Assembly: GCA_035546615.1 (NCBI GenBank)
Contig: DASZWM010000003.1
Location: 92,902 to 156,901, forward strand
Length of the DNA stretch: 64,000 bases
Direction of reading: 5' to 3'
Source of the DNA: Minisyncoccota bacterium
Lineage (GTDB): Bacteria; Patescibacteriota; Minisyncoccia; Phycocordibacterales; SBAW01
Part shown: piece after piece, positions 1 through 64,000 of the stretch
How positions within the stretch are numbered: position 1 is the stretch's first letter
How the letters are laid out: every line of letters begins with the position of its first letter
Translations under genes and position numbers: made by a program
The notes under the pieces: model-generated
Told to the model about the DNA's origin: nothing
Databases searched by the model: none
What the model saw: the letters and a program-made list of their open reading frames with translations, nothing else

Positions 1-1089
1 ATAATAGCCGGAGGAGAGCACGTACGTGCCGAGCATGATGCGGCGGCGGGCTTCCGGACCGAACCCTTCGCCGCGGGTTTTCGCATAATCCTCCCACAGG
101 CTGTCGCCCTTGAGCGACAGCCCGTAGCGCACGCCGTCGAAGCGCGCGAGGTTGGTCGATACCTCGGCCGGCATGATCACATAGTAGATCGCGAGCGCCA
201 GTCCGGCTGAAGGCAGATCGATATCGACGATTTCGTAGCCTTGCGCCCTCAGCTTGTCGAGCGACTCTTCAAAATGCCCGAGCACATCGGCATCCACGCC
301 TCTTGCCAGAAGCGCGCGGGGCACGCCGATTTTTTTCTTGGATGCGCGCTTTGGGTAGAAATTTTCATCAATTGACGTGCTATCAAGCGGGTCCTTGCCG
401 CGCATAGCGTTAAAAATGAGCTCGGCGTCGGCCACGCTGCGCGCGAGCGGGCCGGCCTGGTCGAGGCTGCTGCCCATCGCGATGAGTCCCGATCGGGACA
501 CGGCTCCGTACGTCGGCTTAAACCCAACCAGGCCGCAGAAGCTCGCGGGCTCGCGAATAGAGCCGCCTGTGTCGGTACCCAATGCGCCCAGCGCCATGTT
601 CGCGGCGACGGCCGCCGCGGAGCCGCCGGAGGAGCCGCCGGGGACGCGCGAGGTATCGTGGGGATTTTTGGTCGGGCCGTAGGCCGAGTTCTCGGTAGAG
701 CTGCCGTGAGCGAATTCATCCATGTTGGTGCGGCCCAGGAATACCGCGCCGGCTTCCTTAAGCTTGCGTATGAGCGTCGCGTCGTAGCTTGCGACGTAGT
801 TCTCGAGAATTTTGGAGGCCGCCGATACGCGCCGCCCTTCTATCAAAATATTGTCCTTTAGCGCGAGCGGTATGCCGAGCAGGGGACCGCTCTCCCCCGC
901 CCTTCGCCGCTCATCGGCTTTTGCGGCCTGCGCTTCAACATCGTCGAACACTTCCAGGTAGGCGTTAAGCTCGCCGTTGCGCGCCTTGACGTTATCGAGG
1001 CAGGCGCGGGCGAGATCGACCGCCGTTATGTCCCCGGCCGCCAGCTTTTTGCCCGCCTCAAGTATGGAAAGCTCCGCTAGATTATTCAT
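1..1089 (-). CDS. gatA: Glutamyl-tRNA(Gln) amidotransferase subunit A (partial, C-terminus beyond window start)
   Basis: Reverse-strand translation contains the amidase signature GGSSGGSAAAV and the N-terminus MNNLAELSILEAGKKLAAGDITAVDL; ORF runs off the left edge. Confidence 0.85.
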   Translation of the reverse strand, partial: MNNLAELSILEAGKKLAAGDITAVDLARACLDNVKARNGELNAYLEVFDDVEAQAAKADERRRAGESGPLLGIPLALKDNILIEGRRVSAASKILENYVASYDATLIRKLKEAGAVFLGRTNMDEFAHGSSTENSAYGPTKNPHDTSRVPGGSSGGSAAAVAANMALGALGTDTGGSIREPASFCGLVGFKPTYGAVSRSGLIAMGSSLDQAGPLARSVADAELIFNAMRGKDPLDSTSIDENFYPKRASKKKIGVPRALLARGVDADVLGHFEESLDKLRAQGYEIVDIDLPSAGLALAIYYVIMPAEVSTNLARFDGVRYGLSLKGDSLWEDYAKTRGEGFGPEARRRIMLGTYVLSSGYY

Positions 1090-1381
1090 CTTTCTGTATT
1101 ATCTTGCGGACGACGTTGTACTCGCCTTCGCGCCTGGGAAGGGCCGTCAGGAGCGCCTCGCGCTTTTCCGCCATAGGGTCGCCCCCTTCGCGCGGCATAT
1201 CCGCGCGCATACTATTGCGGTTCTGCGTTGACGCCTCTGCACCCTCGGCCGACACGGAGGCCACTTGCCCCACATAATCGAGGATAGAAGAGATATCCTT
1301 CTGCAAAACGGCGGCTTCACCCTCGCTGAGGGTTAGGCGCGCCAGCTGGGCCAAATTTTGCACCTCGTCCCTCGAAATCAT
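1082..1381 (-). CDS. gatC: Glutamyl-tRNA(Gln) amidotransferase subunit C
   Basis: 99-aa ORF with typical GatC N-terminus (ISRDEVQNLAQLARLTLSEGE), overlaps gatA start by 8 nt (gatCA arrangement). Confidence 0.8.
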   Translation of the reverse strand: MISRDEVQNLAQLARLTLSEGEAAVLQKDISSILDYVGQVASVSAEGAEASTQNRNSMRADMPREGGDPMAEKREALLTALPRREGEYNVVRKIIQKDE

Positions 1382-1467
1382 GAGCTTATTGTCTAGCGGA
1401 GCGAGTGAAAAGTAAAGCTTGCTTTCTTTTACGAGCGGAGCGACGACAATATCCGGGCCTTGCCCGG

Positions 1468-3483
<2,016 letters not shown>

Positions 3484-3513
3484 TTAGTGCTTCTTCAGGC
3501 CGGAAGCCAGCCC

Positions 3514-4035
3514 TTAATAATTCACCTGAAGCGCGCGCTCAAGCCGCACCATCCCGCCCGACGCGCAGGTGTTGTAGCCGTGGGACGTGACGGTGGTCCT
3601 CGACGGGTCGCCTGATTTTGCGACCTCCACTTTGGCGCAGGGGCCTGTGGCCGACCCCATGGTTATGGTGAAGGTGGTCGTCGCGGCGGCGCCGGTCTTC
3701 ACGATCGGGTCGGGAGACGACCAGAGGGAGCTTATCACCTGGCCGTTGCAGACGATGCTCGAATCTGACGACGGCCACGTGTCTGAAGTGGACGTTCCAA
3801 AGGCGCTCTTGTCCGAATCGGTGTATTTGTTATCCCAATACAGCGCGCATTCCGCGCCGGTATCGGCAGCATAGATGGCATACTGCGACTGCGTGGCGGT
3901 CTGGGACAGCACGAGCTCGCGGGACAGGAGGTCATAAATGGCGAGTCCGACCGCAAGCGCGAGGCTCGACACCAGCACGGCGAAGAAAATGGTAAAGCCG
4001 CGCTTATGCATTCGTATGTGCCGGGGGGTGCGCAT
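3514..4035 (-). CDS. Type IV minor pilin-like protein, non-canonical N-terminus lacking Glu5
   Basis: Basic leader then GFTIFFAVLVSSLALAV hydrophobic segment (class III signal-like but F at +5 instead of E); last gene of pseudopilin run. Confidence 0.55.
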   Translation of the reverse strand: MRTPRHIRMHKRGFTIFFAVLVSSLALAVGLAIYDLLSRELVLSQTATQSQYAIYAADTGAECALYWDNKYTDSDKSAFGTSTSDTWPSSDSSIVCNGQVISSLWSSPDPIVKTGAAATTTFTITMGSATGPCAKVEVAKSGDPSRTTVTSHGYNTCASGGMVRLERALQVNY

Positions 4036-4036
4036 A

Positions 4037-4627
4037 TTATTGCCAGTTGAAGATGTTCTCGGTCACTTTGACAGAGCGGCCGGTTCCGCCCGTATCGCTC
4101 CAGGATACCGTAACGACCAGTTTTTGCTCGTCATCGGAAAGATCGGTCAGGCTGACGGTGCGGGTATAGATGGTGGGCGTGACGGAGGGAGGATTCGCGG
4201 CCGAGTAGGTAAAGCGCCCCTGCGAGGCGTCGTAGTTCAGCGCCGGACAGGTCGAGCCGCAGGTCTGCGGAGTGGCCGGATAATTTCCCGTGGAATCCAC
4301 ATAGCAGAGTGCGCTGCCGTTTGCGCTTTTGCATACTGAAAGGTCGGTTCCGGCGGCCGAGCCCCCCGCGCCCGTAAGCCAATCGGCTCCTTTCAGCTTG
4401 TTTGAGTCGCGCACGAAGCGTACGTACTCGACCGCGTCCTGCGCGAGGAAGAACGCGGTCACCTGGTCCTTGGCAACTAGCGCGGTTGTAAGGCTTTTGC
4501 TCGCTATGGTCATAGGGCCCGCTATGGCGGTCGAGAGAATGAGCACGGCCACGAGCATCTCAATGAGCGTGAAGCCCCCGCGGGCCTTCGCGACGAGCCG
4601 CCGCATGTTCTTGGGTTTACTGGTCAT
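4037..4627 (-). CDS. Type IV pseudopilin (prepilin-type N-terminal methylation domain)
   Basis: N-terminus ...ARGGFTLIEMLVAVLIL matches G|FTLIE prepilin cleavage/methylation motif. Confidence 0.65.
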   Translation of the reverse strand: MTSKPKNMRRLVAKARGGFTLIEMLVAVLILSTAIAGPMTIASKSLTTALVAKDQVTAFFLAQDAVEYVRFVRDSNKLKGADWLTGAGGSAAGTDLSVCKSANGSALCYVDSTGNYPATPQTCGSTCPALNYDASQGRFTYSAANPPSVTPTIYTRTVSLTDLSDDEQKLVVTVSWSDTGGTGRSVKVTENIFNWQ

Positions 4628-5225
4628 ACAGTCGCTGGGTTACTGAGGTCTGGATATTGAATACGGAGCACTGCGCGGGCGTCGCCAGGCAGTCGGCCAT
4701 GGAGGCGGGGTTGCCGCTTATCTTCACAAAGCCGCTCAGGGCTATCGTGATTCGGGCCTGTAGGGTATCCGCGGGAGACGAGCCGACCAGGTAGAATTTC
4801 AAAGAAGTTATGACGACTTCCGGAGCCGTAATCGACAGGTAGCCCGAACCGTCCCCAGTATCGCGCATGATGCAGCCGGCCGTCGCAAGAGCCGACTGGC
4901 CGCAGGGGGCGGCGGTTGTCTCGAACTTGTACTTCGTCCGCGCGCCCGGACTTGCAGCGTCGACGGGATGGAATCCTACCTCCTGCGCGCCGTCGGTGCA
5001 GTCGGTATTCGCTCCGCGGCCGCAATCGTACAGCGTGCCGGTGCGGATGGTGCGCGACATGCTCTCTATGGCGAAGTTGAGGTTGTTCATGACCGTCTTC
5101 AGCGTCTCGGCCTTCTTGTCGGCTGCTGATATCGACAGGAGCGCGCCCATGGAAACGACCATGACGATGGAGAATATCGTCACCGACACCATTATCTCTA
5201 TGAGCGTAAAACCTCCTTTGTTCAT
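4617..5225 (-). CDS. Type IV pseudopilin (prepilin-type N-terminal methylation domain)
   Basis: MNKGGFTLIEIMVSVTIFSIV... prepilin motif. Confidence 0.65.
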   Translation of the reverse strand: MNKGGFTLIEIMVSVTIFSIVMVVSMGALLSISAADKKAETLKTVMNNLNFAIESMSRTIRTGTLYDCGRGANTDCTDGAQEVGFHPVDAASPGARTKYKFETTAAPCGQSALATAGCIMRDTGDGSGYLSITAPEVVITSLKFYLVGSSPADTLQARITIALSGFVKISGNPASMADCLATPAQCSVFNIQTSVTQRLYDQ

Positions 5226-5226
5226 A

Positions 5227-5910
5227 TTAGCAGTCTGGGTACACCTTGTTGACCCCGCAAACGATAATTTGACCCGTCGTGGTGACGGTTATTCCGCGCG
5301 TTGTAACGCCGTCAGGCCCGACTATCTGAATATACGCGCTTTTATACGTGCCGCCGGCCGAGGTTGCAAAGAACGCGTCGGGATTGGGGCGCTTGAAATA
5401 GATCGAAAGCCAGTCCAAAGTCGGCGTACATACTTGCGAGTTCGAGGACGTGGTGGCACAGAACTTCAATATGGAATAGCCCGGCCCGAGCTTGAACTGC
5501 TGCACGTCTTCGTTGCCCGCGTTGGAAGAGCAGAATCCGGTAACCGCCCATCCCGCGCGACAGTGGTCCTTCGTACCGCTGTCGGCGAAAATATAGTAGT
5601 TGCTCGTGCCCTCTCCTTTGTAGAAGAATACCCCGTAGTCGGACGTGAAGCCGCTCGTGGCCGAATCCTGCCGGACGCTCGTGCCGTAGACCTGCGCCTG
5701 GCGCACCGACAGCGCGATGCTGTAGGCCAGGCTGCGCAGCAGGGTCGAACTGTCGAACTTCCGCTGCTGGAGCAGCAGCACCGTGGTCATGATAGTTATG
5801 ATGGCGACCACCACCAGAAGCTCGATGAGCGTGAACCCTCTTCCCTTCCCCAGGAGGCGCCGGAAAGGCTTTTTAAAAAAGGAGCGGGAGTGAGGAGAGA
5901 AAATCGACAT
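5227..5910 (-). CDS. Type IV pseudopilin; exact start uncertain
   Basis: ...GKGRGFTLIELLVVVAIITIM prepilin motif; 5' end overlaps pilD 3' end; start codon ambiguous (ORF-track ATG at 5943 or ATG at 5910). Confidence 0.55.
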   Translation of the reverse strand: MSIFSPHSRSFFKKPFRRLLGKGRGFTLIELLVVVAIITIMTTVLLLQQRKFDSSTLLRSLAYSIALSVRQAQVYGTSVRQDSATSGFTSDYGVFFYKGEGTSNYYIFADSGTKDHCRAGWAVTGFCSSNAGNEDVQQFKLGPGYSILKFCATTSSNSQVCTPTLDWLSIYFKRPNPDAFFATSAGGTYKSAYIQIVGPDGVTTRGITVTTTGQIIVCGVNKVYPDC

Positions 5911-6673
5911 GGAAGAATAGTGCGACCAGCGCGCCCAGCACAAGGAAGGGCGCGAACGGGAGCTCGCTTCTCATTGTAAGCCCTTTTTTTAGGACGATGA
6001 GCAGTATGCCCACAGCGGCCCCTATCCAGAACGCGAGCATGAGGGCGCTGCCGCCCGCCGCGAGCCCCAGGAACCAGCCGAGACTGAGTTCAAGCGCCCC
6101 GTCGCCCCACCCCATCCACCGCCCGCGCGAGGCGAGCGAAATGAGCGTCAGCGGCAATGCCAGCAAGGGTCCCGCGAGCACCGCCCATATATCTGGACTT
6201 ACGAAGTCCAGAATATGGCCCGGAGAACTGAAGGATATGAAGAGAGACGCGAAGGCGAGGATGGCGAGCAGTATGGAGCACGACCAGGGGATGACCGTAT
6301 GGCGAAGGTCGTACACCACGACGAACAGCAGTATCATCCAGACCAAAAGCCAGAATGCGTATGCGAGCGGCAGCGAGTACGAAAGGAATACCAAAAGAGA
6401 GAGGCCCGCGCCGGCCAGCTCGACCAGCGGATACTGCACGCTGATGCGCGCGCTGCAGTAGCGGCACCGGCCGCCGAGGAACACGTACGAGAATACCGGC
6501 ACGAGGTCGCTTGCGGCGAGCGTATGGCCGCACTGCATGCATTTGGAGCGGCCGTTTGCTATCGAGCGGCCGGTCCCCCACCGGAAGGACAGCGCGTTTA
6601 TGAAGCTTCCGAATATGGCGCCCAATACCGCCGCGGCGACCGGAAAAAGAAGACTGCTTTGCAAGGCGTCCAT
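5873..6673 (-). CDS. pilD: Prepilin peptidase (A24 family)
   Basis: Polytopic membrane protein with N-terminal CxxC...CxxC zinc-binding pairs (CMQCGH...CRYCSA) and conserved peptidase core. Confidence 0.85.
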   Translation of the reverse strand: MDALQSSLLFPVAAAVLGAIFGSFINALSFRWGTGRSIANGRSKCMQCGHTLAASDLVPVFSYVFLGGRCRYCSARISVQYPLVELAGAGLSLLVFLSYSLPLAYAFWLLVWMILLFVVVYDLRHTVIPWSCSILLAILAFASLFISFSSPGHILDFVSPDIWAVLAGPLLALPLTLISLASRGRWMGWGDGALELSLGWFLGLAAGGSALMLAFWIGAAVGILLIVLKKGLTMRSELPFAPFLVLGALVALFFHVDFLSSLPLLF

Positions 6674-7191
6674 CAGTTATTGGTCACGTCGTAGCACTGG
6701 TCGGGGGTGCCGCCGCCCTGCGTGCAGTCCTTCGTTGGGTAAAAGTCATTGTAGCCGAAACACGCGACCGCTCCGTTCGGCACCGTTCCTCCAAGATCGT
6801 CCGACGGCATAGTCGCGTTTTCCAGAGCCGCGCCGAGATGATATTTCGAAGCGCCGCCGGAACATGCCGTAGTCGCCCCGAACGGGGCATACATATAGCT
6901 CCCTCCTGTCAGCGGATCAGTAGGTATCTTGGAGATGTATCCGCCGTTCACGAGTGCGGTTGCCAGGTTATTGGCGTCAGCGACCTTAGGGTACGACAGG
7001 TTATCATTGTAATAGAGCCCGAGCGCGAGCTGGATATTTTTTATATCACTGATGCGCTTGGCGTCGCGGCCGCTCGCCTTGGCGCCGCTCAATCCCGCTA
7101 TCATGATGCTTGCCAATATGCCGATGATGGCGATTACCACCAGGAGCTCGATGAGCGTAAAGCCGCGCAATCTTGCGGCAATAGTATGCAT
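6673..7191 (-). CDS. Type IV pilin (major-pilin-like, 4 Cys)
   Basis: MHTIAARLRGFTLIELLVVIAIIGILASI; followed by separate transcription unit (terminator upstream at 7218-7250). Confidence 0.75.
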   Translation of the reverse strand: MHTIAARLRGFTLIELLVVIAIIGILASIMIAGLSGAKASGRDAKRISDIKNIQLALGLYYNDNLSYPKVADANNLATALVNGGYISKIPTDPLTGGSYMYAPFGATTACSGGASKYHLGAALENATMPSDDLGGTVPNGAVACFGYNDFYPTKDCTQGGGTPDQCYDVTNN

Positions 7192-7217
7192 ACAGCCAGT
7201 ATACCCTCAAAAACAAA

Positions 7218-7250
7218 ATCCCCAGCACATGCTGGGGATTTTGTTTTTCC
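7218..7250. terminator. Rho-independent terminator (bidirectional hairpin) after upstream pilin gene
   Basis: atccccagca-cat-gctggggat stem flanked by A-run and T-run (aaaatccccagcacatgctggggattttgttttt). Confidence 0.6.
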
Positions 7251-7263
7251 TTTAAAGCGAAGA

Positions 7264-7728
<465 letters not shown>

Positions 7729-7847
7729 AATTATGATAACTATCCGAATTCCTAATAATTGTTAATGGAACGCTAAATTGCGGATGCCTTAAGTATAGCC
7801 TGTTCCTGGGCGGACAAATACGCCGTGTGGATAACACCCCTTCGGGG

Positions 7848-9062
7848 CTAGATGCTCCCGGCGGTGTTGTAGATAGGCAGGAGGACCGACGCAAGGAGGA
7901 AGCCGACGCCGAGCGCCAGCAATATGATAAGCGCGGGCTCGATGAGCGACACAAGCGTGTCCACAGCCGCATTGACCTCGCGGTTGTAGAATTTGGCGAG
8001 ACGCTCGAGAATGCTCCCCATCTCCCCCGTTTCCTCGCCTATCTGGAGCATCTGGACCATGATGGCCGGTATCTCGTGCGGATAGCGAGCGAGAGCCTGC
8101 GACATCGGGCTGCCGGCCTTCACCGCCTCAAGCGCCTCCTGCAGTATCCCCTCGTACACGCTGTTGCCCACGACCGATGCGGTTATTTCAAGCGCGCGCA
8201 CGGCGGAAATGCCGGATGAAAGCATGACGTGCATGTTGTCGGCCATGCGGGCAAGGAAGAGCTTCTGGTAGAGGGCGCCGATGTACGGGACCGAGAGCTG
8301 GAGATGGTCGAGCGCAAGCTTGCCCTGCGGGGTGCGCGTAAATTTGACGAGGAAGAAGCCCCCGATGATAAGCGCGATGAGAAGGAAAATGCCGTAATCG
8401 ACCAGGAACGAGCTGAACCCGAGCACGAGCGACGTGATGAACGGCAGCTCCTGCCCCGAGTCGGCGATGATTGCGCCTATCTTGGGGATGACCACCGTAA
8501 GCATAAGGGTCATGACCGCTACGAACGTAAGCATGATGAAGCCCGGATAGACCAGGGCGTTGCGGGCCTTGCTGGTGAGCTCGTAGGAGCGGTCGATATA
8601 GTCGGCCAAAAAGAGGAACGTCTCGTCGAGCTTGCCGGACTCCTCGCCCGCGCGGACCATGTTGACGTAGAAGTCGGAAAATACCTTCGGGTGCTTCGCC
8701 AGCGATTTTGAAATGGAGCTGCCCGCCTGCAGGTCGTCGCTTATTGTGACGAGCACCGTCCGCAGGAAGGGTTTTTCCGCCTGTTCGGCCAGAAGCTTGA
8801 AGACGCGCAAAGCCGAAACCTGCGCCTCGAAGAGCGTCGCTATCTGGCGCGACAGGAGCACGAGGTCGCGGTTGCTGACGCCGCCGAAGAGCGTAATGCC
8901 GCCAATAGAGGCAAGCATCCCCTTGGCGCCGCCGGCATCGAAGGACGTGATAGTGAGGCCGCGCCGCTGAAGCGCCGTGATGGCGGCGTCCTGGCTGGCG
9001 GCGTTTACCACGCCGGAGGTCGGCTTGCCGTTTTGGTCGAGTGCTTCGTATTTGAATTCCAT
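7848..9062 (-). CDS. pilC: Type IV pilus assembly platform protein PilC/GspF
   Basis: 404 aa, two GspF repeats, polytopic. Confidence 0.85.
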   Translation of the reverse strand: MEFKYEALDQNGKPTSGVVNAASQDAAITALQRRGLTITSFDAGGAKGMLASIGGITLFGGVSNRDLVLLSRQIATLFEAQVSALRVFKLLAEQAEKPFLRTVLVTISDDLQAGSSISKSLAKHPKVFSDFYVNMVRAGEESGKLDETFLFLADYIDRSYELTSKARNALVYPGFIMLTFVAVMTLMLTVVIPKIGAIIADSGQELPFITSLVLGFSSFLVDYGIFLLIALIIGGFFLVKFTRTPQGKLALDHLQLSVPYIGALYQKLFLARMADNMHVMLSSGISAVRALEITASVVGNSVYEGILQEALEAVKAGSPMSQALARYPHEIPAIMVQMLQIGEETGEMGSILERLAKFYNREVNAAVDTLVSLIEPALIILLALGVGFLLASVLLPIYNTAGSI

Positions 9063-9071
9063 ATATGCAGT

Positions 9072-10136
9072 TTACAGCAATCGCTCCAGGTTCTTGGGGT
9101 TCCCCGAGCGGCTGTACGCGCTCTCGGCCGTTATCTCCCCCATGCGCACCAGCTCGGCCAAGCTGCGATTCATGTCTATCATGCCGTCCTCGCCGCCGGT
9201 CTCGATGACCGTCTGTATCTCGTGCGTGCGCTTCTCGCGGATGAGATTGGCGACCGCGCTGTTGGCGACAAGCAATTCATAGGCCGGGATGAGCCCGCCG
9301 GAGATGCGGGGCACCAGCCGCTGGGAAAATATGCCCGCAAGCGAGCCGGCCAGCTGGATGCGTATCTGCTCCTGCTGGCCCGCCGGGAACGTGTCGATGA
9401 TGCGGTCGATGGTCTGCGACGCGTTGTTGGTGTGCAGGGTCGAGAACACGAGATGGCCGGTTTCGGCGGCGGTCACGGCTGTGGCCATGGTCTCGGGCGT
9501 GCGCATCTCCCCTATCATGAGCACGTTCACGTCCTGTCGAAAAACCGAAGCGAGCGCCGTCTGGAAGTCGGCGGTATCGACGCGCACCTCCCGCTGGTCG
9601 ATGAGCGACTTCTTGTTCTCGAAAATATACTCGATAGGGTCCTCTATCGTGATGATGTGCTCGGTGCGCTCGTTGTTTATCTTTTCTATCAAAGCCGCGA
9701 GCGTCGTGGTCTTCCCTTGCCCCACCGGCCCCACCACCAGGAAGAATCCCTGCTCGCGCGCGGTAAAGGACTCAAGCGACGGCGGCAGATTGAGCTCGGC
9801 GATGGTGCGGATCATTCGCGGGATAAGCCTGAGTGCCACGCTTACCTGGCCGCGCTCCACGTACGCGTTGCCGCGGAAGCGCGCCTTCTCGCCGTAGGAA
9901 TATGAAAAGTCGGCTTCCTGCGTCTCCGTGAACGCCTTCATGCGCTCCGGCGATATCATCTCGGCCAAGTAGCCGCGCATGTCCTCGGGAGTGAGTATCG
10001 GTTCGGAAAGAAGCGGCGCCAAGGCGCCGGATACGCGCATGACCGGCTGGATGCCCGCGCCCATGTGGAGGTCGCTTGCTCCTTGGGCTATGAGCTTGTC
10101 TATAAGAGCCGCTAATTTTTCCTTGTACTGGGGCAT
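9072..10136 (-). CDS. pilT: Twitching motility/retraction ATPase PilT
   Basis: Walker A GPVGQGKTTT, GHLVFSTLHTN and AIRNLIRE-like VANLIREKRTHEI motifs. Confidence 0.85.
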   Translation of the reverse strand: MPQYKEKLAALIDKLIAQGASDLHMGAGIQPVMRVSGALAPLLSEPILTPEDMRGYLAEMISPERMKAFTETQEADFSYSYGEKARFRGNAYVERGQVSVALRLIPRMIRTIAELNLPPSLESFTAREQGFFLVVGPVGQGKTTTLAALIEKINNERTEHIITIEDPIEYIFENKKSLIDQREVRVDTADFQTALASVFRQDVNVLMIGEMRTPETMATAVTAAETGHLVFSTLHTNNASQTIDRIIDTFPAGQQEQIRIQLAGSLAGIFSQRLVPRISGGLIPAYELLVANSAVANLIREKRTHEIQTVIETGGEDGMIDMNRSLAELVRMGEITAESAYSRSGNPKNLERLL

Positions 10137-10139
10137 GAG

Positions 10140-12011
10140 TTAGACTTTTATTTCCTTTTCGGGCGCGGCCGGCGCATCTGGAGCGTCATCGCCGTCCCCA
10201 TCCTCGGAAAGGGCTATCGGGGCCGGCGTTGGCTCGGCCTCGGGAGTATCGTCGAGCTCGAACTCGCCGCCGAGCGTGTTCACTTCCTCAAACGGCACCG
10301 TGCCCTGCGCTGACTTGATGATAGCATCCTCCTTCATGGTGAGCATGCCGTTCTTGCGCGCTATCGAGAACAGCTCGTCCTCCGGCTTGCCGGCGAGTAT
10401 CGCGTGCTCGAAGTCGGAGTTCATGCCCCACATCTCGAACGCCGCGATGCGGCCGCGCGTGCCCGACGGGCAGTCGGGAGTGACGTCCACGCGGTACATC
10501 TCGTCAAGCGGCGGTATCTCCTTGCGGTATTCCTCCGGCAGGTCCGCGAACTGCTTGTCGAGCATCTCCTTGGTGCTGGAGTCGACTTCCACTTTTTTGC
10601 CGCCGCCCGGGCACAGGGTCTTCACCAGGCGCTGCGCCATGCCGAGGATGAGCACGGGCGGAATGAGGTACGGTTCCACGCCCATGTCCAGGAGGCGCGG
10701 GATGATACCGACGGAGTTGTTGGTGTGGATGGTCGAAAGCACGAGGTGGCCGGTCAGCGCCGCCTGCACCGCAAGGTTGGCGGTCTCGGCGTCGCGGATC
10801 TCGCCCACCATGATGATGTTCGGGTCCTGGCGGAGCGTCGTGCGCAAGCCGTTGGCGAACGTGTAGCCTATTTCCGGCCGCACCTGCGACTGGGAGACGC
10901 CGGGTATCGTGTATTCGACCGGGTCCTCGAGGCTGAGCACGGTCTGCTTGTCGCGGTCCACCTCGTTAAGGAGCGCGTAGAGGGTCGTTGATTTGCCCGA
11001 GCCGGTCGGTCCCGAGATGAGTATCATGCCGTACGGCTTCTTTATCGCGGTGCGTATCATCTCGAGATTGCGCTTGGAGAGCCCGAAGTCCTCGAGCTTG
11101 AGGACTTTCGCGGAGGCCCCGAGAATTCTCATCACCACCTTCTCGCCGTAGTAGGTCGGGAACGTCGAGACGCGGAAGTCCACCTTGTTGCCGGCCACGC
11201 GCGCGGAGAAGCGGCCGTCCTGCGGCTTGCGCTTCTCGTCGAGCTTCATGTTTGAAAGCACCTTGATGCGCGCCACGACGGCCGAATGCACCTTGGGCGG
11301 CAGGGTGATGTTGGTTACAAGCACGCCGTCGATGCGGAAGCGCACGCGCGTCTGGTCGGCGAGCGGCTCTATGTGGATGTCGGACGCGCGCTGCTCGGCG
11401 GCGTGGCGCAGGACGGTCGCCACAATTTTGGTGACGGGCGCGTCCTCGGTTATCGCCTCCGCGCCGGTGTCGGTAATGATGTCCTCCTCGAGGCTGATGG
11501 AGCGCTTCTTGCCGTCCTTCCCCTCCTTCTGCGCTTCTATAGTGCTTTCGGTGTCGAGCTCGCCGAGCGCCTTGCCCACCTCGCCGGAGAGTCCTTTGTA
11601 CTGCTGGAGCAGGTGCTCGAAATCGGTGTCGGTAATGAGGAATATCTTGTACGGCATGCCTACCTTTGCGGAAATGAAAGTGAGCGCGTCGCGCGCTTCC
11701 AGGTTGTCCGGGTCGACGATGCCGACCTCAAGCGCGCCGTCGACTATCCCCAGCGGCGCAAAGCGGTAGTGGCGCGCGCTTTCCTCCGGCACGAACCGGA
11801 GCACCTCGAAGGGCACGTTCTTGTCGCCCACCTCGCGCGTCGGGAGGCCGTAATAGTCCCCCTTGGCCTTGAGCACCATAGGGAGCGTAATGCCGGCGGC
11901 CTGCAGCACGCCCTCGACGGTCGTGCCCGGCTTTGCGAGCTCGGCGCGAAGCTCGGCCGCCTTCGCGCGGTCAAGCGTCCCTGAATCGATTAAGAGTTGA
12001 AAGAGGTCCAT
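10140..12011 (-). CDS. pilB: Type IV pilus assembly ATPase PilB/GspE
   Basis: 623 aa, N-terminal GSPII domains, Walker A GPTGSGKSTT, tetracysteine region (CPGG...CPSG), acidic C-terminal tail. Confidence 0.85.
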   Translation of the reverse strand: MDLFQLLIDSGTLDRAKAAELRAELAKPGTTVEGVLQAAGITLPMVLKAKGDYYGLPTREVGDKNVPFEVLRFVPEESARHYRFAPLGIVDGALEVGIVDPDNLEARDALTFISAKVGMPYKIFLITDTDFEHLLQQYKGLSGEVGKALGELDTESTIEAQKEGKDGKKRSISLEEDIITDTGAEAITEDAPVTKIVATVLRHAAEQRASDIHIEPLADQTRVRFRIDGVLVTNITLPPKVHSAVVARIKVLSNMKLDEKRKPQDGRFSARVAGNKVDFRVSTFPTYYGEKVVMRILGASAKVLKLEDFGLSKRNLEMIRTAIKKPYGMILISGPTGSGKSTTLYALLNEVDRDKQTVLSLEDPVEYTIPGVSQSQVRPEIGYTFANGLRTTLRQDPNIIMVGEIRDAETANLAVQAALTGHLVLSTIHTNNSVGIIPRLLDMGVEPYLIPPVLILGMAQRLVKTLCPGGGKKVEVDSSTKEMLDKQFADLPEEYRKEIPPLDEMYRVDVTPDCPSGTRGRIAAFEMWGMNSDFEHAILAGKPEDELFSIARKNGMLTMKEDAIIKSAQGTVPFEEVNTLGGEFELDDTPEAEPTPAPIALSEDGDGDDAPDAPAAPEKEIKV

Positions 12012-12023
12012 AGCAGGCCATAC

Positions 12024-12314
12024 CTATAAGGGCGCGAACGGATTGCGCCGCCCCGCGTTCTCGGGCGGGATCTGCACGCCGTAGTCGGTAAGCGAGGTGA
12101 AAATGGGGTCGCTGAAGATGCTCGAGTCCAGGCGGATGACGGTAAGGTTCGAGAGCGTCGTAAGCACGTCAGCCGACAAGGGCGAGGCCTGCGGGATCTC
12201 CAGCAGGGTGTTGTTCGCCGGGCCGCCGGAGAAGTACGTCATATACAGCCACCAGGCGAGCACCGCCGCGACGACGAGGCCGATATACAGTTTGTTGTCT
12301 TTAAGGAATTGCAT
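12024..12314 (-). CDS. Small single-pass membrane protein (possible PilP-like pilus assembly component)
   Basis: 96 aa, N-terminal TM, C-terminal RRNPFAPL; position between pilO and pilB. Confidence 0.35.
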   Translation of the reverse strand: MQFLKDNKLYIGLVVAAVLAWWLYMTYFSGGPANNTLLEIPQASPLSADVLTTLSNLTVIRLDSSIFSDPIFTSLTDYGVQIPPENAGRRNPFAPL

Positions 12315-12321
12315 GGTGGTG

Positions 12322-12873
12322 TTAATGGAGCCAGTAGGTCCGGATAGAAAGCGTGTAGTCGCTGAGGCCGGTTTCCGTCGCGGCGAACTTTATCTCCTCC
12401 ACGTCCACGACGCGCAGACTGTGCTCGAGGTCCTGCAGGAACGCGAGGAAGTCGTCGTACGACGCCGAGAGCGTGAATCCGAGCGACACCGACCCTATCG
12501 CGTCTCCCGACGCCCCGACCGCGGCGGCGCTGCGCGCGGAGGCCGCGTCGGAAACGCTCCCGAGCTGCACATTCTTGAGGCTGAGCCCGTGGCGCGCGGC
12601 GATGTTGTTTATGTCGATGATGAGGTGGATATTGTCCACGTTGTCCGGGAGTATCTCCTCGAGCCGGTCCTTGTTCTCGACCGAGAAGGTGTTGAACGCC
12701 GCGGTCTTCTGGTCGCGTATCTTGCGCAGCTCCTGCGACTTGTCGAGCGCTTCGTCGTACGTCTTCACTTCCGCCTGGAGGCTCTTGGTGCTTTGATAGG
12801 TCGGATTGGTATACATAACGAAGAGGCCGATTGCGGCCAGGACGAGGAGGATGGGCAGTGCGAGTCTGGTCAT
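12322..12873 (-). CDS. pilO: PilO-like pilus assembly protein
   Basis: 183 aa, N-terminal TM + coiled coil, operon position after pilN. Confidence 0.5.
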   Translation of the reverse strand: MTRLALPILLVLAAIGLFVMYTNPTYQSTKSLQAEVKTYDEALDKSQELRKIRDQKTAAFNTFSVENKDRLEEILPDNVDNIHLIIDINNIAARHGLSLKNVQLGSVSDAASARSAAAVGASGDAIGSVSLGFTLSASYDDFLAFLQDLEHSLRVVDVEEIKFAATETGLSDYTLSIRTYWLH

Positions 12874-12877
12874 GATG

Positions 12878-13561
12878 TTATTGGGCGGCTTTTGGCGCTC
12901 CTGACGAAGGGGGCGTTGTGGAGGCGGCCGGAGCCGCGGGCGTCTGGGGCGCGGCGGTTTCCGCCGGGGGCAGCGACTGCGGCGCGGCGAGGTTCTTGGC
13001 GTATGAGATGAGCGCGGAATCCACCGTAGCCGTTACATGGAACGATACGGCGCCGCTATCTTTTATCGCGATGTCCGAGAAGAGGAGGTCCTTGAGCACC
13101 TTGCTCGCGCCGAACTGGTCGGATTGGAGCGCCACGCCGGAGAAGCTGTCGGCCACGCCGGAGAGAGTGATGTCAGCCGACCCGTCGTCCTTCAGCTCGT
13201 AGGAGAATTCCGTCAGCTGGACGCTTTCAAGCGTCTGCTGCGCGAGGAAGTAGAAGATCGCCGAAGGGGCGATGTGCTTGTTGAGGACCGCGCGGGCCTG
13301 GGTCAGGCGGGTATCGAACCGCACGAGCAATTGGATGCTGGGCAGGTCAAACGCCTCCTGGTACTTAACCAACGAGTCCTTTTTGTCCTGGAGCGACTTG
13401 TCGAGCAGGCGCGTATACGCGAAGGCGCCGCCCGCGGCCGCGATGGATGCGACGAAGAAGAGCACGGCTATAAGGAGAATGAGGCCGGAGAAGCCGCGCA
13501 CGCCGCGCGCCTCGACAAGCGGCTTCTTGGGTATGAACGATGCCTGGAGCGAAGGATCCAT
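12878..13561 (-). CDS. pilN: PilN-like fimbrial assembly protein
   Basis: 227 aa, N-terminal TM, Pro/Ala/Thr-rich C-terminal tail, follows pilM. Confidence 0.5.
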   Translation of the reverse strand: MDPSLQASFIPKKPLVEARGVRGFSGLILLIAVLFFVASIAAAGGAFAYTRLLDKSLQDKKDSLVKYQEAFDLPSIQLLVRFDTRLTQARAVLNKHIAPSAIFYFLAQQTLESVQLTEFSYELKDDGSADITLSGVADSFSGVALQSDQFGASKVLKDLLFSDIAIKDSGAVSFHVTATVDSALISYAKNLAAPQSLPPAETAAPQTPAAPAASTTPPSSGAPKAAQ

Positions 13562-13659
13562 CTTGGGCTTAATTATATAGTATGAAAAAACATCGCATGA
13601 GAGCTATCAACAAGCGAGTTCGCGCAGTTGATAGCAAATTAAATAGTCAACATGGTCTT

Positions 13660-14769
13660 TTATCCGACTTCCTGCAGCCGTCTGAGCGCCAGCCCCACCG
13701 CCACCGCAAACTCCGGTCCCGCTTCTTTCAGTATGCCTTCGAGGAAGGCGGGCGCCTGGGTCTTTCCGAACGGGTCGGCGAGCCGTATCTCGTTGGGAAT
13801 CTTGCTTTGGGCGAATTCCTTGAAGCCTTTCAGCGCCGCTCCCCCGCCGGTCGCTACCAGAGTGCTCAGGGTCTGGTTGGTGCGCTGCTCGTAGCCGACT
13901 ATTGTGCGCGAGAGCTCGGAGAGAAGCGGCGCCAGCGACAGCTCGAAGGACTGCACCAGCTGCGCCGTTACCTCGTTCTGCTGGGCGGCCGTGGGCGCGA
14001 GGCCGACCTTCCTCTTTCTCTCCTCGGCCTCCATGACCGAAATGTTGAGCGCGCGCGAAGCGGCGAGCGTGAGGTTCTGCGAGCCCTGGTTGATGATATG
14101 GCTCTCGTGTATGAGCCCGCGCTCGACGACATAGAACTTCGTCGTCGCCGCGCCCATGTCAACGACCGCCACCGGCGCCAGGCCGTGCTCGAGCGCCGCG
14201 CGCACCGCGCTGAAGACCTCTATTTCGAAAAACGCCACCGCAAGCGCCGCGTCGGAGGCTATTGCGCGGAACTTCGCGATGGTGTCGTTATGTATCGCCA
14301 CCAGGAGCACTTCTATCTTGTCCTGCTCTCCCTTGGCGGCGGCCTTGTCGTTGCCGACCACGAACCAATCGAGCAGGACTTCGTTTATGGGCACCGGGAT
14401 ATACTTGCGCGCCTCGATAGGCACGACCTGCGCCAGCTGCTTCTCGACCGTAGCGGGGAGCTTAATGATGGAAATGAGGCTCGAGGAGTACGGAATGGAT
14501 ATCGCCGCGTCGGCAGTGGTGACATTGGCCTCGCGGATGACATCCTTGAGCGCTTCTGATATCTTGTCGGCCGGAAGCGAGGTCGCGCGGCCTATCTCCA
14601 CCCCCGCATAGGGGCCGAGCGATATCGCGCCGTAGGTTTCCAGTATCACCTTCCCCTTCTCGCGCCTCAGCTGCACGACCTTTATGGCCGAGGTACCGAT
14701 ATCCACCCCAAGCACGCTATGCGCTTCCTGCGAGAACATTTTAGAGAAATCAGGGATAGAGAACGCCAT
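13660..14769 (-). CDS. pilM: Type IV pilus assembly ATPase-fold protein PilM (actin-like)
   Basis: 369 aa, N-terminal GVDIGTSAIKVV actin/Hsp70-fold phosphate-1 motif, first gene of pilMNO. Confidence 0.75.
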   Translation of the reverse strand: MAFSIPDFSKMFSQEAHSVLGVDIGTSAIKVVQLRREKGKVILETYGAISLGPYAGVEIGRATSLPADKISEALKDVIREANVTTADAAISIPYSSSLISIIKLPATVEKQLAQVVPIEARKYIPVPINEVLLDWFVVGNDKAAAKGEQDKIEVLLVAIHNDTIAKFRAIASDAALAVAFFEIEVFSAVRAALEHGLAPVAVVDMGAATTKFYVVERGLIHESHIINQGSQNLTLAASRALNISVMEAEERKRKVGLAPTAAQQNEVTAQLVQSFELSLAPLLSELSRTIVGYEQRTNQTLSTLVATGGGAALKGFKEFAQSKIPNEIRLADPFGKTQAPAFLEGILKEAGPEFAVAVGLALRRLQEVG

Positions 14770-14807
14770 ATAGAAGAATATCTTCCTTATTATACCATTT
14801 TATATCC

Positions 14808-15419
14808 ATGCTTCGCGCGATTTCCTCATTGTTTGCCTCTTTGGTCGGCCTGCTTATCCCGCCGCGGCGCAACGAGCGGGTCGTTGCGGCGATGACGCTC
14901 GATGATCTGGAGCAATTGCGCGCCGAGGACGGGCTTCCTTATCGCGACGAGCGCGTCAGGGCGTTTATATGGGAGCTTAAATACAACAAAAACCCCCACG
15001 CGCTCAGGCTTGCGGGCGAATTCCTGGCCGAAGACCTGCTCGGCATCGCCGAAGAAGAGCTGGGCCGGCCGCTGTTGGTGCCTATTCCCATGCATGCAAC
15101 AAGGAGGCGCGAGCGCGGGCACAATCAGACCGAAGCTTTATGCGAAGCGGCGCTCGCATTCGTGAACGATTCATTCGAGTACATGCCGAACGCGCTTGCG
15201 CGCATAGCACATACGCCGCCTCAGCAGGGACTTCCCCGCCGCAAGCGGCTTGAAAACCTTATCGGCTCGATGCAGGCAAATGCAGATGCGGTTCGGGGCC
15301 GCGTATGCGTCGTCATGGACGACGTTTCTACGACGGGCGCCACGTTTGCGGAAGCCAAACGCGCCCTGCGCGAAGCCGGCGCCAAGCGCGTGCACCCGGT
15401 CGCGCTTGCTCGCTCCTAA
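14808..15419 (+). CDS. ComF-family phosphoribosyltransferase (ComFC-like), N-terminal zinc-finger absent
   Basis: C-terminal PRTase motif VCVVMDDVSTTGATF; no CxxC pairs at N-terminus. Confidence 0.6.
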   Translation: MLRAISSLFASLVGLLIPPRRNERVVAAMTLDDLEQLRAEDGLPYRDERVRAFIWELKYNKNPHALRLAGEFLAEDLLGIAEEELGRPLLVPIPMHATRRRERGHNQTEALCEAALAFVNDSFEYMPNALARIAHTPPQQGLPRRKRLENLIGSMQANADAVRGRVCVVMDDVSTTGATFAEAKRALREAGAKRVHPVALARS

Positions 15420-17008
15420 TCTTCTTCCTCGATAAGGCCCAATTTGATGAGTCGCGCGCGTATGGAGCCCGGCTGGCGGCCGAATTCGCTCGCCAGGCTC
15501 TTTTGCGACTCGTTCGAGAGGAACTTTTCCTTCAGCCGTTCGTCTTCTTCCTTGCTCCACGGCCGATAGGCGTTGGGATGCTTCTGCCTCAGCAGTTCAA
15601 GCTTGCCCGGTCCGGCTTCAGCGGGTTTTTGCGCCGCGACCGGCTCAATAGAACCGCCCGAGGCTTTTATAAAATTGTTCTGCATTACCAGAAGCTCTTG
15701 TGCAGGCATCGCGCCGAAGGCTTGCTGTGCGGCTTCAGAAGCGGCGCGGAACTCCGCATCCTTCTTCCGTATCTCCGGATGCACTTCAAGCGCGCGCTCG
15801 TTGAGGCCGCTCAGGGAAAGCCCCGCAAGCGTGCGTACGCGAGAGAGCGCGACGTATCCCTGCCCGTATTCGAAGGCGCTCGATAGGTCCATATGCGCGG
15901 CATCAAGCGACATGCCCTGGCTTTTATGCACCGTCATCGCCCACGCGAGCCTGAGCGGCAGCTGGTGTATGGAGGCCAGCGTCTTTCCGCCGTCGTCTAT
16001 GCGCCATTCGGCAGGCTCCACCACCATGGTGCGGCCGCTATGCGTCCTAACCGTCGGGTAGCCGGTCTCTTTTGCAAAACCCGTCACGACGCCAAGCGTG
16101 CCGTTCACGTACGCGCGGCCCGCGATATCGTTCTTGGTAAACATTACTTTGGCGCCCGGCTTGAGCGAAAGCGTTTCGGGCGACAGGCAGCCGCGCTTAA
16201 GCGCCTCCACGAGCCGGTCGCTGCCGCGGCTTGTCATCGTGAATACGCGCGAGGTCTCAGGAATTTTCCCAAGCTCCGCATCGTTTATCTGATTCACGTC
16301 GGCATTGTGCGAGAACAGCTGCGTGCGGCCCGGCTCCGCCTTTGCGGCGCGGCGCGCCTGAAGCATTTCGCGGTGCGTTTCGTCCACGTCCCCGCTGCGA
16401 ATAGCCGAAAGTATGCCGAGAAAGTCGTCGTCTTCCTGCCGGTGCTGTTCGGAGATGTAGCAGACTATCGGATTAAGCGTTTTCCAAGCATTAGAGGTGA
16501 AAGCGAATTGCGTCTGCGAGGCCGCGGCGACAAACATATCGCCCTCCTCGTTGCTCGCTTCTTCCCTGGGAGTGACCGGCGGCAGCTGGAAGAAGTCGCC
16601 TACCAAAAGCACCTGGAGCCCGCCGAAGGGCTTCGGATTCATCCGCACTTCCCTGCACACGGCCTCCACCATCGCGAAGGTTTGGGACGAGAGCATCGAT
16701 ATCTCGTCGATTATCAGAATCTTCGTATCGCGGATGCGCTTGGCAACGCGCTCGTTCTGCGAGATGCGGTCAAGCTCGTATGCAGAGAGCGTTCGCTTGA
16801 TGCCAATGCCGCTCCACGAATGTATGGTGTAGCCGCCGATGTGCGTCGCCGCAATTCCTGTGGAGGCGGTGATGGCGGGCTCAATGCCCCGCTCGCGCAG
16901 CCACTTCACGTATTCGTTGACAGTGTGCGTCTTGCCGGAGCCGGGCTCGCCGGTCAAGAAAACATTCGCGCCGGTCTTTAAAATAGTCAGTGCTTCCTGC
17001 TGGGTCAT
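15416..17008 (-). CDS. PIF1/RecD-like AAA_30 ATP-dependent DNA helicase with C-terminal HTH
   Basis: Walker A GEPGSGKTH, DEISML, VGDFFQLPPV motifs; start taken at MTQQEAL. Confidence 0.7.
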   Translation of the reverse strand: MTQQEALTILKTGANVFLTGEPGSGKTHTVNEYVKWLRERGIEPAITASTGIAATHIGGYTIHSWSGIGIKRTLSAYELDRISQNERVAKRIRDTKILIIDEISMLSSQTFAMVEAVCREVRMNPKPFGGLQVLLVGDFFQLPPVTPREEASNEEGDMFVAAASQTQFAFTSNAWKTLNPIVCYISEQHRQEDDDFLGILSAIRSGDVDETHREMLQARRAAKAEPGRTQLFSHNADVNQINDAELGKIPETSRVFTMTSRGSDRLVEALKRGCLSPETLSLKPGAKVMFTKNDIAGRAYVNGTLGVVTGFAKETGYPTVRTHSGRTMVVEPAEWRIDDGGKTLASIHQLPLRLAWAMTVHKSQGMSLDAAHMDLSSAFEYGQGYVALSRVRTLAGLSLSGLNERALEVHPEIRKKDAEFRAASEAAQQAFGAMPAQELLVMQNNFIKASGGSIEPVAAQKPAEAGPGKLELLRQKHPNAYRPWSKEEDERLKEKFLSNESQKSLASEFGRQPGSIRARLIKLGLIEEED

Positions 17009-17058
17009 CAGGCTATTGTATGTGCCTAAGCCAAGAGCGCAAACTTGTGTACACAAAT

Positions 17059-17505
17059 CTAGCCGAATATCTTTTCCTCTTTAAGTATCTTCACGATGCG
17101 GCCGCGCAGGCCGAACATGCGCGACAGAAGCGCCGATGATACGAAGGCGAACGTTATCGCCGTCGCGTCCAAACCGGTGTGGACGACGTCAAAAAATACC
17201 GCGCGGCTTACCTCAAACACAATATATGCCACGAGCACGAACCACCCTATCTTGTCGATGCGGCCCACGACCCGCTGCCCGTCTTCATTCCAAGACAAAT
17301 GAAATATGCGGCTGGTGAACCAGCCAACGACAGTGCCGACCGCAATTGACGCCAGAGCCACAGGCACTGTAATGGCGCCCTGCACAATATCCCATCCTAC
17401 GACCGCAAGCGTGATGCCGCCGATTATAAAGAACATGCGGAGGCGGCGCTGGAGCGTCGGGTGCACATGATGCCGGAAATCCTTCCGGCCGTGAGTATAG
17501 AGCAT
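17059..17505 (-). CDS. Hypothetical membrane protein
   Basis: 148 aa, several predicted TM segments. Confidence 0.4.
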   Translation of the reverse strand: MLYTHGRKDFRHHVHPTLQRRLRMFFIIGGITLAVVGWDIVQGAITVPVALASIAVGTVVGWFTSRIFHLSWNEDGQRVVGRIDKIGWFVLVAYIVFEVSRAVFFDVVHTGLDATAITFAFVSSALLSRMFGLRGRIVKILKEEKIFG

Positions 17506-17532
17506 CTATCTATTATAGCATTTTGCCCAAAT

Positions 17533-17619
17533 GCGGAGGCGGAAGGATTCGAACCTTCGGTCCAGTTTCCCGGACAACAACTTAGCAGGTTGCTGCATTC
17601 GACCGCTCTGCCACGCCTC
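17533..17619 (-). tRNA. tRNA-Ser (anticodon GCU), long variable arm
   Basis: Manual fold: acceptor GGAGGCG/CGCCUCC, anticodon loop CUGCUAA, variable arm GUCCGGGAAACUGGAC, T-loop GGUUCGAAUCC; CCA not encoded. Confidence 0.8.
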
Positions 17620-17634
17620 CGTTACCTCAACACC

Positions 17635-18936
17635 TTACAACAAATTCTCCCTTGACGCACCCCGTTTGCGCTCTTCTTTTACATGACGGTACAGTGTTAG
17701 CAACTCATCCGCAATGCGTGCGCTTCGGAACCGCTCCGACGTCTGTTGGGCGGCGGCGGCCATTGCCAGCCGCTTATCGGTATCGCCAAGCAGTTCTCTC
17801 GCCCGCTCTTCCGCTTCCTTCTCCGTCGATACCAGGAACCCGTTCCTCCCGTCTTCTATTATTTCCGGAGCTACGCCGACGGCGAAAGAAATAGGTACCA
17901 GTCCCTGCGACATGCCTTCTATCAAGCTGAGCGAAAAGCCTTCGTACCGGGAGGAAAGGAACAGGATGCTGCCGAAGAGCGGGGCAAGCGCGCCCGGAAT
18001 CAGGTCTTTGCGCAAATTCACAAACATATGATGCTTGGGAAAAGAGACTCGCAACCACTCTTTAAGCTTGCGGTTGGTCGTCATGCAGACCGTCGTTTTT
18101 GGAACATCCGGAAAAGCGCGGAAAAAGGCGACCAAGCGAGACAAGCCTTTTAGTTTTAGCGTAAAAACGTCATTGCCCAGCCGACCGAGAAATACCAGAT
18201 GGGGAGGCTGCGCGGCAACGGTACGCCTCGATTCGAACCAGTAATCCTCGATGGCATTATGGATGACGTGGATCCGTTCGGACGGAATATCCATAGCAAT
18301 AAGCTCATCTCTTACTTTCTGGGAAGTGGCGATGCAGGCGGCCGCGCGAGAAGCGGTCAAGGCTTCCACGTCCGCCACATCCTCCATCGGGCGAAATGTT
18401 TTAAGTTCTATTTCTGGAATGATTTGAAGCGCTGTTAACTCTCTAAATACCGCTTTCTCATGCCGCGGAAGCAGTTTCGTCTGGGGAACGGAATCAAGAT
18501 ATCCGCGAACGGTAGAGCCGAAATGACAAATGATGGGCGTAGTAAAAGAAGTGAACGGAAGTGGCGTATATGTTGTGCCTTGAATGATGTCGTATTTGAG
18601 CATCGCGTCTTTATGCTCAAGCATCGAATAGAAGAAGAGAATGTTCGCTATGCCGCGCAGGTGCACAGGAGCGTCGGTCAGCTGGTGTCGGGGGTAAAAA
18701 TTCTTGATCTGCACTCCGCGCGCGGCAAGCGCCCGGGCCATAAGGCGGTTTATCTGCGCGGCTCCGGTATGCATGCCGGCATGTACGCGCTTTTCGTTAT
18801 GGATAAAAGCGACTTTTATGCCGCTGCGCCGGACAGTTTTGGGCAACGGCTCAGCCTTATCCGAAGAAAACCGCCGAAGCAGGGAGCGGGTGGCGCGGAA
18901 GGCCCGCCGCTGAAGACCATGTCCCCATTCTTGCAT
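17635..18936 (-). CDS. Glycosyltransferase family 4 (GT1 fold); true start probably internal (possible TTG near 18846)
   Basis: Retaining GT-B motifs (EGFSLSLIEGMSQGLVPI); N-terminal 40 aa of ORF look non-native. Confidence 0.65.
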   Translation of the reverse strand: MQEWGHGLQRRAFRATRSLLRRFSSDKAEPLPKTVRRSGIKVAFIHNEKRVHAGMHTGAAQINRLMARALAARGVQIKNFYPRHQLTDAPVHLRGIANILFFYSMLEHKDAMLKYDIIQGTTYTPLPFTSFTTPIICHFGSTVRGYLDSVPQTKLLPRHEKAVFRELTALQIIPEIELKTFRPMEDVADVEALTASRAAACIATSQKVRDELIAMDIPSERIHVIHNAIEDYWFESRRTVAAQPPHLVFLGRLGNDVFTLKLKGLSRLVAFFRAFPDVPKTTVCMTTNRKLKEWLRVSFPKHHMFVNLRKDLIPGALAPLFGSILFLSSRYEGFSLSLIEGMSQGLVPISFAVGVAPEIIEDGRNGFLVSTEKEAEERARELLGDTDKRLAMAAAAQQTSERFRSARIADELLTLYRHVKEERKRGASRENLL

Positions 18937-18981
18937 TATATTCGGTTATACCACAGCCTCATCAGGCAGGAAATCGGAGAT

Positions 18982-19272
18982 CTACAAAAACTTCTCGCCG
19001 TAGCGGCGCATGGCATTTTCCACCATCTTGAGCCCCTCCCCTTTGCGGGTCGCGGCATAGGCGCCGCTGCGCAGCTTACGCACTATCCGCTCGTCTTCGA
19101 GCTTCTTGAGCTTGAGGGCCAACGTGCGCGTTGAGATGCCGGAGAGTTCGCGCTCAAGCTCGCAGAAATGGAGCGGCCCTTCCAAAAGGGCGTGCGCGAT
19201 GAGCATGGTCCAGGTGTCGGAGAGCATCCGGGCGGTCTTCGTGATGGGGCAGGTTGTTTTGAGGGGCTTCAT
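18982..19272 (-). CDS. HxlR-family winged-helix transcriptional regulator
   Basis: 96 aa; CPITKTARMLSDTWTMLIAHALLEGPLHFCELEREL matches HxlR/DUF24 signature. Confidence 0.7.
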   Translation of the reverse strand: MKPLKTTCPITKTARMLSDTWTMLIAHALLEGPLHFCELERELSGISTRTLALKLKKLEDERIVRKLRSGAYAATRKGEGLKMVENAMRRYGEKFL

Positions 19273-19310
19273 GGCCTGTACACCTATTATAGCATAGGTC
19301 GGAGTTAATA

Positions 19311-19333
19311 AGTACTTTACTTTGTAAAGTACT
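19311..19333. promoter_or_regulatory. Perfect 10-bp inverted repeat in divergent HxlR/LUD intergenic region (candidate operator)
   Basis: AGTACTTTAC-TTT-GTAAAGTACT. Confidence 0.4.
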
Positions 19334-19373
19334 AGTTGATATACTGGACGTCTATTTATAACTCATAACCACT

Positions 19374-19991
19374 ATGGAATATAACGCAATCGCGCCCCGC
19401 GCCGTGCTTGAAAAGACGGTCGAAGCGCTCAAGAGCATGAACGTGGAGGGAATAATCGTGAAGGACCGCTCCGAGGCGCTCGCCAAAATAAAGGAGCTTA
19501 TCCCCGCCGGAGCTTCCGTCATGAACGGCGCTTCCAAGACCCTTGAGGAAATCGGCTTCGTCGGCCATCTCAAGTCAGGCGACCACGACTGGCACAACCT
19601 GCACGAGGCAATACTCAGCGAGAAGGACCCTGTCGAGCAGGCAAAGCTCCGGAAAATGTCGGTAGTATCCGACTTCTACCTCGGCAGCGTGCATGCGATC
19701 GCGCAGACCGGCGAAATGGTTATCGTCTCGAACACCGGCAGCCAGCTCCCCCACATCGTCTACACGTCGCCGAACCTTATCTTCGTGGTGGGCGCGAACA
19801 AGGTGATGCCCACGCTCGAGGACGCGCGCAAGCGCGTGGTCGAGCATGTGGTCCCGCTTGAGGACGTGCGGCTTATGGGCGTCTACAACGCGCATACGCA
19901 CCTCTCCAAGGAGCTCATATTCCATTGGGAGAACCCGATGATGGGCCGCAAGGTGCGGGTGCTCTTGGTCGAGGAAGCGCTCGGCTTCTAA
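19374..19991 (+). CDS. LUD-domain (LutC/YkgG-like) protein
   Basis: 205 aa, divergent from HxlR regulator. Confidence 0.6.
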   Translation: MEYNAIAPRAVLEKTVEALKSMNVEGIIVKDRSEALAKIKELIPAGASVMNGASKTLEEIGFVGHLKSGDHDWHNLHEAILSEKDPVEQAKLRKMSVVSDFYLGSVHAIAQTGEMVIVSNTGSQLPHIVYTSPNLIFVVGANKVMPTLEDARKRVVEHVVPLEDVRLMGVYNAHTHLSKELIFHWENPMMGRKVRVLLVEEALGF

Positions 19992-20003
19992 AAAGAAAGC
20001 GTA

Positions 20004-21224
20004 TTAAAAAGGTATGACGGGCAGGCCGGGAACGGCCTGCCCGCTGCCGTCGTTGTCAGAATCGTCGTCTTGCGAGGTAGCGCCTCCCCAACCGCCGATA
20101 GAAGCGTGGACGAAGTCGCCGTCGAACTTGGCGCTCGCCTCAATAAGCGCCTTGAGCTCGATGCCCCCCTTCAGCACCGCGCTGAACATCGCGCGCGCAT
20201 CAGCGTAAGCGCCGTCGCGAAGCTCGCTGTCGCCCACCTTGGCCTGCGTCTCCAGCTGGGCGAGCTGGGACTGCACCTTGTCGGTCGTCGTAGCGTCGAG
20301 CGAGTCGGCAACCTGCGCATAGGCCTTGCGGGCCTGGCTTAGGTCGTACAAAGCTTTCTTCTGAAGCTGCATCGCTATTTTTTTGTCCACGGCGGAAGCC
20401 TGCGCGTCCTCAGCGGATTCCGTATCCGCTTCCAGCGCGGCGGTAGCCGACACATCGTCGGACGTAGTCGCCTCTTCCTCGCCCGGCGCCGCCTCGTTTG
20501 AAAGCATGCTCACCTGCATCTTGGCGGCCATGGGCGCCATGGCCTTTGCCGTGCGCGCGGGAGCGGCGGCCACTGCAAGGTCGGCGTCGCGCGAGCGCAC
20601 GCGCATGGCGAGCGAGTCGGAATTCTCCTGGGTCTGCGTGTCGCGGCTGTCCCGGCCGAGGCTCGCCAAGATGCTTCCATGGGCGGAGAGCGACGAGTCA
20701 AGGGTGAGCTTCGCCTCCACGCCCGCGCTCGGGTCCTTCTCTTCTATCGCCTGCGCGAGCACGTCGGCCTGCGCCACATGCTCTTCGAAGTTGGATGCGA
20801 TCTGCGCGGTCGCCGACGTGTCGAGCCGGCCCTGGGAGGCGAGCGTCTCGGCCTCCTCAAGGCGCTCCTGCGCCACGGACGTGTGGTACGAAAGCTTCGC
20901 TTCGTCGGAAACCGCGAGCGCGCCCGCGACCTTTTCGTTCACATAAATCTTCACCGGGTAGAGAATCCCGCCGGGGAGCGCGCCCTTGGCGGCATAGGCG
21001 GTGGAGCTGCCCAGCACTATCACGAGCACCGCCGCAAGCGCGGTCGCGTATCGCACCGAGAACCAGGAGTACGCGGTGAACACAGCGGCGCGCTGGCGCG
21101 GAGCGGGCGCGTACTTTGCCCCGTCTATTATTTCAAAAATTCGGGCACGCATACCGGCCTTCTCGTCGTGCGAGAGGCGGATATTCTTTGCGGCGCTATT
21201 CAGTTTGTTGAGAGGATTGTTCAT
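20004..21224 (-). CDS. Putative anti-sigma factor / membrane-anchored low-complexity protein
   Basis: N-terminal cytoplasmic segment, one TM, long Ala/Asp/Ser-rich extracytoplasmic domain; 4-nt overlap with upstream ECF sigma. Confidence 0.4.
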   Translation of the reverse strand: MNNPLNKLNSAAKNIRLSHDEKAGMRARIFEIIDGAKYAPAPRQRAAVFTAYSWFSVRYATALAAVLVIVLGSSTAYAAKGALPGGILYPVKIYVNEKVAGALAVSDEAKLSYHTSVAQERLEEAETLASQGRLDTSATAQIASNFEEHVAQADVLAQAIEEKDPSAGVEAKLTLDSSLSAHGSILASLGRDSRDTQTQENSDSLAMRVRSRDADLAVAAAPARTAKAMAPMAAKMQVSMLSNEAAPGEEEATTSDDVSATAALEADTESAEDAQASAVDKKIAMQLQKKALYDLSQARKAYAQVADSLDATTTDKVQSQLAQLETQAKVGDSELRDGAYADARAMFSAVLKGGIELKALIEASAKFDGDFVHASIGGWGGATSQDDDSDNDGSGQAVPGLPVIPF

Positions 21225-21760
21225 GCTGGTTTTTCTTCAGGTTCGAGCGCGGCCTTCAGCTTTTTAAGCCCGCGGTGGATGCGTACCGATACCGCGTTCT
21301 CGTTCTCCCCTATCGACTCCGCTATCTCCTTCGGCGAGAAGCCGTCGACATAGCGCATCGAAAGCACTTCACGATAGGAATCCGGCAGCCCCTTGAGCGC
21401 CTCAAGCGCGCGGGCTCCGTCGAACCGCTCTATCGCCGTTTCAAGGGTATTGGTCTCGTCGGCGGGCACAAGCGCGTCTATGCCGCCGCTTTCCTCGTTC
21501 TTTTCCGCGATGCCCTCAAGCGAGAGGTTCTTGTTCTTGCGGTACTCGTCGATTATAAGGTTGCGCAGCGTGCGATAGAGAAAAGGCCTCAGTTCGCGCA
21601 CCTCGTTGCCTTTGCTCATGTATTCCCAGGTCTTAAGGAACGCCTCCTGGGTAAGCTCGAGCGCCCGCTCGCGGTCGGACAGTCGCAGGGCCGCATGCCG
21701 GAAAAGCTCGTCGCTGTAGCGCTCGTAGGCTTCGCCGAATTGTCCCGCTATGTCCTGCAT
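21221..21760 (-). CDS. ECF-type RNA polymerase sigma factor (sigma-70 regions 2 and 4)
   Basis: 179 aa; region 2 (FLKTWEYM...LYRTLRNLIIDEYR) and region 4 HTH (SPKEIAESIGENENAVSVRIHRGLKKLK). Confidence 0.75.
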   Translation of the reverse strand: MQDIAGQFGEAYERYSDELFRHAALRLSDRERALELTQEAFLKTWEYMSKGNEVRELRPFLYRTLRNLIIDEYRKNKNLSLEGIAEKNEESGGIDALVPADETNTLETAIERFDGARALEALKGLPDSYREVLSMRYVDGFSPKEIAESIGENENAVSVRIHRGLKKLKAALEPEEKPA

Positions 21761-21906
21761 ATATAGACGTATCCGGGCGCCAACCCTTTCACGCGCCCTT
21801 TATTGTAGCGGATTCGGAACATGAAGGCGATTCTTGCCTTTTTCATGCTTCGTAGGGTATACAGGGAGAGGGGCTACGTTCTGTTTGATACAGGAGTCTC
21901 ATAATC

Positions 21907-22362
21907 GTGAATAAAAGCGAAGAGCCGGCTTCCAGTTCGAAGCTGAAGAAGAAGTCTGATGTGGAAGACTGGTGGAGTACCACCGCTGGAGAGCTGAGTT
22001 CTAGGCTCATGCACTTCGGCGAAAAGAAACACCTGACGCGCCTACGCAAGACCGTGAAAGCGGTCGCACGCAACAAGGAGATCGCCGAGGAGCTTGCCCG
22101 GCGCTTCCCCACCAACAGCGCGGCGGAAAAGCGCCGCCTGCATGCGGCAATAGCCGCGCTCGCGATACGCAAGAAGCTATATGTCCGCGGCCGGGCACGG
22201 CTGGACGAGGACACCGCAGCTCTTGCACAGTGGCTCGAGGACAAAACGTTCGACCTCGGACACAAGACCCACGAATGGAGAAAGCAGGAGCGGGACGTCT
22301 ACATCGCTCATCTGCCCCTGCTCTTGGCGCTCCATGAGCGCAAAAACGCCTCCGTGCAATAA
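21907..22362 (+). CDS. Hypothetical basic protein
   Basis: 151-aa ORF, K/R-rich, no recognisable motif. Confidence 0.35.
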   Translation: MNKSEEPASSSKLKKKSDVEDWWSTTAGELSSRLMHFGEKKHLTRLRKTVKAVARNKEIAEELARRFPTNSAAEKRRLHAAIAALAIRKKLYVRGRARLDEDTAALAQWLEDKTFDLGHKTHEWRKQERDVYIAHLPLLLALHERKNASVQ

Positions 22363-22427
22363 AGAAGAGCCGCTGCGGAAACGCGGCGGCTCTCTACTTT
22401 TTATATGCGGATGAGTACAATACCCCT

Positions 22428-24596
22428 ATGCAGCCGTCCGACCCCCTCTCCAAGCACCTTCGGCTCAGCGAAGAGCACTCAAACGCCCTGTCGCGCCTCG
22501 GCATCAAGACCGTACGCGATCTCCTCTTTTATTTCCCCTTCCGCTACGACCAAGGAGGCGGCGAGGCAAGCGTAGCAGGCCTAACGGTGGGCGCGGAAGT
22601 ATCCATCATCGGCACGCTCGAAAAGCTTGAGGCGAAGAAATCATGGAAGAGCCGCATCCCCGTCGCCGAAGGATATCTGCGCGACGCGACCGGCCGCATC
22701 AAACTGCGTTTTTTCAATCAGCCGTACATCGCAAAAATGTATACGGACGGCCTGCTAGTTAAGGCTACCGGCAAAGTGAGCGGCTCGGCCGGAAAGGAAT
22801 ATCTCGCAAACCCGCAGCTTGAACGCGTCTCCCCTACCGAAGCGGGGCTGTTCAAGAAAACCGCGGACATTCTGGCGGAGGCCGACGCGGAAGTGCCGAC
22901 CCTTTTCGCGATGTATCCGGAAACGCGCGGCATTACCTCGCTCTGGTTCCGGCACGCGATAGAAAAAGTACTGAACGGCGGGGCGCTGGACGCGATGGAA
23001 GACCCGATTCCCGCCGATATGCTTAAGCGCTATAACTTGCCCACACTTAGGAGCGCCCTGGTCTGGATACACGCGCCGCAAACGCTGAAGGACGCCGAGG
23101 CCGCGCGCAAGCGATTCGCGTTTCAGGAAGTATTTTTGATACAGCTCGAGCGCGGGCGCGAACGCGCGCTCCAGGCGCGCGAAAAAAGCTTTTCCATTGA
23201 TGCGCCGGAAGAAGCTGTGGAGGAGTTCATGGGCGAATTCCCTTTCGAGGCGACCGATGCGCAGAAGCGCGCTATCGACGCGATACTAAACGACATGCGC
23301 AGCGGCCGCCCCATGTCGCGACTGCTGGAAGGCGACGTCGGAAGCGGCAAGACAGCGGTGGCGGCAACAGCCGCCTATGCCGCCGTGCGGACTCGGCCCC
23401 AAGGACAAAAGTACGGCACGCTCCAGGTGGCCTACATGGCGCCAACCGAGATCCTCGCCAAGCAGCATTTCGAATCCTTCATCAAGTATTTCGAGAAGTT
23501 CCCTATCAATATCGGGCTCATCACGGGCTCTGGCTGTTTCAAATTCCCTTCTAAAAGCCGGCGCGACGAGGCCACGAACATTTCGCGCGCGCAGCTTCTG
23601 AAGTGGGTGGCTAACGGCGAGATACCGGTCTTGATCGGCACGCATGCGCTCATACAGAAATCGGTCGCGTTTAAGCACCTGGCGCTCGTCGTGATAGACG
23701 AGCAGCACCGCTTCGGCACCAACCAGCGCCGCAAGCTCGCCAAAAAAGAAGAGCGGCTGCCCCATCTGCTGTCCATGACCGCAACCCCCATCCCCCGCAC
23801 GCTCGCGCTCACTATATATGGAGACCTCGATCTGACGCTCTTGGACCAGATGCCGCCGGGCCGCAAAACTATCATCACCGAAATCGTGAAGCCGGAGGAC
23901 CGTGGCGAGGCGTACCAGCTCATGCGCCGCGAACTCAAGGACGGCCGCCAGGCGTACGTCATCTGCCCGCGCATCGACGAGCCGGACCCGGACAAGGCGT
24001 TCGCGATACAGGCGAAGTCGGTGAAGGAAGAAGCGAAGCGCCTGAAGCTGAAAGTATTCCCGGAATATGCGATCGAGATACTGCACAGCAAGATGAAGCC
24101 CAAGGAGAAGGACGATATCATGGCGCGGTTCGCCGCGCACGAGATAGATATTCTTGTGGCAACATCGGTCGTGGAGGTGGGCGTGAACGTACCCAACGCG
24201 ACGCTCATCATGATAGAGGGCGCGGAGCGCTTCGGCCTTTCCCAGCTCCACCAGCTGCGCGGACGCGTCGTACGGTCCAACCATCAGGCGTATTGCTTCG
24301 TGTGCCCGGAATCGCGCGGAGAAAAGACCCTGGCCCGTCTCAAGGCGCTTACGAAAGCCAAGAACGGCTTTGAATTGGCCGAGATGGACCTGATGCAGCG
24401 CGGGCCGGGAGAATTGTCAGGCCGCCAGCAATGGGGCATCTCCGACATCGGCATGGAGGCGCTCAAGAACCTGAAACTGGTCGAAGCCGCGCGCAACGAA
24501 GCGCTTGAGCTCATACAAAAGGACGAAATGCTGGCGAAGCACCCACTCTTAGACCAAGCCCTCGCCGATCGCCGGCCCACGATGCATTTTGAGTAG
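22428..24596 (+). CDS. recG: ATP-dependent DNA helicase RecG
   Basis: 722 aa; wedge domain, Walker A GDVGSGKT, DEQHRFG, TATPIPRT. Confidence 0.9.
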   Translation: MQPSDPLSKHLRLSEEHSNALSRLGIKTVRDLLFYFPFRYDQGGGEASVAGLTVGAEVSIIGTLEKLEAKKSWKSRIPVAEGYLRDATGRIKLRFFNQPYIAKMYTDGLLVKATGKVSGSAGKEYLANPQLERVSPTEAGLFKKTADILAEADAEVPTLFAMYPETRGITSLWFRHAIEKVLNGGALDAMEDPIPADMLKRYNLPTLRSALVWIHAPQTLKDAEAARKRFAFQEVFLIQLERGRERALQAREKSFSIDAPEEAVEEFMGEFPFEATDAQKRAIDAILNDMRSGRPMSRLLEGDVGSGKTAVAATAAYAAVRTRPQGQKYGTLQVAYMAPTEILAKQHFESFIKYFEKFPINIGLITGSGCFKFPSKSRRDEATNISRAQLLKWVANGEIPVLIGTHALIQKSVAFKHLALVVIDEQHRFGTNQRRKLAKKEERLPHLLSMTATPIPRTLALTIYGDLDLTLLDQMPPGRKTIITEIVKPEDRGEAYQLMRRELKDGRQAYVICPRIDEPDPDKAFAIQAKSVKEEAKRLKLKVFPEYAIEILHSKMKPKEKDDIMARFAAHEIDILVATSVVEVGVNVPNATLIMIEGAERFGLSQLHQLRGRVVRSNHQAYCFVCPESRGEKTLARLKALTKAKNGFELAEMDLMQRGPGELSGRQQWGISDIGMEALKNLKLVEAARNEALELIQKDEMLAKHPLLDQALADRRPTMHFE

Positions 24597-24621
24597 GGAT
24601 GATATATATTGAGACAGAAAC

Positions 24622-24694
24622 GGGCGTGTAGCTCAGTTGGTAGAGCAGCCGACTTATACTCGGCCGGTCCCAGGTTCGATCCCTGGCGCGCCCA
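24622..24694 (+). tRNA. tRNA-Ile with anticodon UAU (decodes AUA)
   Basis: Manual cloverleaf: acceptor GGGCGUG/CGCGCCC, D-arm GCUC/GAGC, anticodon stem GCCGA/UCGGC, loop CUUAUAC (U33, anticodon UAU, A37), T-loop GGUUCGAUCC. Confidence 0.7.
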
Positions 24695-24768
24695 CAAAAT
24701 ACAGAAACACCTGCCCTGCGGCAGGTTTTGTGCTACTGTTGTGCGGGTTCATTAACAGGGAGGGCGCG

Positions 24769-25707
24769 ATGCCCCACAAACTGCATGGCCAATCGATCAT
24801 CTGGTCGCAAGACTTTGACGTGCCGCTGCTCGAAGAGCTGTTCGAGCTGGCGGACAAGCTCAAGAAAGAGCCTGAGAACAAGGCTCTGGCAGGCCAGCTG
24901 ATAATCAGTCTCTTTTTCGAAAAGAGCACGAGAACTCGAATGTCTTTCGAGGCAGCGGTTCATGGACTGGGCGGTGATCGCATGACCACTGAAGACGCGA
25001 TGCAATTCTCCTCATTCGGCAAGGGTGAGCCGTTCGAGGAGGGCATACAGGTCATCTCCGCATACGGGCAGGCGATTATTCTCCGACATCCGGAGGACGA
25101 TGCCGCCATGCGGGCGCGCGACTATCTGCAAAGCTTCAACATCTGGGTGCCCATCATCAACGCCGGATGCGGCCAGGCGCAGCATCCGACACAGTCGCTG
25201 CTTGATCTCTATACTATCCGCGAGCTCCGCGGCCGTATCGAGAACCTTACAATCGTCATTGTGGGCGACCTCAAGCACAGCCGTGTGGTTCGCTCGCTCA
25301 TCTACCTGCTCGGCAAATTCCCCGGCATCCGTATCATCCTGGTTGCGCCGTGGGAGCTCGCCATCGGCCACAACATGCTCGCCTACATGCGGCGGCATGG
25401 AGTGGAATTCCTGCAGACGCCGAAGCTCGCCGATGTCATCGGGGAGGCCGACGTAGTCTATTTCACCCGCGTCCAGAAGGAGCGGTTCGAAGATCCGAAG
25501 GAGTACGAGCGCCTCAAGAACTCGTATCGCCTTACGGTCGGGCTTGCGGAGAAGATGCGGCCCGGCGCCGCCATCATGCATCCGCTTCCCCGCGTCGACG
25601 AGATAGACGAGGCGGTATCGCGGATGCCGCAGGCCCATTGGATAACGCAATCCAACAACGGCGTGCCGATTCGCAAGGCACTGCTCCAGATGGTGCTCGG
25701 CGAGTGA
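24769..25707 (+). CDS. pyrB: Aspartate carbamoyltransferase catalytic subunit
   Basis: STRTR, HPTQ and HPLPR motifs; ORF-track start trimmed to ATG downstream of tRNA with GGAGGG SD. Confidence 0.8.
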   Translation: MPHKLHGQSIIWSQDFDVPLLEELFELADKLKKEPENKALAGQLIISLFFEKSTRTRMSFEAAVHGLGGDRMTTEDAMQFSSFGKGEPFEEGIQVISAYGQAIILRHPEDDAAMRARDYLQSFNIWVPIINAGCGQAQHPTQSLLDLYTIRELRGRIENLTIVIVGDLKHSRVVRSLIYLLGKFPGIRIILVAPWELAIGHNMLAYMRRHGVEFLQTPKLADVIGEADVVYFTRVQKERFEDPKEYERLKNSYRLTVGLAEKMRPGAAIMHPLPRVDEIDEAVSRMPQAHWITQSNNGVPIRKALLQMVLGE

Positions 25708-25825
25708 CGACAAACTTCGCAGCAGGGCCGCGGTCTTCGGACCGCGGCCTTTCTTTTTCATAGCAGCGGCTGTATTGTGCGATGGGTTCTTTCCCATACA
25801 TCGCAAACCAACGGAGGATACGGCG

Positions 25826-26992
25826 ATGGAAGTACAAGGAGACGCCGACACCGCACTAAAGGTCGTCATGCGCAAGCCTGCCGATATGCACCAACATGTC
25901 CGTACGGGCGCAACGCTCGAGCTGGTGGCGCCGATGGTGCGAGCTCGATTCGCGACATTCGTAGCGATGCCAAATACCCAGCCTGACTACATCACCACCA
26001 GCGACGCTTTGGTGGCGTATCACAGCGAGATCGTCGGCGCCATGTTTCCCGAGTGGAGCGCGCGAGGCTACAAGCCCGGCAAGGATCCCGACCGGGTGCC
26101 GGATTGCCTCATGACGCTCTACTTCACCGACGCTCTCGAGCCCAAAGAGATCGAGCATTCCCTGCCCTATCCGTTCGCGGGAGTGAAATACTACCCGCGG
26201 GGCCTCACGACCAACAGCGACAAAGGAATCGCGGACCCAGCATCGCTCTGGACCCCCGGTACGAAAGCGTACGAAGTCGTGCGCATGCTCGCGGACAGCG
26301 ATAAGGTGTTGCTCATGCACGGAGCGGATGGCCTCGATAAAGACCGTCACGAGCTCGACCCGTTCGAGCAGGAGCCGCATTTCTTCCGCGAGACGCTGCC
26401 TCGTACCATGGATGCACATCCGGACGCTAAGATCTCGGTCGAGCATCTCTCGACCGCGGTCGGCGCGGAGTTCATCCGCAACCACGGGAGCGAGCGGCTC
26501 GGCTGCTCGCTCACGCCGCACCACCTGCTTCTGGACCGGCGCGACGTGCTGCGGGGCGGCTTCAATCCGCACCGCTACTGGCTGCCGCCCATCCAATCGA
26601 GCGAGCATAAGGAGGAGCTCCGCCGGCTGGCGGCGGAAGACCATCCGTTCGTGTGGCTTGGCAGCGACTCGGCTCCGCATACGGTCGATAAGAAGCAGGC
26701 GGCATGTTGCGCGGGCGGCGTGCTCACCGCGCACGCGGGGATTGAGCTGTATGTCGAGGCGTTCGAGGATATGGGCGCGCTCGACGATCGGTTCGAACGG
26801 TTCGCGTCTGTTAACGGCCCGCGGTTCTACGGCTACGAGCCGAGCGGCGAGAAGATAACCCTCATTCGGGAAGAATGGAAGTTCAATAATTTCTTCTGTC
26901 TCTCGACCGACGTCAGCCAGCGGCTGAACCCGGAGCAGAACATCCGTCCGTTCCGCCTCGGCGAACCAATCCGCTGGAAGCTGGCCGTGTAG
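25826..26992 (+). CDS. pyrC: Dihydroorotase (class II, E. coli-like)
   Basis: DMHQHVR metal-binding start, GSDSAPH motif; GGAGGA SD before ATG at 25826. Confidence 0.7.
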   Translation: MEVQGDADTALKVVMRKPADMHQHVRTGATLELVAPMVRARFATFVAMPNTQPDYITTSDALVAYHSEIVGAMFPEWSARGYKPGKDPDRVPDCLMTLYFTDALEPKEIEHSLPYPFAGVKYYPRGLTTNSDKGIADPASLWTPGTKAYEVVRMLADSDKVLLMHGADGLDKDRHELDPFEQEPHFFRETLPRTMDAHPDAKISVEHLSTAVGAEFIRNHGSERLGCSLTPHHLLLDRRDVLRGGFNPHRYWLPPIQSSEHKEELRRLAAEDHPFVWLGSDSAPHTVDKKQAACCAGGVLTAHAGIELYVEAFEDMGALDDRFERFASVNGPRFYGYEPSGEKITLIREEWKFNNFFCLSTDVSQRLNPEQNIRPFRLGEPIRWKLAV

Positions 26993-27017
26993 GCCCCTAC
27001 AAAACCTGCCGCGGCGT

Positions 27018-27059
27018 TCCCTACTTGGGATGCCGCGGCTTTTCTTTTATGAATTCTTC
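27018..27059 (+). terminator. Rho-independent terminator after pyrC
   Basis: gccgcggc...gccgcggc long hairpin followed by ttttctttt. Confidence 0.55.
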
Positions 27060-27136
27060 TTCATGTACCGTTCATCAAAGCCCCTGTATACAGAAGGCTG
27101 GCTCGAATAAAAGCTTTATCAATTATAGGCAATTAC

Positions 27137-27892
27137 ATGAAAAATATATCAAAGACAGGCATCGTTTCAGTCCTCGCGGCGGCGGCTTTCGTTATCGGCC
27201 CGTTTAGCGCATTTGCGCTTACGGTCGACAGCGCCGGCGCGGCATCGGCCGACACCTCCGTATCAGGCTCGGCTAACGGCAGCGGCTCCAACACGACGGG
27301 CACCGCCGCGGGCAACGCCACCGTAGACGTAGGCGTGTCCGGCAGCGCATCGGGCAATACGACCGGAGCGACCGGTACCGATACCGACACTTCCGGCAGC
27401 GGCAATGCATCCGGCAGCACCGGCGCAACGCTCGACACCAACGCAAACGGCGTTGCGATCAGCTCATCCGGCCAGGTATCTTCCGATGCCGACCTTGAGG
27501 TCTTCAGCAGCAACGCGGAGAAAATGGACGCTAACGTGAAGGATGTCGAGGCGAGCTCGGACAACGAGATCAAGGTCGCCTACGCGCACGCGGGGCGCCT
27601 CTTCGGCTTCATTCCGGTCAAGGTAACCTCCGAGACCGACGTCTCAGTAGACGCCAGCGGCAACACCAACATCCACACCCGCATGCCGTGGTGGAACATG
27701 TTCGTCACCCGCACGCACCAGGTAAGCAACGACGTCGACACCTACCTCTCCGCTTCGCTCACGGGAAGCATGAAGCTTTCGGCGGACGCATCGGCGGCGG
27801 AGCGCGCTCGCATCATAGAGTCGATCATCCGCGCGCACTCTTCGCTTGAGGCGGACGCAAGCGCGCAGGCAAGCGGCACCGCGCAGTACTAA
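27137..27892 (+). CDS. Secreted protein with Ser/Thr/Gly-rich low-complexity N-terminal half
   Basis: Signal peptide MKNISKTGIVSVLAAAAFVIGPFSAFA; SGSxSG/TGxT repeats. Confidence 0.45.
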   Translation: MKNISKTGIVSVLAAAAFVIGPFSAFALTVDSAGAASADTSVSGSANGSGSNTTGTAAGNATVDVGVSGSASGNTTGATGTDTDTSGSGNASGSTGATLDTNANGVAISSSGQVSSDADLEVFSSNAEKMDANVKDVEASSDNEIKVAYAHAGRLFGFIPVKVTSETDVSVDASGNTNIHTRMPWWNMFVTRTHQVSNDVDTYLSASLTGSMKLSADASAAERARIIESIIRAHSSLEADASAQASGTAQY

Positions 27893-27910
27893 CTAATTTT
27901 GCCAGGGCAG

Positions 27911-27940
27911 AAAAACCCGCGCCTCAGGCGCGGGTTTTTC
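27911..27940. terminator. Bidirectional rho-independent terminator between convergent genes
   Basis: aaaaacccgcgcc-tcag-gcgcgggttttt. Confidence 0.6.
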
Positions 27941-27946
27941 GTGGGC

Positions 27947-28339
27947 TTACGAGAGCTTCGATTTTATTTCCGTCAGCTCCTTCTCTACCCTATCAAGCTG
28001 GGCCTTCATCGCTTCGTTTATATCCACGTCCTTCATCACCTCCTCTTCGGTGCGCTCGACAAGCTTCTTCTGATTGCGATAGCCGGACAATATTATGTTG
28101 TCGCCGATGAAGAAGGAGACGAAGAGACCGGTTGGGAGTATCAAGAGCAGCCCGAGCGCGGCCGACGGCCAGCCGTACAGTATCGGGAAGTGCTCCGCCG
28201 CCTCCCATACGCCCTTCCAAAACAGCACGATGCCCACGCCGCCGATGAGCGCATAGAGTATCGGCCGGTGGCTGAGCCGCGCGCGCAAAGTGTCCTCAAG
28301 CTTGTCGAAAAACTTCACCAGTCCGCGTTCTCTGGTCAT
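27947..28339 (-). CDS. Hypothetical membrane protein with C-terminal coiled coil
   Basis: 130 aa, two TM segments, charged helical tail. Confidence 0.4.
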   Translation of the reverse strand: MTRERGLVKFFDKLEDTLRARLSHRPILYALIGGVGIVLFWKGVWEAAEHFPILYGWPSAALGLLLILPTGLFVSFFIGDNIILSGYRNQKKLVERTEEEVMKDVDINEAMKAQLDRVEKELTEIKSKLS

Positions 28340-28342
28340 ACC

Positions 28343-30298
<1,956 letters not shown>

Positions 30299-30531
30299 GA
30301 TAAAAAGAGTATAGCACTAGAACCAATCTCAATAAAACCCTGTAGGTAAAAAGATTTTACCTGGCTACTGCGAATCGTTTTGGACGGCTGCGACAGGCAA
30401 CGGCTCGGTCTTAGCGTATCAGGATACGCTTCGTCCTGCGCCGGCCCGTCTCGCTCGCCCAAAAGCGCTTCTCGTAACGCCATTTTTATTGAGATTGATT
30501 CTCGCATATAGGAGCAAAAAAATGTGCGGGG

Positions 30532-30540
30532 TGCTATATT
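30532..30540 (+). promoter_or_regulatory. Candidate extended -10 promoter (TGcTATATT) 6 nt before smpB ATG (leaderless transcript?)
   Basis: tgtgcggggTGcTATATTctgcgtATG. Confidence 0.3.
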
Positions 30541-30546
30541 CTGCGT

Positions 30547-31008
30547 ATGAATCTCATCGAGCACAAGAAGGCGCGATTGGACTATGAGTTCCTCGAGGAA
30601 TACGAGGCGGGATTGGAGCTGCTCGGCTTCGAGGTAAAGAGCCTGCGCGCCCATCACGGCAAGCTTGAAGGCGCGCATATAGTGGTGCGCTCCTCTGGCC
30701 GGGCTCAAAATGTCGAGGCGTACATCGTAGGCATGTCCATCCCCCCCTACCAGGCCGGTAACACGCCCAAGGACTACGAAGCCGACCGCACCCGCCGCCT
30801 GCTCCTCACTAAAAAAGAGCTTGCGGGGATTGCCGGAATTGAAGGCCAGAAAGGCTTGACAATAGTACCTGTTTCGGTGTATAATAAAGGGAAGGTATTG
30901 AAGCTCCGAATAGCCGTCGCGCGCGGCCGTAAGCAGTACGACAAGCGCGCCGTCTTAAAGAAGCGGGATACCGACCGCGACATCCGCAGGACCTTGAAAA
31001 ACGCTTAA
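30547..31008 (+). CDS. smpB: SsrA-binding protein
   Basis: MNLIEHKKARLDYEFLEEYEAGLELLGFEVKSLRAHHGKLEGAHIVV. Confidence 0.85.
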   Translation: MNLIEHKKARLDYEFLEEYEAGLELLGFEVKSLRAHHGKLEGAHIVVRSSGRAQNVEAYIVGMSIPPYQAGNTPKDYEADRTRRLLLTKKELAGIAGIEGQKGLTIVPVSVYNKGKVLKLRIAVARGRKQYDKRAVLKKRDTDRDIRRTLKNA

Positions 31009-31046
31009 GCCCTCCCCACCAGCACGCGACCTCTCACGTTCTGCTT

Positions 31047-31420
31047 GGGAGTGACAGGCTTAGACAATATAAATAATAGTTCGCACGCAAGGGAGAAGCG
31101 GGGACCTTCTTTAAAAAGCCCCAAACCATAACTGCAAAATCAGTTACATCGCCGTATTTCACGGTGAATGACCTCGCTTTCGCTACCGCAAGGAGCTAAG
31201 CGAGCATTGGCTCTGCAACGCTCGTGAGCGGAGTACCAATGTTATAACACCGAGATCGATCGGCTAGCCTGCTTGCCTAGCCCTTCTAAACTAAAGCTGC
31301 GATCCGGTCTTATTTCGTCTGCTTCTTACAACCGGGTCTAAGAAACAAAAGCAGCCTATCTCTTGTAGACCTGCGCTCTATCTTATGTTGCACGGCGGTT
31401 CAACTCCGCCCACTTCCACC
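31047..31420 (+). ncRNA. ssrA: tmRNA (ssrA), one-piece; CCA not encoded
   Basis: Immediately downstream of smpB; 5' GGGAGUGACAGGCUUAGAC pairs with 3' CACUUCC-A-CC (G3-U70 wobble = Ala identity); T-arm GGCGGUUCAACUCCGCC; terminator follows. Confidence 0.7.
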
Positions 31421-31433
31421 GGTAAAAACATTG

Positions 31434-31460
31434 CGCCCTCATGGGCGCTTTTGTTTTTTC
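31434..31460 (+). terminator. Rho-independent terminator of ssrA
   Basis: gcgccc-tcat-gggcgc followed by ttttgtttttt. Confidence 0.6.
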
Positions 31461-31507
31461 GGTGGAAGTGAGTACTGTGCCTGAGCACAGTACGAGGCGG
31501 AGTTGAA
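31455..31507. repeat. Inverted partial copy of ssrA 3' end (T-loop/acceptor) with internal palindrome
   Basis: Reverse complement reads TTCAACTCCGCC-[tcGTACTGTGCtcagGCACAGTAC]-TCACTTCCACCG, mirroring 31396-31421. Confidence 0.4.
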
Positions 31508-31715
31508 AGGCGCAGCGATGCCCTGCACTGGCAGGGCCGCGAGCCGGGGTCGCGAAAACTTTTTGCGACGGCAAAAAGTTATTTGTGACCAACCCTTCCC
31601 CACTTCGGCCCACACATACCAAAAGCTGTCCTCGATGGGCAGCTTTTGGTGTTCTTTACCGCACACTTTTGTCTTAGTAATATGGCATTAGGCTGAACAA
31701 AAGGGAGTGCGTGCG

Positions 31716-32123
31716 ATGCCTATACGACCTGAAGCATCCGGCCGCATCAGGATCACGAAAGTACCTGATGGCGAAGCCCCGCTTGAAGTCCGGCAGGCAT
31801 GGGTGGGACTTGAACTGCCCTGCGGACCCATCTGTGGCTACGGCGACGAACCTCCGAAGGGAGTGCTGTCGAATGAGCCCATCAAGAAGAACATGTACGG
31901 CTTCGACGTTCCCCAGCGTGAAGCGCTGGAAATTCTGGAAGCCAGCTCTCCGGAGGCGGCGGCCTGGTGGCGAACACATGGCTTCCCCGAAGGCAACGAC
32001 TATTTCGTCTTCGATCGCCACTGGGCCGAAATCATCAGCGGCGTCACGATGCAGGAGATTACCGTGTGGGACAACATGGAGACCGGACGCTACCAGCCCG
32101 TGTTCACCTACACTCCCCCGTGA
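31716..32123 (+). CDS. Hypothetical protein
   Basis: ORF with AAGGGAG SD 9 nt before ATG at 31716 (ORF track starts at GTG 31707). Confidence 0.45.
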   Translation: MPIRPEASGRIRITKVPDGEAPLEVRQAWVGLELPCGPICGYGDEPPKGVLSNEPIKKNMYGFDVPQREALEILEASSPEAAAWWRTHGFPEGNDYFVFDRHWAEIISGVTMQEITVWDNMETGRYQPVFTYTPP

Positions 32124-32137
32124 CAACTTCTCACCGC

Positions 32138-32180
32138 AAAAAACGCGAACGCCCCGGCAACAACCGGGGCGTTTCACTTT
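32138..32180. terminator. Bidirectional rho-independent terminator between convergent genes
   Basis: aaaaaacgcgaacgccccgg-caacaa-ccggggcgtt-tcactttttacg. Confidence 0.6.
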
Positions 32181-32195
32181 TTACGACATTGAATC

Positions 32196-32618
32196 CTACT
32201 TCCCCTTCATGCGGGAGGCGATGTGGAAGCTCATGTACGCGAGGTAGGTCGTGACCGCCACGCCGAACCACGAGAGCCAGGTCGGGACGTCCCAGTCGCC
32301 GAGCATAAGGTCGGCGCCGGTAAATATCCTCCAGATGTGGGCGATAGCCACAACAGTGAACACTACTCCGACGAGGAATATGTAGGAGCGCTCGCGCATG
32401 GCCGGGATCTTCCCCACATGCCACGCGTAGTGCACCAGGATAATAAAGAGGGCGAGGTCGAAGATAAGGTTCGGCAGCAGCATTTCGGAGGTTACCGACA
32501 TGCCGAAGAACGAAACCGACTTCAGGTGCTGCTGGGAGAACCAGAGCAGCCAAAGGAAGTCCGCGGCAACGAGGCCTGCGGCGAACTTCGCTACCTCATG
32601 CAAAGAACTGTTTTTCAT
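32196..32618 (-). CDS. Hypothetical polytopic membrane protein
   Basis: 140 aa, 4 predicted TM helices. Confidence 0.4.
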   Translation of the reverse strand: MKNSSLHEVAKFAAGLVAADFLWLLWFSQQHLKSVSFFGMSVTSEMLLPNLIFDLALFIILVHYAWHVGKIPAMRERSYIFLVGVVFTVVAIAHIWRIFTGADLMLGDWDVPTWLSWFGVAVTTYLAYMSFHIASRMKGK

Positions 32619-32702
32619 AGGAACATCAAATACGCACGGTTATTGATATACCCGTAAGTCTAGCGCATAAGGCTATTTCCTGGTATAGTACTTATCACCA
32701 CT

Positions 32703-33221
32703 TTGGATACTACTCGAATCAACCACCAGATCCGCTCTGCAGAGGTGCGCGTTATAGGCCCCGAAGGCGAGAACTTCGGCGTCCTGGCCCTTTCCGAGGC
32801 CATACAGCGGGCTTCCGACGTCGGTTTGGACCTTATAGAGATCTCCCCTAACGCCGTTCCCCCGGTTGCAAAAATAATGGAATATGGTAAATTCCAATAC
32901 GAACAGGCCAAAAAAAGGCGGGAAATGAAGGCCAAATCCCACGTTACCGAGACCAAGGGGGTCCAGGTAAAGATAGGGACCGGAGACCACGACCTCAACC
33001 TGAAGGCCCGAAAGGCAGCCGAGTGGCTGGCCGAAGGCCACCGGGTGAAGGTCGACCTGTTTTTGTGGGGGCGGTACAAGTACATGGAGTTCAACTTCCT
33101 CAAGGACCGCTTGGAGCAGTTCCTCAAGCTCATCCCGGAGGAGTACAAGATAGCCGAGCCGATAGGCAAAAGCCCGAAGGGGCTCAGCGCGGTGCTTGAG
33201 CGTGCGGCAAAGGGCAAATAG
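32703..33221 (+). CDS. infC: Translation initiation factor IF-3 (non-AUG start; true start between 32685 and 32703)
   Basis: RINHQIRSAEVRVIGPEGENFGVLALSEAIQRASDVGLDLIEISPNAVPPVAKIMEYGKFQYEQAKK; in-frame stop at 32661 leaves only AUA/AUC/UUG candidates. Confidence 0.8.
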   Translation: MDTTRINHQIRSAEVRVIGPEGENFGVLALSEAIQRASDVGLDLIEISPNAVPPVAKIMEYGKFQYEQAKKRREMKAKSHVTETKGVQVKIGTGDHDLNLKARKAAEWLAEGHRVKVDLFLWGRYKYMEFNFLKDRLEQFLKLIPEEYKIAEPIGKSPKGLSAVLERAAKGK

Positions 33222-33304
33222 CCAGATACTATAGAACGAGGACGTTATATAATCGTCTCGCTGCAGAATCAAAAACAAGTTTTTGTTCACTCACTCGCTA
33301 GATT

Positions 33305-33505
33305 ATGAAAACCAACAAGTCATTTACGAAGCGCCTCAAAATCACCCGTACGGGGAAGATTATCGCGCGCAAGCCCGGCCAGGACCATTTCAACGCCAAG
33401 GAGCGCCGCTCAACCCAGATGGACGGCAACCGCTCCCAGGCCCTTTCCCTTACCCCGAAAGTGTCCCAGCGCTACATCGGCACCGCTTCTAAATCCCGCA
33501 ACTAA
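33305..33505 (+). CDS. rpmI: 50S ribosomal protein L35
   Basis: 66-aa basic protein, infC-rpmI-rplT order. Confidence 0.85.
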   Translation: MKTNKSFTKRLKITRTGKIIARKPGQDHFNAKERRSTQMDGNRSQALSLTPKVSQRYIGTASKSRN

Positions 33506-33517
33506 TTTTTAATCTGT

Positions 33518-33868
33518 ATGGCACGCGTAAAAGGAGGTCAAAAATCGCTCAAGCGCCGCAAGAATATCCTTAAGCAGGTTAAGGGCTATCGCTTTGCCCG
33601 CTCCAAGAAGACCCGCGCCGCGAAGGAGGCTATCTTCCACGCAGGCAAGTACGCCTTCGCCCACCGCCGCGACAAGAAGAACGATTTCAAGCGCCTTTGG
33701 AACGTCCAGGCGAACGCGGGGCTGCGCGCGATAGACGAAAAGCTTTCCTACAGCAAATTCATGGGCGCGATGCGCAAGAAGGGCGTACTGGTGAACCGCA
33801 AGATGCTCGCCGAACTCGCGCAGAAGTCTCCTGAAGCGTTCAACCGCTTCGTTAAGAAGATCTCCTAA
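33518..33868 (+). CDS. rplT: 50S ribosomal protein L20
   Basis: MARVKGGQKSLKRRKNILKQVKGYRFARSK. Confidence 0.9.
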   Translation: MARVKGGQKSLKRRKNILKQVKGYRFARSKKTRAAKEAIFHAGKYAFAHRRDKKNDFKRLWNVQANAGLRAIDEKLSYSKFMGAMRKKGVLVNRKMLAELAQKSPEAFNRFVKKIS

Positions 33869-33873
33869 CAAAA

Positions 33874-33902
33874 AGCCGCCGAGAAATCGGCGGCTTTTTT
33901 CG
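33874..33902 (+). terminator. Rho-independent terminator after rplT
   Basis: aaaaagccgccgag-aaat-cggcggcttttttcgtc. Confidence 0.65.
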
Positions 33903-34041
33903 TCTTCGTCAACGCCGCTTTGGCAGCACGGCGATCAAATGAGCGAGCAGCGCCTGCGCGAGCCGCTGCCGGTCTTCTCGGCTTTCCATGACTTCCTCCC
34001 GATGTGCGCCCTATATTAAAACAAGCGCCGCAGGTAAAGGG

Positions 34042-34644
34042 TCACAGCGTCGCTGTCGGCTCGAAGTGGAACGACGCCCTGTTTATCTTGTCCTTGTTGA
34101 CCAGCTCTATCACGCGCTCCACGAGAGCCTTCGGGTCGGTATCAAAGAGGATGCGGTCGTTGGGGCGGTGCCCGTTGGCGAGAATATCCTTGATAACCTC
34201 GTCGGTCTCCCAATCTGATTCCAGTATCCCGATAGGCTTCCTGTCCTCGAAGGCTATGGTGAACTCGTGTATGGTCCCGATGCGGCCGCAGCCGAAGAAC
34301 ACGGCATCCGACGAGCGGGTCAGGATAAGGTCGCGGCCCGGGTAGCCGAAGCCGGTATAGACGATGACGTCCATATATTCGATAGGCAGGTTGTAGGTCT
34401 CTACATGCTCCTTCTCGGTATTGGCCGGGGAAAAGCCGAGGCTGAACCCGCCGGCTTCCTTGGCGCCCATGGCGCTCCAGAGTGGAAAGCCGGTCGTAGC
34501 GCCGGTCACTATCATGGCGCCGTGCTTGGCTATCTGCCGGCCGAGCTCAACCCCCTTCTCGTACGCGTCGATGCCGCAGTGGCCGGTCTCGGCCGCGCCG
34601 GAGACGCAGAACTTCAGCTGCAAGTGAGCGTGCTTGGGATCCAT
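34042..34644 (-). CDS. LOG/TIGR00725-family Rossmann-fold nucleotide-binding protein
   Basis: 200 aa; GAMIVTGATTG glycine motif. Confidence 0.5.
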   Translation of the reverse strand: MDPKHAHLQLKFCVSGAAETGHCGIDAYEKGVELGRQIAKHGAMIVTGATTGFPLWSAMGAKEAGGFSLGFSPANTEKEHVETYNLPIEYMDVIVYTGFGYPGRDLILTRSSDAVFFGCGRIGTIHEFTIAFEDRKPIGILESDWETDEVIKDILANGHRPNDRILFDTDPKALVERVIELVNKDKINRASFHFEPTATL

Positions 34645-34657
34645 TTTCCTAATTGTA

Positions 34658-36019
34658 TCAGAAATCTATCTTGGCTTCCGCATTAGCCTCCGGCGCGATA
34701 GCCTTGGTGCCGAGATAGTCGCGGATGCGCTGGGCCAGGAATCCCGCCGAAATAGGTTCCCCCATCACGACGAATACTTGCTTGAGGCTTTCGGCGGTCT
34801 GATTGACGAACTCAAGGAGCTGCTCTGAATCCATGTGCGCGGAATAGCCGTAGATGGCCTCGATGCGGCAATGCACGAAGGTTTCCTGCCCCTGGAGCCG
34901 CACGTGCCGCTCCCCTTCCACCAGCCTGCGGCCAAGGCTCCCCGCCGCCTGATAGCCCACGACAAGCATGGTCGACTTCTCGTCAGGAAGCACGTACTTC
35001 TGATGCTCGTGCACGCGGCCGCCGTTGCTCATGCCGCTTCCGGCGATGACTATCTTCGGGCCCGGAAGCGCAGCCACCTTGCGCGACTCATCAGCGTTCT
35101 CGACGAACCGGAGCTCGGGAAAGGTAAAGATATCCTCCCCCTTCTCCAGCCGCTCGCGGATGGGGGCCGAGAAATACTGCGGGTACTTAAGGTACGCGGC
35201 CGTTATCTTTTGCGCCAGCGGCGAATCCGCGTACACCGGCATGCTTGGTATGCGCTTCTCGAGCATGAGCGCGCGGATGTCGAAGAGGAGGTCCTGCGTG
35301 CGCTCGGTCGAGAATGCCGGTATAAGGAGAGTGCCCTTTCGCGCGGCAGTGTCTTCAATGATGTCTTCGAGCTTCTCCCGATGCTCGCTGTCCTTGCTGC
35401 GCACGCGGTCGCCGTAGACGCTTTCCATCACCAGGTACTTCACGCCGCTCAGCGCGTCGATCTGCGGCAGCAGCAGAGAATTGCCGCTGCCTAGGTCGCC
35501 GGTAAACACGAGGCGCGTATCGCCGCGCGAAAGCTCGACGAGGCCCGAGCCCAGGATATGCGCCGAGTTGAGAAACCGGAACGATACGCCGTCCGCGAGC
35601 TCCTGTTTTTCGTGAAATGGAACGCCTTCCCACATGCCCATTGCGCGGGCAATATCCGCTTCGTTGTAGAGCTCTTCGCGGCCGTGCTTGCGCGCGTCGT
35701 GCGCGAGCAGTTCCATGCTGTCCAGGAGCAGGGGCTCAGCGAGCGCCTTCGTCGCTTCGGTCGAGATGATGCGGCCCTTAAAGCCGTCGCGAACGAGCTT
35801 CGGGATGCGGCCGATATGGTCAACGTGGGCGTGGGTAACGATAAGGACCGGAATGGAGGCGGGGTCGTAGGAAAACGGCTGCCAATTCAGTTCCTCCGCC
35901 GCATGCCTCCCCTGCGAAAGCCCGCAGTCTATCAATATCTTCGAGCCGCCCGTGTCGAGCAAAAAGTTAGAGCCCGTGACGGCGCCCGCGCCGCCGCAGA
36001 AGCGAATAGTCGATTGCAT
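34658..36019 (-). CDS. Beta-CASP family MBL-fold ribonuclease (RNase J/CPSF-like)
   Basis: HAHVDH motif, beta-CASP motifs, RMMBL-like C-terminus; start at MQSTIRF. Confidence 0.6.
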   Translation of the reverse strand: MQSTIRFCGGAGAVTGSNFLLDTGGSKILIDCGLSQGRHAAEELNWQPFSYDPASIPVLIVTHAHVDHIGRIPKLVRDGFKGRIISTEATKALAEPLLLDSMELLAHDARKHGREELYNEADIARAMGMWEGVPFHEKQELADGVSFRFLNSAHILGSGLVELSRGDTRLVFTGDLGSGNSLLLPQIDALSGVKYLVMESVYGDRVRSKDSEHREKLEDIIEDTAARKGTLLIPAFSTERTQDLLFDIRALMLEKRIPSMPVYADSPLAQKITAAYLKYPQYFSAPIRERLEKGEDIFTFPELRFVENADESRKVAALPGPKIVIAGSGMSNGGRVHEHQKYVLPDEKSTMLVVGYQAAGSLGRRLVEGERHVRLQGQETFVHCRIEAIYGYSAHMDSEQLLEFVNQTAESLKQVFVVMGEPISAGFLAQRIRDYLGTKAIAPEANAEAKIDF

Positions 36020-36032
36020 CGCGTTATTGTAA

Positions 36033-36062
36033 CAAAAAATCCCACCGAGGTGGGGTTCTTTA
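36033..36062 (-). terminator. Hairpin plus U-run between ndk and ribonuclease gene (terminator/attenuator)
   Basis: minus-sense ccccacc-tcg-gtgggattttttgtt, only ~17 nt before next ATG. Confidence 0.45.
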
Positions 36063-36253
36063 TCGGACTCCGGAGGCAAGCGTCTACTTTTGTGCAAAGT
36101 GGGTGTTCTAAGCGGTACACCACGGTGCCCCGCCACAACGAACTCCCTGTAGATCACTTAAGGACATTTGCCTCCGCAGTCCTGCCTTTAAGTATAGCCC
36201 TCCGCTTCTGAGATGCAAATGAAGAATTCCAGCAAGGTTTCACCTTGAGAAAA

Positions 36254-36841
36254 TTACTCGTCTATCCCAAAGCGCTTGTATTTGTGTATCGCGTTCTTGC
36301 CGAACCAGTGGCTTATCTCGTGCTTGGCCTCTTCGGGCGTCTCGCTTGCGTGCACGAGGTTGAAGACCGCGCGGCGCTCGGCATTGGCGTTAACCGGAGA
36401 GTCCGCGGAAAAGTCGCCGCGTATGGTGCCCATCTCGGCAAGGTACGGCATGGTAGGGCCTACTATTTTACGCACCATATCTACCGCGTGCACGCCCTGT
36501 ACCACTATTTTCACCATCGGGGCTGAAGACATAAAATCCAGCAGCCAGTTGCGCACGGTTTTGCCCACGCGGGTGAGGTCGGACGTGCCGAAATCCTTTT
36601 TGACGTCCTGGCCGTACTTGGCGTAGGTCGCCATCGTCTTCTCGCCCAGCCGGCGGATCCACTTCTCGTCCTTGGGGTAATGGTTGTCCATTTCCTTCCG
36701 GGTGGCGTGGAACATCTCGAGCGCGACTATCTTGAGGTCGCGCTGCTCGAAGCGCTTGAGTATCTCCCCCACCAGGCCCTTGCGGACGCCGTCAGGCTTG
36801 ATAAGGATGAATGTCTTCTCCTCCTTGGGGCTCATTTGCAT
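36254..36841 (-). CDS. ndk: Nucleoside diphosphate kinase (long form)
   Basis: NLVHASETPEEAKHEISHWF active-site region; GVRKGLVGEIL N-terminus. Confidence 0.8.
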   Translation of the reverse strand: MQMSPKEEKTFILIKPDGVRKGLVGEILKRFEQRDLKIVALEMFHATRKEMDNHYPKDEKWIRRLGEKTMATYAKYGQDVKKDFGTSDLTRVGKTVRNWLLDFMSSAPMVKIVVQGVHAVDMVRKIVGPTMPYLAEMGTIRGDFSADSPVNANAERRAVFNLVHASETPEEAKHEISHWFGKNAIHKYKRFGIDE

Positions 36842-36886
36842 AATGCCCGCACTCTACAATGCTATAAGAGTTTTTACAAGCTACTC

Positions 36887-37195
36887 CTATTCCTCTTCTT
36901 TTTTAGCGCGCTCTGTGAGGTCATCATAGACTATTTTTGCGTCTTTCAACCGCCCCTCCTGCCTTTTGGCCGCTTCTTCGTAATTTTTGATCGCCGTCTC
37001 CATTTCCAGAATCTCTTCGCCTGTCAGCGACCCTAGCGCCCGGCCCCTTTGAAGGCCAGCCCTTAGTTCATCCGCGTCCTTCTTACCTTGTTCCAAATCT
37101 ACCTCTGTTTCTTCAATGAAATGGCCTACTCTTGCTAGCCGGACCGTAAGGCTCTCCTGAGGGTCTTGTCCTGGGGCTCCGGGAGGTTTTTCCAT
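36887..37195 (-). CDS. Small coiled-coil protein, immediately downstream of T4CP-like ATPase
   Basis: 102 aa, heptad-rich, Glu/Lys-rich. Confidence 0.35.
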   Translation of the reverse strand: MEKPPGAPGQDPQESLTVRLARVGHFIEETEVDLEQGKKDADELRAGLQRGRALGSLTGEEILEMETAIKNYEEAAKRQEGRLKDAKIVYDDLTERAKKEEE

Positions 37196-37202
37196 TCTGG
37201 TA

Positions 37203-39989
37203 TTATATCCCGCTTGCGGCCAAACTCGCCGGCTCTTGGGTCATGCCCGCGCCCGCAAGGCTTTGTGCCACTTCAGCCTCTACTTCAGCCCTGGAGCGCC
37301 CGTATTTGAGGCTTGAGAGCTCCTGCATCTGGGCAACATTGTCGGCATGGCCCGGCTCAAACGGCAGCGTTTCTATGTTAAAAGGCTGGCTGGGCTTGCC
37401 GTTGATAAGGAGCTTCAGGTACGCGTTGCGGTTGTCGATATTCATGAGGTCCGCTGCCTTGAAGGTAGGCGCGAACTGCTTTTCCAAAAACTCGGCGTCG
37501 GTCGCGCCTACGCGGAAGGCGCACAGGCTTCCGACGTTGCCGAACACCGCGTCGCGTATCTCATCGGTAAGCTGGGCGATGAACTGATGCGCTACAGTCA
37601 GCGACAGCTTGTATTTGCGCGCCTCGGAGAAGATAGCGGCGATGGACGGCGTCGTAAAGTTCTGGAATTCGTCGATATGGAGGTAGAACGGCGGCAGGTC
37701 CTTCCCGACCGAGTCGGCCCGGGACAGCGCGGCGATGAGGAACTTGCCTACGATGACGAGGCCGAGCAGGTTGGCGTTGAGGTCGCCGATGCGGCCCTTG
37801 GCCAGGTTCACGAGCAGTATCTTCTTCGTATCCATAAGCTCGCGGAAATTGAATGATGACTTCTGCTGAGCGATGATGGGCCGCACTATCTCGTTGGTCG
37901 TGAACGCGTCGAACTTGTTGGTAACGTACGGCGCGTAATTCTCGAGCCCCTGGTCGCCGGAGGCCTTCATGGCAATATCCTGCCAGAACCTGGAGACTAT
38001 AGGATTACGGCACGCGGCAAGCTTGCGCGCGCGGAATTCGCCGTCGCTGAAGATGCGCGCGATGTCGAGCAAGGTGTTGCCCGAAGCCGGGTCTTCCATC
38101 ACCAAAAGCGCGGCGTTGCGGAAGTACTGCTCGAACGCCGGGCCCATGCTTTCGGGCACCGCGCCGAAGAGCTTCTTGAATATGCCGAGCAATTCGTCCA
38201 CGACGAGCGTCTTCTGCTCGGGGCGCGACTCATCGTACTCGAGCATGTTGAGCGCCATAGGCCGGTCTGTGGCGCCCGGGTCGAAATAGATGACGTCCTG
38301 CATGCGGTTTTCAGGTATGCGCGAAAGAATGTCGAGCACGTCGGAGCCGTGCGGGTCTATCATGCACAGCCCCGCGCCGGCCTCGATATCCTGGATGATG
38401 ACGTTCTTAAGCAATGTCGATTTGCCGGTGCCGGTCTGGCCGATAACGTACAGGTGGCGCAAGCGGTCCTCGGGGCTCAAGCGCACTTCCTGCGTAGCGC
38501 CGCGGAAACGGTTCACGCCGAGCACCGCGCCGGCGCTCGGGAGCGCCGCGGGCGGAGCCGATACGGAAGCGCTTTCCTGGCGCAGCTCCGGCGCCGCAAC
38601 CTTGCTGCCCGCGCCGGGCATATGCGCCAAAGTTGCGAGCTCGGCGGCCGAAAGCGGCATGGCGGTAGCGGCATCCAGGGTCCGATATGAAAAGGCGTGG
38701 ACAAAATTTCTGAGCTTGCGCGCAGGAATACCCGCGAATTCCAGGCCGTTGCCCGCCGTATCGGTAAACTGCCGGAACGGCCCTTCAATATCGCCCAGTA
38801 TCGCCTGCGCGCGCTCCCCGGTTGCCGCGGAAGCGACAATGCGAATATTGGCGTGGAGGATCGGGCTCGCAACCTTGGCTTCGATGTTCTTGATGCGCGG
38901 ATCGTCCGCGCCGGGCCGCTCGTCGGCGGCGAGCTTTTTTGAAGAAGAAAAGAGGTCCGTAAAGAATCCGGCGGCGCCCGACTTGATATTGGTCGCGGTC
39001 TTAAGCGGCACGCCGGCGCGTACTTGTTCAAGCGCGTAGCGATATTTCTTGAGCAGGCCGAAATCCTGCGGGGAAACGATAAACTGCACGGCTGCCCCCT
39101 CCGCCGCGGCGTCAAGCTTTGAGAACGAGTTCAGAAGCACGTCGAGCGGATCGTTCGGGAACGACTCGTATGTGCGCAAAGAGTATATCGGCCGGTGTTC
39201 AAGCGTCGCGGCCGCCGCAGCCACCTGCGAGCCGGGCGCGAAGGCGTTGTAGTCGTCCGGGCGCTCGATAAGCCGCGCGGCCGGGTACAGGCTGAGCAGC
39301 TGCTTCTCGAACAGCTCCTTCCGGGCGCGGGGCACGGCCACATACAGGCTCGTTTCCTTGGCGCCAGCGGGGTTCGCTATCTCGAACGAGAAATACTCGT
39401 CGTGCGCCGCATCCATCTGGAGCATGCCGCGATAGAACTGCTCCATAAGCGATATGTAGTCGTGCACGGCCCGCGAAGGGTCGGTCGGCTTTTCCGCGTC
39501 AGCGCTCCCCGGCAGGGTCACTTCATAAAGCGTCATCCCCAGAGCGGCGCGATACTGCCGCTTATCCGCTTCCTTGGCGGGCAATCCTTCTTTTATGTAT
39601 TCGACGAGAATACGGTGGAAGTCGTCTATGAGATGCGCATTGCCGGTGGCTTCGGCGGCGGCAATAGCGCGACTTACGCCGTGCGCCTGCAGTATCGCGA
39701 TAACGCCGCCCATCTGAGCGTCGTGCTCCTCTGGGCTCAGCTGCAGGGTAAAAGCCTCAGGATGCGCGAGCACCTGCGCGTCCAGTGTCCGTTGCGGCGA
39801 CACCTCCCGGCTCCATTTCTCGACGACCGCCTGCTGGGCGGCCGCGCTCGGAGCGGCCTCCTGCGGCACGCCTTCGCGCTTGAGGCCCGCCTCAAGCTCG
39901 GCCGCACGCGCCTTCAGGCTCTCTATTTCCTGGCGCGCGGCGTCAGAGGCCGCGCGAATTTCAAGGCTCCCAGCGCCTTTCACTTCCAT
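37203..39989 (-). CDS. VirD4/TraD/TraG-like type IV coupling-protein-type P-loop ATPase (FtsK/HerA superfamily) with ~520-aa uncharacterised N-terminal region
   Basis: C-terminal half: Walker A GQTGTGKST, IDPHGSD (cf. DPKG), Walker B IDEFQNF, VAHQFIAQL (HQ box). Confidence 0.6.
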   Translation of the reverse strand: MEVKGAGSLEIRAASDAARQEIESLKARAAELEAGLKREGVPQEAAPSAAAQQAVVEKWSREVSPQRTLDAQVLAHPEAFTLQLSPEEHDAQMGGVIAILQAHGVSRAIAAAEATGNAHLIDDFHRILVEYIKEGLPAKEADKRQYRAALGMTLYEVTLPGSADAEKPTDPSRAVHDYISLMEQFYRGMLQMDAAHDEYFSFEIANPAGAKETSLYVAVPRARKELFEKQLLSLYPAARLIERPDDYNAFAPGSQVAAAAATLEHRPIYSLRTYESFPNDPLDVLLNSFSKLDAAAEGAAVQFIVSPQDFGLLKKYRYALEQVRAGVPLKTATNIKSGAAGFFTDLFSSSKKLAADERPGADDPRIKNIEAKVASPILHANIRIVASAATGERAQAILGDIEGPFRQFTDTAGNGLEFAGIPARKLRNFVHAFSYRTLDAATAMPLSAAELATLAHMPGAGSKVAAPELRQESASVSAPPAALPSAGAVLGVNRFRGATQEVRLSPEDRLRHLYVIGQTGTGKSTLLKNVIIQDIEAGAGLCMIDPHGSDVLDILSRIPENRMQDVIYFDPGATDRPMALNMLEYDESRPEQKTLVVDELLGIFKKLFGAVPESMGPAFEQYFRNAALLVMEDPASGNTLLDIARIFSDGEFRARKLAACRNPIVSRFWQDIAMKASGDQGLENYAPYVTNKFDAFTTNEIVRPIIAQQKSSFNFRELMDTKKILLVNLAKGRIGDLNANLLGLVIVGKFLIAALSRADSVGKDLPPFYLHIDEFQNFTTPSIAAIFSEARKYKLSLTVAHQFIAQLTDEIRDAVFGNVGSLCAFRVGATDAEFLEKQFAPTFKAADLMNIDNRNAYLKLLINGKPSQPFNIETLPFEPGHADNVAQMQELSSLKYGRSRAEVEAEVAQSLAGAGMTQEPASLAASGI

Positions 39990-40022
39990 GCGGAAAGTAT
40001 ACCATCCGCCGAGTAAACGTGA

Positions 40023-40784
40023 TTACAATTGCGTCAAAACCTCAGGGCCGTCCTTCGTAAGCAAGATCGTATGTTCCGAATGCGCGGCGCGCGAACCGTC
40101 TTTAGTGCTGTAGGTGTAGCCGTCGCCCTTGTCCTTCATCGCTCCGGAGCCTTCGGCGAAGATAGGCTCGATCGCGATAACCAATCCCTCCGGCATTTTC
40201 TCCCCCGTTCCTGCCTTGCCATAATTCAAAATGCTCGGCTCTTCATGCACCGCCTTTCCCACGCCGTGGCCGCGAAGGTCCTTAACGATGCCGAGCTTAT
40301 AGCGCTTGGCCGCCGCCTCGACCGCAGCGCCTATGTCGCCGGTGTAACCGCCCGCTTTCGCGGCCGCGATAGCCGCTTCAAGCGCTTCCTCAGTGCCTGC
40401 TATAAGATTCTGGCCCTTGGCATCGGCCTTCCCCACCGCGACCGTATGCGCCGTGTCCATAAAATATCCCTGATACGAGAGTCCGAAATCGATTGAAACC
40501 ACGTCTCCCGCGCGCAAGATTTTGTCAGGCGAAGGCGGGCTATGCGCGATATCGTCGTTTATGGAAACGCACAGGGCCGCAGGGTACTTTTTTTCTCCCT
40601 TGGTCTTGTAGCCGAGGTACGACGGCTTTGCGTCAAGCCGCTTCGTGGCCGCGCGGGCAACTTCCTCAAGCTCCATCGAAGACACATTGGGCGCGACCTT
40701 CTCCAGCACCTCGCGCACCACCTGCGCCATGCGCCTGCCCGCCTCGCGCAGGCCGTCTATTTCTTTTTGCGTCTTCGCTATCAT
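40023..40784 (-). CDS. map: Methionine aminopeptidase type I
   Basis: Pita-bread fold metal ligands region (DVVSIDFG... HGVGKAVHEEP ... IAIEP); start at MIAKTQKEI. Confidence 0.85.
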   Translation of the reverse strand: MIAKTQKEIDGLREAGRRMAQVVREVLEKVAPNVSSMELEEVARAATKRLDAKPSYLGYKTKGEKKYPAALCVSINDDIAHSPPSPDKILRAGDVVSIDFGLSYQGYFMDTAHTVAVGKADAKGQNLIAGTEEALEAAIAAAKAGGYTGDIGAAVEAAAKRYKLGIVKDLRGHGVGKAVHEEPSILNYGKAGTGEKMPEGLVIAIEPIFAEGSGAMKDKGDGYTYSTKDGSRAAHSEHTILLTKDGPEVLTQL

Positions 40785-41383
40785 GAAAGCCCGAGCTTTG
40801 AGAGAATGTCCGCATGCACGTCCTCGATGCTGCGCTCGCCCTGTATCTCGACCACCTTGTATATCGGGTTGCCATCGAGGCGGGCGCGGATCTTCATCCA
40901 TTCGGCGCGGGTCCAGGCGAGGCGCTTGCGGATAATGTCCTCGGTGTCATCGGCGCGCGCGCGCTTGATGAGGCGCTTTACGCCCTCCTCGTCTGAGATA
41001 TCGATATGTACCACCGTGCACGACGGCCGCTTGTAGAAGGCCATCGTTGCGTCCACCACGTCCATCTGCGTTTCCGAGCGCGGAAAGCCGTCGGTCACCA
41101 GATGCTCGTCGCCCTTCATATTCTCGATCAGGTACTGCGAGAATACGCTGCTGCTTATGTTGAACGGTATGAGGTCGCCGCGCGCCATGATCTCCTGCAT
41201 GAGCCGGGAGGTGTGGGTGTCGCGGCCCGCGAGGTCGCGCAGGTTCTTTCCCATCTCGAAATGGACGACCGGGCGCGACGGGTCGAGGCGCTTGAGATCG
41301 GCATCGAACATCGTGGCATGCGTCCCCTTGCCGCTTCCCTGCGGGCCCAAAAATATGACTGTCTGTTGTTCCATATCCGCCAT
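40781..41383 (-). CDS. adk: Adenylate kinase
   Basis: P-loop GPQGSGKGT, LID and NMP-binding regions; start at MADMEQQTV. Confidence 0.85.
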   Translation of the reverse strand: MADMEQQTVIFLGPQGSGKGTHATMFDADLKRLDPSRPVVHFEMGKNLRDLAGRDTHTSRLMQEIMARGDLIPFNISSSVFSQYLIENMKGDEHLVTDGFPRSETQMDVVDATMAFYKRPSCTVVHIDISDEEGVKRLIKRARADDTEDIIRKRLAWTRAEWMKIRARLDGNPIYKVVEIQGERSIEDVHADILSKLGLS

Positions 41384-41387
41384 CGTA

Positions 41388-41957
41388 TCACGAGACGAAC
41401 TCCCGGATAACCCGCACGAATTCCTGCTTTGCCTGCTCCAGTCCCCCATTGGGATTGCGGATAACAGCTGTTGCCTGAGCCTTGAAGGCTGTCTCATCCT
41501 CGTACCGCTTGCGGCGCGCCAGGAGCTCCACTTCCGTAATAGGGGCCCGGGAGCGGATGCGCTGTTCAAGATCCTCCCAAGAACCGGCATCGATAAATAT
41601 CATGCGCAGTATATCGGCCGGAACTGCCGTCTGTATCTGGCGGGCGCCCTGTACTTCGACCTCGCGGACCACATTCTTACCCTGTTCGAGCGCCGGGAGT
41701 ATCTCTCCCTTGAGCGTGCCGTAGTAGTTACCTCCATACGAAGCCCACTCCAAAAAGTCTCCGGCAACTTCTCTTTTTTCGAATTCCTCCTTGGTTATGA
41801 AAAAATACTTTTCTCCTTCGACTTCGCCGGGGCGGGGCGTACGGGTCGTGCAGGAGCGCGGAAATATAAGTTCGGGCATCTGTTCGTGCAGATAGCTCAA
41901 CAGGGCGCTTTTCCCGCTACCGGAAGGGCCGATAACGAGAATAAATTTGCCTTGCAT
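41388..41957 (-). CDS. gmk: Guanylate kinase
   Basis: GPSGSGKS P-loop, TTRTPRPGEVEGEKYFF, GNYYGT. Confidence 0.8.
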   Translation of the reverse strand: MQGKFILVIGPSGSGKSALLSYLHEQMPELIFPRSCTTRTPRPGEVEGEKYFFITKEEFEKREVAGDFLEWASYGGNYYGTLKGEILPALEQGKNVVREVEVQGARQIQTAVPADILRMIFIDAGSWEDLEQRIRSRAPITEVELLARRKRYEDETAFKAQATAVIRNPNGGLEQAKQEFVRVIREFVS

Positions 41958-41965
41958 ACGGATTT

Positions 41966-43237
41966 TTAGTACTCGCGGATGGAAATCTGCGCATCTATGC
42001 GGCGCGCAAGATCGAGGATTACCGAAACGACGATGAGGAGCGCGGTGCCGCCGAGCGCGAGCGTCGAGATGCCGGTGACGTACTGCATGAATATAGGCAG
42101 GACCGCAATGATAGCCAGGAAGAGCGCGCCCACGAACGTGATGCGCGTGATTATCTTCGCCAAGTGCTCTGCGGTGGAGCCGCCCGGGCGTACGCCCGGA
42201 ATGAACGCGCCGTTCTTCTGGAGGTTCTCCGAGATCTGGTTAGGGTCGAACGTGACGGCGGTGTAGAAGTAGGTAAAGAGGAACACGAAGACGAAGTAGA
42301 GGCTGCCGTACAGGAGCAGGTTCTGGAACGCGCCCAGAATAGAGGATGAAATGGCGAGCAGGACCGCATTGCTTGAAGTGGCGAAGAAGCTCGCGAACAT
42401 CTGCGGGATGAGGAGCAGGGACAATGCGAAGATGATCGGAATGACCCCGGCCTGGTTGAGGCGAAGCGGAAGATAGGTGGAGGCGCCGCCGAAGAACTTC
42501 ATGCCGCGCACGCGCTTGGCATAAGTAACCGGCACCGGACGCTCCGCTTCGCTCACGGTAACGACCGCCGCGATGATGGCGATAGCCGCAGCGAGGAAGG
42601 CCGCATATACGGGGATCTGCGCCGCATCGAACGAGAACAGCGCCTGGCTGATGTCCTGCGGAAGGCGCGACACGATGCCTGCGAAGATGATAAGCGAAAC
42701 GCCGTTGCCTAGGCCGAATTCCGAGATGAGCTCGCCTATCCACATGAGAAGCACCGAGCCCGCGGTAATGACAAGCAGGTTCACGAGGAACTGCATTGGG
42801 GAAAGCGCGCCCAGCACGCCCTGGCGCTCAAGTATCAAAAGGAAGCTGATGCCCTGCGTTACCGCTATCGGAACGCTCAGCATGCGCGTGTACTGGCTGA
42901 AGCGCTGGCGGCCCGCCTCCCCCTCCTCCTGATACAGCTGCTTGAGCTTCGGCACCATCATTGTAAGGAGCTGCATGATGATGGATGCGGTGATGTAGGG
43001 AGCCACGCCCAGCATCACGATGGAAAGGCTCGAGAGGCCGCCGCCGGAGAAGAGGTTGAGCAGGCCGAAGAACTGGTTATTGGAAAAGAAAAGCTCCAGC
43101 TGAGCCGGATTGACGCCGGGGATCGGAATAGCGGCAAGCACGCGGAAGACCGCGAGCGCGCCGAGCACGAAGAGGAGCCGGTTGCGCAACGACTTGTCTG
43201 CGAGGAGGAGGGTAAGCCGTTCTATGAATGCATTCAT
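41966..43237 (-). CDS. secY: Preprotein translocase subunit SecY
   Basis: 423 aa, 10-TM, conserved SecY segments. Confidence 0.9.
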   Translation of the reverse strand: MNAFIERLTLLLADKSLRNRLLFVLGALAVFRVLAAIPIPGVNPAQLELFFSNNQFFGLLNLFSGGGLSSLSIVMLGVAPYITASIIMQLLTMMVPKLKQLYQEEGEAGRQRFSQYTRMLSVPIAVTQGISFLLILERQGVLGALSPMQFLVNLLVITAGSVLLMWIGELISEFGLGNGVSLIIFAGIVSRLPQDISQALFSFDAAQIPVYAAFLAAAIAIIAAVVTVSEAERPVPVTYAKRVRGMKFFGGASTYLPLRLNQAGVIPIIFALSLLLIPQMFASFFATSSNAVLLAISSSILGAFQNLLLYGSLYFVFVFLFTYFYTAVTFDPNQISENLQKNGAFIPGVRPGGSTAEHLAKIITRITFVGALFLAIIAVLPIFMQYVTGISTLALGGTALLIVVSVILDLARRIDAQISIREY

Positions 43238-43243
43238 GGGTGT

Positions 43244-43675
43244 TTATGCGCTGACGGAACCGCCAGCCTTCTCTATCTTAGCGCGAGCCGAGCCGGAAAC
43301 CGAGCATCCGGATATGGTGAGCTTCTTCGTGAGCTCTCCGTCGCCGAGGATCTTGACGACGCCTGTCTCGCGGACCGCGCCGCGCTCGATGAGGACTTTC
43401 GGAGTGATAGTGTCGCCCGGCGCGAACATCTTCTCCAGAAGCGCCACGTTAACGACGGACGGCTTGTCCTTGATGCTGCGCAAACCGCCTATGCCGCGCC
43501 CGCGGAGCTTCGGAAGCTTCTTAAGCTGCTCGCGAATGGCGGGCATGATCGAGTGGCCCGCGCGGGCCTTCTGGCCCTTGGTGCCGCGTCCGGAGGTCTT
43601 GCCCCGGCCGCCGCCGCGTCCGACGCGCTTCTCGCTTTTGTTGGGGGTTGCCCGCTTGAGTTCGTGGAGTTGCAT
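43244..43675 (-). CDS. rplO: 50S ribosomal protein L15
   Basis: RVGRGGGRGKTSGRGTKGQKARAG. Confidence 0.9.
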   Translation of the reverse strand: MQLHELKRATPNKSEKRVGRGGGRGKTSGRGTKGQKARAGHSIMPAIREQLKKLPKLRGRGIGGLRSIKDKPSVVNVALLEKMFAPGDTITPKVLIERGAVRETGVVKILGDGELTKKLTISGCSVSGSARAKIEKAGGSVSA

Positions 43676-43714
43676 AAATTTGAGTCTCTTTTTGATTGTT
43701 AAATCATTAAAATG

Positions 43715-44338
43715 CTACGCTTTCAATGATTTAAGAGCCTCTACCGCAGCGCGGGCATTGTTAAGGCCGTTCTTGCTGCCGGAGTGGACCTTCGCAACGA
43801 TGTTCGTGATGCCGGCAAGCTCAAGCACAGGACGAACCGAGGAGCCTGCGACAAGGCCGCGGCCGCGAGCCGGCATGAGGGATACGCGCGAGGCGTTGAA
43901 CTTGGCGTTCACATCATGGGCAATGGAAGAATCCTTGGTGAGCGACACGGTTATCATGTGCTTCTTGGCGTCGCGCACCGCCTTGTCTATCGCGAGGGTG
44001 GTGTCCCCTGCCTTGCCGACGCCGACGCCGACGCGGCCCTTCTTATTGCCGATGATTATGGAAACGCTGAAGGAGAACCGGCGGCCGCCCGCGATAACGC
44101 GGGATACGCGGCGGATGTTTATCATGCGCTGGTCGAACTCGGTCTTGCGCTCGGGGCGAGGGCCACGTGCGCCCGGACGGCCTCCGGGGCGACCGCCCTG
44201 GCGGCCGCGGCGGTCACCGCCGGCGCGAGGAGCGCGTGCAGGCGCCTCAGATGCAGCCACAGGAGCAGCAGCTTCAGCCGCAACCTCTGGGGCCGCTTCT
44301 GTATTGGTGTCTATTACTTTTTCTTCAGGGGTATCCAT
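43715..44338 (-). CDS. rpsE: 30S ribosomal protein S5 with ~65-aa Ala/Arg/Gly-rich N-terminal extension
   Basis: Core RMINIRRVSRVIAGGRRFSFSVSIIIGNKKGRVGVGVGKA matches S5; followed directly by rplO (no L30 gene). Confidence 0.85.
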   Translation of the reverse strand: MDTPEEKVIDTNTEAAPEVAAEAAAPVAASEAPARAPRAGGDRRGRQGGRPGGRPGARGPRPERKTEFDQRMINIRRVSRVIAGGRRFSFSVSIIIGNKKGRVGVGVGKAGDTTLAIDKAVRDAKKHMITVSLTKDSSIAHDVNAKFNASRVSLMPARGRGLVAGSSVRPVLELAGITNIVAKVHSGSKNGLNNARAAVEALKSLKA

Positions 44339-44343
44339 ATAGT

Positions 44344-44691
44344 TTAAAATTTGAGGCCTCCTTCGCGGGCTGCGGTCGCAAGCACCGCTACGCGTCCGGT
44401 GTAGCGGAAGCCGCCGCGATCGAACACTACTTCGTTAATGCCCGCCGCCGAGGCCGCCTTGGCGAGCGCCATGCCGAGCGCTTTTGCCGCATCGGTCTTC
44501 TTGGCCTTCATGCCCTTCGTGCTGCCGGCTACGATGGTCTTCCCTGCCTCGTCATCGATGACCTGCGCGTGCAGATAGCGGTTGGACTTGTACACGGCCA
44601 GGCGCGGGCGCGCGGCGGTGCCCATGACGCGGGCACGAATGCGCGCATGGCGGCGTGAGCGGCTTATAGTTTTAGTAATGCTTTTGTTCAT
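44344..44691 (-). CDS. rplR: 50S ribosomal protein L18
   Basis: typical L18 sequence. Confidence 0.9.
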   Translation of the reverse strand: MNKSITKTISRSRRHARIRARVMGTAARPRLAVYKSNRYLHAQVIDDEAGKTIVAGSTKGMKAKKTDAAKALGMALAKAASAAGINEVVFDRGGFRYTGRVAVLATAAREGGLKF

Positions 44692-44726
44692 ATTGGTCTT
44701 TTAGATCTTTCCTCGCAAGCTCGGAA

Positions 44727-45260
44727 CTACGCGGCCTTCTTGCCCTGCTTGCGGCGGATAACCTCGCCGTCGTAGCGGATGCCCTTGCCCTTGTACGGCT
44801 CCGGAACCTTGAGCGCGCGTACATTAGCCGCGAACTGGCCGACGAGCTCCTTATCGAAACCGGTTATGGAAAGTGCGCCCTTCTCTACCGTTACGGTAAG
44901 GCCTTCCGGGATGCTCATCTTGACCGGGTGCGAGAAGCCGAGGCTGAGGTTCAAGGTCTTCCCTGCGACATCCCACTTGTAGCCGACGCCCTCGATAGCA
45001 AGCTTCTTGGTGAAGCCGGTGCCGACGCCCTCTATCATGTTGCGGATGTGCGAAGCATAGCTGCCGACAAGCGCGCGAGCCTCGAGCGTGTCCTTCTTCA
45101 TCGCGACCTGCACGCCCTCAGGAACCTTCTCGATGGAAATGAGGCGGTGGCCCGGGCGCATGAGCGTGCCCTTCGGTCCCTTTACGGTAACCAAATCGCC
45201 CGAAATGGTTATTTCGGTCTTGGCCGGGACGGCTATTGGGCGTTTAGCTAGGCGTGACAT
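44727..45260 (-). CDS. rplF: 50S ribosomal protein L6
   Basis: typical L6 sequence. Confidence 0.9.
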   Translation of the reverse strand: MSRLAKRPIAVPAKTEITISGDLVTVKGPKGTLMRPGHRLISIEKVPEGVQVAMKKDTLEARALVGSYASHIRNMIEGVGTGFTKKLAIEGVGYKWDVAGKTLNLSLGFSHPVKMSIPEGLTVTVEKGALSITGFDKELVGQFAANVRALKVPEPYKGKGIRYDGEVIRRKQGKKAA

Positions 45261-45291
45261 ACAGGTTTTATGGAAGACGGGTTACACATGA

Positions 45292-45678
45292 TTACCAGAT
45301 TTCGAACAGGGCCTCGCCGCCGACGCGCTTTGCGCGCGCTTCCTTGCCGGTGAGGATGCCTTCAGGCGTCGAAAGCACGAGGAGGCCGTGGCCGCGCTTG
45401 ACCGGCTGCACGTCGCGCACGCCCATGTACATGCGGCGCGAGGGCTTCGAGATGCGCTTGGCGCCGCCGATAGCCGGACGGCCGCCCTTGTAGACGAGCA
45501 TGATGGAAAGGAGATTGTTCTTCGCGCGCTTATCTACCGCGCCGATGTAGCCCTCGCGCTCGAGCACTTCGGAAAGGGCGCGGGTCATCTTGGATGCGGG
45601 CACGACAACGGACTCCTTGCGCGCCATGGAGGCGTTGCGGATGCGGACGAGAAAATCTGCGATAGGGTCAGTTACCAT
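45292..45678 (-). CDS. rpsH: 30S ribosomal protein S8
   Basis: typical S8 sequence. Confidence 0.9.
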   Translation of the reverse strand: MVTDPIADFLVRIRNASMARKESVVVPASKMTRALSEVLEREGYIGAVDKRAKNNLLSIMLVYKGGRPAIGGAKRISKPSRRMYMGVRDVQPVKRGHGLLVLSTPEGILTGKEARAKRVGGEALFEIW

Positions 45679-45686
45679 ACGATTGA

Positions 45687-45872
45687 TTACCAGGATGACT
45701 TGCGGACGCCCGGGATGAGGCCCTCATTAGCCGCCTCGCGGAAGCAGGCGCGGCACATGCCGAAGTCGCGCATGAAGGAGCGCTTGCGGCCGCAGCGGAA
45801 GCAACGGTTAACAACCCTCGATTTGAATTTCGGAGGGCGGTTTGAGCGCGCGACTGTAGACTTTTTTGCCAT
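45687..45872 (-). CDS. rpsN: 30S ribosomal protein S14 type Z (zinc-binding)
   Basis: 61 aa, CFRCGRK...CRAC. Confidence 0.85.
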
Positions 45873-46002
45873 TGTGTAATTAGGTCCCCCGGACCGGCCG
45901 GGGGTACTCCCCTTACCTAGGAAGTTATGATTCTGCCGGTTTGCCTCGCCTTGCGACTAAGCGGCACCTAACAGAAAAAAGGAGCCCTGATGGGCTCGGC
46001 AA

Positions 46003-46031
46003 AATATACGCGATATGGGCATATAAGTCAA
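46003..46031 (-). promoter_or_regulatory. Sigma-70-type promoter TTGACT-N17-TATATT driving rpsN and downstream genes
   Basis: minus-sense ggatTTGACTtatatgcccatatcgcgTATATTttgcc, ~125 nt upstream of rpsN ATG; leader contains two hairpins (45981-45998, 45886-45904). Confidence 0.5.
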
Positions 46032-46101
46032 ATCCGGCTTGACAGGGAGCCGAGATATAGAAAACTGAGGGTAGTTGGTCGGCCCGTTGGAGGAAACTGC
46101 C

Positions 46102-46359
46102 ATGGTTGCACTGGCGCCTCCTGAACGGAGGCCGTTGTCGAAAATACGCGTATTCTTCGCCCTGATCGGATTAATAGGCATGACGCTTGTTATCCTCGGA
46201 GGCGCGGCGCTGGCGTTAGACGGCTTGGGAATGTTCTTCATCCACCATCTTCCAGCCGATAGGGCGGCCGGCATCACCGGGATGGGCATCATCCTTGTGG
46301 CAATGGCGATGGGGGTGTTCAACCTTCTGCGAAGAAAAATCAAAGGGCCCGCGGGATGA
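46102..46359 (+). CDS. Small (86 aa) two-TM membrane protein inserted antisense between rpsN and rplE
   Basis: GGAGGA SD 6 nt before ATG 46102; MVALAPPERRPLSKIRVFFALIGLIGMTLVILGGAALAL...; ends at terminator. Confidence 0.4.
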   Translation: MVALAPPERRPLSKIRVFFALIGLIGMTLVILGGAALALDGLGMFFIHHLPADRAAGITGMGIILVAMAMGVFNLLRRKIKGPAG

Positions 46360-46388
46360 CCATCTCCCGCGGGCCCTTCGTGATTTTA
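46344..46388. terminator. Bidirectional rho-independent terminator immediately after rplE
   Basis: agggcccgcggg-atgaccatctc-ccgcgggccct with T-runs on both sides. Confidence 0.6.
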
Positions 46389-46392
46389 AAAA

Positions 46393-46929
46393 CTATTTCT
46401 TGAATGGGAAGCCGAGGTGTGTGAGATATGCTTTCGCTTCGTCCTTGTTCTTGGCGCCCGTCACAACCGTGACCGACATGCCGAAGACATCCTTAAGCTC
46501 CTCGTCGGCGGTCTCCGGGAATACCGTGTTCTCCTTGATACCAAGCGTGTAGTTGCCCATCTCGTCGATAGCGGAAGTCTCGATACCCTTGAAGTCCTTG
46601 GTGCGAGGAAGCGCGATGTGCACGAGGCGGTTGAGGAAATCCTCAGCGCGCTTGCCGCGCATCGTTACCTGGTAGCCTATCTTGTCGCCCACGCGGGTCT
46701 TGAAGGTGGCGATGGCCTTCTTGGCGGCGCGGGGAGCCGGCTTCTGTCCGGTTATCTTCTCCAGCCGATTGGCGATGAGCTCGATCTTGTTCTTATCTTT
46801 GGTTGAGCCGGTACCAACGGAAATAACTACCTTCTCCACCTTGGGGGTCTGCATGACATTCACCCACCCAAGAGTGCCCTTGAGCTCCGCGAATGCCGTC
46901 TTCTGCTGTTCTTGAATGAGTTTAGCCAT
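46393..46929 (-). CDS. rplE: 50S ribosomal protein L5
   Basis: typical L5 sequence. Confidence 0.9.
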   Translation of the reverse strand: MAKLIQEQQKTAFAELKGTLGWVNVMQTPKVEKVVISVGTGSTKDKNKIELIANRLEKITGQKPAPRAAKKAIATFKTRVGDKIGYQVTMRGKRAEDFLNRLVHIALPRTKDFKGIETSAIDEMGNYTLGIKENTVFPETADEELKDVFGMSVTVVTGAKNKDEAKAYLTHLGFPFKK

Positions 46930-46937
46930 GGTGGTGG

Positions 46938-47029
46938 ATTATTATCTAGCGAGCGAGAGAAATGAAAACTTGTTTTCATTTCCGAGCGAGCGACGATAAT
47001 ATAAATTTTTCATAAAATTTCTATTTCTT
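46938..47029 (-). repeat. 92-nt AT-rich intercistronic element (copy 1) between rplX stop and rplE start; contains perfect 11-bp hairpin
   Basis: 88/92 nt identical to 49598-49689; gaaatgaaaac-tt-gttttcatttc stem flanked by direct AGCGAGCGA repeats. Confidence 0.6.
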
Positions 47030-47248
47030 CGGACCGACGTTGCTGGCGTGTATCGGGAAATGCTTGTCGATTATCTGGCCCTTCTGCCCTTCGCGGCGGG
47101 GCTTCTGGTGCTTCTTGCGCATGCCCACACCCTCAACGAGCACGAGGCCAAGCTTCGGGAAGGTCTTTACGACCCTGCCGCTCTTGCCCTTCTCGTTGCC
47201 CGAGAGGACCGTTACCGTATCGCCTTTTTTTACATGCATGGTATTCAT
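47021..47248 (-). CDS. rplX: 50S ribosomal protein L24
   Basis: KOW motif MHVKKGDTVTVLSGNEKGKSGRV. Confidence 0.85.
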   Translation of the reverse strand: MNTMHVKKGDTVTVLSGNEKGKSGRVVKTFPKLGLVLVEGVGMRKKHQKPRREGQKGQIIDKHFPIHASNVGPKK

Positions 47249-47265
47249 ACGTTTCTTTTTTATTG

Positions 47266-47289
47266 GTGTAAAAATTAAAATTTTTACAC
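47266..47289 (-). promoter_or_regulatory. AT-rich hairpin spanning rplN stop codon, 18 nt upstream of rplX start
   Basis: ggtgtaaaaa-ttaaaa-tttttacacc (9-bp stem). Confidence 0.35.
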
Positions 47290-47664
47290 AACCTCCGGAG
47301 CGCGGGAAATGATGGTCTGGTAGCCGAGCTCCTGGAGCTCGCGCGGGATAGGGCCGAAGATGCGGCCTGCCTTAGGCTCCTTCTTGTCCTTGCCGGCGGT
47401 GTCCAGTATGACGACCGCGTTCTCGTCGAAGCGGATGTACGAGCCGTCCTTGCGGCGCATGGCCTTCTTCTGGCGCACGACGACGGCGCGCAGGATGTCC
47501 TTCTTCTTAACGGCTTTGCGCGGCTCGGCCGACTGCACCGAAATGACCACGAGCTCGCCGATTTCCGCGTAGCGCTTCTTGGAACCGCCAAGCACTTTGA
47601 AAACGCGGCCGATCTTGGCGCCGGAATTATCTGCAACAACAACGAGTGAGCGGTCTTGTATCAT
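47284..47664 (-). CDS. rplN: 50S ribosomal protein L14
   Basis: typical L14 sequence. Confidence 0.9.
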   Translation of the reverse strand: MIQDRSLVVVADNSGAKIGRVFKVLGGSKKRYAEIGELVVISVQSAEPRKAVKKKDILRAVVVRQKKAMRRKDGSYIRFDENAVVILDTAGKDKKEPKAGRIFGPIPRELQELGYQTIISRAPEVV

Positions 47665-47665
47665 A

Positions 47666-47914
47666 TTAGTTTTCGAACACTATCTCGAAGGACTTGAGCT
47701 TCGACATAGGGCGGCACGAGCGGATGGTAACCGCCTCCCCTTCCTGCGCGCGGTTGCCCGGATTGTGGGCGTGGTAGCGCTTGGTCGACTTCATGTACTT
47801 CTTGTACTTCGGATGCTTCACGTAGCGGGATACGGCAACTACCGCCGTGTCCTGCATTTTAGCCGAGACTACGGTGCCGCGAAGCGTCTTCTTATGTACG
47901 GTTTTGGTTTCCAT
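47666..47914 (-). CDS. rpsQ: 30S ribosomal protein S17
   Basis: typical S17 sequence. Confidence 0.85.
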   Translation of the reverse strand: METKTVHKKTLRGTVVSAKMQDTAVVAVSRYVKHPKYKKYMKSTKRYHAHNPGNRAQEGEAVTIRSCRPMSKLKSFEIVFEN

Positions 47915-47915
47915 A

Positions 47916-48119
47916 TTATTTCTTTGCCGCGGCCTTCTGCGCGGCGAGCTCTGTCATGGCGCGCGCGACGTCTTTGCGGAGCGTGCGGGCGAGCTTTACA
48001 TTGCGATTTTTACTACCGGAAGCGGAAAAGCGCAAGCCGCGGAGCTCTTCGCGCTTATCGGCAACGATCTTGAGAAGATCGTCCTGGTTATGGTTCTTGA
48101 GCGAGTTCTTCTTGGTCAT
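47916..48119 (-). CDS. rpmC: 50S ribosomal protein L29
   Basis: 67-aa protein starting MTKKNSLKNHNQDDLLKIVADKREELRGLRF; ORF-track N-terminal extension rejected (overlaps rplP). Confidence 0.75.
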   Translation of the reverse strand: MTKKNSLKNHNQDDLLKIVADKREELRGLRFSASGSKNRNVKLARTLRKDVARAMTELAAQKAAAKK

Positions 48120-48120
48120 A

Positions 48121-48540
48121 TTAGTGTCTGGTGACCACCTTGGTCTTGAGCGGCAGCTTCTTCCCTGCCTTCTCGAGCGTCTCCTTGGCGAGGGGTCCGG
48201 CAACGCCGTCCACTTCGAACAGTACGCGGCCCGGCCATACTTCCACCTCGTAGCCGACCGGATCGCCCTTACCCTTGCCGAGCTTCACTTCCGGCGGCTT
48301 CTGGGTGAACGGCTTGTCGGGGAATACGCGCAGCCACATCTTGCCGGTCTTGCCGAGGCTGCGGACCACCACTTTGCGGGCGCTCTCGAGCTGGTTGGAG
48401 CGCAGGCGGGCGTGGGTCATCGCCTTGAGGCCGTGGGAACCAAAGGCAACGGTAATGCCGCGGGTAGCGACTTTGCCCTTCTTGGCATTGTGGCGCATCG
48501 TGTGCCACTTCCTGAATTTTACTTTTTTGGGGAATAACAT
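48121..48540 (-). CDS. rplP: 50S ribosomal protein L16
   Basis: typical L16 sequence. Confidence 0.9.
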   Translation of the reverse strand: MLFPKKVKFRKWHTMRHNAKKGKVATRGITVAFGSHGLKAMTHARLRSNQLESARKVVVRSLGKTGKMWLRVFPDKPFTQKPPEVKLGKGKGDPVGYEVEVWPGRVLFEVDGVAGPLAKETLEKAGKKLPLKTKVVTRH

Positions 48541-48567
48541 GGTGTTGATTCAATCCTCGGCACTTTT

Positions 48568-49248
48568 TTATTTGTCTTTGCCGCCATCCTTGCCGGTGGC
48601 TGCAAAGACCTCGCCGCGGTATATCCAAACCTTGACGCCGATGACGCCGAGCGGAAGGTTCGCGCGCTCCTTGGCATAGTCGATATCCGAACGGAACGTC
48701 TGGAGCGGGATGCGGCCCTTCTTGAGCTCCTCGGTGCGGGACATGGAGCCGCCGCCGAGCATGCCGGAAACGCCGATGCGCACTCCCTTCACGTCGCGGT
48801 TGGCCATCACCTTCTCGATGGTCTGCTTGAGCACGCGGCGGAACGGCATGCGCTTCTCGAGGCTCTCAACCACCATGTATGCGACTATTGCCGCGCTGGA
48901 CTCAGGGCTGCGAATTTCCTCGATATCGAGCTTGATCTCAGGGACCTGGAGCTTGCGCTTCTTAAGGAAGGCGACGATCTTGTCCTTGAGCTTGGTCGAG
49001 CCCTCGCCGGAGCGGCCGATGATGATGCCCGGGCGCGAGGTCTTGATGATAACGCGCAGCTGCTTTTCGTTGCGCTCTATCTCCAGGGCGCCGATGTACA
49101 TGCCGCGAAGCTCCTTCTGCAAAAATTCGCGCAGGAGGATATCGGCCTTGAGGTACTGCTGGTACTTGGCGCCGGTAGCGAACCAGCGGTGACGCCAGTC
49201 ACGCAGTATTCCGAGCCTATGGGCAAATGGGTTTACGACTTTAGACAT
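48568..49248 (-). CDS. rpsC: 30S ribosomal protein S3
   Basis: KH domain, typical S3. Confidence 0.9.
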   Translation of the reverse strand: MSKVVNPFAHRLGILRDWRHRWFATGAKYQQYLKADILLREFLQKELRGMYIGALEIERNEKQLRVIIKTSRPGIIIGRSGEGSTKLKDKIVAFLKKRKLQVPEIKLDIEEIRSPESSAAIVAYMVVESLEKRMPFRRVLKQTIEKVMANRDVKGVRIGVSGMLGGGSMSRTEELKKGRIPLQTFRSDIDYAKERANLPLGVIGVKVWIYRGEVFAATGKDGGKDK

Positions 49249-49252
49249 ATAG

Positions 49253-49594
49253 TTATTGGGCTTTCGCGGCCTTGCGGGAAAGGGCGAGGGTGATATGACT
49301 GGACTTCTTGCGTATCGGGGACGAGCTGCCGCGGGCGCGGGGCATGGAGCGCTTGAAGACGATGCCGCCGTTCACCTGGATGCTTGAAATGTAGAGCTCG
49401 GAGGCCGCAACATCCTTGCTGTTTGCAATAGCGGACTTAACCAGCTTTGCCATCGGGTCGGAGCCGCGCTTCGGGAGCGTGGCAAGAAGCGCGAGCGCGC
49501 GCTCGACGGACTTGCCGCGGATGAGGTCGGCAATGAGGCGCACCTTGCGGGGCGACTGGCGGTAGTTCTTGAGTGATGCGGTTGCGTCTGACAT
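49253..49594 (-). CDS. rplV: 50S ribosomal protein L22
   Basis: typical L22 sequence. Confidence 0.9.
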   Translation of the reverse strand: MSDATASLKNYRQSPRKVRLIADLIRGKSVERALALLATLPKRGSDPMAKLVKSAIANSKDVAASELYISSIQVNGGIVFKRSMPRARGSSSPIRKKSSHITLALSRKAAKAQ

Positions 49595-49597
49595 ATA

Positions 49598-49689
49598 ATT
49601 ATTATCTAGCGAGTGAGAGAAATGAAAACTTGTTTTCTTTTCCGAGCGAGCGACGATAATATAAATTATTCATATAATTTCTATTTCTT
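49598..49689 (-). repeat. 92-nt AT-rich intercistronic element (copy 2) between rpsS stop and rplV start
   Basis: 96% identical to 46938-47029; begins at KK* stop of upstream gene, ends 3 nt before ATG. Confidence 0.6.
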
Positions 49690-50052
49690 GCCTGCCGGAG
49701 CGCCAGCCTTGCCGCCCGCCGCATCAGCCGCAGCCTTGGCCGCGCCCGCTGCCGCGATCTCGGCCTCCTTGGCCTTGGTCTCCATCTCCTTCTGCATCTT
49801 GCCGCCGTGGCGCTGGAACTTCTTCGTGGGAGAGAACTCGCCCAGGCGGTGCCCGACCATGTCCTCGCTCACGAGCACCTCAACGTGCGTCTTGCCGTTG
49901 TGGACGCCGAACTTGAAGCCGACCATTTCGGGGGCTATCTGGCTGCGGCGCGCCCACGTCTTAATAAGCTCAGATCCTTGAGCTTTTTTGCCCTCAATCT
50001 TCTTGAGGAGCTTTTCGTCTACGTATGGTCCTTTTTTGAGGCTGCGTGCCAT
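49681..50052 (-). CDS. rpsS: 30S ribosomal protein S19 with Ala/Lys-rich C-terminal extension
   Basis: S19 core [13 protein letters not shown]...HNGKTHVEV; ~35-aa tail. Confidence 0.85.
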
Positions 50053-50122
50053 ATTTCCAAAATTAAAGCCCCTGTCCGTTTGAGCAGAGAGCGCTCAAAC
50101 CTTGCGACACGGGAGTACAGGG

Positions 50123-50151
50123 ATAGTACAGGATAAGGCTGGGATAGTCAA
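50123..50151 (-). promoter_or_regulatory. Sigma-70-type promoter TTGACT-N17-TACTAT for rpsS operon segment
   Basis: minus-sense aatTTGACTatcccagccttatcctgTACTATccc; leader hairpin gtttgagc-gctctct-gctcaaac (50079-50101). Confidence 0.5.
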
Positions 50152-50196
50152 ATTGTGCTATAGTCGGCCGCGGATTCCCCAACCTAGGAGGTTGCT

Positions 50197-50763
50197 GTGA
50201 TAGCGTCAGCCAATATCGTACAGGCGGAGTACTTTCACGTGGACGGAGGGAGGACTCATTCGCTCGATGTTCTGCGTAATCAAATACGGGAGCGTGTGAA
50301 AGACAATCTCGAGCTAGCCCTTCGGACGGGACAGGAAGTCTCGCCCGGCATCAAGACATGCGTCCGGTTCTGCGATAATGACGAATCGGTTACGGCACGC
50401 GTGCGAGAAGCCGAGCAGCTCGAGAAAAAATATGGCGCGACGCTCGATGCCCTTGGCCGGCCTCGGAACGGTCGCCTTATGCGCTGGTGGTATCGGCGCC
50501 AGCTGCGGAATATCGGCGACAGTAAGAGGCGCGCGAAAGAGACCGCCATAGAACATTCCATATCGGCGCTTTTGCGCGCGATCAAGGCCAAGGAAAAGAT
50601 CGCTGTCGAGAAAAACGACCATTCGTATCGCTTTCTCAACGACAACGAATCGCTCGAACTTGCTGAAAGGGTGAGCGCCGCGAAGAGCGGGTGGATATTT
50701 GTCTTCAAGCCAAATAAAGACCTGTTGGCGGACAGAAACACTATAGTAACCCGTATCATGTAA
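50197..50763 (+). CDS. Hypothetical 188-aa protein inserted antisense between rpsS and rplB (GTG start)
   Basis: AGGAGG SD 6 nt before GTG; extended -10 TGcTATAGT at 50156-50164; own strong terminator. Confidence 0.5.
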   Translation: MIASANIVQAEYFHVDGGRTHSLDVLRNQIRERVKDNLELALRTGQEVSPGIKTCVRFCDNDESVTARVREAEQLEKKYGATLDALGRPRNGRLMRWWYRRQLRNIGDSKRRAKETAIEHSISALLRAIKAKEKIAVEKNDHSYRFLNDNESLELAERVSAAKSGWIFVFKPNKDLLADRNTIVTRIM

Positions 50764-50770
50764 CGAAAAT

Positions 50771-50810
50771 CGCCCCGGCATTTTGCCGGGGCGTTCTCTT
50801 TTTTGTGTTT
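50771..50810. terminator. Rho-independent terminator (bidirectional) after 188-aa gene and after rplB
   Basis: cgccccggc-attt-tgccggggcg + ttctcttttttgtgtttgattttt. Confidence 0.65.
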
Positions 50811-50815
50811 GATTT

Positions 50816-51664
50816 TTACTGCTGTGCTCCGCGCTTGCCGACTTTGCGGCGGGAAACAATGAGGTAGTTGGAGTACTTCTTCGGGCGGCGAGACTTCTGG
50901 CCCTTGCCGGTGGGCTTGCCCCACATGGACTTCGCGCGACGCGTACCGCGGCCCTGGCGGCCTTCGCCTCCGCCGTACGGGTGGTCAACCGGGTTCATTG
51001 CAGTGCCGCGAACGGTCGGGCGGATGCCGAGCCAGCGGCTGCGGCCTGCTTTGCCGAGGTTCATGAGCTTGTTCTCAGGGTTGGAAACTTCGCCGAGGGT
51101 TGCCCAGCAGGTCTCAAGCACCTTGCGCACCTCCGAAGACGGCATCTTAAGGTCTACATAGCCGCCGTCGCGCGCGATAACCTCAATGTGCGTGCCTGCC
51201 GCGCGGCCAAGCTTGGCGCCGTTGCCCGGCTTTATCTCGACGTTGTATACGAATGCGCCGATCGGAACATTCTTAAGCGGCATACGATTGCCCGGAGTGG
51301 CTGCAGCCTCAGTCGCGGTCTCGATAACGTCCCCTACCCGGGCGGTCTGCGGGAGAAGCGCGTAGCGGCGCTCGCCGTCGCGGTACACCAGCACGCCGAT
51401 GAAGCCAGAACGGTTCGGATCATACTCGACGGTCTCTACCTTGGCCGGAACCTGCTTGTCGTAGAAAAAGTCCACCTCGCGGAACATGCGCTTGTGGCCG
51501 CCGCCCTTGTGGCGCACCGAAATGCGGCCCGCGTTGTCGCGGCCGGAACCGCGGCGCCCGCCCTTCGTAAGCGCCTTGTGCGGCTCGTTGGTTGTGAGCT
51601 TGCCGCGGAAGGTTACCGTGGTCATGCCGCGGCGCGATTTAGTATATGGTCGGTAGTGTTTCAT
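50816..51664 (-). CDS. rplB: 50S ribosomal protein L2
   Basis: typical L2 sequence. Confidence 0.9.
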   Translation of the reverse strand: MKHYRPYTKSRRGMTTVTFRGKLTTNEPHKALTKGGRRGSGRDNAGRISVRHKGGGHKRMFREVDFFYDKQVPAKVETVEYDPNRSGFIGVLVYRDGERRYALLPQTARVGDVIETATEAAATPGNRMPLKNVPIGAFVYNVEIKPGNGAKLGRAAGTHIEVIARDGGYVDLKMPSSEVRKVLETCWATLGEVSNPENKLMNLGKAGRSRWLGIRPTVRGTAMNPVDHPYGGGEGRQGRGTRRAKSMWGKPTGKGQKSRRPKKYSNYLIVSRRKVGKRGAQQ

Positions 51665-51695
51665 AAAATCTCTTTTTTAATTGGTCTAAATAAAT

Positions 51696-51983
51696 TTAGA
51701 CCAGCTCGATGGTCTCCCCCTTCTTGAGGAACACGTATGCCTTCTTTCCTGCGCTAGTTTTGCCCTTGCGGTTAGTACGGCGGGTGAGCACTGCCTTGCG
51801 GGGAACAGCGACAATGCGTACGAAGCGAGGAGTGACCTTGTAGACGGTCTGCACCGCATCCGCAATCTCCTTCTTGTTGGCATCCATCGCCACGTTGAAG
51901 ACATAGACGCTATGCTCAGAAAGGTATGCGCCTTTTTCCGTGATGCGGGGCGAGAGCAGTATGTGGGTGTGAGAGCGTTTCAT
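51696..51983 (-). CDS. rplW: 50S ribosomal protein L23
   Basis: typical L23 sequence. Confidence 0.85.
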   Translation of the reverse strand: MKRSHTHILLSPRITEKGAYLSEHSVYVFNVAMDANKKEIADAVQTVYKVTPRFVRIVAVPRKAVLTRRTNRKGKTSAGKKAYVFLKKGETIELV

Positions 51984-51984
51984 A

Positions 51985-52704
51985 TTATTTCTTTACCACC
52001 TTCTTAGCGCCCAAGGTCTCCATAGCGGCGGCCGGCTCTGCAATGATGAGGTACTTGCTGGAGAGGACCGATACCGGGTTCAGGTTGCGCACCTCCACCA
52101 TCTCGACATTACCGAAGTTCTGGAAGCTCTTCTGCGTTGCAACATGCACGCGCGGAATAGCGATAAGCGCGGCGTTCTTTGCCTTCGAAAGGCCGGAGAA
52201 GGTCTTGCCGAGCGCTGCAAGGAGTATCTTGGCCTGTGCGGTCTTCGGGCTGCTCAACTCAAGCGAGTCTATAAAGAGCACCTCCCCGTCCTTGTACTTG
52301 CGGGAAAGGGTCACGAGGAGCGCCTTCTGGCGGGCCTGGCGGTTTATCTTCTGGGCGTAGATCTTCTCGTTGCGAGGACCGTGGGTAACGCCGCCGCCCT
52401 TCCATATAGGAGAGCGCGAGGAGCCATGGCGGGCGCGGCCGGTGCCCTTTTGCTTCCAAGGCTTCTTGCCGCCGCCGCGAACCTCGCCCCGGTCTTTAGT
52501 ATGAGCGACCGGGCCGCGAGCATTGGCCTGCATCGCGGTAACCACCTGGTGCACGAGGTCGGCATTCCAAGGAAGTCCGAAGATGTTCTCCGGAAGCATG
52601 AAGGTGCCGGCCGACTTGCCGTCCTTGTTGAAGACGGAAGCCTCCATCTTGTTGCCGGCCGGAGCGGCCTTCTCTACTTTCTTTGTTTTGGTAGTGGTAG
52701 CCAT
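51985..52704 (-). CDS. rplD: 50S ribosomal protein L4
   Basis: typical L4 sequence. Confidence 0.9.
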   Translation of the reverse strand: MATTTKTKKVEKAAPAGNKMEASVFNKDGKSAGTFMLPENIFGLPWNADLVHQVVTAMQANARGPVAHTKDRGEVRGGGKKPWKQKGTGRARHGSSRSPIWKGGGVTHGPRNEKIYAQKINRQARQKALLVTLSRKYKDGEVLFIDSLELSSPKTAQAKILLAALGKTFSGLSKAKNAALIAIPRVHVATQKSFQNFGNVEMVEVRNLNPVSVLSSKYLIIAEPAAAMETLGAKKVVKK

Positions 52705-52709
52705 AAAAA

Positions 52710-53342
52710 TTATGATGTTGCAGCAGTGCCGCGGATCTCAACTACCGTACCGCGGCGGCCGGGAACGGCGCCTGCGAGAACGAGCTCGTTGGTCTCGGGA
52801 AGTATCTGGAGTATCGGAAGGTTGCGGACGGTTACGCGGTCAGAACCCATGCGGCCCGCCATGCGCATGCCCTTGGCAACGCGGCCTCCCGCGCGGCCGC
52901 CTGAGCCGCCTATGGAGCCCGGTGCGCGCTCGGAGTGCTTCTGGCCGTGGGAGCGAGGACCGCCGTGGAAGCCGTGGCGCTTAACGACGCCCTGGAAGCC
53001 GCGGCCCTTGGAAATAGCCGAAACGGTTACCTTCTCCCCTACTGCGAATGCGGAGAGGTCTACGACTGCGCCGACCTCAACATCTGCCGCGCCGCCCTTG
53101 AGATTGATCTCGCGGAAATGGCGGAGCGCTTTGCCCTTCGTGTGGCCCATCTGCGCCTTGCTGACGTGCTTGGGGGTCGTCTCGACGCCGCCGATCTGGA
53201 CTGCGGAATAGCCGTCCTTCTCCACCGTCTTTATCTGGGTTACCAGGTTAGGAGCGGCGTTTATGACGGTAGCGGCAAAAGCCTGTCCCTCTTCGGTATA
53301 GACAGTAGTCATTTTGCCCTTTGTTCCAAGGATGAATTTCAT
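52710..53342 (-). CDS. rplC: 50S ribosomal protein L3
   Basis: typical L3 sequence. Confidence 0.9.
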   Translation of the reverse strand: MKFILGTKGKMTTVYTEEGQAFAATVINAAPNLVTQIKTVEKDGYSAVQIGGVETTPKHVSKAQMGHTKGKALRHFREINLKGGAADVEVGAVVDLSAFAVGEKVTVSAISKGRGFQGVVKRHGFHGGPRSHGQKHSERAPGSIGGSGGRAGGRVAKGMRMAGRMGSDRVTVRNLPILQILPETNELVLAGAVPGRRGTVVEIRGTAATS

Positions 53343-53359
53343 AACTTAGCGTAGTGAGT

Positions 53360-53383
53360 GAGAAGAAAATGTATTTTCTTCTC
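53360..53383 (-). promoter_or_regulatory. Leader hairpin (11-bp stem) 17 nt upstream of rplC start
   Basis: gagaagaaaat-gt-attttcttctc flanked by AGTGAGTGAG / GGAGCGAC. Confidence 0.4.
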
Positions 53384-53493
53384 CGAACGGAGCGACAGTT
53401 ATATCGGGGGATTTTCCCGCTATGTTGTCTGTAGGTCCCTCTGCTTGGCCCAAGGCCTGGGACGCGGATCAACTCTTATGTAGAGTCCCAAAG

Positions 53494-53522
53494 AATATAC
53501 ATCAGAGCCTTAATTTATGCAA
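53494..53522 (-). promoter_or_regulatory. Sigma-70-type promoter TTGCAT-N17-TATATT for rplC-rplD-rplW-rplB
   Basis: minus-sense TTGCATaaattaaggctctgatgTATATTcttt at edge of AT-rich island. Confidence 0.55.
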
Positions 53523-53544
53523 ATAGTGATGATAAACTTAGTAT

Positions 53545-53961
53545 ATGAACATTTTTGAGATAATTGGATTTATATTTCTTATAAGTGCCTTTTTAATGGG
53601 ATTTGGTTATAATTTATTTACAGATTTCCTTTGGTTTAAATGGCTGCATAAGTGGGTGCCTGAGCAATTCCGAGAGCGTAAAAACATTCAAAAACCTTTT
53701 TCTCTTATGGCTTCTGAATATTTCAAAAATAACTTCTTTGCATTTACTAGTCCCTCAAATCCTCCTGATCCAATGTTTCAAAGGCCTCTTACCCTTCTAC
53801 TTCCTATGATCTTAACCGTTGTTAGCTTGATGATAGCTGGCATATCATTGGTTGAGGCTCCATTTTTTGAATGTCTTATAGGCGTAATTGTTTTTCTCGC
53901 TATTAGTCTGTTCTTTATAGTACGTCTAGCAAAAAGACAGATCAAAAACCATACTTGGTAG
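53545..53961 (+). CDS. Hypothetical 138-aa membrane protein encoded in AT-rich island
   Basis: AT-rich codon usage distinct from host; 3-4 TM helices; hairpin gcctcatc-aaaaat-gatgaggc downstream. Confidence 0.5.
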   Translation: MNIFEIIGFIFLISAFLMGFGYNLFTDFLWFKWLHKWVPEQFRERKNIQKPFSLMASEYFKNNFFAFTSPSNPPDPMFQRPLTLLLPMILTVVSLMIAGISLVEAPFFECLIGVIVFLAISLFFIVRLAKRQIKNHTW

Positions 53962-54210
53962 AAAATAAGGGCAAGAATAAAGCCTCATCAAAAATGATGA
54001 GGCGGATGGGGAGGGAGAGGAGGGTGGGGAAAAAAGAGAAGAAAGAACTAGATGGAATGATGGAGTGGGAGAGCGTGTAAAAACAGAGGCTCAGGAAGGA
54101 TGCGAGAGTACCGTAAGCGAGCGCGCTATATGGTTTCCCATCGCAGACCTCCGCTGTCAGTCAGTCCGTTTATGAGAACCGGGCACGACGCAAAAGGTTA
54201 CATACACGAA

Positions 54211-54234
54211 AAGGCCTCCGCGCGGAGGCCTTTT
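54211..54234. terminator. Palindromic GC hairpin with flanking A/T runs (possible bidirectional terminator, end of candidate sRNA)
   Basis: gaaaaggcctccg-cgcggaggccttttcg. Confidence 0.4.
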
Positions 54235-54420
54235 CGTTCCAATTTCTTTGCTCAGCTTGCAGAGTGTGCCCTGTGGGCTGCAAACGGAACAAAAAACCCG
54301 ACCTATAGTTCGGGCGAAATTAACGCCTATGTGTCGCGACTAAAGGACAAAACCGTACTGAGCGTCTTGTTCTAAGTATATGAATTGCTCATCTTTAGTC
54401 AATAAAATTTTCCACAAAAA

Positions 54421-54448
54421 CAAAAACTCCCGCCGAAGCGGGAGTTTT
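54421..54448 (-). terminator. Rho-independent terminator directly downstream of rpsJ
   Basis: minus-sense aaaaactcccgc-ttcg-gcgggagtttttgtttttgtgg. Confidence 0.6.
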
Positions 54449-54492
54449 TCGAATGCCATTCTTTTTGATTTGTAAAAATGTCCTAGCTAACG

Positions 54493-54870
54493 CTATGCCA
54501 TTTTTACGTCGATAGTGACACCGGAAGGAAGTGAGAGGTTCGTGAGAGCCTCGATGACCTTGGCAGACGGATCGAGGATGTCGATGACGCGCTTATGGAT
54601 GCGCATCTCGAACTGCTCGCGCGCGTCCTTGTAGACGAAGGTCGAGCGGTTGACCGTGTACTTCTTTATCTCGGTCGGCAGCGGTATCGGGCCTGCGACC
54701 TTCGCGTCGTAGCGAAGCGCGGTGTCGAGTATCTGCTTGATGCTCGCATCAAGCACCTTGTGCTCGTACGCGCGGACCTTGATGCGAAGGCGCTGGACTG
54801 CGGCCGGGGCGGCTGCGCGGCGTGCGCGCTTAGGAGCTGCTTTCTTCTCTGCTATTGGTTCGGTAGCCAT
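54493..54870 (-). CDS. rpsJ: 30S ribosomal protein S10 (with ~25-aa basic N-terminal extension)
   Basis: [25 protein letters not shown]... Confidence 0.85.
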
Positions 54871-54881
54871 ACTTTTTTATT

Positions 54882-54902
54882 GGCAGACAACGAGTTGTCT
54901 GC
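54882..54902 (-). promoter_or_regulatory. Leader hairpin 12 nt upstream of rpsJ start
   Basis: gcagacaac-tcg-ttgtctgc followed by AAUAAAAAAGUAUG. Confidence 0.35.
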
Positions 54903-55013
54903 TTTGAGTCTAGTTCTCCTGTTCTCCAGGTAACCTATACTCGGTTAGCTTACGCTTACAGATAATGGGAACGCTCATCACTATGGCCTAGATTACGAAT
55001 AATTGCAACACGA

Positions 55014-55038
55014 AAAAGTCCCGCCTACGCGGGACTTT
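55014..55038 (-). terminator. Rho-independent terminator after tuf
   Basis: minus-sense aaaaagtcccgc-gtag-gcgggactttttcg. Confidence 0.65.
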
Positions 55039-55071
55039 TTCAGCAACGTCTTTTTGATTTAAAATTGTTGC

Positions 55072-56268
55072 TTAAGCAACAATTTTCGTCACAACGCCTG
55101 CACCGACGGTCTTGCCGCCCTCGCGAACCGCGAAGCGGGTCTGCGCCTCGAGCGCAACCGGCGCCGTGAGCTTGACCTTGAAGGTGATGGTGTCGCCCGG
55201 CATGACCATTTCTACGCCTGCCGGAAGGGTTACCTCGCCGGTAACGTCGGTCGTGCGGATGTAGAACTGGGGCTTGTAGCCGGTGAAGAACGGCGTGTGG
55301 CGGCCGCCCTCCTCCTTGTTGAGGACGTATACCTCGCCCTCGAACTCGGTGTGGGGGGTAACGGAGCCGGGCTTCGAAAGCACCTGGCCGCGGTGGATGT
55401 CATCCTTGGCGGTACCGCGCAGGAGAAGGCCCGCGTTGTCGCCTGCCTGGCCCTGGTCGAGCTGCTTGTTGAACATCTCGATGCCGGTAATGGTTGTCTT
55501 TGCGGTCGGAACGAGGCCGACGATCTCGACTTCCTCGCCTACCTTGATGACGCCGCGCTCGATGCGGCCGGTAACCACCGTGCCGCGTCCTTCTATAGAG
55601 AAGATGTCTTCAACCGGCATAAGGAACGGCTTGTCGAGCTCGCGGGTCGGCATCGGGATGTAGGTGTCGAGCGTGTTTACGAGCTCAAGCACCTTCTTCG
55701 CCCACTCGTCGTCGAGGGTCTTTGCTTCAAGAGCCTTGAGGCCCGAGCCGCGGATGACCGGAGAGTCGGTGTAGCCCTGCTTCTTGAGGAGGTCCTTCAC
55801 TTCCTCTTCCACGAGGTCTACGAGGTCCTTGTCGTCGACCATGTCCACCTTGTTGAGGAAGACGATGATCTTCGGCACGCCGACCTGCTTGGCGAGGAGG
55901 ATGTGCTCGCGTGTCTGGGGCATTGCGCCGTCAGTCGCGGCAACCACGAGGATGGCGCCGTCCATTTGGGCGGCTCCGGTGATCATGTTCTTGATGTAGT
56001 CCGCGTGGCCCGGAGCGTCGATGTGGGCGTAGTGGCGGTTCGGCGTCTCGTACTCCGAGTGGTGGAGCGCGATGGTAATGCCGCGGGCCTTTTCCTCGGG
56101 AGCGTTGTCGATGCCGTCGACGGCCTCGACGCGCGCGCCGTAGCCCTGGCCCTTAGCGAGGTCGAGCACGTGGAGAATCGACGCGGTAAGCGTCGTCTTT
56201 CCGTGGTCGACGTGACCGATGGTGCCGACGTTTACGTGCGGCTTTGTCCTGTCAAATGAATCTGCCAT
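55072..56268 (-). CDS. tuf: Elongation factor Tu
   Basis: [19 protein letters not shown] motifs; 398 aa. Confidence 0.95.
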
Positions 56269-56355
56269 AAATAAAATACCTAGTGAATAATACTTTTAAG
56301 ACCTTGTAACGCACACAGTGAGCACAGAAAAGCACGCCCTATCGCTTTAGAGCCA

Positions 56356-56383
56356 ATAGTAGCAGAAGCTGAAAAACAGTCAA
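56356..56383 (-). promoter_or_regulatory. Sigma-70-type promoter TTGACT-N16-TACTAT upstream of tuf
   Basis: minus-sense ggTTGACTgtttttcagcttctgcTACTATtgg, ~88-nt leader. Confidence 0.5.
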
Positions 56384-56405
56384 CCCGCCGCGCCTAGGCG
56401 CAGGG

Positions 56406-57404
56406 CTATCTTTCGAAGAGGGAGAGATACCCGTCCATGACCGCGGCCATGCCCGAGCCCATGAGGGAGAAGACGTGGCCTATATTTACTGCGCCGGGCA
56501 CTACGACCAGCTTCTTTTCAGGAGCCGAGGTCTTGTCGTCGCCCACAAAAACGGTCGCAAAGCACTGGCCTTCGCCCTTATCGTTATAGACCTTCTTTAG
56601 ATACGTCGTGGTTTCGGTCGGAGTAACGGTCACGGAGCCGGAAAGGTCCGTGCTTCTGCCGCCGTCGGCGGTGCTGACCTCAGTGGCATTCCTGCTTTCC
56701 CACTTCAAGGTAACGCTGTCGCCTGAGGAGACACGCTCTTTGCTTGCGCGAAGGGTGCAGACCGGCGACGTTGTTGAAGAAGCGCTTGAGAGGCCCGGGC
56801 GCGCCATAGGCTGGCTGCTCTGCGAATTGCCTGCACCGCTATTGGCGGAAGTGCCGCCGCAGCGCTCCATAAGGAGCTGGCGGGTCTTCGGGCCTGCGGC
56901 GCCGAAGCCGGTTGAGGCCGCATCGCCGGAGGAGGCGATGCCTTCCCTAGCCTGCCATGCCTTGAGAGCGGCCTCTGTTGTAGGGCCGAAATAGGTAGTG
57001 GTCGAGGCTTCCTTTAGATCGCCGGTGCGCTTGAGGAACTCCTGAAGCTTGGCGACATCGTCCCCTACCGCGCCGCGCACTAGGGTGCGGGCAAAGGCCA
57101 CGCATGCGCCCGCAGGCATTGTGCCGGGCTTTGCATCTGTGCCTTGCGGAGGCATCTTCGCCGCCATAGCCTTGAGCAACTCCTCGCGGGAGGCGCCCTT
57201 GAGCGCCAGCTGCACGTTCTCGAGCACAGCCTGCTCGGTGCCGAAGGACTTAAGCAGGCTCACGACCGCCTGAACCTGTTCCTGGGTCGGCCCGGCCGCG
57301 CGGGCGGGAGCCGGCAGTACCGCGTATGCGAGAAGGAGCGCGAAAACGACAACGAACATCTGCGCTGCCTTAAAAAGTGCGGCTGATACGGTCTTTGTTT
57401 GCAT
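56406..57404 (-). CDS. Secreted protein with peptidoglycan-binding (PG_binding_1-like) domain, inserted between fusA and tuf
   Basis: Signal/TM N-terminus; GDDVAKLQEFLKRTGDLKEASTTTYFGPTTEAALKAWQAREGI matches PGBD. Confidence 0.55.
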   Translation of the reverse strand: MQTKTVSAALFKAAQMFVVVFALLLAYAVLPAPARAAGPTQEQVQAVVSLLKSFGTEQAVLENVQLALKGASREELLKAMAAKMPPQGTDAKPGTMPAGACVAFARTLVRGAVGDDVAKLQEFLKRTGDLKEASTTTYFGPTTEAALKAWQAREGIASSGDAASTGFGAAGPKTRQLLMERCGGTSANSGAGNSQSSQPMARPGLSSASSTTSPVCTLRASKERVSSGDSVTLKWESRNATEVSTADGGRSTDLSGSVTVTPTETTTYLKKVYNDKGEGQCFATVFVGDDKTSAPEKKLVVVPGAVNIGHVFSLMGSGMAAVMDGYLSLFER

Positions 57405-57540
57405 GGTGCTTATAAATGCTATCCGCTAATTAATAAAGGGCACGGAAGAGGGCACGAGCTTTCGCTCGTGCCCTGATAGCCATAACTATAGCTCTTCCGT
57501 CATGCTCCACAAGGAGCTTGTGTGGATAACCAAAAAAGCC

Positions 57541-59691
57541 TTATTTGCGGCCTGCAACGATAGTTGCCGCGACGTTGGGAGGCACAACCTCGTAATGGTC
57601 GAATTCCATGGTGAAGCTGGCGCGGCCTTCGGTCATAGAGCGAAGCGCGGTGGTATAGCCGAACATTTCAGAAAGCGGCACCTTTGCCTTGACGGCGCGG
57701 GCGAGTCCGCGCTCTTCCATGCCTTCTATCTGTCCGCGCTTGGAGTTAAGGGAACCGGTGATGTCACCCATGAACTTCTCAGGCACCACGACCTCCACTT
57801 TCATAATAGGCTCAAGGAGAACCGGCTTTGCGGCCTTGGCCGCTTCCTGGAAGCCCATCGATGCCGCAATCTTAAAGGCGATTTCGGAGGAGTCGACGTC
57901 GTGGTAGGAGCCGTCGTAGAGCTCGCAGGAGATGTCCACCATCTTGAAGCCGGCCACGATGCCGCGCTCCATTGCCTCGCGCACGCCGTCCTCCACCGGA
58001 CCGATGAATTCGTTCGGAACCACGCCTCCCTTGATGTTATTGATGAATTCGAAATGCTCCTCGCGCGTGATGTTCTTGGAAACCTTCTTGTCGGGATCAA
58101 GCGGCTCAAGCGGCTTCAGGCGCAGGCGCACATGGCCGTACTGGCCCTTGCCGCCGGTCTGCTTGATGTATTTGCCTTCCGCCTCCGATTCCTTCTGGAT
58201 GGTCTCGCGGTATGCCACCTGCGGCTTGCCGACGTTGGCCTCCACGCCGAACTCGCGCTTCATGCGGTCGACAAGGATCTCGAGGTGCAGCTCTCCCATG
58301 CCGGAGATGAGCGTCTCCATGGTCTCGCTGTCGGTCGATACTTTAAATGTCGGGTCCTCGTCGGCGAGCTTCTTCATCGCCATGCCCATCTTTTCCTGGT
58401 CGGCCTTGGTCTTCGGCTCGATGCGCAGGGAGATAACCGGCTCCGGGAATTTGATCTGCTCGAGCTGTATGGGATTTGCCTCGTCGCACAGGGTATGCGA
58501 GGTGCGTGTGTCCTTAAGGCCAACCGCTGCCGCTATTTCTCCCGCGTATACCTTCTTCACTTCCTCGCGCTCGTTTGCCTGGAGGCGCACGATGCGGCCG
58601 AGTCGCTCCTTGGTGCCGGTCGTCGAGTTATACAAATACGAGCCCGCCTCGATGGTGCCGGAGTATACGCGGAAGAAGGTCAGCTGGCCCACGAACGGGT
58701 CGGCCTGGAGCTTGAATGCTAGGGCGGTAAAAGGCTCGTCATCGCTTGCCTGGCGCTGTATAGCATCGCCGGTGCGAGGATCGATGCCGGTAATAGGCGG
58801 CATGTCCACGGGCGAGGGCAGGTAGTCGACGACGGCGTCGAGCACGAGCTGCACGCCCTTGTTCTTGAGGGCGGAACCGGTATAGACCGGGAATATCTTG
58901 TTCGCGATAACCGCTTTGCGGAGCGTTGCTTTGAGCTGCTCCAGGGTCGGCTCTTTGCCGTCGAGGTATGCGGTCATGAGCGCGTCGTCATGCTCCACCA
59001 CGGCCTCGATAAGCTGGGCGCGGTACTTTGCCGCATCAGCCTTGAGGTTCTCGGGAACCTCCATCTCAACGACGTTCTCGCCCATCGAGCCTTCGAACTT
59101 GTAGGCCTTCATGGAAAGGAGATCAACGACGCCTTCGAAGTTGCCCTCTTCGCCAATCGGAAGCTGCATGCGCACCGCATGCTTGGTGAGGCGGTCAAGG
59201 ATGGACTGGAACGACTTTTCAAAAGAGGCGCCGGTGCGGTCGAGCTTGTTGATGAAGCAGACGCGCGGGACATTGGCCTCGTCGGCGTAGCGCCAGTTGG
59301 TCTCCGACTGCGGTTCCACGCCGGCAACGCCGTCGAACACGACGACCGCACCGTCGAGCACCCGCATGGAGCGCTTCACCTCGACGGTGAAGTCGATGTG
59401 TCCGGGGGTGTCGATGATATTGAAACGGAACTTCTTGGCCGGATCCTTCTTGTCGGGTTCGAGGGAAGGGCTCCAGAAGCAGGTGATGGCGGCGGCGGTG
59501 ATGGTGATGCCGCGCTCGCGCTCCTGTTCCATCCAGTCGGTCGTGGTCTCGCCCTCGTGCACCTCCCCTATCTTGTGCTGGGAGCCGGTGTAATACAGAA
59601 CGCGCTCAGACGTGGTCGTCTTGCCCGCATCGATATGCGCGATGATGCCGAAGTTGCGAACCTTCTCAAGTGGATAGTCTCTTCCTGCCAT
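57541..59691 (-). CDS. fusA: Elongation factor G
   Basis: [18 protein letters not shown], 716 aa. Confidence 0.9.
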
Positions 59692-59815
59692 ATATGGTTA
59701 GTAATTCAAAAAAATAGGCGCCCGAGGCGTACCTACAAGATACTAAAAACTGGCGGAAATGCAAACGGCGCCGAAGGCTTGTGGGCCTCCTGCGCCTGTT
59801 TGCTGCACCTCTCTC

Positions 59816-60466
59816 TTATTTCCAGAACGGCCAGAACTTGAAGTGGAAGTTCGAGAACCAGCTGAACCAGCCGTAGTGATTGCCGGGGGTAGTGGTGGCA
59901 TGCCAATCGTGGCCGTGGTCATCCCCGTCATGAGGATTCGAGTCGTCCTTGTCGCTCACGACTATGGTCGCCTTCCCTACCGTCTTTCCGGCCCAGATGC
60001 ACTGAACATTGTCGGGGCAAGCGTCCTGTATGAGCAGGGCGGTGTACGTGCCCGCCTTCGCGTACGTATGGGTGAGCGAGCACTGGGCCGGGCTCGACTG
60101 CAAGCATTCGCCGTACTTAGACCTAGAACCATCGCCAAAGTCTACCGTGTAGCGGTTAGGCTCCATGAGCTTGGAATAGAAGTCGACCTTGAGCGGCGCA
60201 TCGCCCCACTTCGGAGAAGCCGAGAAAGTATATGCGGCAGGCGCGGGATCGGCCGTTCCCGGACACTTGAACTCGCACTTGGGGCCCGAGCGTCCCACCC
60301 AGGAACCGTCTGGGCACTGCATCGCGTCCATTGTGCATACGGTCATGCCTGCGCCGGCAGAAGCGCCTATCGTATTCGCCTGAAGCACAAGCGGGGAAAG
60401 CACAAGGAGCGTGAACATTCCGAAGCCGGCTGAGGTAAGAGCGAAAGAAGTCTTAATCGTTTTCAT
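59816..60466 (-). CDS. Secreted PKD-like domain protein with His/Trp-rich C-terminal tail, inserted between rpsG and fusA
   Basis: Signal peptide; KVDFYSKLMEPNRYTVDFGDGS...HTYAKAGTYTALL PKD-like; tail HDGDDHGHDWH...WFSWFSNFHFKFWPFWK. Confidence 0.55.
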   Translation of the reverse strand: MKTIKTSFALTSAGFGMFTLLVLSPLVLQANTIGASAGAGMTVCTMDAMQCPDGSWVGRSGPKCEFKCPGTADPAPAAYTFSASPKWGDAPLKVDFYSKLMEPNRYTVDFGDGSRSKYGECLQSSPAQCSLTHTYAKAGTYTALLIQDACPDNVQCIWAGKTVGKATIVVSDKDDSNPHDGDDHGHDWHATTTPGNHYGWFSWFSNFHFKFWPFWK

Positions 60467-60547
60467 AGAGTTAAAAGTTAGCTGCTAAAAATTTAAATCG
60501 GGTACATAAGCGGAAAGCCCGCCTACTAGTATAGACGAAATAGAAAA

Positions 60548-60566
60548 GAGGCCCTTACCGGGCCTG
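60548..60566 (-). terminator. Candidate intrinsic terminator downstream of 25-aa mini-ORF
   Basis: minus-sense caggcccggtaagggcctc followed by uuuucuauuucg. Confidence 0.4.
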
Positions 60567-60577
60567 CTTCCTCCCTT

Positions 60578-60655
60578 CTATAAGATGTGGAACAGATATA
60601 AAAGGATAATCACGCCGACCGGGACCCCCAGCAGCCACAATAGTATTCCTTTCAT
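60578..60655 (-). CDS. Candidate 25-aa hydrophobic mini-protein (MKGILLWLLGVPVGVIILLYLFHIL)
   Basis: Short ORF between rpsG and PKD gene followed by terminator hairpin; no SD; below ORF-track cutoff. Confidence 0.2.
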   Translation of the reverse strand: MKGILLWLLGVPVGVIILLYLFHIL

Positions 60656-60727
60656 ACGTTCATGAAACACTACCGTACCTGAAGGAGAAATGAACATCTA
60701 CTCCCGCTTCCAAATTAGAATTTTGAA

Positions 60728-60884
60728 ATGCAATGCGAGGCGCGAAGCAAAAATCCGGAAGTATTAGAAGAGGCGCTTTATTTTGGATGCAGTGCGCGAA
60801 GCGAAGGCAAAAATTCTTGAGCAATACAAGCGTATTGTGAGAGAATTTTTGCCGCACGTCCTCCAAGTGCAATGCGCAAAAATA
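60728..60884. repeat. Three imperfect direct repeats (TGCARTGCG..GCGAAGC..AAAAAT) in rpsG-PKD intergenic region
   Basis: aaatgcaatgcgaggcgcgaagcaaaaat / ggatgcagtgcgcgaagcgaaggcaaaaat / agtgcaatgcgcaaaaat; contain GCGAAGC mini-hairpin motif. Confidence 0.4.
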
Positions 60885-60894
60885 AACCGCCGAA

Positions 60895-61365
60895 TTACCA
60901 GGCGAAGTGGGCGAACGCTTTGTTGGCCTCAGCCATGCGCAGCGTATCGTCGCGCTTCTTGATGGCGCTTCCTTCGTTGTTTGCGGCCGCCATGATTTCG
61001 GTAGCGAGCTTCTCGGCCATCGGCTTGCCCTTGCCGCCGCGAGCCGCAATAAGTATCCAGCGGAACGCCAGCGCCATCTTGCGCTCGGGGCGAACCTCGC
61101 GCGGCACCTGGTAGTTGGCGCCGCCGACGCGGCGGGAGCGGATCTCCATGGCCGGGCCTACGTTGCGGATAGCGGTCTCGAAGACTTCAAGCGGCATGTC
61201 GGTCTTCGCCTTCTCCTTGATTATTTCAAGCGCGTCGTATACCACCTTGCGGGCGGTAGATTTCTTGCCGTCCCACATGACCGAGTTGATGAATTTCTCC
61301 ACACGCACGGAGTTGTACTTCATGTCGGGACCAACGATATTCCTGTTTTTTACCGGACGTCGCAT
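60895..61365 (-). CDS. rpsG: 30S ribosomal protein S7
   Basis: typical S7 sequence. Confidence 0.9.
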
Positions 61366-61374
61366 GATTGAGAA

Positions 61375-61785
61375 TTACTTTTTAGGACGTTTAACGCCGT
61401 AACGGGAGCGGGACACATTGCGCTTCTCCACGCCGGCGGCGTCGAGCTTGCCGCGCACCACCTGATAGCGGACATTGATATCCTTCACACGGCCCGCGCG
61501 AACGACGACGACGGAGTGCTCCTGAAGGTTGTGGCCCTCGCCCGGGATGTATGCGGTTATTTCCTGGCCGTTGGTCAGGCGCACGCGGGCGATCTTGCGG
61601 ATAGCGGAGTTCGGCTTGCGAGGGGTCGTGGTGGTCACTTTGGTGCAGACGCCGCGCTTGAACGGGGATGGGTAGAAGATCGGGCGGTTCTTAAGCACGT
61701 TAAAGCCGCGGGCGAGGGCCGGCGACTTGGACTTGCTCTTCATTTGTTTGCGTCCCTTGCGGACGAGTTGGGATATGCGGGCCAT
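61375..61785 (-). CDS. rpsL: 30S ribosomal protein S12
   Basis: typical S12 ([16 protein letters not shown]). Confidence 0.9.
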
Positions 61786-61896
61786 TTCGTCTTTTTATAT
61801 GCCAATTGCCCGACCGGGCAATTGAAAACGCCCAGAAGGCGTTGAAAACACTCTACTATATAAGGTCCATGGGCGCAAATGGTCTCGGGTATGAGG

Positions 61897-64000
61897 TTAG
61901 ATCTCCTGGTAGGAAGGCACGATCGTAACCGTCTTGGAGACGCTGTTGGGAGTACCATCCGGCGCCGTACACGAGAGCTTAAAGGTTGTTGGTTGTGTGA
62001 TGGTCGAGGAGATGCCTGTCGTATTGACCCACGTAGAGCCGGTCTGCGGCCACGGTATTGGGAATGAGGCATCATCCGGGTTGCGATCGATGGAGCACGA
62101 GTCGCTTTCTTTGCCGTTGGCGCCGGTTATGAGGCCGCTTACGCTCCAGGTTACTAGTACGGCACTGCCGCTGCGCACTCGCGCCGGAGTTACCCCAAGA
62201 TTGCACAACCCGCCGGCAATACCGGTGCATGCGGTAAATGAGCCCGAAGGGAGCGAAGCGGCGGTCTGCGCGTCGGTTATGGTAACGGTAGCAGAGGCCG
62301 GCGCGCCGACCGTATAGCTCGAGTCGCCCGGACTCTGAATAGTAAGCGTTACCGGTTCGTTTCCTTCATACAGGTAGTCTTGCGTGGGGGTTACTGTCAC
62401 GTCTACGTACTGCTGGCCCGACGGGATTACGACGGTGGTGCCGGAAGGATTGGTGATACTGCCGCCCGAGAGCGTGTAATCGGTCGTGCGCACGGCATTG
62501 GCACCGCCTGCGGCAAAAGAAAATATAACCGGAAGATCGACAGATAGGTCAATGCCGGGGGTCGTAGGCACGTACGATATAACGATAAGGCCTTGCGTGC
62601 CTGAACCACCTGGACCGCCACTGCCTCTGCCGCCGCCACCGCCGCCGCCATACAAACCGCCGGAGGCACTGTAGGTATTCAGACGCCCGCTACCTCCGCC
62701 GCCGGACCCGTGAGTAGAATCCCATTCCGTGCCTCTTCCTCCATCAACCGGAGGGGCCCATCCAACTCCCCCGGCTCCTCCAAATGCGTTGTCTCCGGTC
62801 CCGCCGCTACCTCCTGAGGTTGATACAGCGTTTGCTCCGTTTCCGCCCGCTCCATGCGGTCCCGCCGCGCCGCCGCCGCCGCCGCCTGCGCCCGCGCCTG
62901 CTTCCGATGCTCCTCCGGTTCCGCCGTCATATTTTGTGGTGCCCCGGCCGTTGGACGCCAGTCCTCCCGCGCCTCCCGGCACGCTGCCGGCAGTCGAAGC
63001 GTTGGTTCCGTTGCGGCCCCCCTCAGCGCCTGCTACTACCGAAGAATCCGTGATGGAGGCACACGCGGTGTTGAAATTGCAAAAATAGGTGTTACCCGCA
63101 TTTGTTCCGCCGACACCCGCAGATCCTATCTGATACGCAACAGGGGTGTTTAAGGTTAAGGATACGTTTGAGACTGCAGAATACGCTCCTCCGCCTCCGC
63201 CTCCGCCCGAACGTGCTGTTGCACTGCCGGTCCCGTCTCCTCCCTTTCCTCCTCCGCCAATGACCTCAATGCTGTTGTTGGATGAATTCCAATCACTCGG
63301 TACGGTCCAGCTGGTTCCAGAAAGGAGGTAGCCCCGACAGACGCCGCCCCCGACGCTGGAACCGAAGCCGCACACAGATGCGCTGCCCGCCCTTGTTATT
63401 CTGAACGTGCCCGTATCGACAGGGCTCTCCGCTGCGGCTGCGTCTTGGGCTATAACGCTAACGGCTGGAGTAGAAGCTATATTCACGGTTGTTTGCACGC
63501 TCCCTATTCCGCTACACGTGAGCGTATATGTGGTGGTTTGGGTAAGGTTGCCCGTTCCTATTGAACCAACGGCTCCGCTGCCAAACAGGCCGGAGCCGCT
63601 CGTATTGCTCCATGCAACGGAGCAGGCCGGATAGGTCGCCTTAAAGAGACCCAGGCCCCAGGTGTTCGCGTCAACGGAGGAATAGCCGATAAGATGCATG
63701 GTCCCCGACAGCTGCGCGAACAGGGCCGGAAAAGAAAAGTAGTTAGGGATAGTCTGCCATATGTTTGTCTTCGTGGTAGCAGATTCGCAGGTGCCCGCCG
63801 CGTTGCCGAAGCATCCCTTGTTGCTGTTGCCGGCGGGATTCCACTTGTATACGTATGCCAAAGGCCAGTCGCTGCCGAGGCGCTGGGAAGTAACCAGGAA
63901 CGTTCCGTCCGGAGTGGTAGTAGAGAGAAGGCCGAAGTTGGCCGAAGGCATCTTTTGGAAGAAGTTCGCGGTCTTCGTGCCGCAGGCGTTCGCGGTGCCG
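61897..64000 (-). CDS. Very large secreted/surface protein with two glycine-rich repeat domains (partial; N-terminus beyond window end)
   Basis: Reading frame open to window edge; blocks GGGGKGGDGTGS...[10 protein letters not shown] and GGGGGGRGSGGPGGSGTQGLIVISY; underlying DNA has GGN/CCN simple repeats (62560-63300). Confidence 0.6.
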   Translation of the reverse strand, partial: GTANACGTKTANFFQKMPSANFGLLSTTTPDGTFLVTSQRLGSDWPLAYVYKWNPAGNSNKGCFGNAAGTCESATTKTNIWQTIPNYFSFPALFAQLSGTMHLIGYSSVDANTWGLGLFKATYPACSVAWSNTSGSGLFGSGAVGSIGTGNLTQTTTYTLTCSGIGSVQTTVNIASTPAVSVIAQDAAAAESPVDTGTFRITRAGSASVCGFGSSVGGGVCRGYLLSGTSWTVPSDWNSSNNSIEVIGGGGKGGDGTGSATARSGGGGGGGAYSAVSNVSLTLNTPVAYQIGSAGVGGTNAGNTYFCNFNTACASITDSSVVAGAEGGRNGTNASTAGSVPGGAGGLASNGRGTTKYDGGTGGASEAGAGAGGGGGGAAGPHGAGGNGANAVSTSGGSGGTGDNAFGGAGGVGWAPPVDGGRGTEWDSTHGSGGGGSGRLNTYSASGGLYGGGGGGGRGSGGPGGSGTQGLIVISYVPTTPGIDLSVDLPVIFSFAAGGANAVRTTDYTLSGGSITNPSGTTVVIPSGQQYVDVTVTPTQDYLYEGNEPVTLTIQSPGDSSYTVGAPASATVTITDAQTAASLPSGSFTACTGIAGGLCNLGVTPARVRSGSAVLVTWSVSGLITGANGKESDSCSIDRNPDDASFPIPWPQTGSTWVNTTGISSTITQPTTFKLSCTAPDGTPNSVSKTVTIVPSYQEI

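Follow-up and report, generated by a model that had tools for sequence, protein, structure and literature searches.

Phylogeny and binning of genomes from the candidate phyla radiation (CPR) commonly rely on the syntenic block of ribosomal protein genes as a marker, and this block is usually regarded as a compact operon that does not vary; in bacteria the rplB-rpsS junction generally spans a few nucleotides. In the window, which is the whole 64-kb stretch of DNA analysed here, these two genes are separated by 763 bp that encode a protein of 188 amino acids on the opposite strand. What is this gene, and how does it come to lie there? The preliminary description treated it as an exceptional insertion into a tight junction, and reported no recognisable domain in its product.

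The ORF map shows that the order S10-L3-L4-L23-L2-S19-L22-S3-L16-L29-S17 is kept in the window, and it is the same in a JGI relative. The gene rplB (L2; 50816..51664, minus strand), identified from the ORF list and its translation, is the last gene of an upstream unit, L3-L4-L23-L2, and its product is 63-92% identical to L2 from 80 Paceibacteria loci. The gene rpsS (S19; 49681..50052, minus strand) is the first of a downstream unit that begins S19-L22-S3-L16. The gap between them (50053-50815) holds a terminator, two putative promoters and one gene, an arrangement at odds with a single-unit S10 operon, where rplB and rpsS would be tightly spaced with no terminator or promoter between them. The gene in the gap (50197..50763, plus strand), a member of an unnamed Paceibacterota/Minisyncoccia family, starts with GTG, 5 nt downstream of a Shine-Dalgarno sequence, AGGAGG (50186..50191, plus strand), that is found at the equivalent position in loci L001, L087 and L088. 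A putative extended -10 element, TGcTATAGT (TGCTATAGT; 50156..50164, plus strand), was read from the sequence upstream. It is kept in L001 and L088, with weaker variants in L087 (TGCTAGGTT) and L035 (TGGTAGAGT); motifs of this type occur twice in the window against 0.46 expected, and TATAGT is the usual -10 of rplC promoters in the window's clade. Back-to-back with it on the minus strand, and overlapping it by about 16 bp, is the putative rpsS promoter TTGACT-17-TACTAT (50123..50151), the single such site in the window against 0.05 expected. At the other end of the gap, the convergent rplB and 188-aa genes have in common a bidirectional intrinsic terminator (50771..50793, both strands), which combines a G+C-rich hairpin with a U-tract. 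Its 10-bp stem, with nine G-C pairs, scores as terminator-like on either strand, with tails TTCTCTTTTT (plus) and ATTTTCGTTA (minus), and is kept in L001, where differences are confined to the loop. We infer promoters, start sites and termination at this locus from consensus-level matches. The preliminary description had listed the GTG ORF, the consensus Shine-Dalgarno sequence, both promoters and the strong terminator, and all are where it placed them; its picture of an antisense, non-ribosomal gene with independent signals and back-to-back promoters is likewise supported. The G+C content of the gene (0.50-0.59, with about 0.57-0.65 in the flanks) is native-like. An Rfam scan of the whole window matched only tmRNA and two tRNAs, and no rRNA.

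An ORF in such a position might be a chance frame in a G+C-rich spacer, or the junction an assembly artefact. Long spurious ORFs are common in a G+C-rich genome, several overlap the region on the other strand, and the deposited annotation (HVV15151.1, 155 aa) picked another start. Comparison with P0002, a 66%-identical orthologue at the same position, yielded a dN/dS of 0.16 (dS = 1.33), with differences phased by codon position (46/31/88) such that the third position dominates. The family has 230 representatives and a confident structure model, both described below, and the same arrangement is present in independent JGI, Logan and ENA assemblies; the junction, with an orthologue of the 188-aa gene, was found in at least five other assemblies. 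The substitution pattern, family size, model and independent assemblies together refute a chance frame or an artefact, to which we attach a negligible probability. Because dN/dS is low, the family is conserved and the model is confident, the ORF is, on this evidence from sequence and modelling, a real gene under purifying selection, and sibling genomes bear out the junction that the preliminary description reported. The GTG start is backed by the family alignment, in which few stretches are as well conserved as the N-terminal NIVQAEFFHV motif, so the deposited start lies 33 codons too late. An exact look-up of the short NCBI form (P0001) matched no contig.

The width of the gap turned out to be typical of the lineage. 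The L2-S19 gap was measured in 63 species representatives: its median is 863 bp, and just one representative has a gap no longer than 30 bp. The medians for the L3-L4, L4-L23, L23-L2, S19-L22, L22-S3 and S3-L16 junctions lie between -40 and 13 bp. Across species the spacer can be as short as 20 bp or exceed 5.5 kb, and the distance from rpsS to L2 also varies among related loci. Under strict rules, a hairpin with a T-tract lies within 120 nt after rplB in 50 of 79 related loci, and 46 of 65 related sequences have TTGAC[AT]-N16-17-TAnnnT ahead of rpsS. The content of the gap is highly diverse: 110 of 199 gap ORFs are singletons, and examples of cargo include a Dabb domain protein, SAICAR synthetase, an IS200-like transposase and L10/L12, although the ORF lists of other species were made mechanically and some cargo ORFs may be spurious. 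We considered whether other antisense gap ORFs might be diverged copies of the 188-aa gene; this was rejected, as hhalign gave a probability of 0.1% against another gap family and the BLAST clusters are separate. The L2-S19 junction in Paceibacteria is therefore a lineage-wide operon break and a site of variable cargo. A normal spacing of a few nucleotides, which the preliminary description assumed from general knowledge, holds for bacteria at large but not for this lineage, and the idea of an exceptional insertion falls away. Since the gap is nearly always open in Paceibacteria, the 188-aa gene is one of many alternative occupants rather than a one-off insertion: an ordinary accessory gene for its lineage. 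We consider it likely that it is an accessory gene with its own transcription, at a standing break in the S10 cluster of the class Paceibacteria (Parcubacteria, CPR). A search of the literature for an rplB/rpsS break or an rpsS leader in CPR or Parcubacteria turned up no relevant account.

Nor does the protein stand alone. A profile search with the family yielded 230 cluster representatives at E ≤ 1e-3, nearly all of them full length (165-195 aa), so that with clustering at 50% identity the family comprises at least 230 clusters. Its named members are annotated solely as 'hypothetical protein' and come from Paceibacterota or Minisyncoccia MAGs, the lineages to which the family is so far confined. 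In an alignment of 118 sequences (A5), with the window protein as reference row, every sequence has E11 and R57, and conservation reaches 90% or more at another nine positions. The family residues Q9, E11, F13, K53, R57, D60, E138, E151, W166, F168 and F170 are all present in the window protein, which by these residues and a full-length profile match belongs to the family. No significant match for the protein was found in Pfam, NCBIfam, PADLOC, PHROGs or the PDB, which bears out the earlier statement that it has no recognisable domain. Scans of the 118 members against NCBIfam, PADLOC and PHROGs gave nothing consistent, and profile searches of PDB sequences with the family gave nothing significant. 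One candidate domain, PIN-TPR-GreABC (PF20698), was rejected: it matched P0007 alone, at 23.1 bits against a cut-off of 27.8, and none of the other 117 of 118 members, including the window protein. A tblastn search of phage and plasmid collections with the 188-aa protein yielded no match, and a scan of metagenome contigs with a two-sequence alignment yielded no confirmed locus, the patterns probably being too specific.

The structure of the 188-aa protein was modelled using AlphaFold2 with an eight-sequence alignment (pLDDT 89.1, pTM 0.82); an AlphaFold run on only two sequences (pLDDT 41) was discarded. Comparison of the model with known structures revealed no structural neighbour. The predicted order of secondary structure elements would correspond to two β-α-β halves (ferredoxin-like) with a 67-residue helical hairpin inserted between them, and the protein is probably soluble. 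The conserved polar residues Q9, E11, K53, R57, D60, E138 and E151 fall mostly on predicted strands, which would fit an enzyme, or else a protein that binds nucleotides or nucleic acids. Our best guess, based on the model, is that the protein acts in trans in one of these capacities and would not be a ribosomal component.

The location of other family members bears on function. The genes for P0002, P0003 (54% identity), P0004 (50%) and P0009 (48%) all adjoin rplB and/or rpsS on the opposite strand. More distant members are encoded at unrelated loci, beside NUDIX/HAD/HIT genes, RecJ/RNase H/EVE genes or other neighbours, and inspection of their neighbourhoods revealed no recurrent partner that might hint at function. 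The member at L035 (30% identity) is also antisense within the L2-S19 gap, and is less similar to the window protein than are members at other loci (42-43%); single ancestral placement with vertical descent therefore cannot explain all cases. Positions such as these could indicate functional coupling, making the protein a lineage-specific ribosome- or translation-associated factor. CPR ribosomes are unusual, one sub-family is embedded in the S10 cluster, and the gene for P0006 immediately precedes rplJ-rplL and is co-oriented with them. However, the 188-aa gene has its own signals and runs antisense to the ribosomal genes, ribosomal neighbours are lacking for most of the distant members sampled, unrelated genes occupy the gap in most relatives, and the 188-aa gene is absent from 79 of 80 species-representative loci around rplB. 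A role of this kind is thus very unlikely.

Between the gene and rpsS lies a further element, a structured 5' leader of the rpsS operon (50054..50120, minus strand), in which a predicted hairpin of two helices (about 50069-50113), with a GCUCUCU loop and a CAAG internal loop, precedes a U-rich tract (about 50058-50067) in an attenuator-like arrangement. Across 19 sequences, 98% of cells were paired, compared with about 40% in slid controls, with compensatory changes in 11 of 16 pairs. RNAalifold predicted the same structure and one invariant G.U pair. A covariance model found the leader in 20 loci, once per locus and always just upstream of rpsS. An Rfam scan of 49550-50900 gave a best E-value of 0.13, all matches falling far below the gathering scores, so the leader has no Rfam match. 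Conserved structure and covariation in the 5' UTR of the operon are expected of a ribosomal protein leader and are seen here, which makes the rpsS leader a new and well-supported candidate for a cis-regulatory RNA.

The 188-aa protein might then be a dedicated regulator of the rpsS operon, acting on the rpsS promoter or the leader RNA. Divergent transcription from overlapping promoters is the arrangement of classical regulator/target pairs, and here the back-to-back promoters overlap, an arrangement kept in L001 and L088 and with a weaker -10 in L087 and L035. The five closest family members all adjoin rpsS and/or rplB, and the structured leader lies between the gene and rpsS. The same rpsS promoter and leader are, however, present in at least 15 loci that lack a family member within 6 kb; scans of the 118 members detected neither a helix-turn-helix nor any other domain that binds DNA or RNA; the distant members, as noted, sit among unrelated neighbours; and two orthologues carry nonsense codons yet retain an intact rpsS leader. 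On balance, we regard dedicated regulation of rpsS as distinctly improbable.

These nonsense codons, in frame and at different positions, are a TAG in L087 and a TAA in L088, with conserved sequence beyond each; each comes from a single short-read contig and could be an error. Because of them, the 188-aa gene is probably dispensable in some lineages. Other features of the related loci are hints of recombination. Relative to L001, the 188-aa ORF has a dS of 1.38 and the flanks 0.17-0.47, although the flanks are short (32-51 synonymous sites) and ribosomal codon-usage constraint could add to the difference. The final 21 codons of rplB in L001 have been completely recoded at synonymous positions, beside a pseudo-copy of the old 3' end and adjoining a miniature repeat element. 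A repeat search of 49500-51800 in the window found pairs at chance level only, with no terminal repeats or target duplications flanking the insert.

Could the gene be a selfish mobile element or its remnant, for instance a toxin or a free-standing nuclease of the homing type, that targets the rplB/rpsS boundary? Targeting of this boundary would explain the patchy presence in related species, and the family's contexts are variable; the distant L035 member occupies the very same junction, some copies are nonsense-mutated, the L001 rplB 3' end has been replaced by a recoded copy beside a repeat element, and the conserved acidic and basic residues would be compatible with a metal-dependent nuclease. 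On the other hand, Pfam, NCBIfam, PADLOC and PHROGs gave no nuclease, transposase, integrase, toxin or defence-system match in the 118 members, the sole PIN-like match being the sub-threshold one in a single member. The insert borders lack terminal repeats and target duplications, and the gene stands alone between ribosomal genes, with no antitoxin-like partner and no match to a toxin-antitoxin or defence system. The absence of homologues in the phage and plasmid collections, the native-like G+C content and purifying selection maintained across a long divergence also argue against mobility. We therefore consider a selfish element unlikely. For an accessory gene of the kind favoured here, arrival and persistence most likely came about by recombination, with the highly conserved ribosomal genes on either side as anchors.

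Taken together, these observations suggest the following scheme. The gene rplB would close one transcription unit at the intrinsic terminator, and rpsS would open a new one, from its own sigma-70-type promoter followed by the covarying leader hairpin with its U-rich tail. The DNA in between carries unrelated cargo in different species, which in the window's sub-lineage is a member of the ~180-aa family. Transcription of this gene would begin at the extended -10 promoter, which lies back-to-back with the rpsS promoter and overlaps it; translation would start from AGGAGG-N5-GTG, and the transcript would end at the hairpin that also terminates rplB. A bolder reading is that rplB-rpsS, and also rpsJ-rplC, are dedicated recombination hotspots at which small cassettes are swapped between lineages with the near-invariant ribosomal genes as homology arms, that the downstream half of the cluster is under an undescribed attenuator-type leader RNA, and that the window's cassette encodes the founding member of a new-fold enzyme family; this we put forward tentatively, as possible rather than probable. 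In Paceibacteria the ribosomal protein block is regularly interrupted at two fixed junctions where variable cargo gathers. This has implications for operon evolution, for the coordination of ribosomal protein synthesis in reduced genomes and for annotation pipelines, the wrongly placed start codon of the 188-aa gene being a case in point. The candidate rpsS leader is directly testable, and the 188-aa family, small, conserved, confidently modelled and without known relatives, is a clean target for structural and functional study.

The window's gene order is that of the canonical bacterial S10 operon (rpsJ-rplC-rplD-rplW-rplB-rpsS-rplV-rpsC-rplP-rpmC-rpsQ), but the cluster is cut into S10, L3-L4-L23-L2 and S19-L22-S3 onwards, with a terminator after rplB and a promoter and leader before rpsS. 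The rpsS leader resembles the L4-controlled attenuator of the E. coli S10 leader in placing a hairpin and U-rich tract just after the promoter of a ribosomal protein unit. In Alphaproteobacteria, a candidate L2 r-leader lies upstream of rplB-rpsS-rplV-rpsC (Eckert and Weinberg 2020, PMC7247131), a precedent for a lineage-restricted regulatory RNA inside the S10 cluster; that study has no rpsS leader in its lists and makes no mention of either Parcubacteria or CPR. The alphaproteobacterial element precedes rplB, whereas the Paceibacteria leader precedes rpsS and is undetected by Rfam models. The 188-aa family, with all its named members hypothetical proteins, is like other CPR-restricted families of uncharacterised hypothetical proteins. 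Integration and recombination hotspots between conserved core genes are a general concept for bacterial chromosomes, and the L2-S19 site is similar in having unrelated, highly variable content between conserved genes, with flanks far more alike than the cargo. It differs in interrupting genes that normally form one ribosomal protein operon, with no integrase or tRNA, and in holding mostly one or two small genes, often antisense.

The S10/spc ribosomal protein cluster lies on the minus strand of the window, where the ORF map places S10 at 54493-54870, L3 at 52710-53342, L4 at 51985-52704, L23 at 51696-51983, L2 at 50816-51664, S19 at 49681-50052, L22 at 49253-49594 and S3 at 48568-49248, with further cluster genes downstream. 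The L2-S19 gap measures 763 bp and contains, on the plus strand, ORF188 (50197-50763), a gene of 188 codons with a GTG start and AGGAGG 5 nt upstream. An extended −10 element, TGCTATAGT, can be read at 50156-50164 (+) and an rpsS promoter (TTGACT-17-TACTAT) at 50151..50123 (−). Both motifs are rare: TGNTATAGT occurs twice in the 64-kb window against 0.46 expected, and the rpsS-type promoter motif once against 0.05 expected. A hairpin of 10 bp, 9 of them G-C, at 50771-50793 scores as a terminator on both strands. The G+C content of the insert (0.50-0.59) is near that of its flanks, and a repeat search around it found none bracketing it. At gathering score, Rfam matched nothing in the 64-kb window except a tmRNA (31047-31421, +) and two tRNA genes (24622-24694, +; 17534-17620, −). 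The ORF, Shine-Dalgarno sequence, promoters and terminator are thus all present where the preliminary description had placed them; the observation is confirmed, while its interpretation is partly supported.

The part that did not stand is the claim of an exceptional insert in a junction of a few nucleotides. A scan with the window L2, taking one genome per species, yielded 80 Paceibacteria loci (L2 identity 63-92%), including Adlerbacteria, Kaiserbacteria, Nomurabacteria, Zambryskibacteria and others. The L2-S19 gap ranges from 20 to 5570 bp, with a median of 863 bp, and is 30 bp or less in only 1 of 63 cases, so an occupied gap is the norm in this lineage and the window case is ordinary. The L3-L4, L4-L23, L23-L2, S19-L22, L22-S3 and S3-L16 junctions are tight, with medians of −40 to 13 bp; the S10-L3 gap (median 276 bp) is a second soft junction, variable among relatives. 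Under a strict rule, a perfect hairpin followed by a T-tract lies within 120 nt past rplB in 50 of 79 loci, with imperfect hairpins in several more. In 46 of 65 related sequences rpsS is preceded, at a distance of 57-150 nt, by a strict TTGAC[AT]-N16-17-TAnnnT promoter; the rest have near variants as judged by eye. The open gap, rplB terminator and rpsS promoter together divide the cluster groupwide into S10, L3-L4-L23-L2 and S19-L22-S3 onwards; the operon break at L2-S19 is general in the group. That the S10 cluster is split throughout the lineage and carries variable cargo is modestly novel and testable. The window S19 itself has 123 residues, of which about 30 form an Ala/Lys-rich C-terminal tail (49681-49780); S19 matches end near window residue 91-99 in many related loci, so this tail is variable.

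Gap ORFs of at least 60 aa were listed mechanically in the relatives, giving 199, of which 110 were singletons and the rest many small families. Close relatives (L2 >77% identity) mostly carry one or two antisense gap ORFs, and recognizable cargo includes a Dabb domain protein in locus L006, a SAICAR synthetase in L003 and an IS200-type transposase in L039. At greater distance (L2 identity 64-70%), Paceibacteria have a sense-strand rplJ (L10) in the gap (L048, L049, L050, L058, L059, L062, L067, L075, L076 and L079), often accompanied by rplL (L7/L12), a membrane protein of ~231 aa and a protein of ~185 aa that matches HTH weakly. A four-member antisense gap family (L008, L012, L015 and L032) was rejected as kin of ORF188 (hhalign probability 0.1%). 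An ORF188 family member is present in only 1 of the 80 species loci (L035; 30% identity, antisense in the L2-S19 gap). Loci closer by L2, namely L003 (92%) and L004 and L007 (84-86%), hold other cargo, so the presence of ORF188 at this site is patchy. Elsewhere, family proteins P0002 and P0003 (66% and 54% identical to ORF188) are encoded in the L2-S19 gap on the opposite strand, P0004 (50%) adjoins rpsS divergently and P0009 (48%) adjoins the rplB 3′ end convergently. P0156 and P0157 (43% and 42%) lie in unrelated loci without a ribosomal neighbour, as P0010 (42%) and P0160 (38%) lie in unrelated loci, P0005 (35%) in NUDIX/HAD/HIT gene surroundings, P0006 (31%) directly upstream of rplJ-rplL and P0162 (30%) between RecJ/RNase H and EVE genes. 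The sampled loci of distant members showed no recurrent neighbour.

ORF188 is a real gene. Word-based searches matched only P0001, a short form of the same gene (HVV15151.1, VHD55_02000; 155 aa, ‘hypothetical protein’, Candidatus Paceibacterota bacterium), and P0002, from a 197-kb JGI contig where it sits in the L2-S19 gap in the same position and orientation. Codon alignment with L001, the Logan copy of the P0002 locus, gave a dN/dS of 0.16, with 46/31/88 differences at codon positions 1/2/3. A three-sequence profile search added six members, and an exhaustive HMMER search returned 230 cluster representatives at E ≤ 1e-3, of which 114 reach E ≤ 1e-10; almost all measure 165-195 aa and align end to end. 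Named members are hypothetical proteins from Paceibacterota or Minisyncoccia MAGs. In a 118-sequence family alignment E11 and R57 are invariant and Q9, F13, K53, D60, E138, E151, W166, F168 and F170 at least 90% conserved. The conserved N-terminal motif NIVQAEFFHV bears out the GTG initiation first proposed and places the deposited start 33 codons short; HVV15151.1 begins at an internal GTG and lacks the 33 residues carrying the motif (50197-50295). Two orthologues are cut short at different former Arg positions, P0003 by an in-frame TAG (L087 653-655) and P0004 by an in-frame TAA (L088 2167-2169). Homologous sequence continues past both stops, with pN far below pS; each stop was seen in a single short-read contig, and they are either recent inactivations (pseudogenes) or read errors.

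As first described, the protein has no recognizable domain: Pfam, NCBIfam, PADLOC, PHROGs and PDB sequence profiles gave no consistent match across 118 members. An isolated PIN-TPR-GreABC match, for P0007 only, fell below the cut-off (23.1 versus 27.8 bits) and was rejected. AlphaFold with eight family sequences gave a confident model (pLDDT 89.1, pTM 0.82) with predicted elements b1 6-13, a1 23-44, b2 53-60, a2 64-86, a3 93-130, b3 136-138, b4 144-146, a4 149-160, b5 164-170 and b6 183-187. We interpret this predicted order as a possible beta-alpha-beta/beta-alpha-beta (ferredoxin-like) core, whose halves would be separated by a long helical hairpin. The protein is probably a trans-acting enzyme or a nucleotide- or nucleic-acid-binding protein; we found no evidence for it being ribosomal, regulatory for rpsS or mobile. 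This uncharacterized, confidently modelled family without structural relatives is modestly novel and testable. ORF188 would form a monocistronic unit with a heavily transcribed ribosomal unit on either side; its transcript would start near 50171, with a 25-nt leader bearing the Shine-Dalgarno sequence, and end at 50771-50793. The ORF188 and rpsS promoters share roughly 50136-50151, so they may compete for RNA polymerase, and any rplB read-through would run antisense across ORF188.

Comparison with L001 gives hints of how the site turns over. The flanks are much more alike than the cargo, with dS of 0.17 for the C-terminal part of L2 and 0.47 for the N-terminal part of S19 versus 1.33-1.38 for ORF188. 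The last 21 rplB codons of L001 encode the same amino acids with essentially every synonymous site changed (15 synonymous differences over 14.3 synonymous sites), and this recoded end is followed directly, within L001 1046-1260, by an in-frame pseudo-copy of a window-like rplB 3′ end, split by a miniature repeat element of ~80 nt. From these small flank samples we infer that the L001 rplB end is probably a recombination product and that foreign DNA enters there. The recoding suggests repair or replacement via recombination with DNA of another lineage, and the pattern is compatible with an exchange of cassettes in which conserved ribosomal genes serve as anchors.

The miniature repeat (~60-83 nt; conserved part GATATAACYGTCGCTC..TCGGA, a hairpin, then ..CGCTAAGTTAT) sits in inverted orientation within the former rplB 3′ end at L001 1092-1169, and further copies occur in L008, L010, L013 and L024. 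Window copies lie at 49606-49664, 46946-47005 and 1393-1464 (−), at 33240-33306 (+) and, inside the rplC start codon, at 53341-53423 (−). Relatives read ...GACAAC-ATG there versus ...GACAAC-AT[element]AT-G in the window, so the ATG is rebuilt by the element. The S19|L22 and L24|L5 spacers are filled by copies in sense orientation.

The second cluster break, the S10-L3 gap (53343-54492), spans 1.15 kb with G+C down to 0.33-0.40. It holds an antisense ORF for a 138-aa membrane-like protein (53545-53961, +) without PHROG or PADLOC match and, on the minus strand, a terminator past rpsJ. This is followed by a promoter, TTGACT-16-TATACT, at about 54380-54410 and then by terminator-like hairpins at about 54300-54325 and about 54210-54235, which may delimit small RNAs. 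Close relatives (L002-L045) have a conserved rplC leader, in which a TTGCAT...TATAGT promoter is followed by GGGACTCTC..ACATAGGGTTGTCCACGTCCC and a hairpin of variable sequence precedes GGGACCAATAGACAAC-ATG. This leader, at about 53424-53520 (−) in the window, is a further candidate ribosomal leader. A 94-aa membrane-like ORF (46075-46359, +) lies antisense just beyond rplE (46393-46929, −), and in the JGI relative a plus-strand gene of 101 aa separates S14 from L5. The cluster may have a third soft junction here.

Window and L001 show strong conservation over the 140 bp that separate rpsS from ORF188. In 20 loci a two-helix hairpin lies 2-4 nt past the expected start site of the rpsS promoter. 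Its internal loop (CAAG) and apical loop (GCUCUCU) are conserved and its tail is U-rich; the window version is CCCGUGUCGCAAGG-UUUGAGC-GCUCUCU-GCUCAAA-CGGACAGGGG-CUUUAAUUUUGG (about 50113 to 50058, −). Across 19 sequences 98% of cells are paired, with compensatory changes in 11 of 16 pairs (57 cells); no shuffle attains such values, and in slid registers pairing is 36-42%. RNAalifold alone predicts the same structure and an invariant G.U closing pair, which with five more G.U cells favours the rpsS-sense strand. The covariance model matches once per locus, always directly upstream of rpsS, and in the window only at 50054-50120. Conservation is seen for the promoter, the leader and the terminator alike. 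The leader has no Rfam match, and a catalogue of ribosomal leaders lists no rpsS leader and does not mention the phylum (Eckert and Weinberg 2020, PMC7247131). This covarying rpsS leader is modestly novel and testable. At this position other relatives have a simpler hairpin, rich in G+C and followed by a U-tract. The structure could be a 5′-terminal stabilizing hairpin. Alternatively, the rpsS leader could be an attenuator under ribosomal protein control, much as L4 controls the S10 leader of E. coli.

Follow-up and report, generated by a model that had tools for sequence, protein, structure and literature searches.

The boundary between the ribosomal protein genes rpsJ and rplC in a Candidatus Paceibacterota MAG carries a foreign segment of 448 bp with a single gene, which is missing at a precisely matching empty site in the closest relative found, the metagenome contig L086. 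Judged by parsimony and composition, which supply the polarity of the change, this AT-rich segment is a horizontally acquired single-gene insert, and the rplC promoter and leader beside it are, judged by their conservation, ancestral and not donated by it. The explanation as a whole, in which a low-GC fragment integrated at the boundary between two transcription units and the ancestral promoter was kept, is in our view highly probable.

Organization of the rpsJ-rplC region

The window referred to throughout is the whole stretch of 64,000 nucleotides that was analysed, with positions counted from its first letter. The best matches of its ribosomal proteins are to Paceibacteria/Patescibacteria MAGs throughout. 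The gap between rpsJ and rplC measures 1150 bp (53343-54492) and contains several modules besides the insert. The features of the region, in the direction in which the ribosomal genes are read and with the basis of each assignment in brackets, are as follows.

55072-56268, minus strand: tuf (ORF list, Pfam)
54493-54870, minus strand: rpsJ, ribosomal protein S10, last gene of the tuf-rpsJ unit (Pfam Ribosomal_S10, E 4e-32)
54422-54449, minus strand: T1, the intrinsic terminator downstream of rpsJ, with a stem of 12 bp and a T-run behind it (terminator scan and inverted repeat)
54206-54402, minus strand: module absent from L086, comprising promoter-like site P2 TTGACT-16-TATACT (54402-54375), about 165 nt of hairpins and terminator T2 (54206-54237) (promoter scan 10/12, palindrome, L086 alignment)
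53975-54205, minus strand: host non-coding segment common to L086 (L086 1817-2038), with 78% identity over 240 nt
53971-53974, GCAA on the plus and TTGC on the minus strand: distal copy of a 4-bp repeat (manual junction comparison with L086)
53523-53970, plus strand: inserted foreign segment, 448 bp, 33.5% GC (empty L086 site, GC, tetranucleotide z)
53545-53961, plus strand: orphan membrane-protein gene of 138 aa, NCBI hypothetical protein VHD55_02025, antisense to the ribosomal genes (ORF, shuffles, homologues)
53510-53538, plus strand: weak candidate promoter for this ORF, TTAATT-17-TGaTAAACT (7/12 plus TG in the scan; absent from a stricter scan)
53494-53522, minus strand: rplC promoter, evidently ancestral, TTGCAT (53522-53517), 17 nt, (TG)TATATT (53499-53494) (promoter scan, conservation)
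53424-53487, minus strand: rplC 5' leader with hairpins H1 (53487-53471) and H2 (53463-53435) (13-sequence alignment)
53343-53423, minus strand: 81-nt repeat element between the leader and the rplC ATG (alignments, nhmmer, covariance-model searches, covariation)
52710-53342, minus strand: rplC, ribosomal protein L3, first gene of the rplC-rplD... unit (Pfam Ribosomal_L3)
51985-52704, minus strand: rplD (ORF list, Pfam)

An empty site delimits the insert

The rplC and rpsJ genes of L086 are 86% and 90% identical to those of the window, and the gap between them is 354 bp long. By blastn and alignment, this gap matches window positions 54206-53971 (78% identity) and then jumps straight to 53522-53422; the intervening 448 bp are missing and TTGC is present in a single copy, an empty site with contiguous flanks. 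In the window, a 4-bp direct repeat (TTGC on the minus strand, GCAA on the plus strand, 53519-53522 and 53971-53974) flanks the insert, although at this length it could be coincidental. Its proximal copy coincides with the first four positions of the -35 hexamer of rplC, and the insert edge at 53523 sits 1 nt upstream of the -35. Written on the operon strand and with a slash at the insert edge, the L086 junction reads …GATACGGCTTTTTC TTGCAT ATTTT…, the distal junction of the window …GATGAGGCTTTATTC TTGC/CCTTATTTTCTACC… and its proximal junction …ATCATCACTAT/TTGCAT AAATT…, while a synthetic empty site in the window version reads …GGCTTTATTC-TTGC-ATAAATT…. Between its two edges the insert consists of the ORF and 31 bp of non-coding DNA, 22 bp of it 5' and 9 bp 3' of the gene. 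A 13-nt direct repeat, CTTAGTATATGAA (53537-53549 and 54372-54384), was ruled out as the island boundary because the L086 alignment places the edges at 53523 and 53970.

A sequence-only reading of this DNA had described an AT-rich island of about 620 bp at 53478-54095, and on recalculation the composition is indeed far from uniform. The interval has 36.4% GC against a window mean of 58.7% (sd 3.9%, 618-bp windows) and is the GC minimum of the window, the next-lowest 618-bp window having 47%; the flanking genes rplC and rpsJ have 61.9% and 59.3%. Tetranucleotide usage, which that reading had named as a check, agrees: the distance of 53523-53970 from the window reaches z = 6.9, a value equalled only by overlapping windows. 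As a cassette, however, the interval was drawn too widely. It is a composite of the ancestral promoter (53478-53522), the insert (53523-53970) and host DNA common to L086 (53971-54095), and the part that appears to be acquired, as indicated by the empty L086 site, the GC3 of the gene and a survey of 160 related loci, is 53523-53970; the rest is host sequence. The hairpin that had been counted with the island downstream of the gene is likewise present, at 53982-54003, but belongs to the host, because it is conserved in L086 with compensatory changes in its arms (GCCTCATCA/TGATGAGGC versus GCCGTATCA/TGATACGGC). On the operon strand, this hairpin and the T-run that follows it end the host segment in a terminator-like structure, the L086 counterpart of which directly abuts the rplC -35.

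The gene carried by the insert

To judge from shuffled sequences and homologues, the 138-aa ORF is a real gene. It was recognized already in the sequence-only reading as a multi-TM protein on the opposite strand, and hydropathy places three hydrophobic segments at approximately residues 3-26, 82-103 and 107-128. A stop-free run of 139 codons, as found here, was reached in 1 of 5000 shuffles. A word-based search of 5.8 billion proteins returned the ORF itself as the only family member. An exhaustive HMMER search of 1.84 billion representatives found only two homologues, both full-length: P0002 (156 aa, 33% identity to the ORF, E 3e-18) and P0003 (142 aa, 28% identity, E 1e-10). The three proteins have the motifs WxxK[WF][VL]P, NPPDPxF and RLAxWQ[IL]..xW-end, with a C-terminal Trp in common. 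A comparison with phage, plasmid and CPR databases, proposed along with the first description of the protein, thus yielded distant homologues and no phage or plasmid: no real match, and no donor or vector, came up in PLSDB plasmids, in IMG/VR viral contigs or in INPHARED phages searched as protein and as DNA. The family had no significant hit in Pfam, PHROGs, NCBIfam or PADLOC either, and a PDB sequence search gave only noise (E ~0.2).

The AlphaFold2 model, built from an alignment of three sequences, is unreliable (pLDDT 55, pTM 0.30) and its helices belong to a low-confidence model, so the topology rests on hydropathy and the positive-inside rule. They predict that the N-terminus faces outward, that a basic loop of about 55 aa lies in the cytoplasm and that the C-terminus, also basic, is inside. 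Class I holins are alike in their similar size, three predicted helices, N-out/C-in orientation and basic C-terminus, but the protein differs from them in the 55-aa basic loop between TM1 and TM2, in having no adjacent endolysin or lysis genes and in matching no holin family of Pfam, PHROG or NCBIfam; the likeness is a superficial resemblance only. We infer that the product is an accessory envelope protein.

The candidate promoter of the ORF is a hybrid: the -10 lies within the insert, the -35 in the host DNA that forms the spacer of the rplC promoter. The ORF points away from rplC and would probably be weakly transcribed from this promoter, which overlaps that of rplC; transcription is predicted to start near the A of the ATG, which would make the mRNA leaderless or nearly so. 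The transcript may end at the pre-existing hairpin at 53982-54003, which has no U-tract on the plus strand, or at the palindrome at 54206-54237, a good terminator in both directions. Two further ORFs, one of 91 aa on the plus strand (54100-54375) and one of 41 aa (53955-54080), were rejected as genes because they read through terminators; the frame of the second is also not kept in L086.

It is conceivable, though unlikely, that the insert matters mainly as DNA, rather than through its protein, and is retained for that reason. As an AT-rich, possibly curved segment with a divergent, overlapping promoter, it would retune ribosomal-protein expression, acting as an UP-like element or as a competitor directly upstream of the rplC -35. 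Such a role would suit the start of the insert 1 nt upstream of the -35 and the best candidate ORF promoter with its -35 within the rplC promoter spacer, as well as the T-rich terminator tail that lies at the equivalent position in relatives; however, the intact frame and the conserved protein motifs argue for present or recent selection on the protein, and a neutral insertion at a permissive site fits the data equally well.

A recurrent insertion site and the probable mode of integration

The region upstream of rplC was surveyed in L001-L080 and L086-L165. Among the 127 related loci with both genes, the rpsJ-rplC spacer has a median of 99 bp; it is 50 bp or shorter in 40 loci and at least 400 bp long in 23, and in 10 further loci rpsJ is missing within 2.5 kb or more. 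What the long spacers carry is mutually unrelated and includes a MazF/PemK toxin (L046), an RVT_1 reverse transcriptase (L043), a Bac_transf sugar transferase (L048), an Aminotran_4 class IV aminotransferase (L051) and PaaX_M/Cas2-like proteins (L087-L089). Orphan ORFs are found at the junction as well, several of them AT-shifted relative to the host (L017, L025, L053). When tested for kinship with the 138-aa ORF, the other junction ORFs proved unrelated, and tblastn of the non-coding parts of the gap, as possible relics of the junction genes of relatives, gave no significant match. Insertion at the rpsJ/rplC boundary is recurrent in Paceibacteria. At the place equivalent to T1, relatives have a terminator too, and since the junction in this clade is a terminator-promoter boundary, insertions leave the transcripts unbroken.

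The history that we propose begins with the S10 cluster of this lineage split into two transcription units, tuf-rpsJ, which ends in a terminator, and rplC-rplD..., which would have been driven by a separate promoter (CTTGCAT-17-TGTATAnT) followed by a structured leader of some 65 nt. The donor of the 448-bp fragment would have been low in GC, most probably a different Patescibacterium or a mobile element of one, and the fragment would have integrated exactly at the unit boundary, between the terminator hairpin and the -35 hexamer. A 4-bp TTGC duplication or microhomology at the junctions would have regenerated the -35, and the essential operon would thereby have kept its own promoter. Gene transfer among Patescibacteria is reported to be frequent (PMC12455944).

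Microhomology-mediated illegitimate integration of taken-up DNA would fit the junctions better than a transposon, an integron or a phage, because a 4-bp identity is found there without signatures of a mobile element. An inverted-repeat scan found no inverted repeat pairing the insert ends at 53523 and 53970, and no transposase is present in the insert, the sole ORF of which encodes the membrane protein and has no transposase domain. No attC site, integrase, attI or prophage context was found at the insert or at the neighbouring tuf, rpsJ, rplC and rplD. Compared with an IS element or MITE, the insert thus lacks both terminal inverted repeats and a transposase. The TTGC repeat around it, at 4 bp, would be as compatible with a target-site duplication as with microhomology or chance. 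Integron cassettes and phage morons resemble it as single-ORF units between a terminator and a promoter; in contrast to integron cassettes, however, it has no attC-like imperfect palindrome (9 bp follow the stop codon) and no nearby attI/IntI, and in contrast to morons it has neither a prophage context nor a match to PHROGs or viral contigs.

Microhomology-mediated illegitimate integration, also described as homology-facilitated or double illegitimate recombination, is known from Acinetobacter and Streptococcus, which are naturally competent bacteria. The present case is similar in its short insert, the 4-bp microhomology at the junction and the lack of a recombinase signature, and the host phylum carries type IV pilus and competence genes. 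It differs from the known cases in that the mechanism is read from the junction sequence of the recipient. Within the CPR, competence is reported for Saccharibacteria (PMC10187176, PMC10633639). It is not known from Paceibacteria.

The 448-bp unit might instead be a minimal non-autonomous single-gene mobile cassette, moved between Patescibacteria genomes by a trans-acting recombinase that targets terminator/promoter boundaries or the TTGC(AT) of the -35 and leaves 4-bp duplications. We consider such a cassette quite improbable and favour illegitimate integration of a foreign fragment.

Gain, loss or artefact

In a comparison of two genomes, exact loss from the L086 lineage of the DNA between the 4-bp repeats gives a picture equivalent to insertion, since deletion between the two TTGC copies leaves the exact L086 sequence. 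The ORF would then be ancestral at the site and lost from L086 and other relatives, and its low GC would stem from local constraint or from amino-acid composition, membrane proteins being rich in Phe, Ile and Leu. This is very unlikely. GC3, which is independent of amino-acid content, is 30% in the ORF compared to 71-83% in six host genes, and the codon preferences of the ORF are opposite to those of the host. The ORF is moreover absent from 13 out of 13 close relatives and from about 150 more distant ones, no homologue having been found in 160 related Paceibacteria loci. Finally, the homologue in contig L082 lies at another locus and is 33% identical, compared to 63% for RecG.

For one of the two homologues of the ORF (~30% identical), P0002, usable genomic context is available. 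Groundwater contigs (L082-L084) carry it directly behind tRNA-Ser(GCU) and a GIY-YIG gene of 80 aa. The window and L082 are syntenic, with equal gene order and 63% amino-acid identity in RecG, yet P0002 occupies a locus different from that of the ORF; it too is low in GC (45% versus 55.5%; GC3 43% versus 64%). Because of the different locus and an identity of only 33%, the relationship between P0002 and the ORF points to independent acquisitions rather than vertical descent.

A block of low GC (44-48% versus 55-59%) extends over positions 7063-8471 of L082 and contains a DUF5652 gene, the 80-aa GIY-YIG gene, tRNA-Ser(GCU) and P0002; it looks like a tRNA-associated islet.

The acquired segment in the window appears to combine the properties by which genomic islets and ORFans are recognized, namely deviant composition, an empty orthologous site and patchy, non-syntenic homologues. 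It is like them in the deviation of both AT content and codon usage, in its absence from the orthologous site of relatives, in the sparseness of its homologues, in having no detectable function and in its position at a transcription-unit boundary, where insertion harms little. It differs from them in being exceptionally small (one gene and 31 bp of non-coding DNA), in having no integrase, tRNA target or mobility gene, in lying within the highly conserved S10/spc cluster and in a junction within a -35 hexamer that was regenerated by a 4-bp repeat. The insert is therefore best described as an AT-rich orphan-gene islet at a permissive intergenic site, an ordinary acquisition that is unusually cleanly delimited.

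An assembly chimera, or a chance open frame in non-coding AT-rich DNA, might be suspected where the source is a MAG and the first word-based search returned no other family member, but is scarcely credible given an independent Logan assembly (contig L081, SRR12170516; reads possibly the same as those of the MAG) that is 100% identical over 53314-54235 and spans both island junctions, the collinearity of both flanks with L086, the rarity of such a frame among shuffles and the two full-length homologues. Exact-sequence look-ups of the rpsJ and rplC products of the window, for strain variants with or without the island, gave no match.

The rplC promoter and leader

Thirteen relatives without the ORF (L001-L004 and L086-L094) were compared upstream of rplC, and in most of them the promoter, as CTTGCAT-N17-TGTATAnT, recurs together with the two-hairpin leader. 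CTTGCAT or TTGCA- is present in 11 of the 13, as is a TATAnT -10 box; partial exceptions are L090 (no TTGCAT), L091 (aberrant -10) and L092 (TTGCGC). In L001-L004, the species representatives that are closest (rplC 72-76% identical), the gap spans 158-334 bp, and in it a terminator is followed by TTGCA[TGC]-N17-TGTATA[TG]T and then by a leader that aligns to window positions 53522-53424. This conservation in relatives without the island argues that promoter and leader are ancestral and were not donated.

The sequence-only reading had correctly located the near-consensus promoter TTGCAT-17-TATATT, which is in addition TG-extended, and had proposed that the island brought it in and that it now drives rplC-rplD-rplW-rplB. 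A good consensus match at the AT-rich left edge of a low-GC interval made this attractive, but the proposal is hardly tenable in view of the identical -35, spacer length, TG-extended -10 and leader in island-free relatives and of the L086 homology breakpoint, which lies upstream of the -35. The counter-proposal made at the same time, that an ancestral leader of low GC is conserved upstream of rplC in all relatives, describes the promoter and leader well and does not apply to the ORF insert.

In the 13-sequence alignment, 4 of 10 base pairs of the leader show compensatory changes. An Rfam scan of 53000-55200 matched no ribosomal-protein leader family even at E <= 1, the only hits at that threshold being sub-threshold ones to rsmX, rnk, Phe_leader and istR that are driven by terminator hairpins. 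The segment 53424-53487 is a candidate ribosomal-protein autoregulatory leader.

The motifs of the leader are GACTCT…AGAGTT in H1 and GTCCC…GGGAC in H2, followed by CAATAGACAAC-ATG. It is seen upstream of rplC in L001-L004, L086-L088 and L090-L094.

Other elements of the gap and the window

Conservation of the host segment at 53975-54205 (about 230 nt) is confined to the window and L086. Some 100 nt within it form a tract that reads pyrimidine-rich and CCTCC-rich along the operon strand and purine-rich along the plus strand, and the reading frame is not kept in L086.

The module at 54206-54402 contains four hairpins (fold z = -3.8) and ends in T2, a perfect 32-nt palindromic bidirectional terminator. 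It has no plausible ORF, and its matches to Rfam families are all below threshold and terminator-driven. This module is a candidate self-contained small RNA gene.

The 81-nt element between the leader and rplC is an insertion relative to L086 and is absent from all other relatives. It is one of five repeat copies in the window.

53343-53423, minus strand: repeat copy
49592-49690, minus strand: repeat copy
46927-47030, minus strand: repeat copy
1379-1486, minus strand: repeat copy
33216-33315, plus strand: repeat copy

The copies, of about 65-100 nt, lie directly upstream of the start codons of rplC, rplV, rplE, gatC and rpmI in the orientation of these genes. Each folds into a rod-like stem-loop, the outer stem of which abuts or includes the ATG; this stem varies yet stays complementary (ATAACT/AGTTAT, ATTGTC/GACAAT, ATAATC/GATTAT, ATTATC/GATAAT), and compensatory changes are seen in 8 of 21 pairs. 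A covariance model of the repeat picked out these five copies alone in the window and had no hit in 645 kb of sequence from relatives, and the rplC copy, the sole one scanned against Rfam, gave no match. The repeat may be a lineage-specific cis-regulatory or mobile 5'-UTR element.

Both the window (24622-24695, plus strand) and L082 (2166-2240, minus strand) have a tRNA-Ile with anticodon TAT beside recG. Such a tRNA is an uncommon way for bacteria to read AUA.

Implications

The interruption of the S10/spc ribosomal cluster in Paceibacteria can be followed here at base-pair resolution, and the insert is a clean natural example, from a CPR bacterium, of foreign DNA integrated where the junctions share no more than 4 bp. 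Its gene adds a tiny new membrane-protein family of three among 1.84 billion cluster representatives. The locus also serves as a caution in annotation and binning: an AT-rich block in a ribosomal operon is not necessarily a misassembly, and a good promoter found at an island's edge is not necessarily the island's own. Should the mobile-cassette reading prove true after all, rpsJ/rplC would be a platform on which accessory genes (orphan membrane proteins, MazF, reverse transcriptase) are captured beside one of the strongest promoters of the cell. For the Paceibacteria, the finding means that foreign accessory genes are tolerated, and gathered time and again, where the terminator of rpsJ meets the promoter of rplC, while the essential promoter is preserved.
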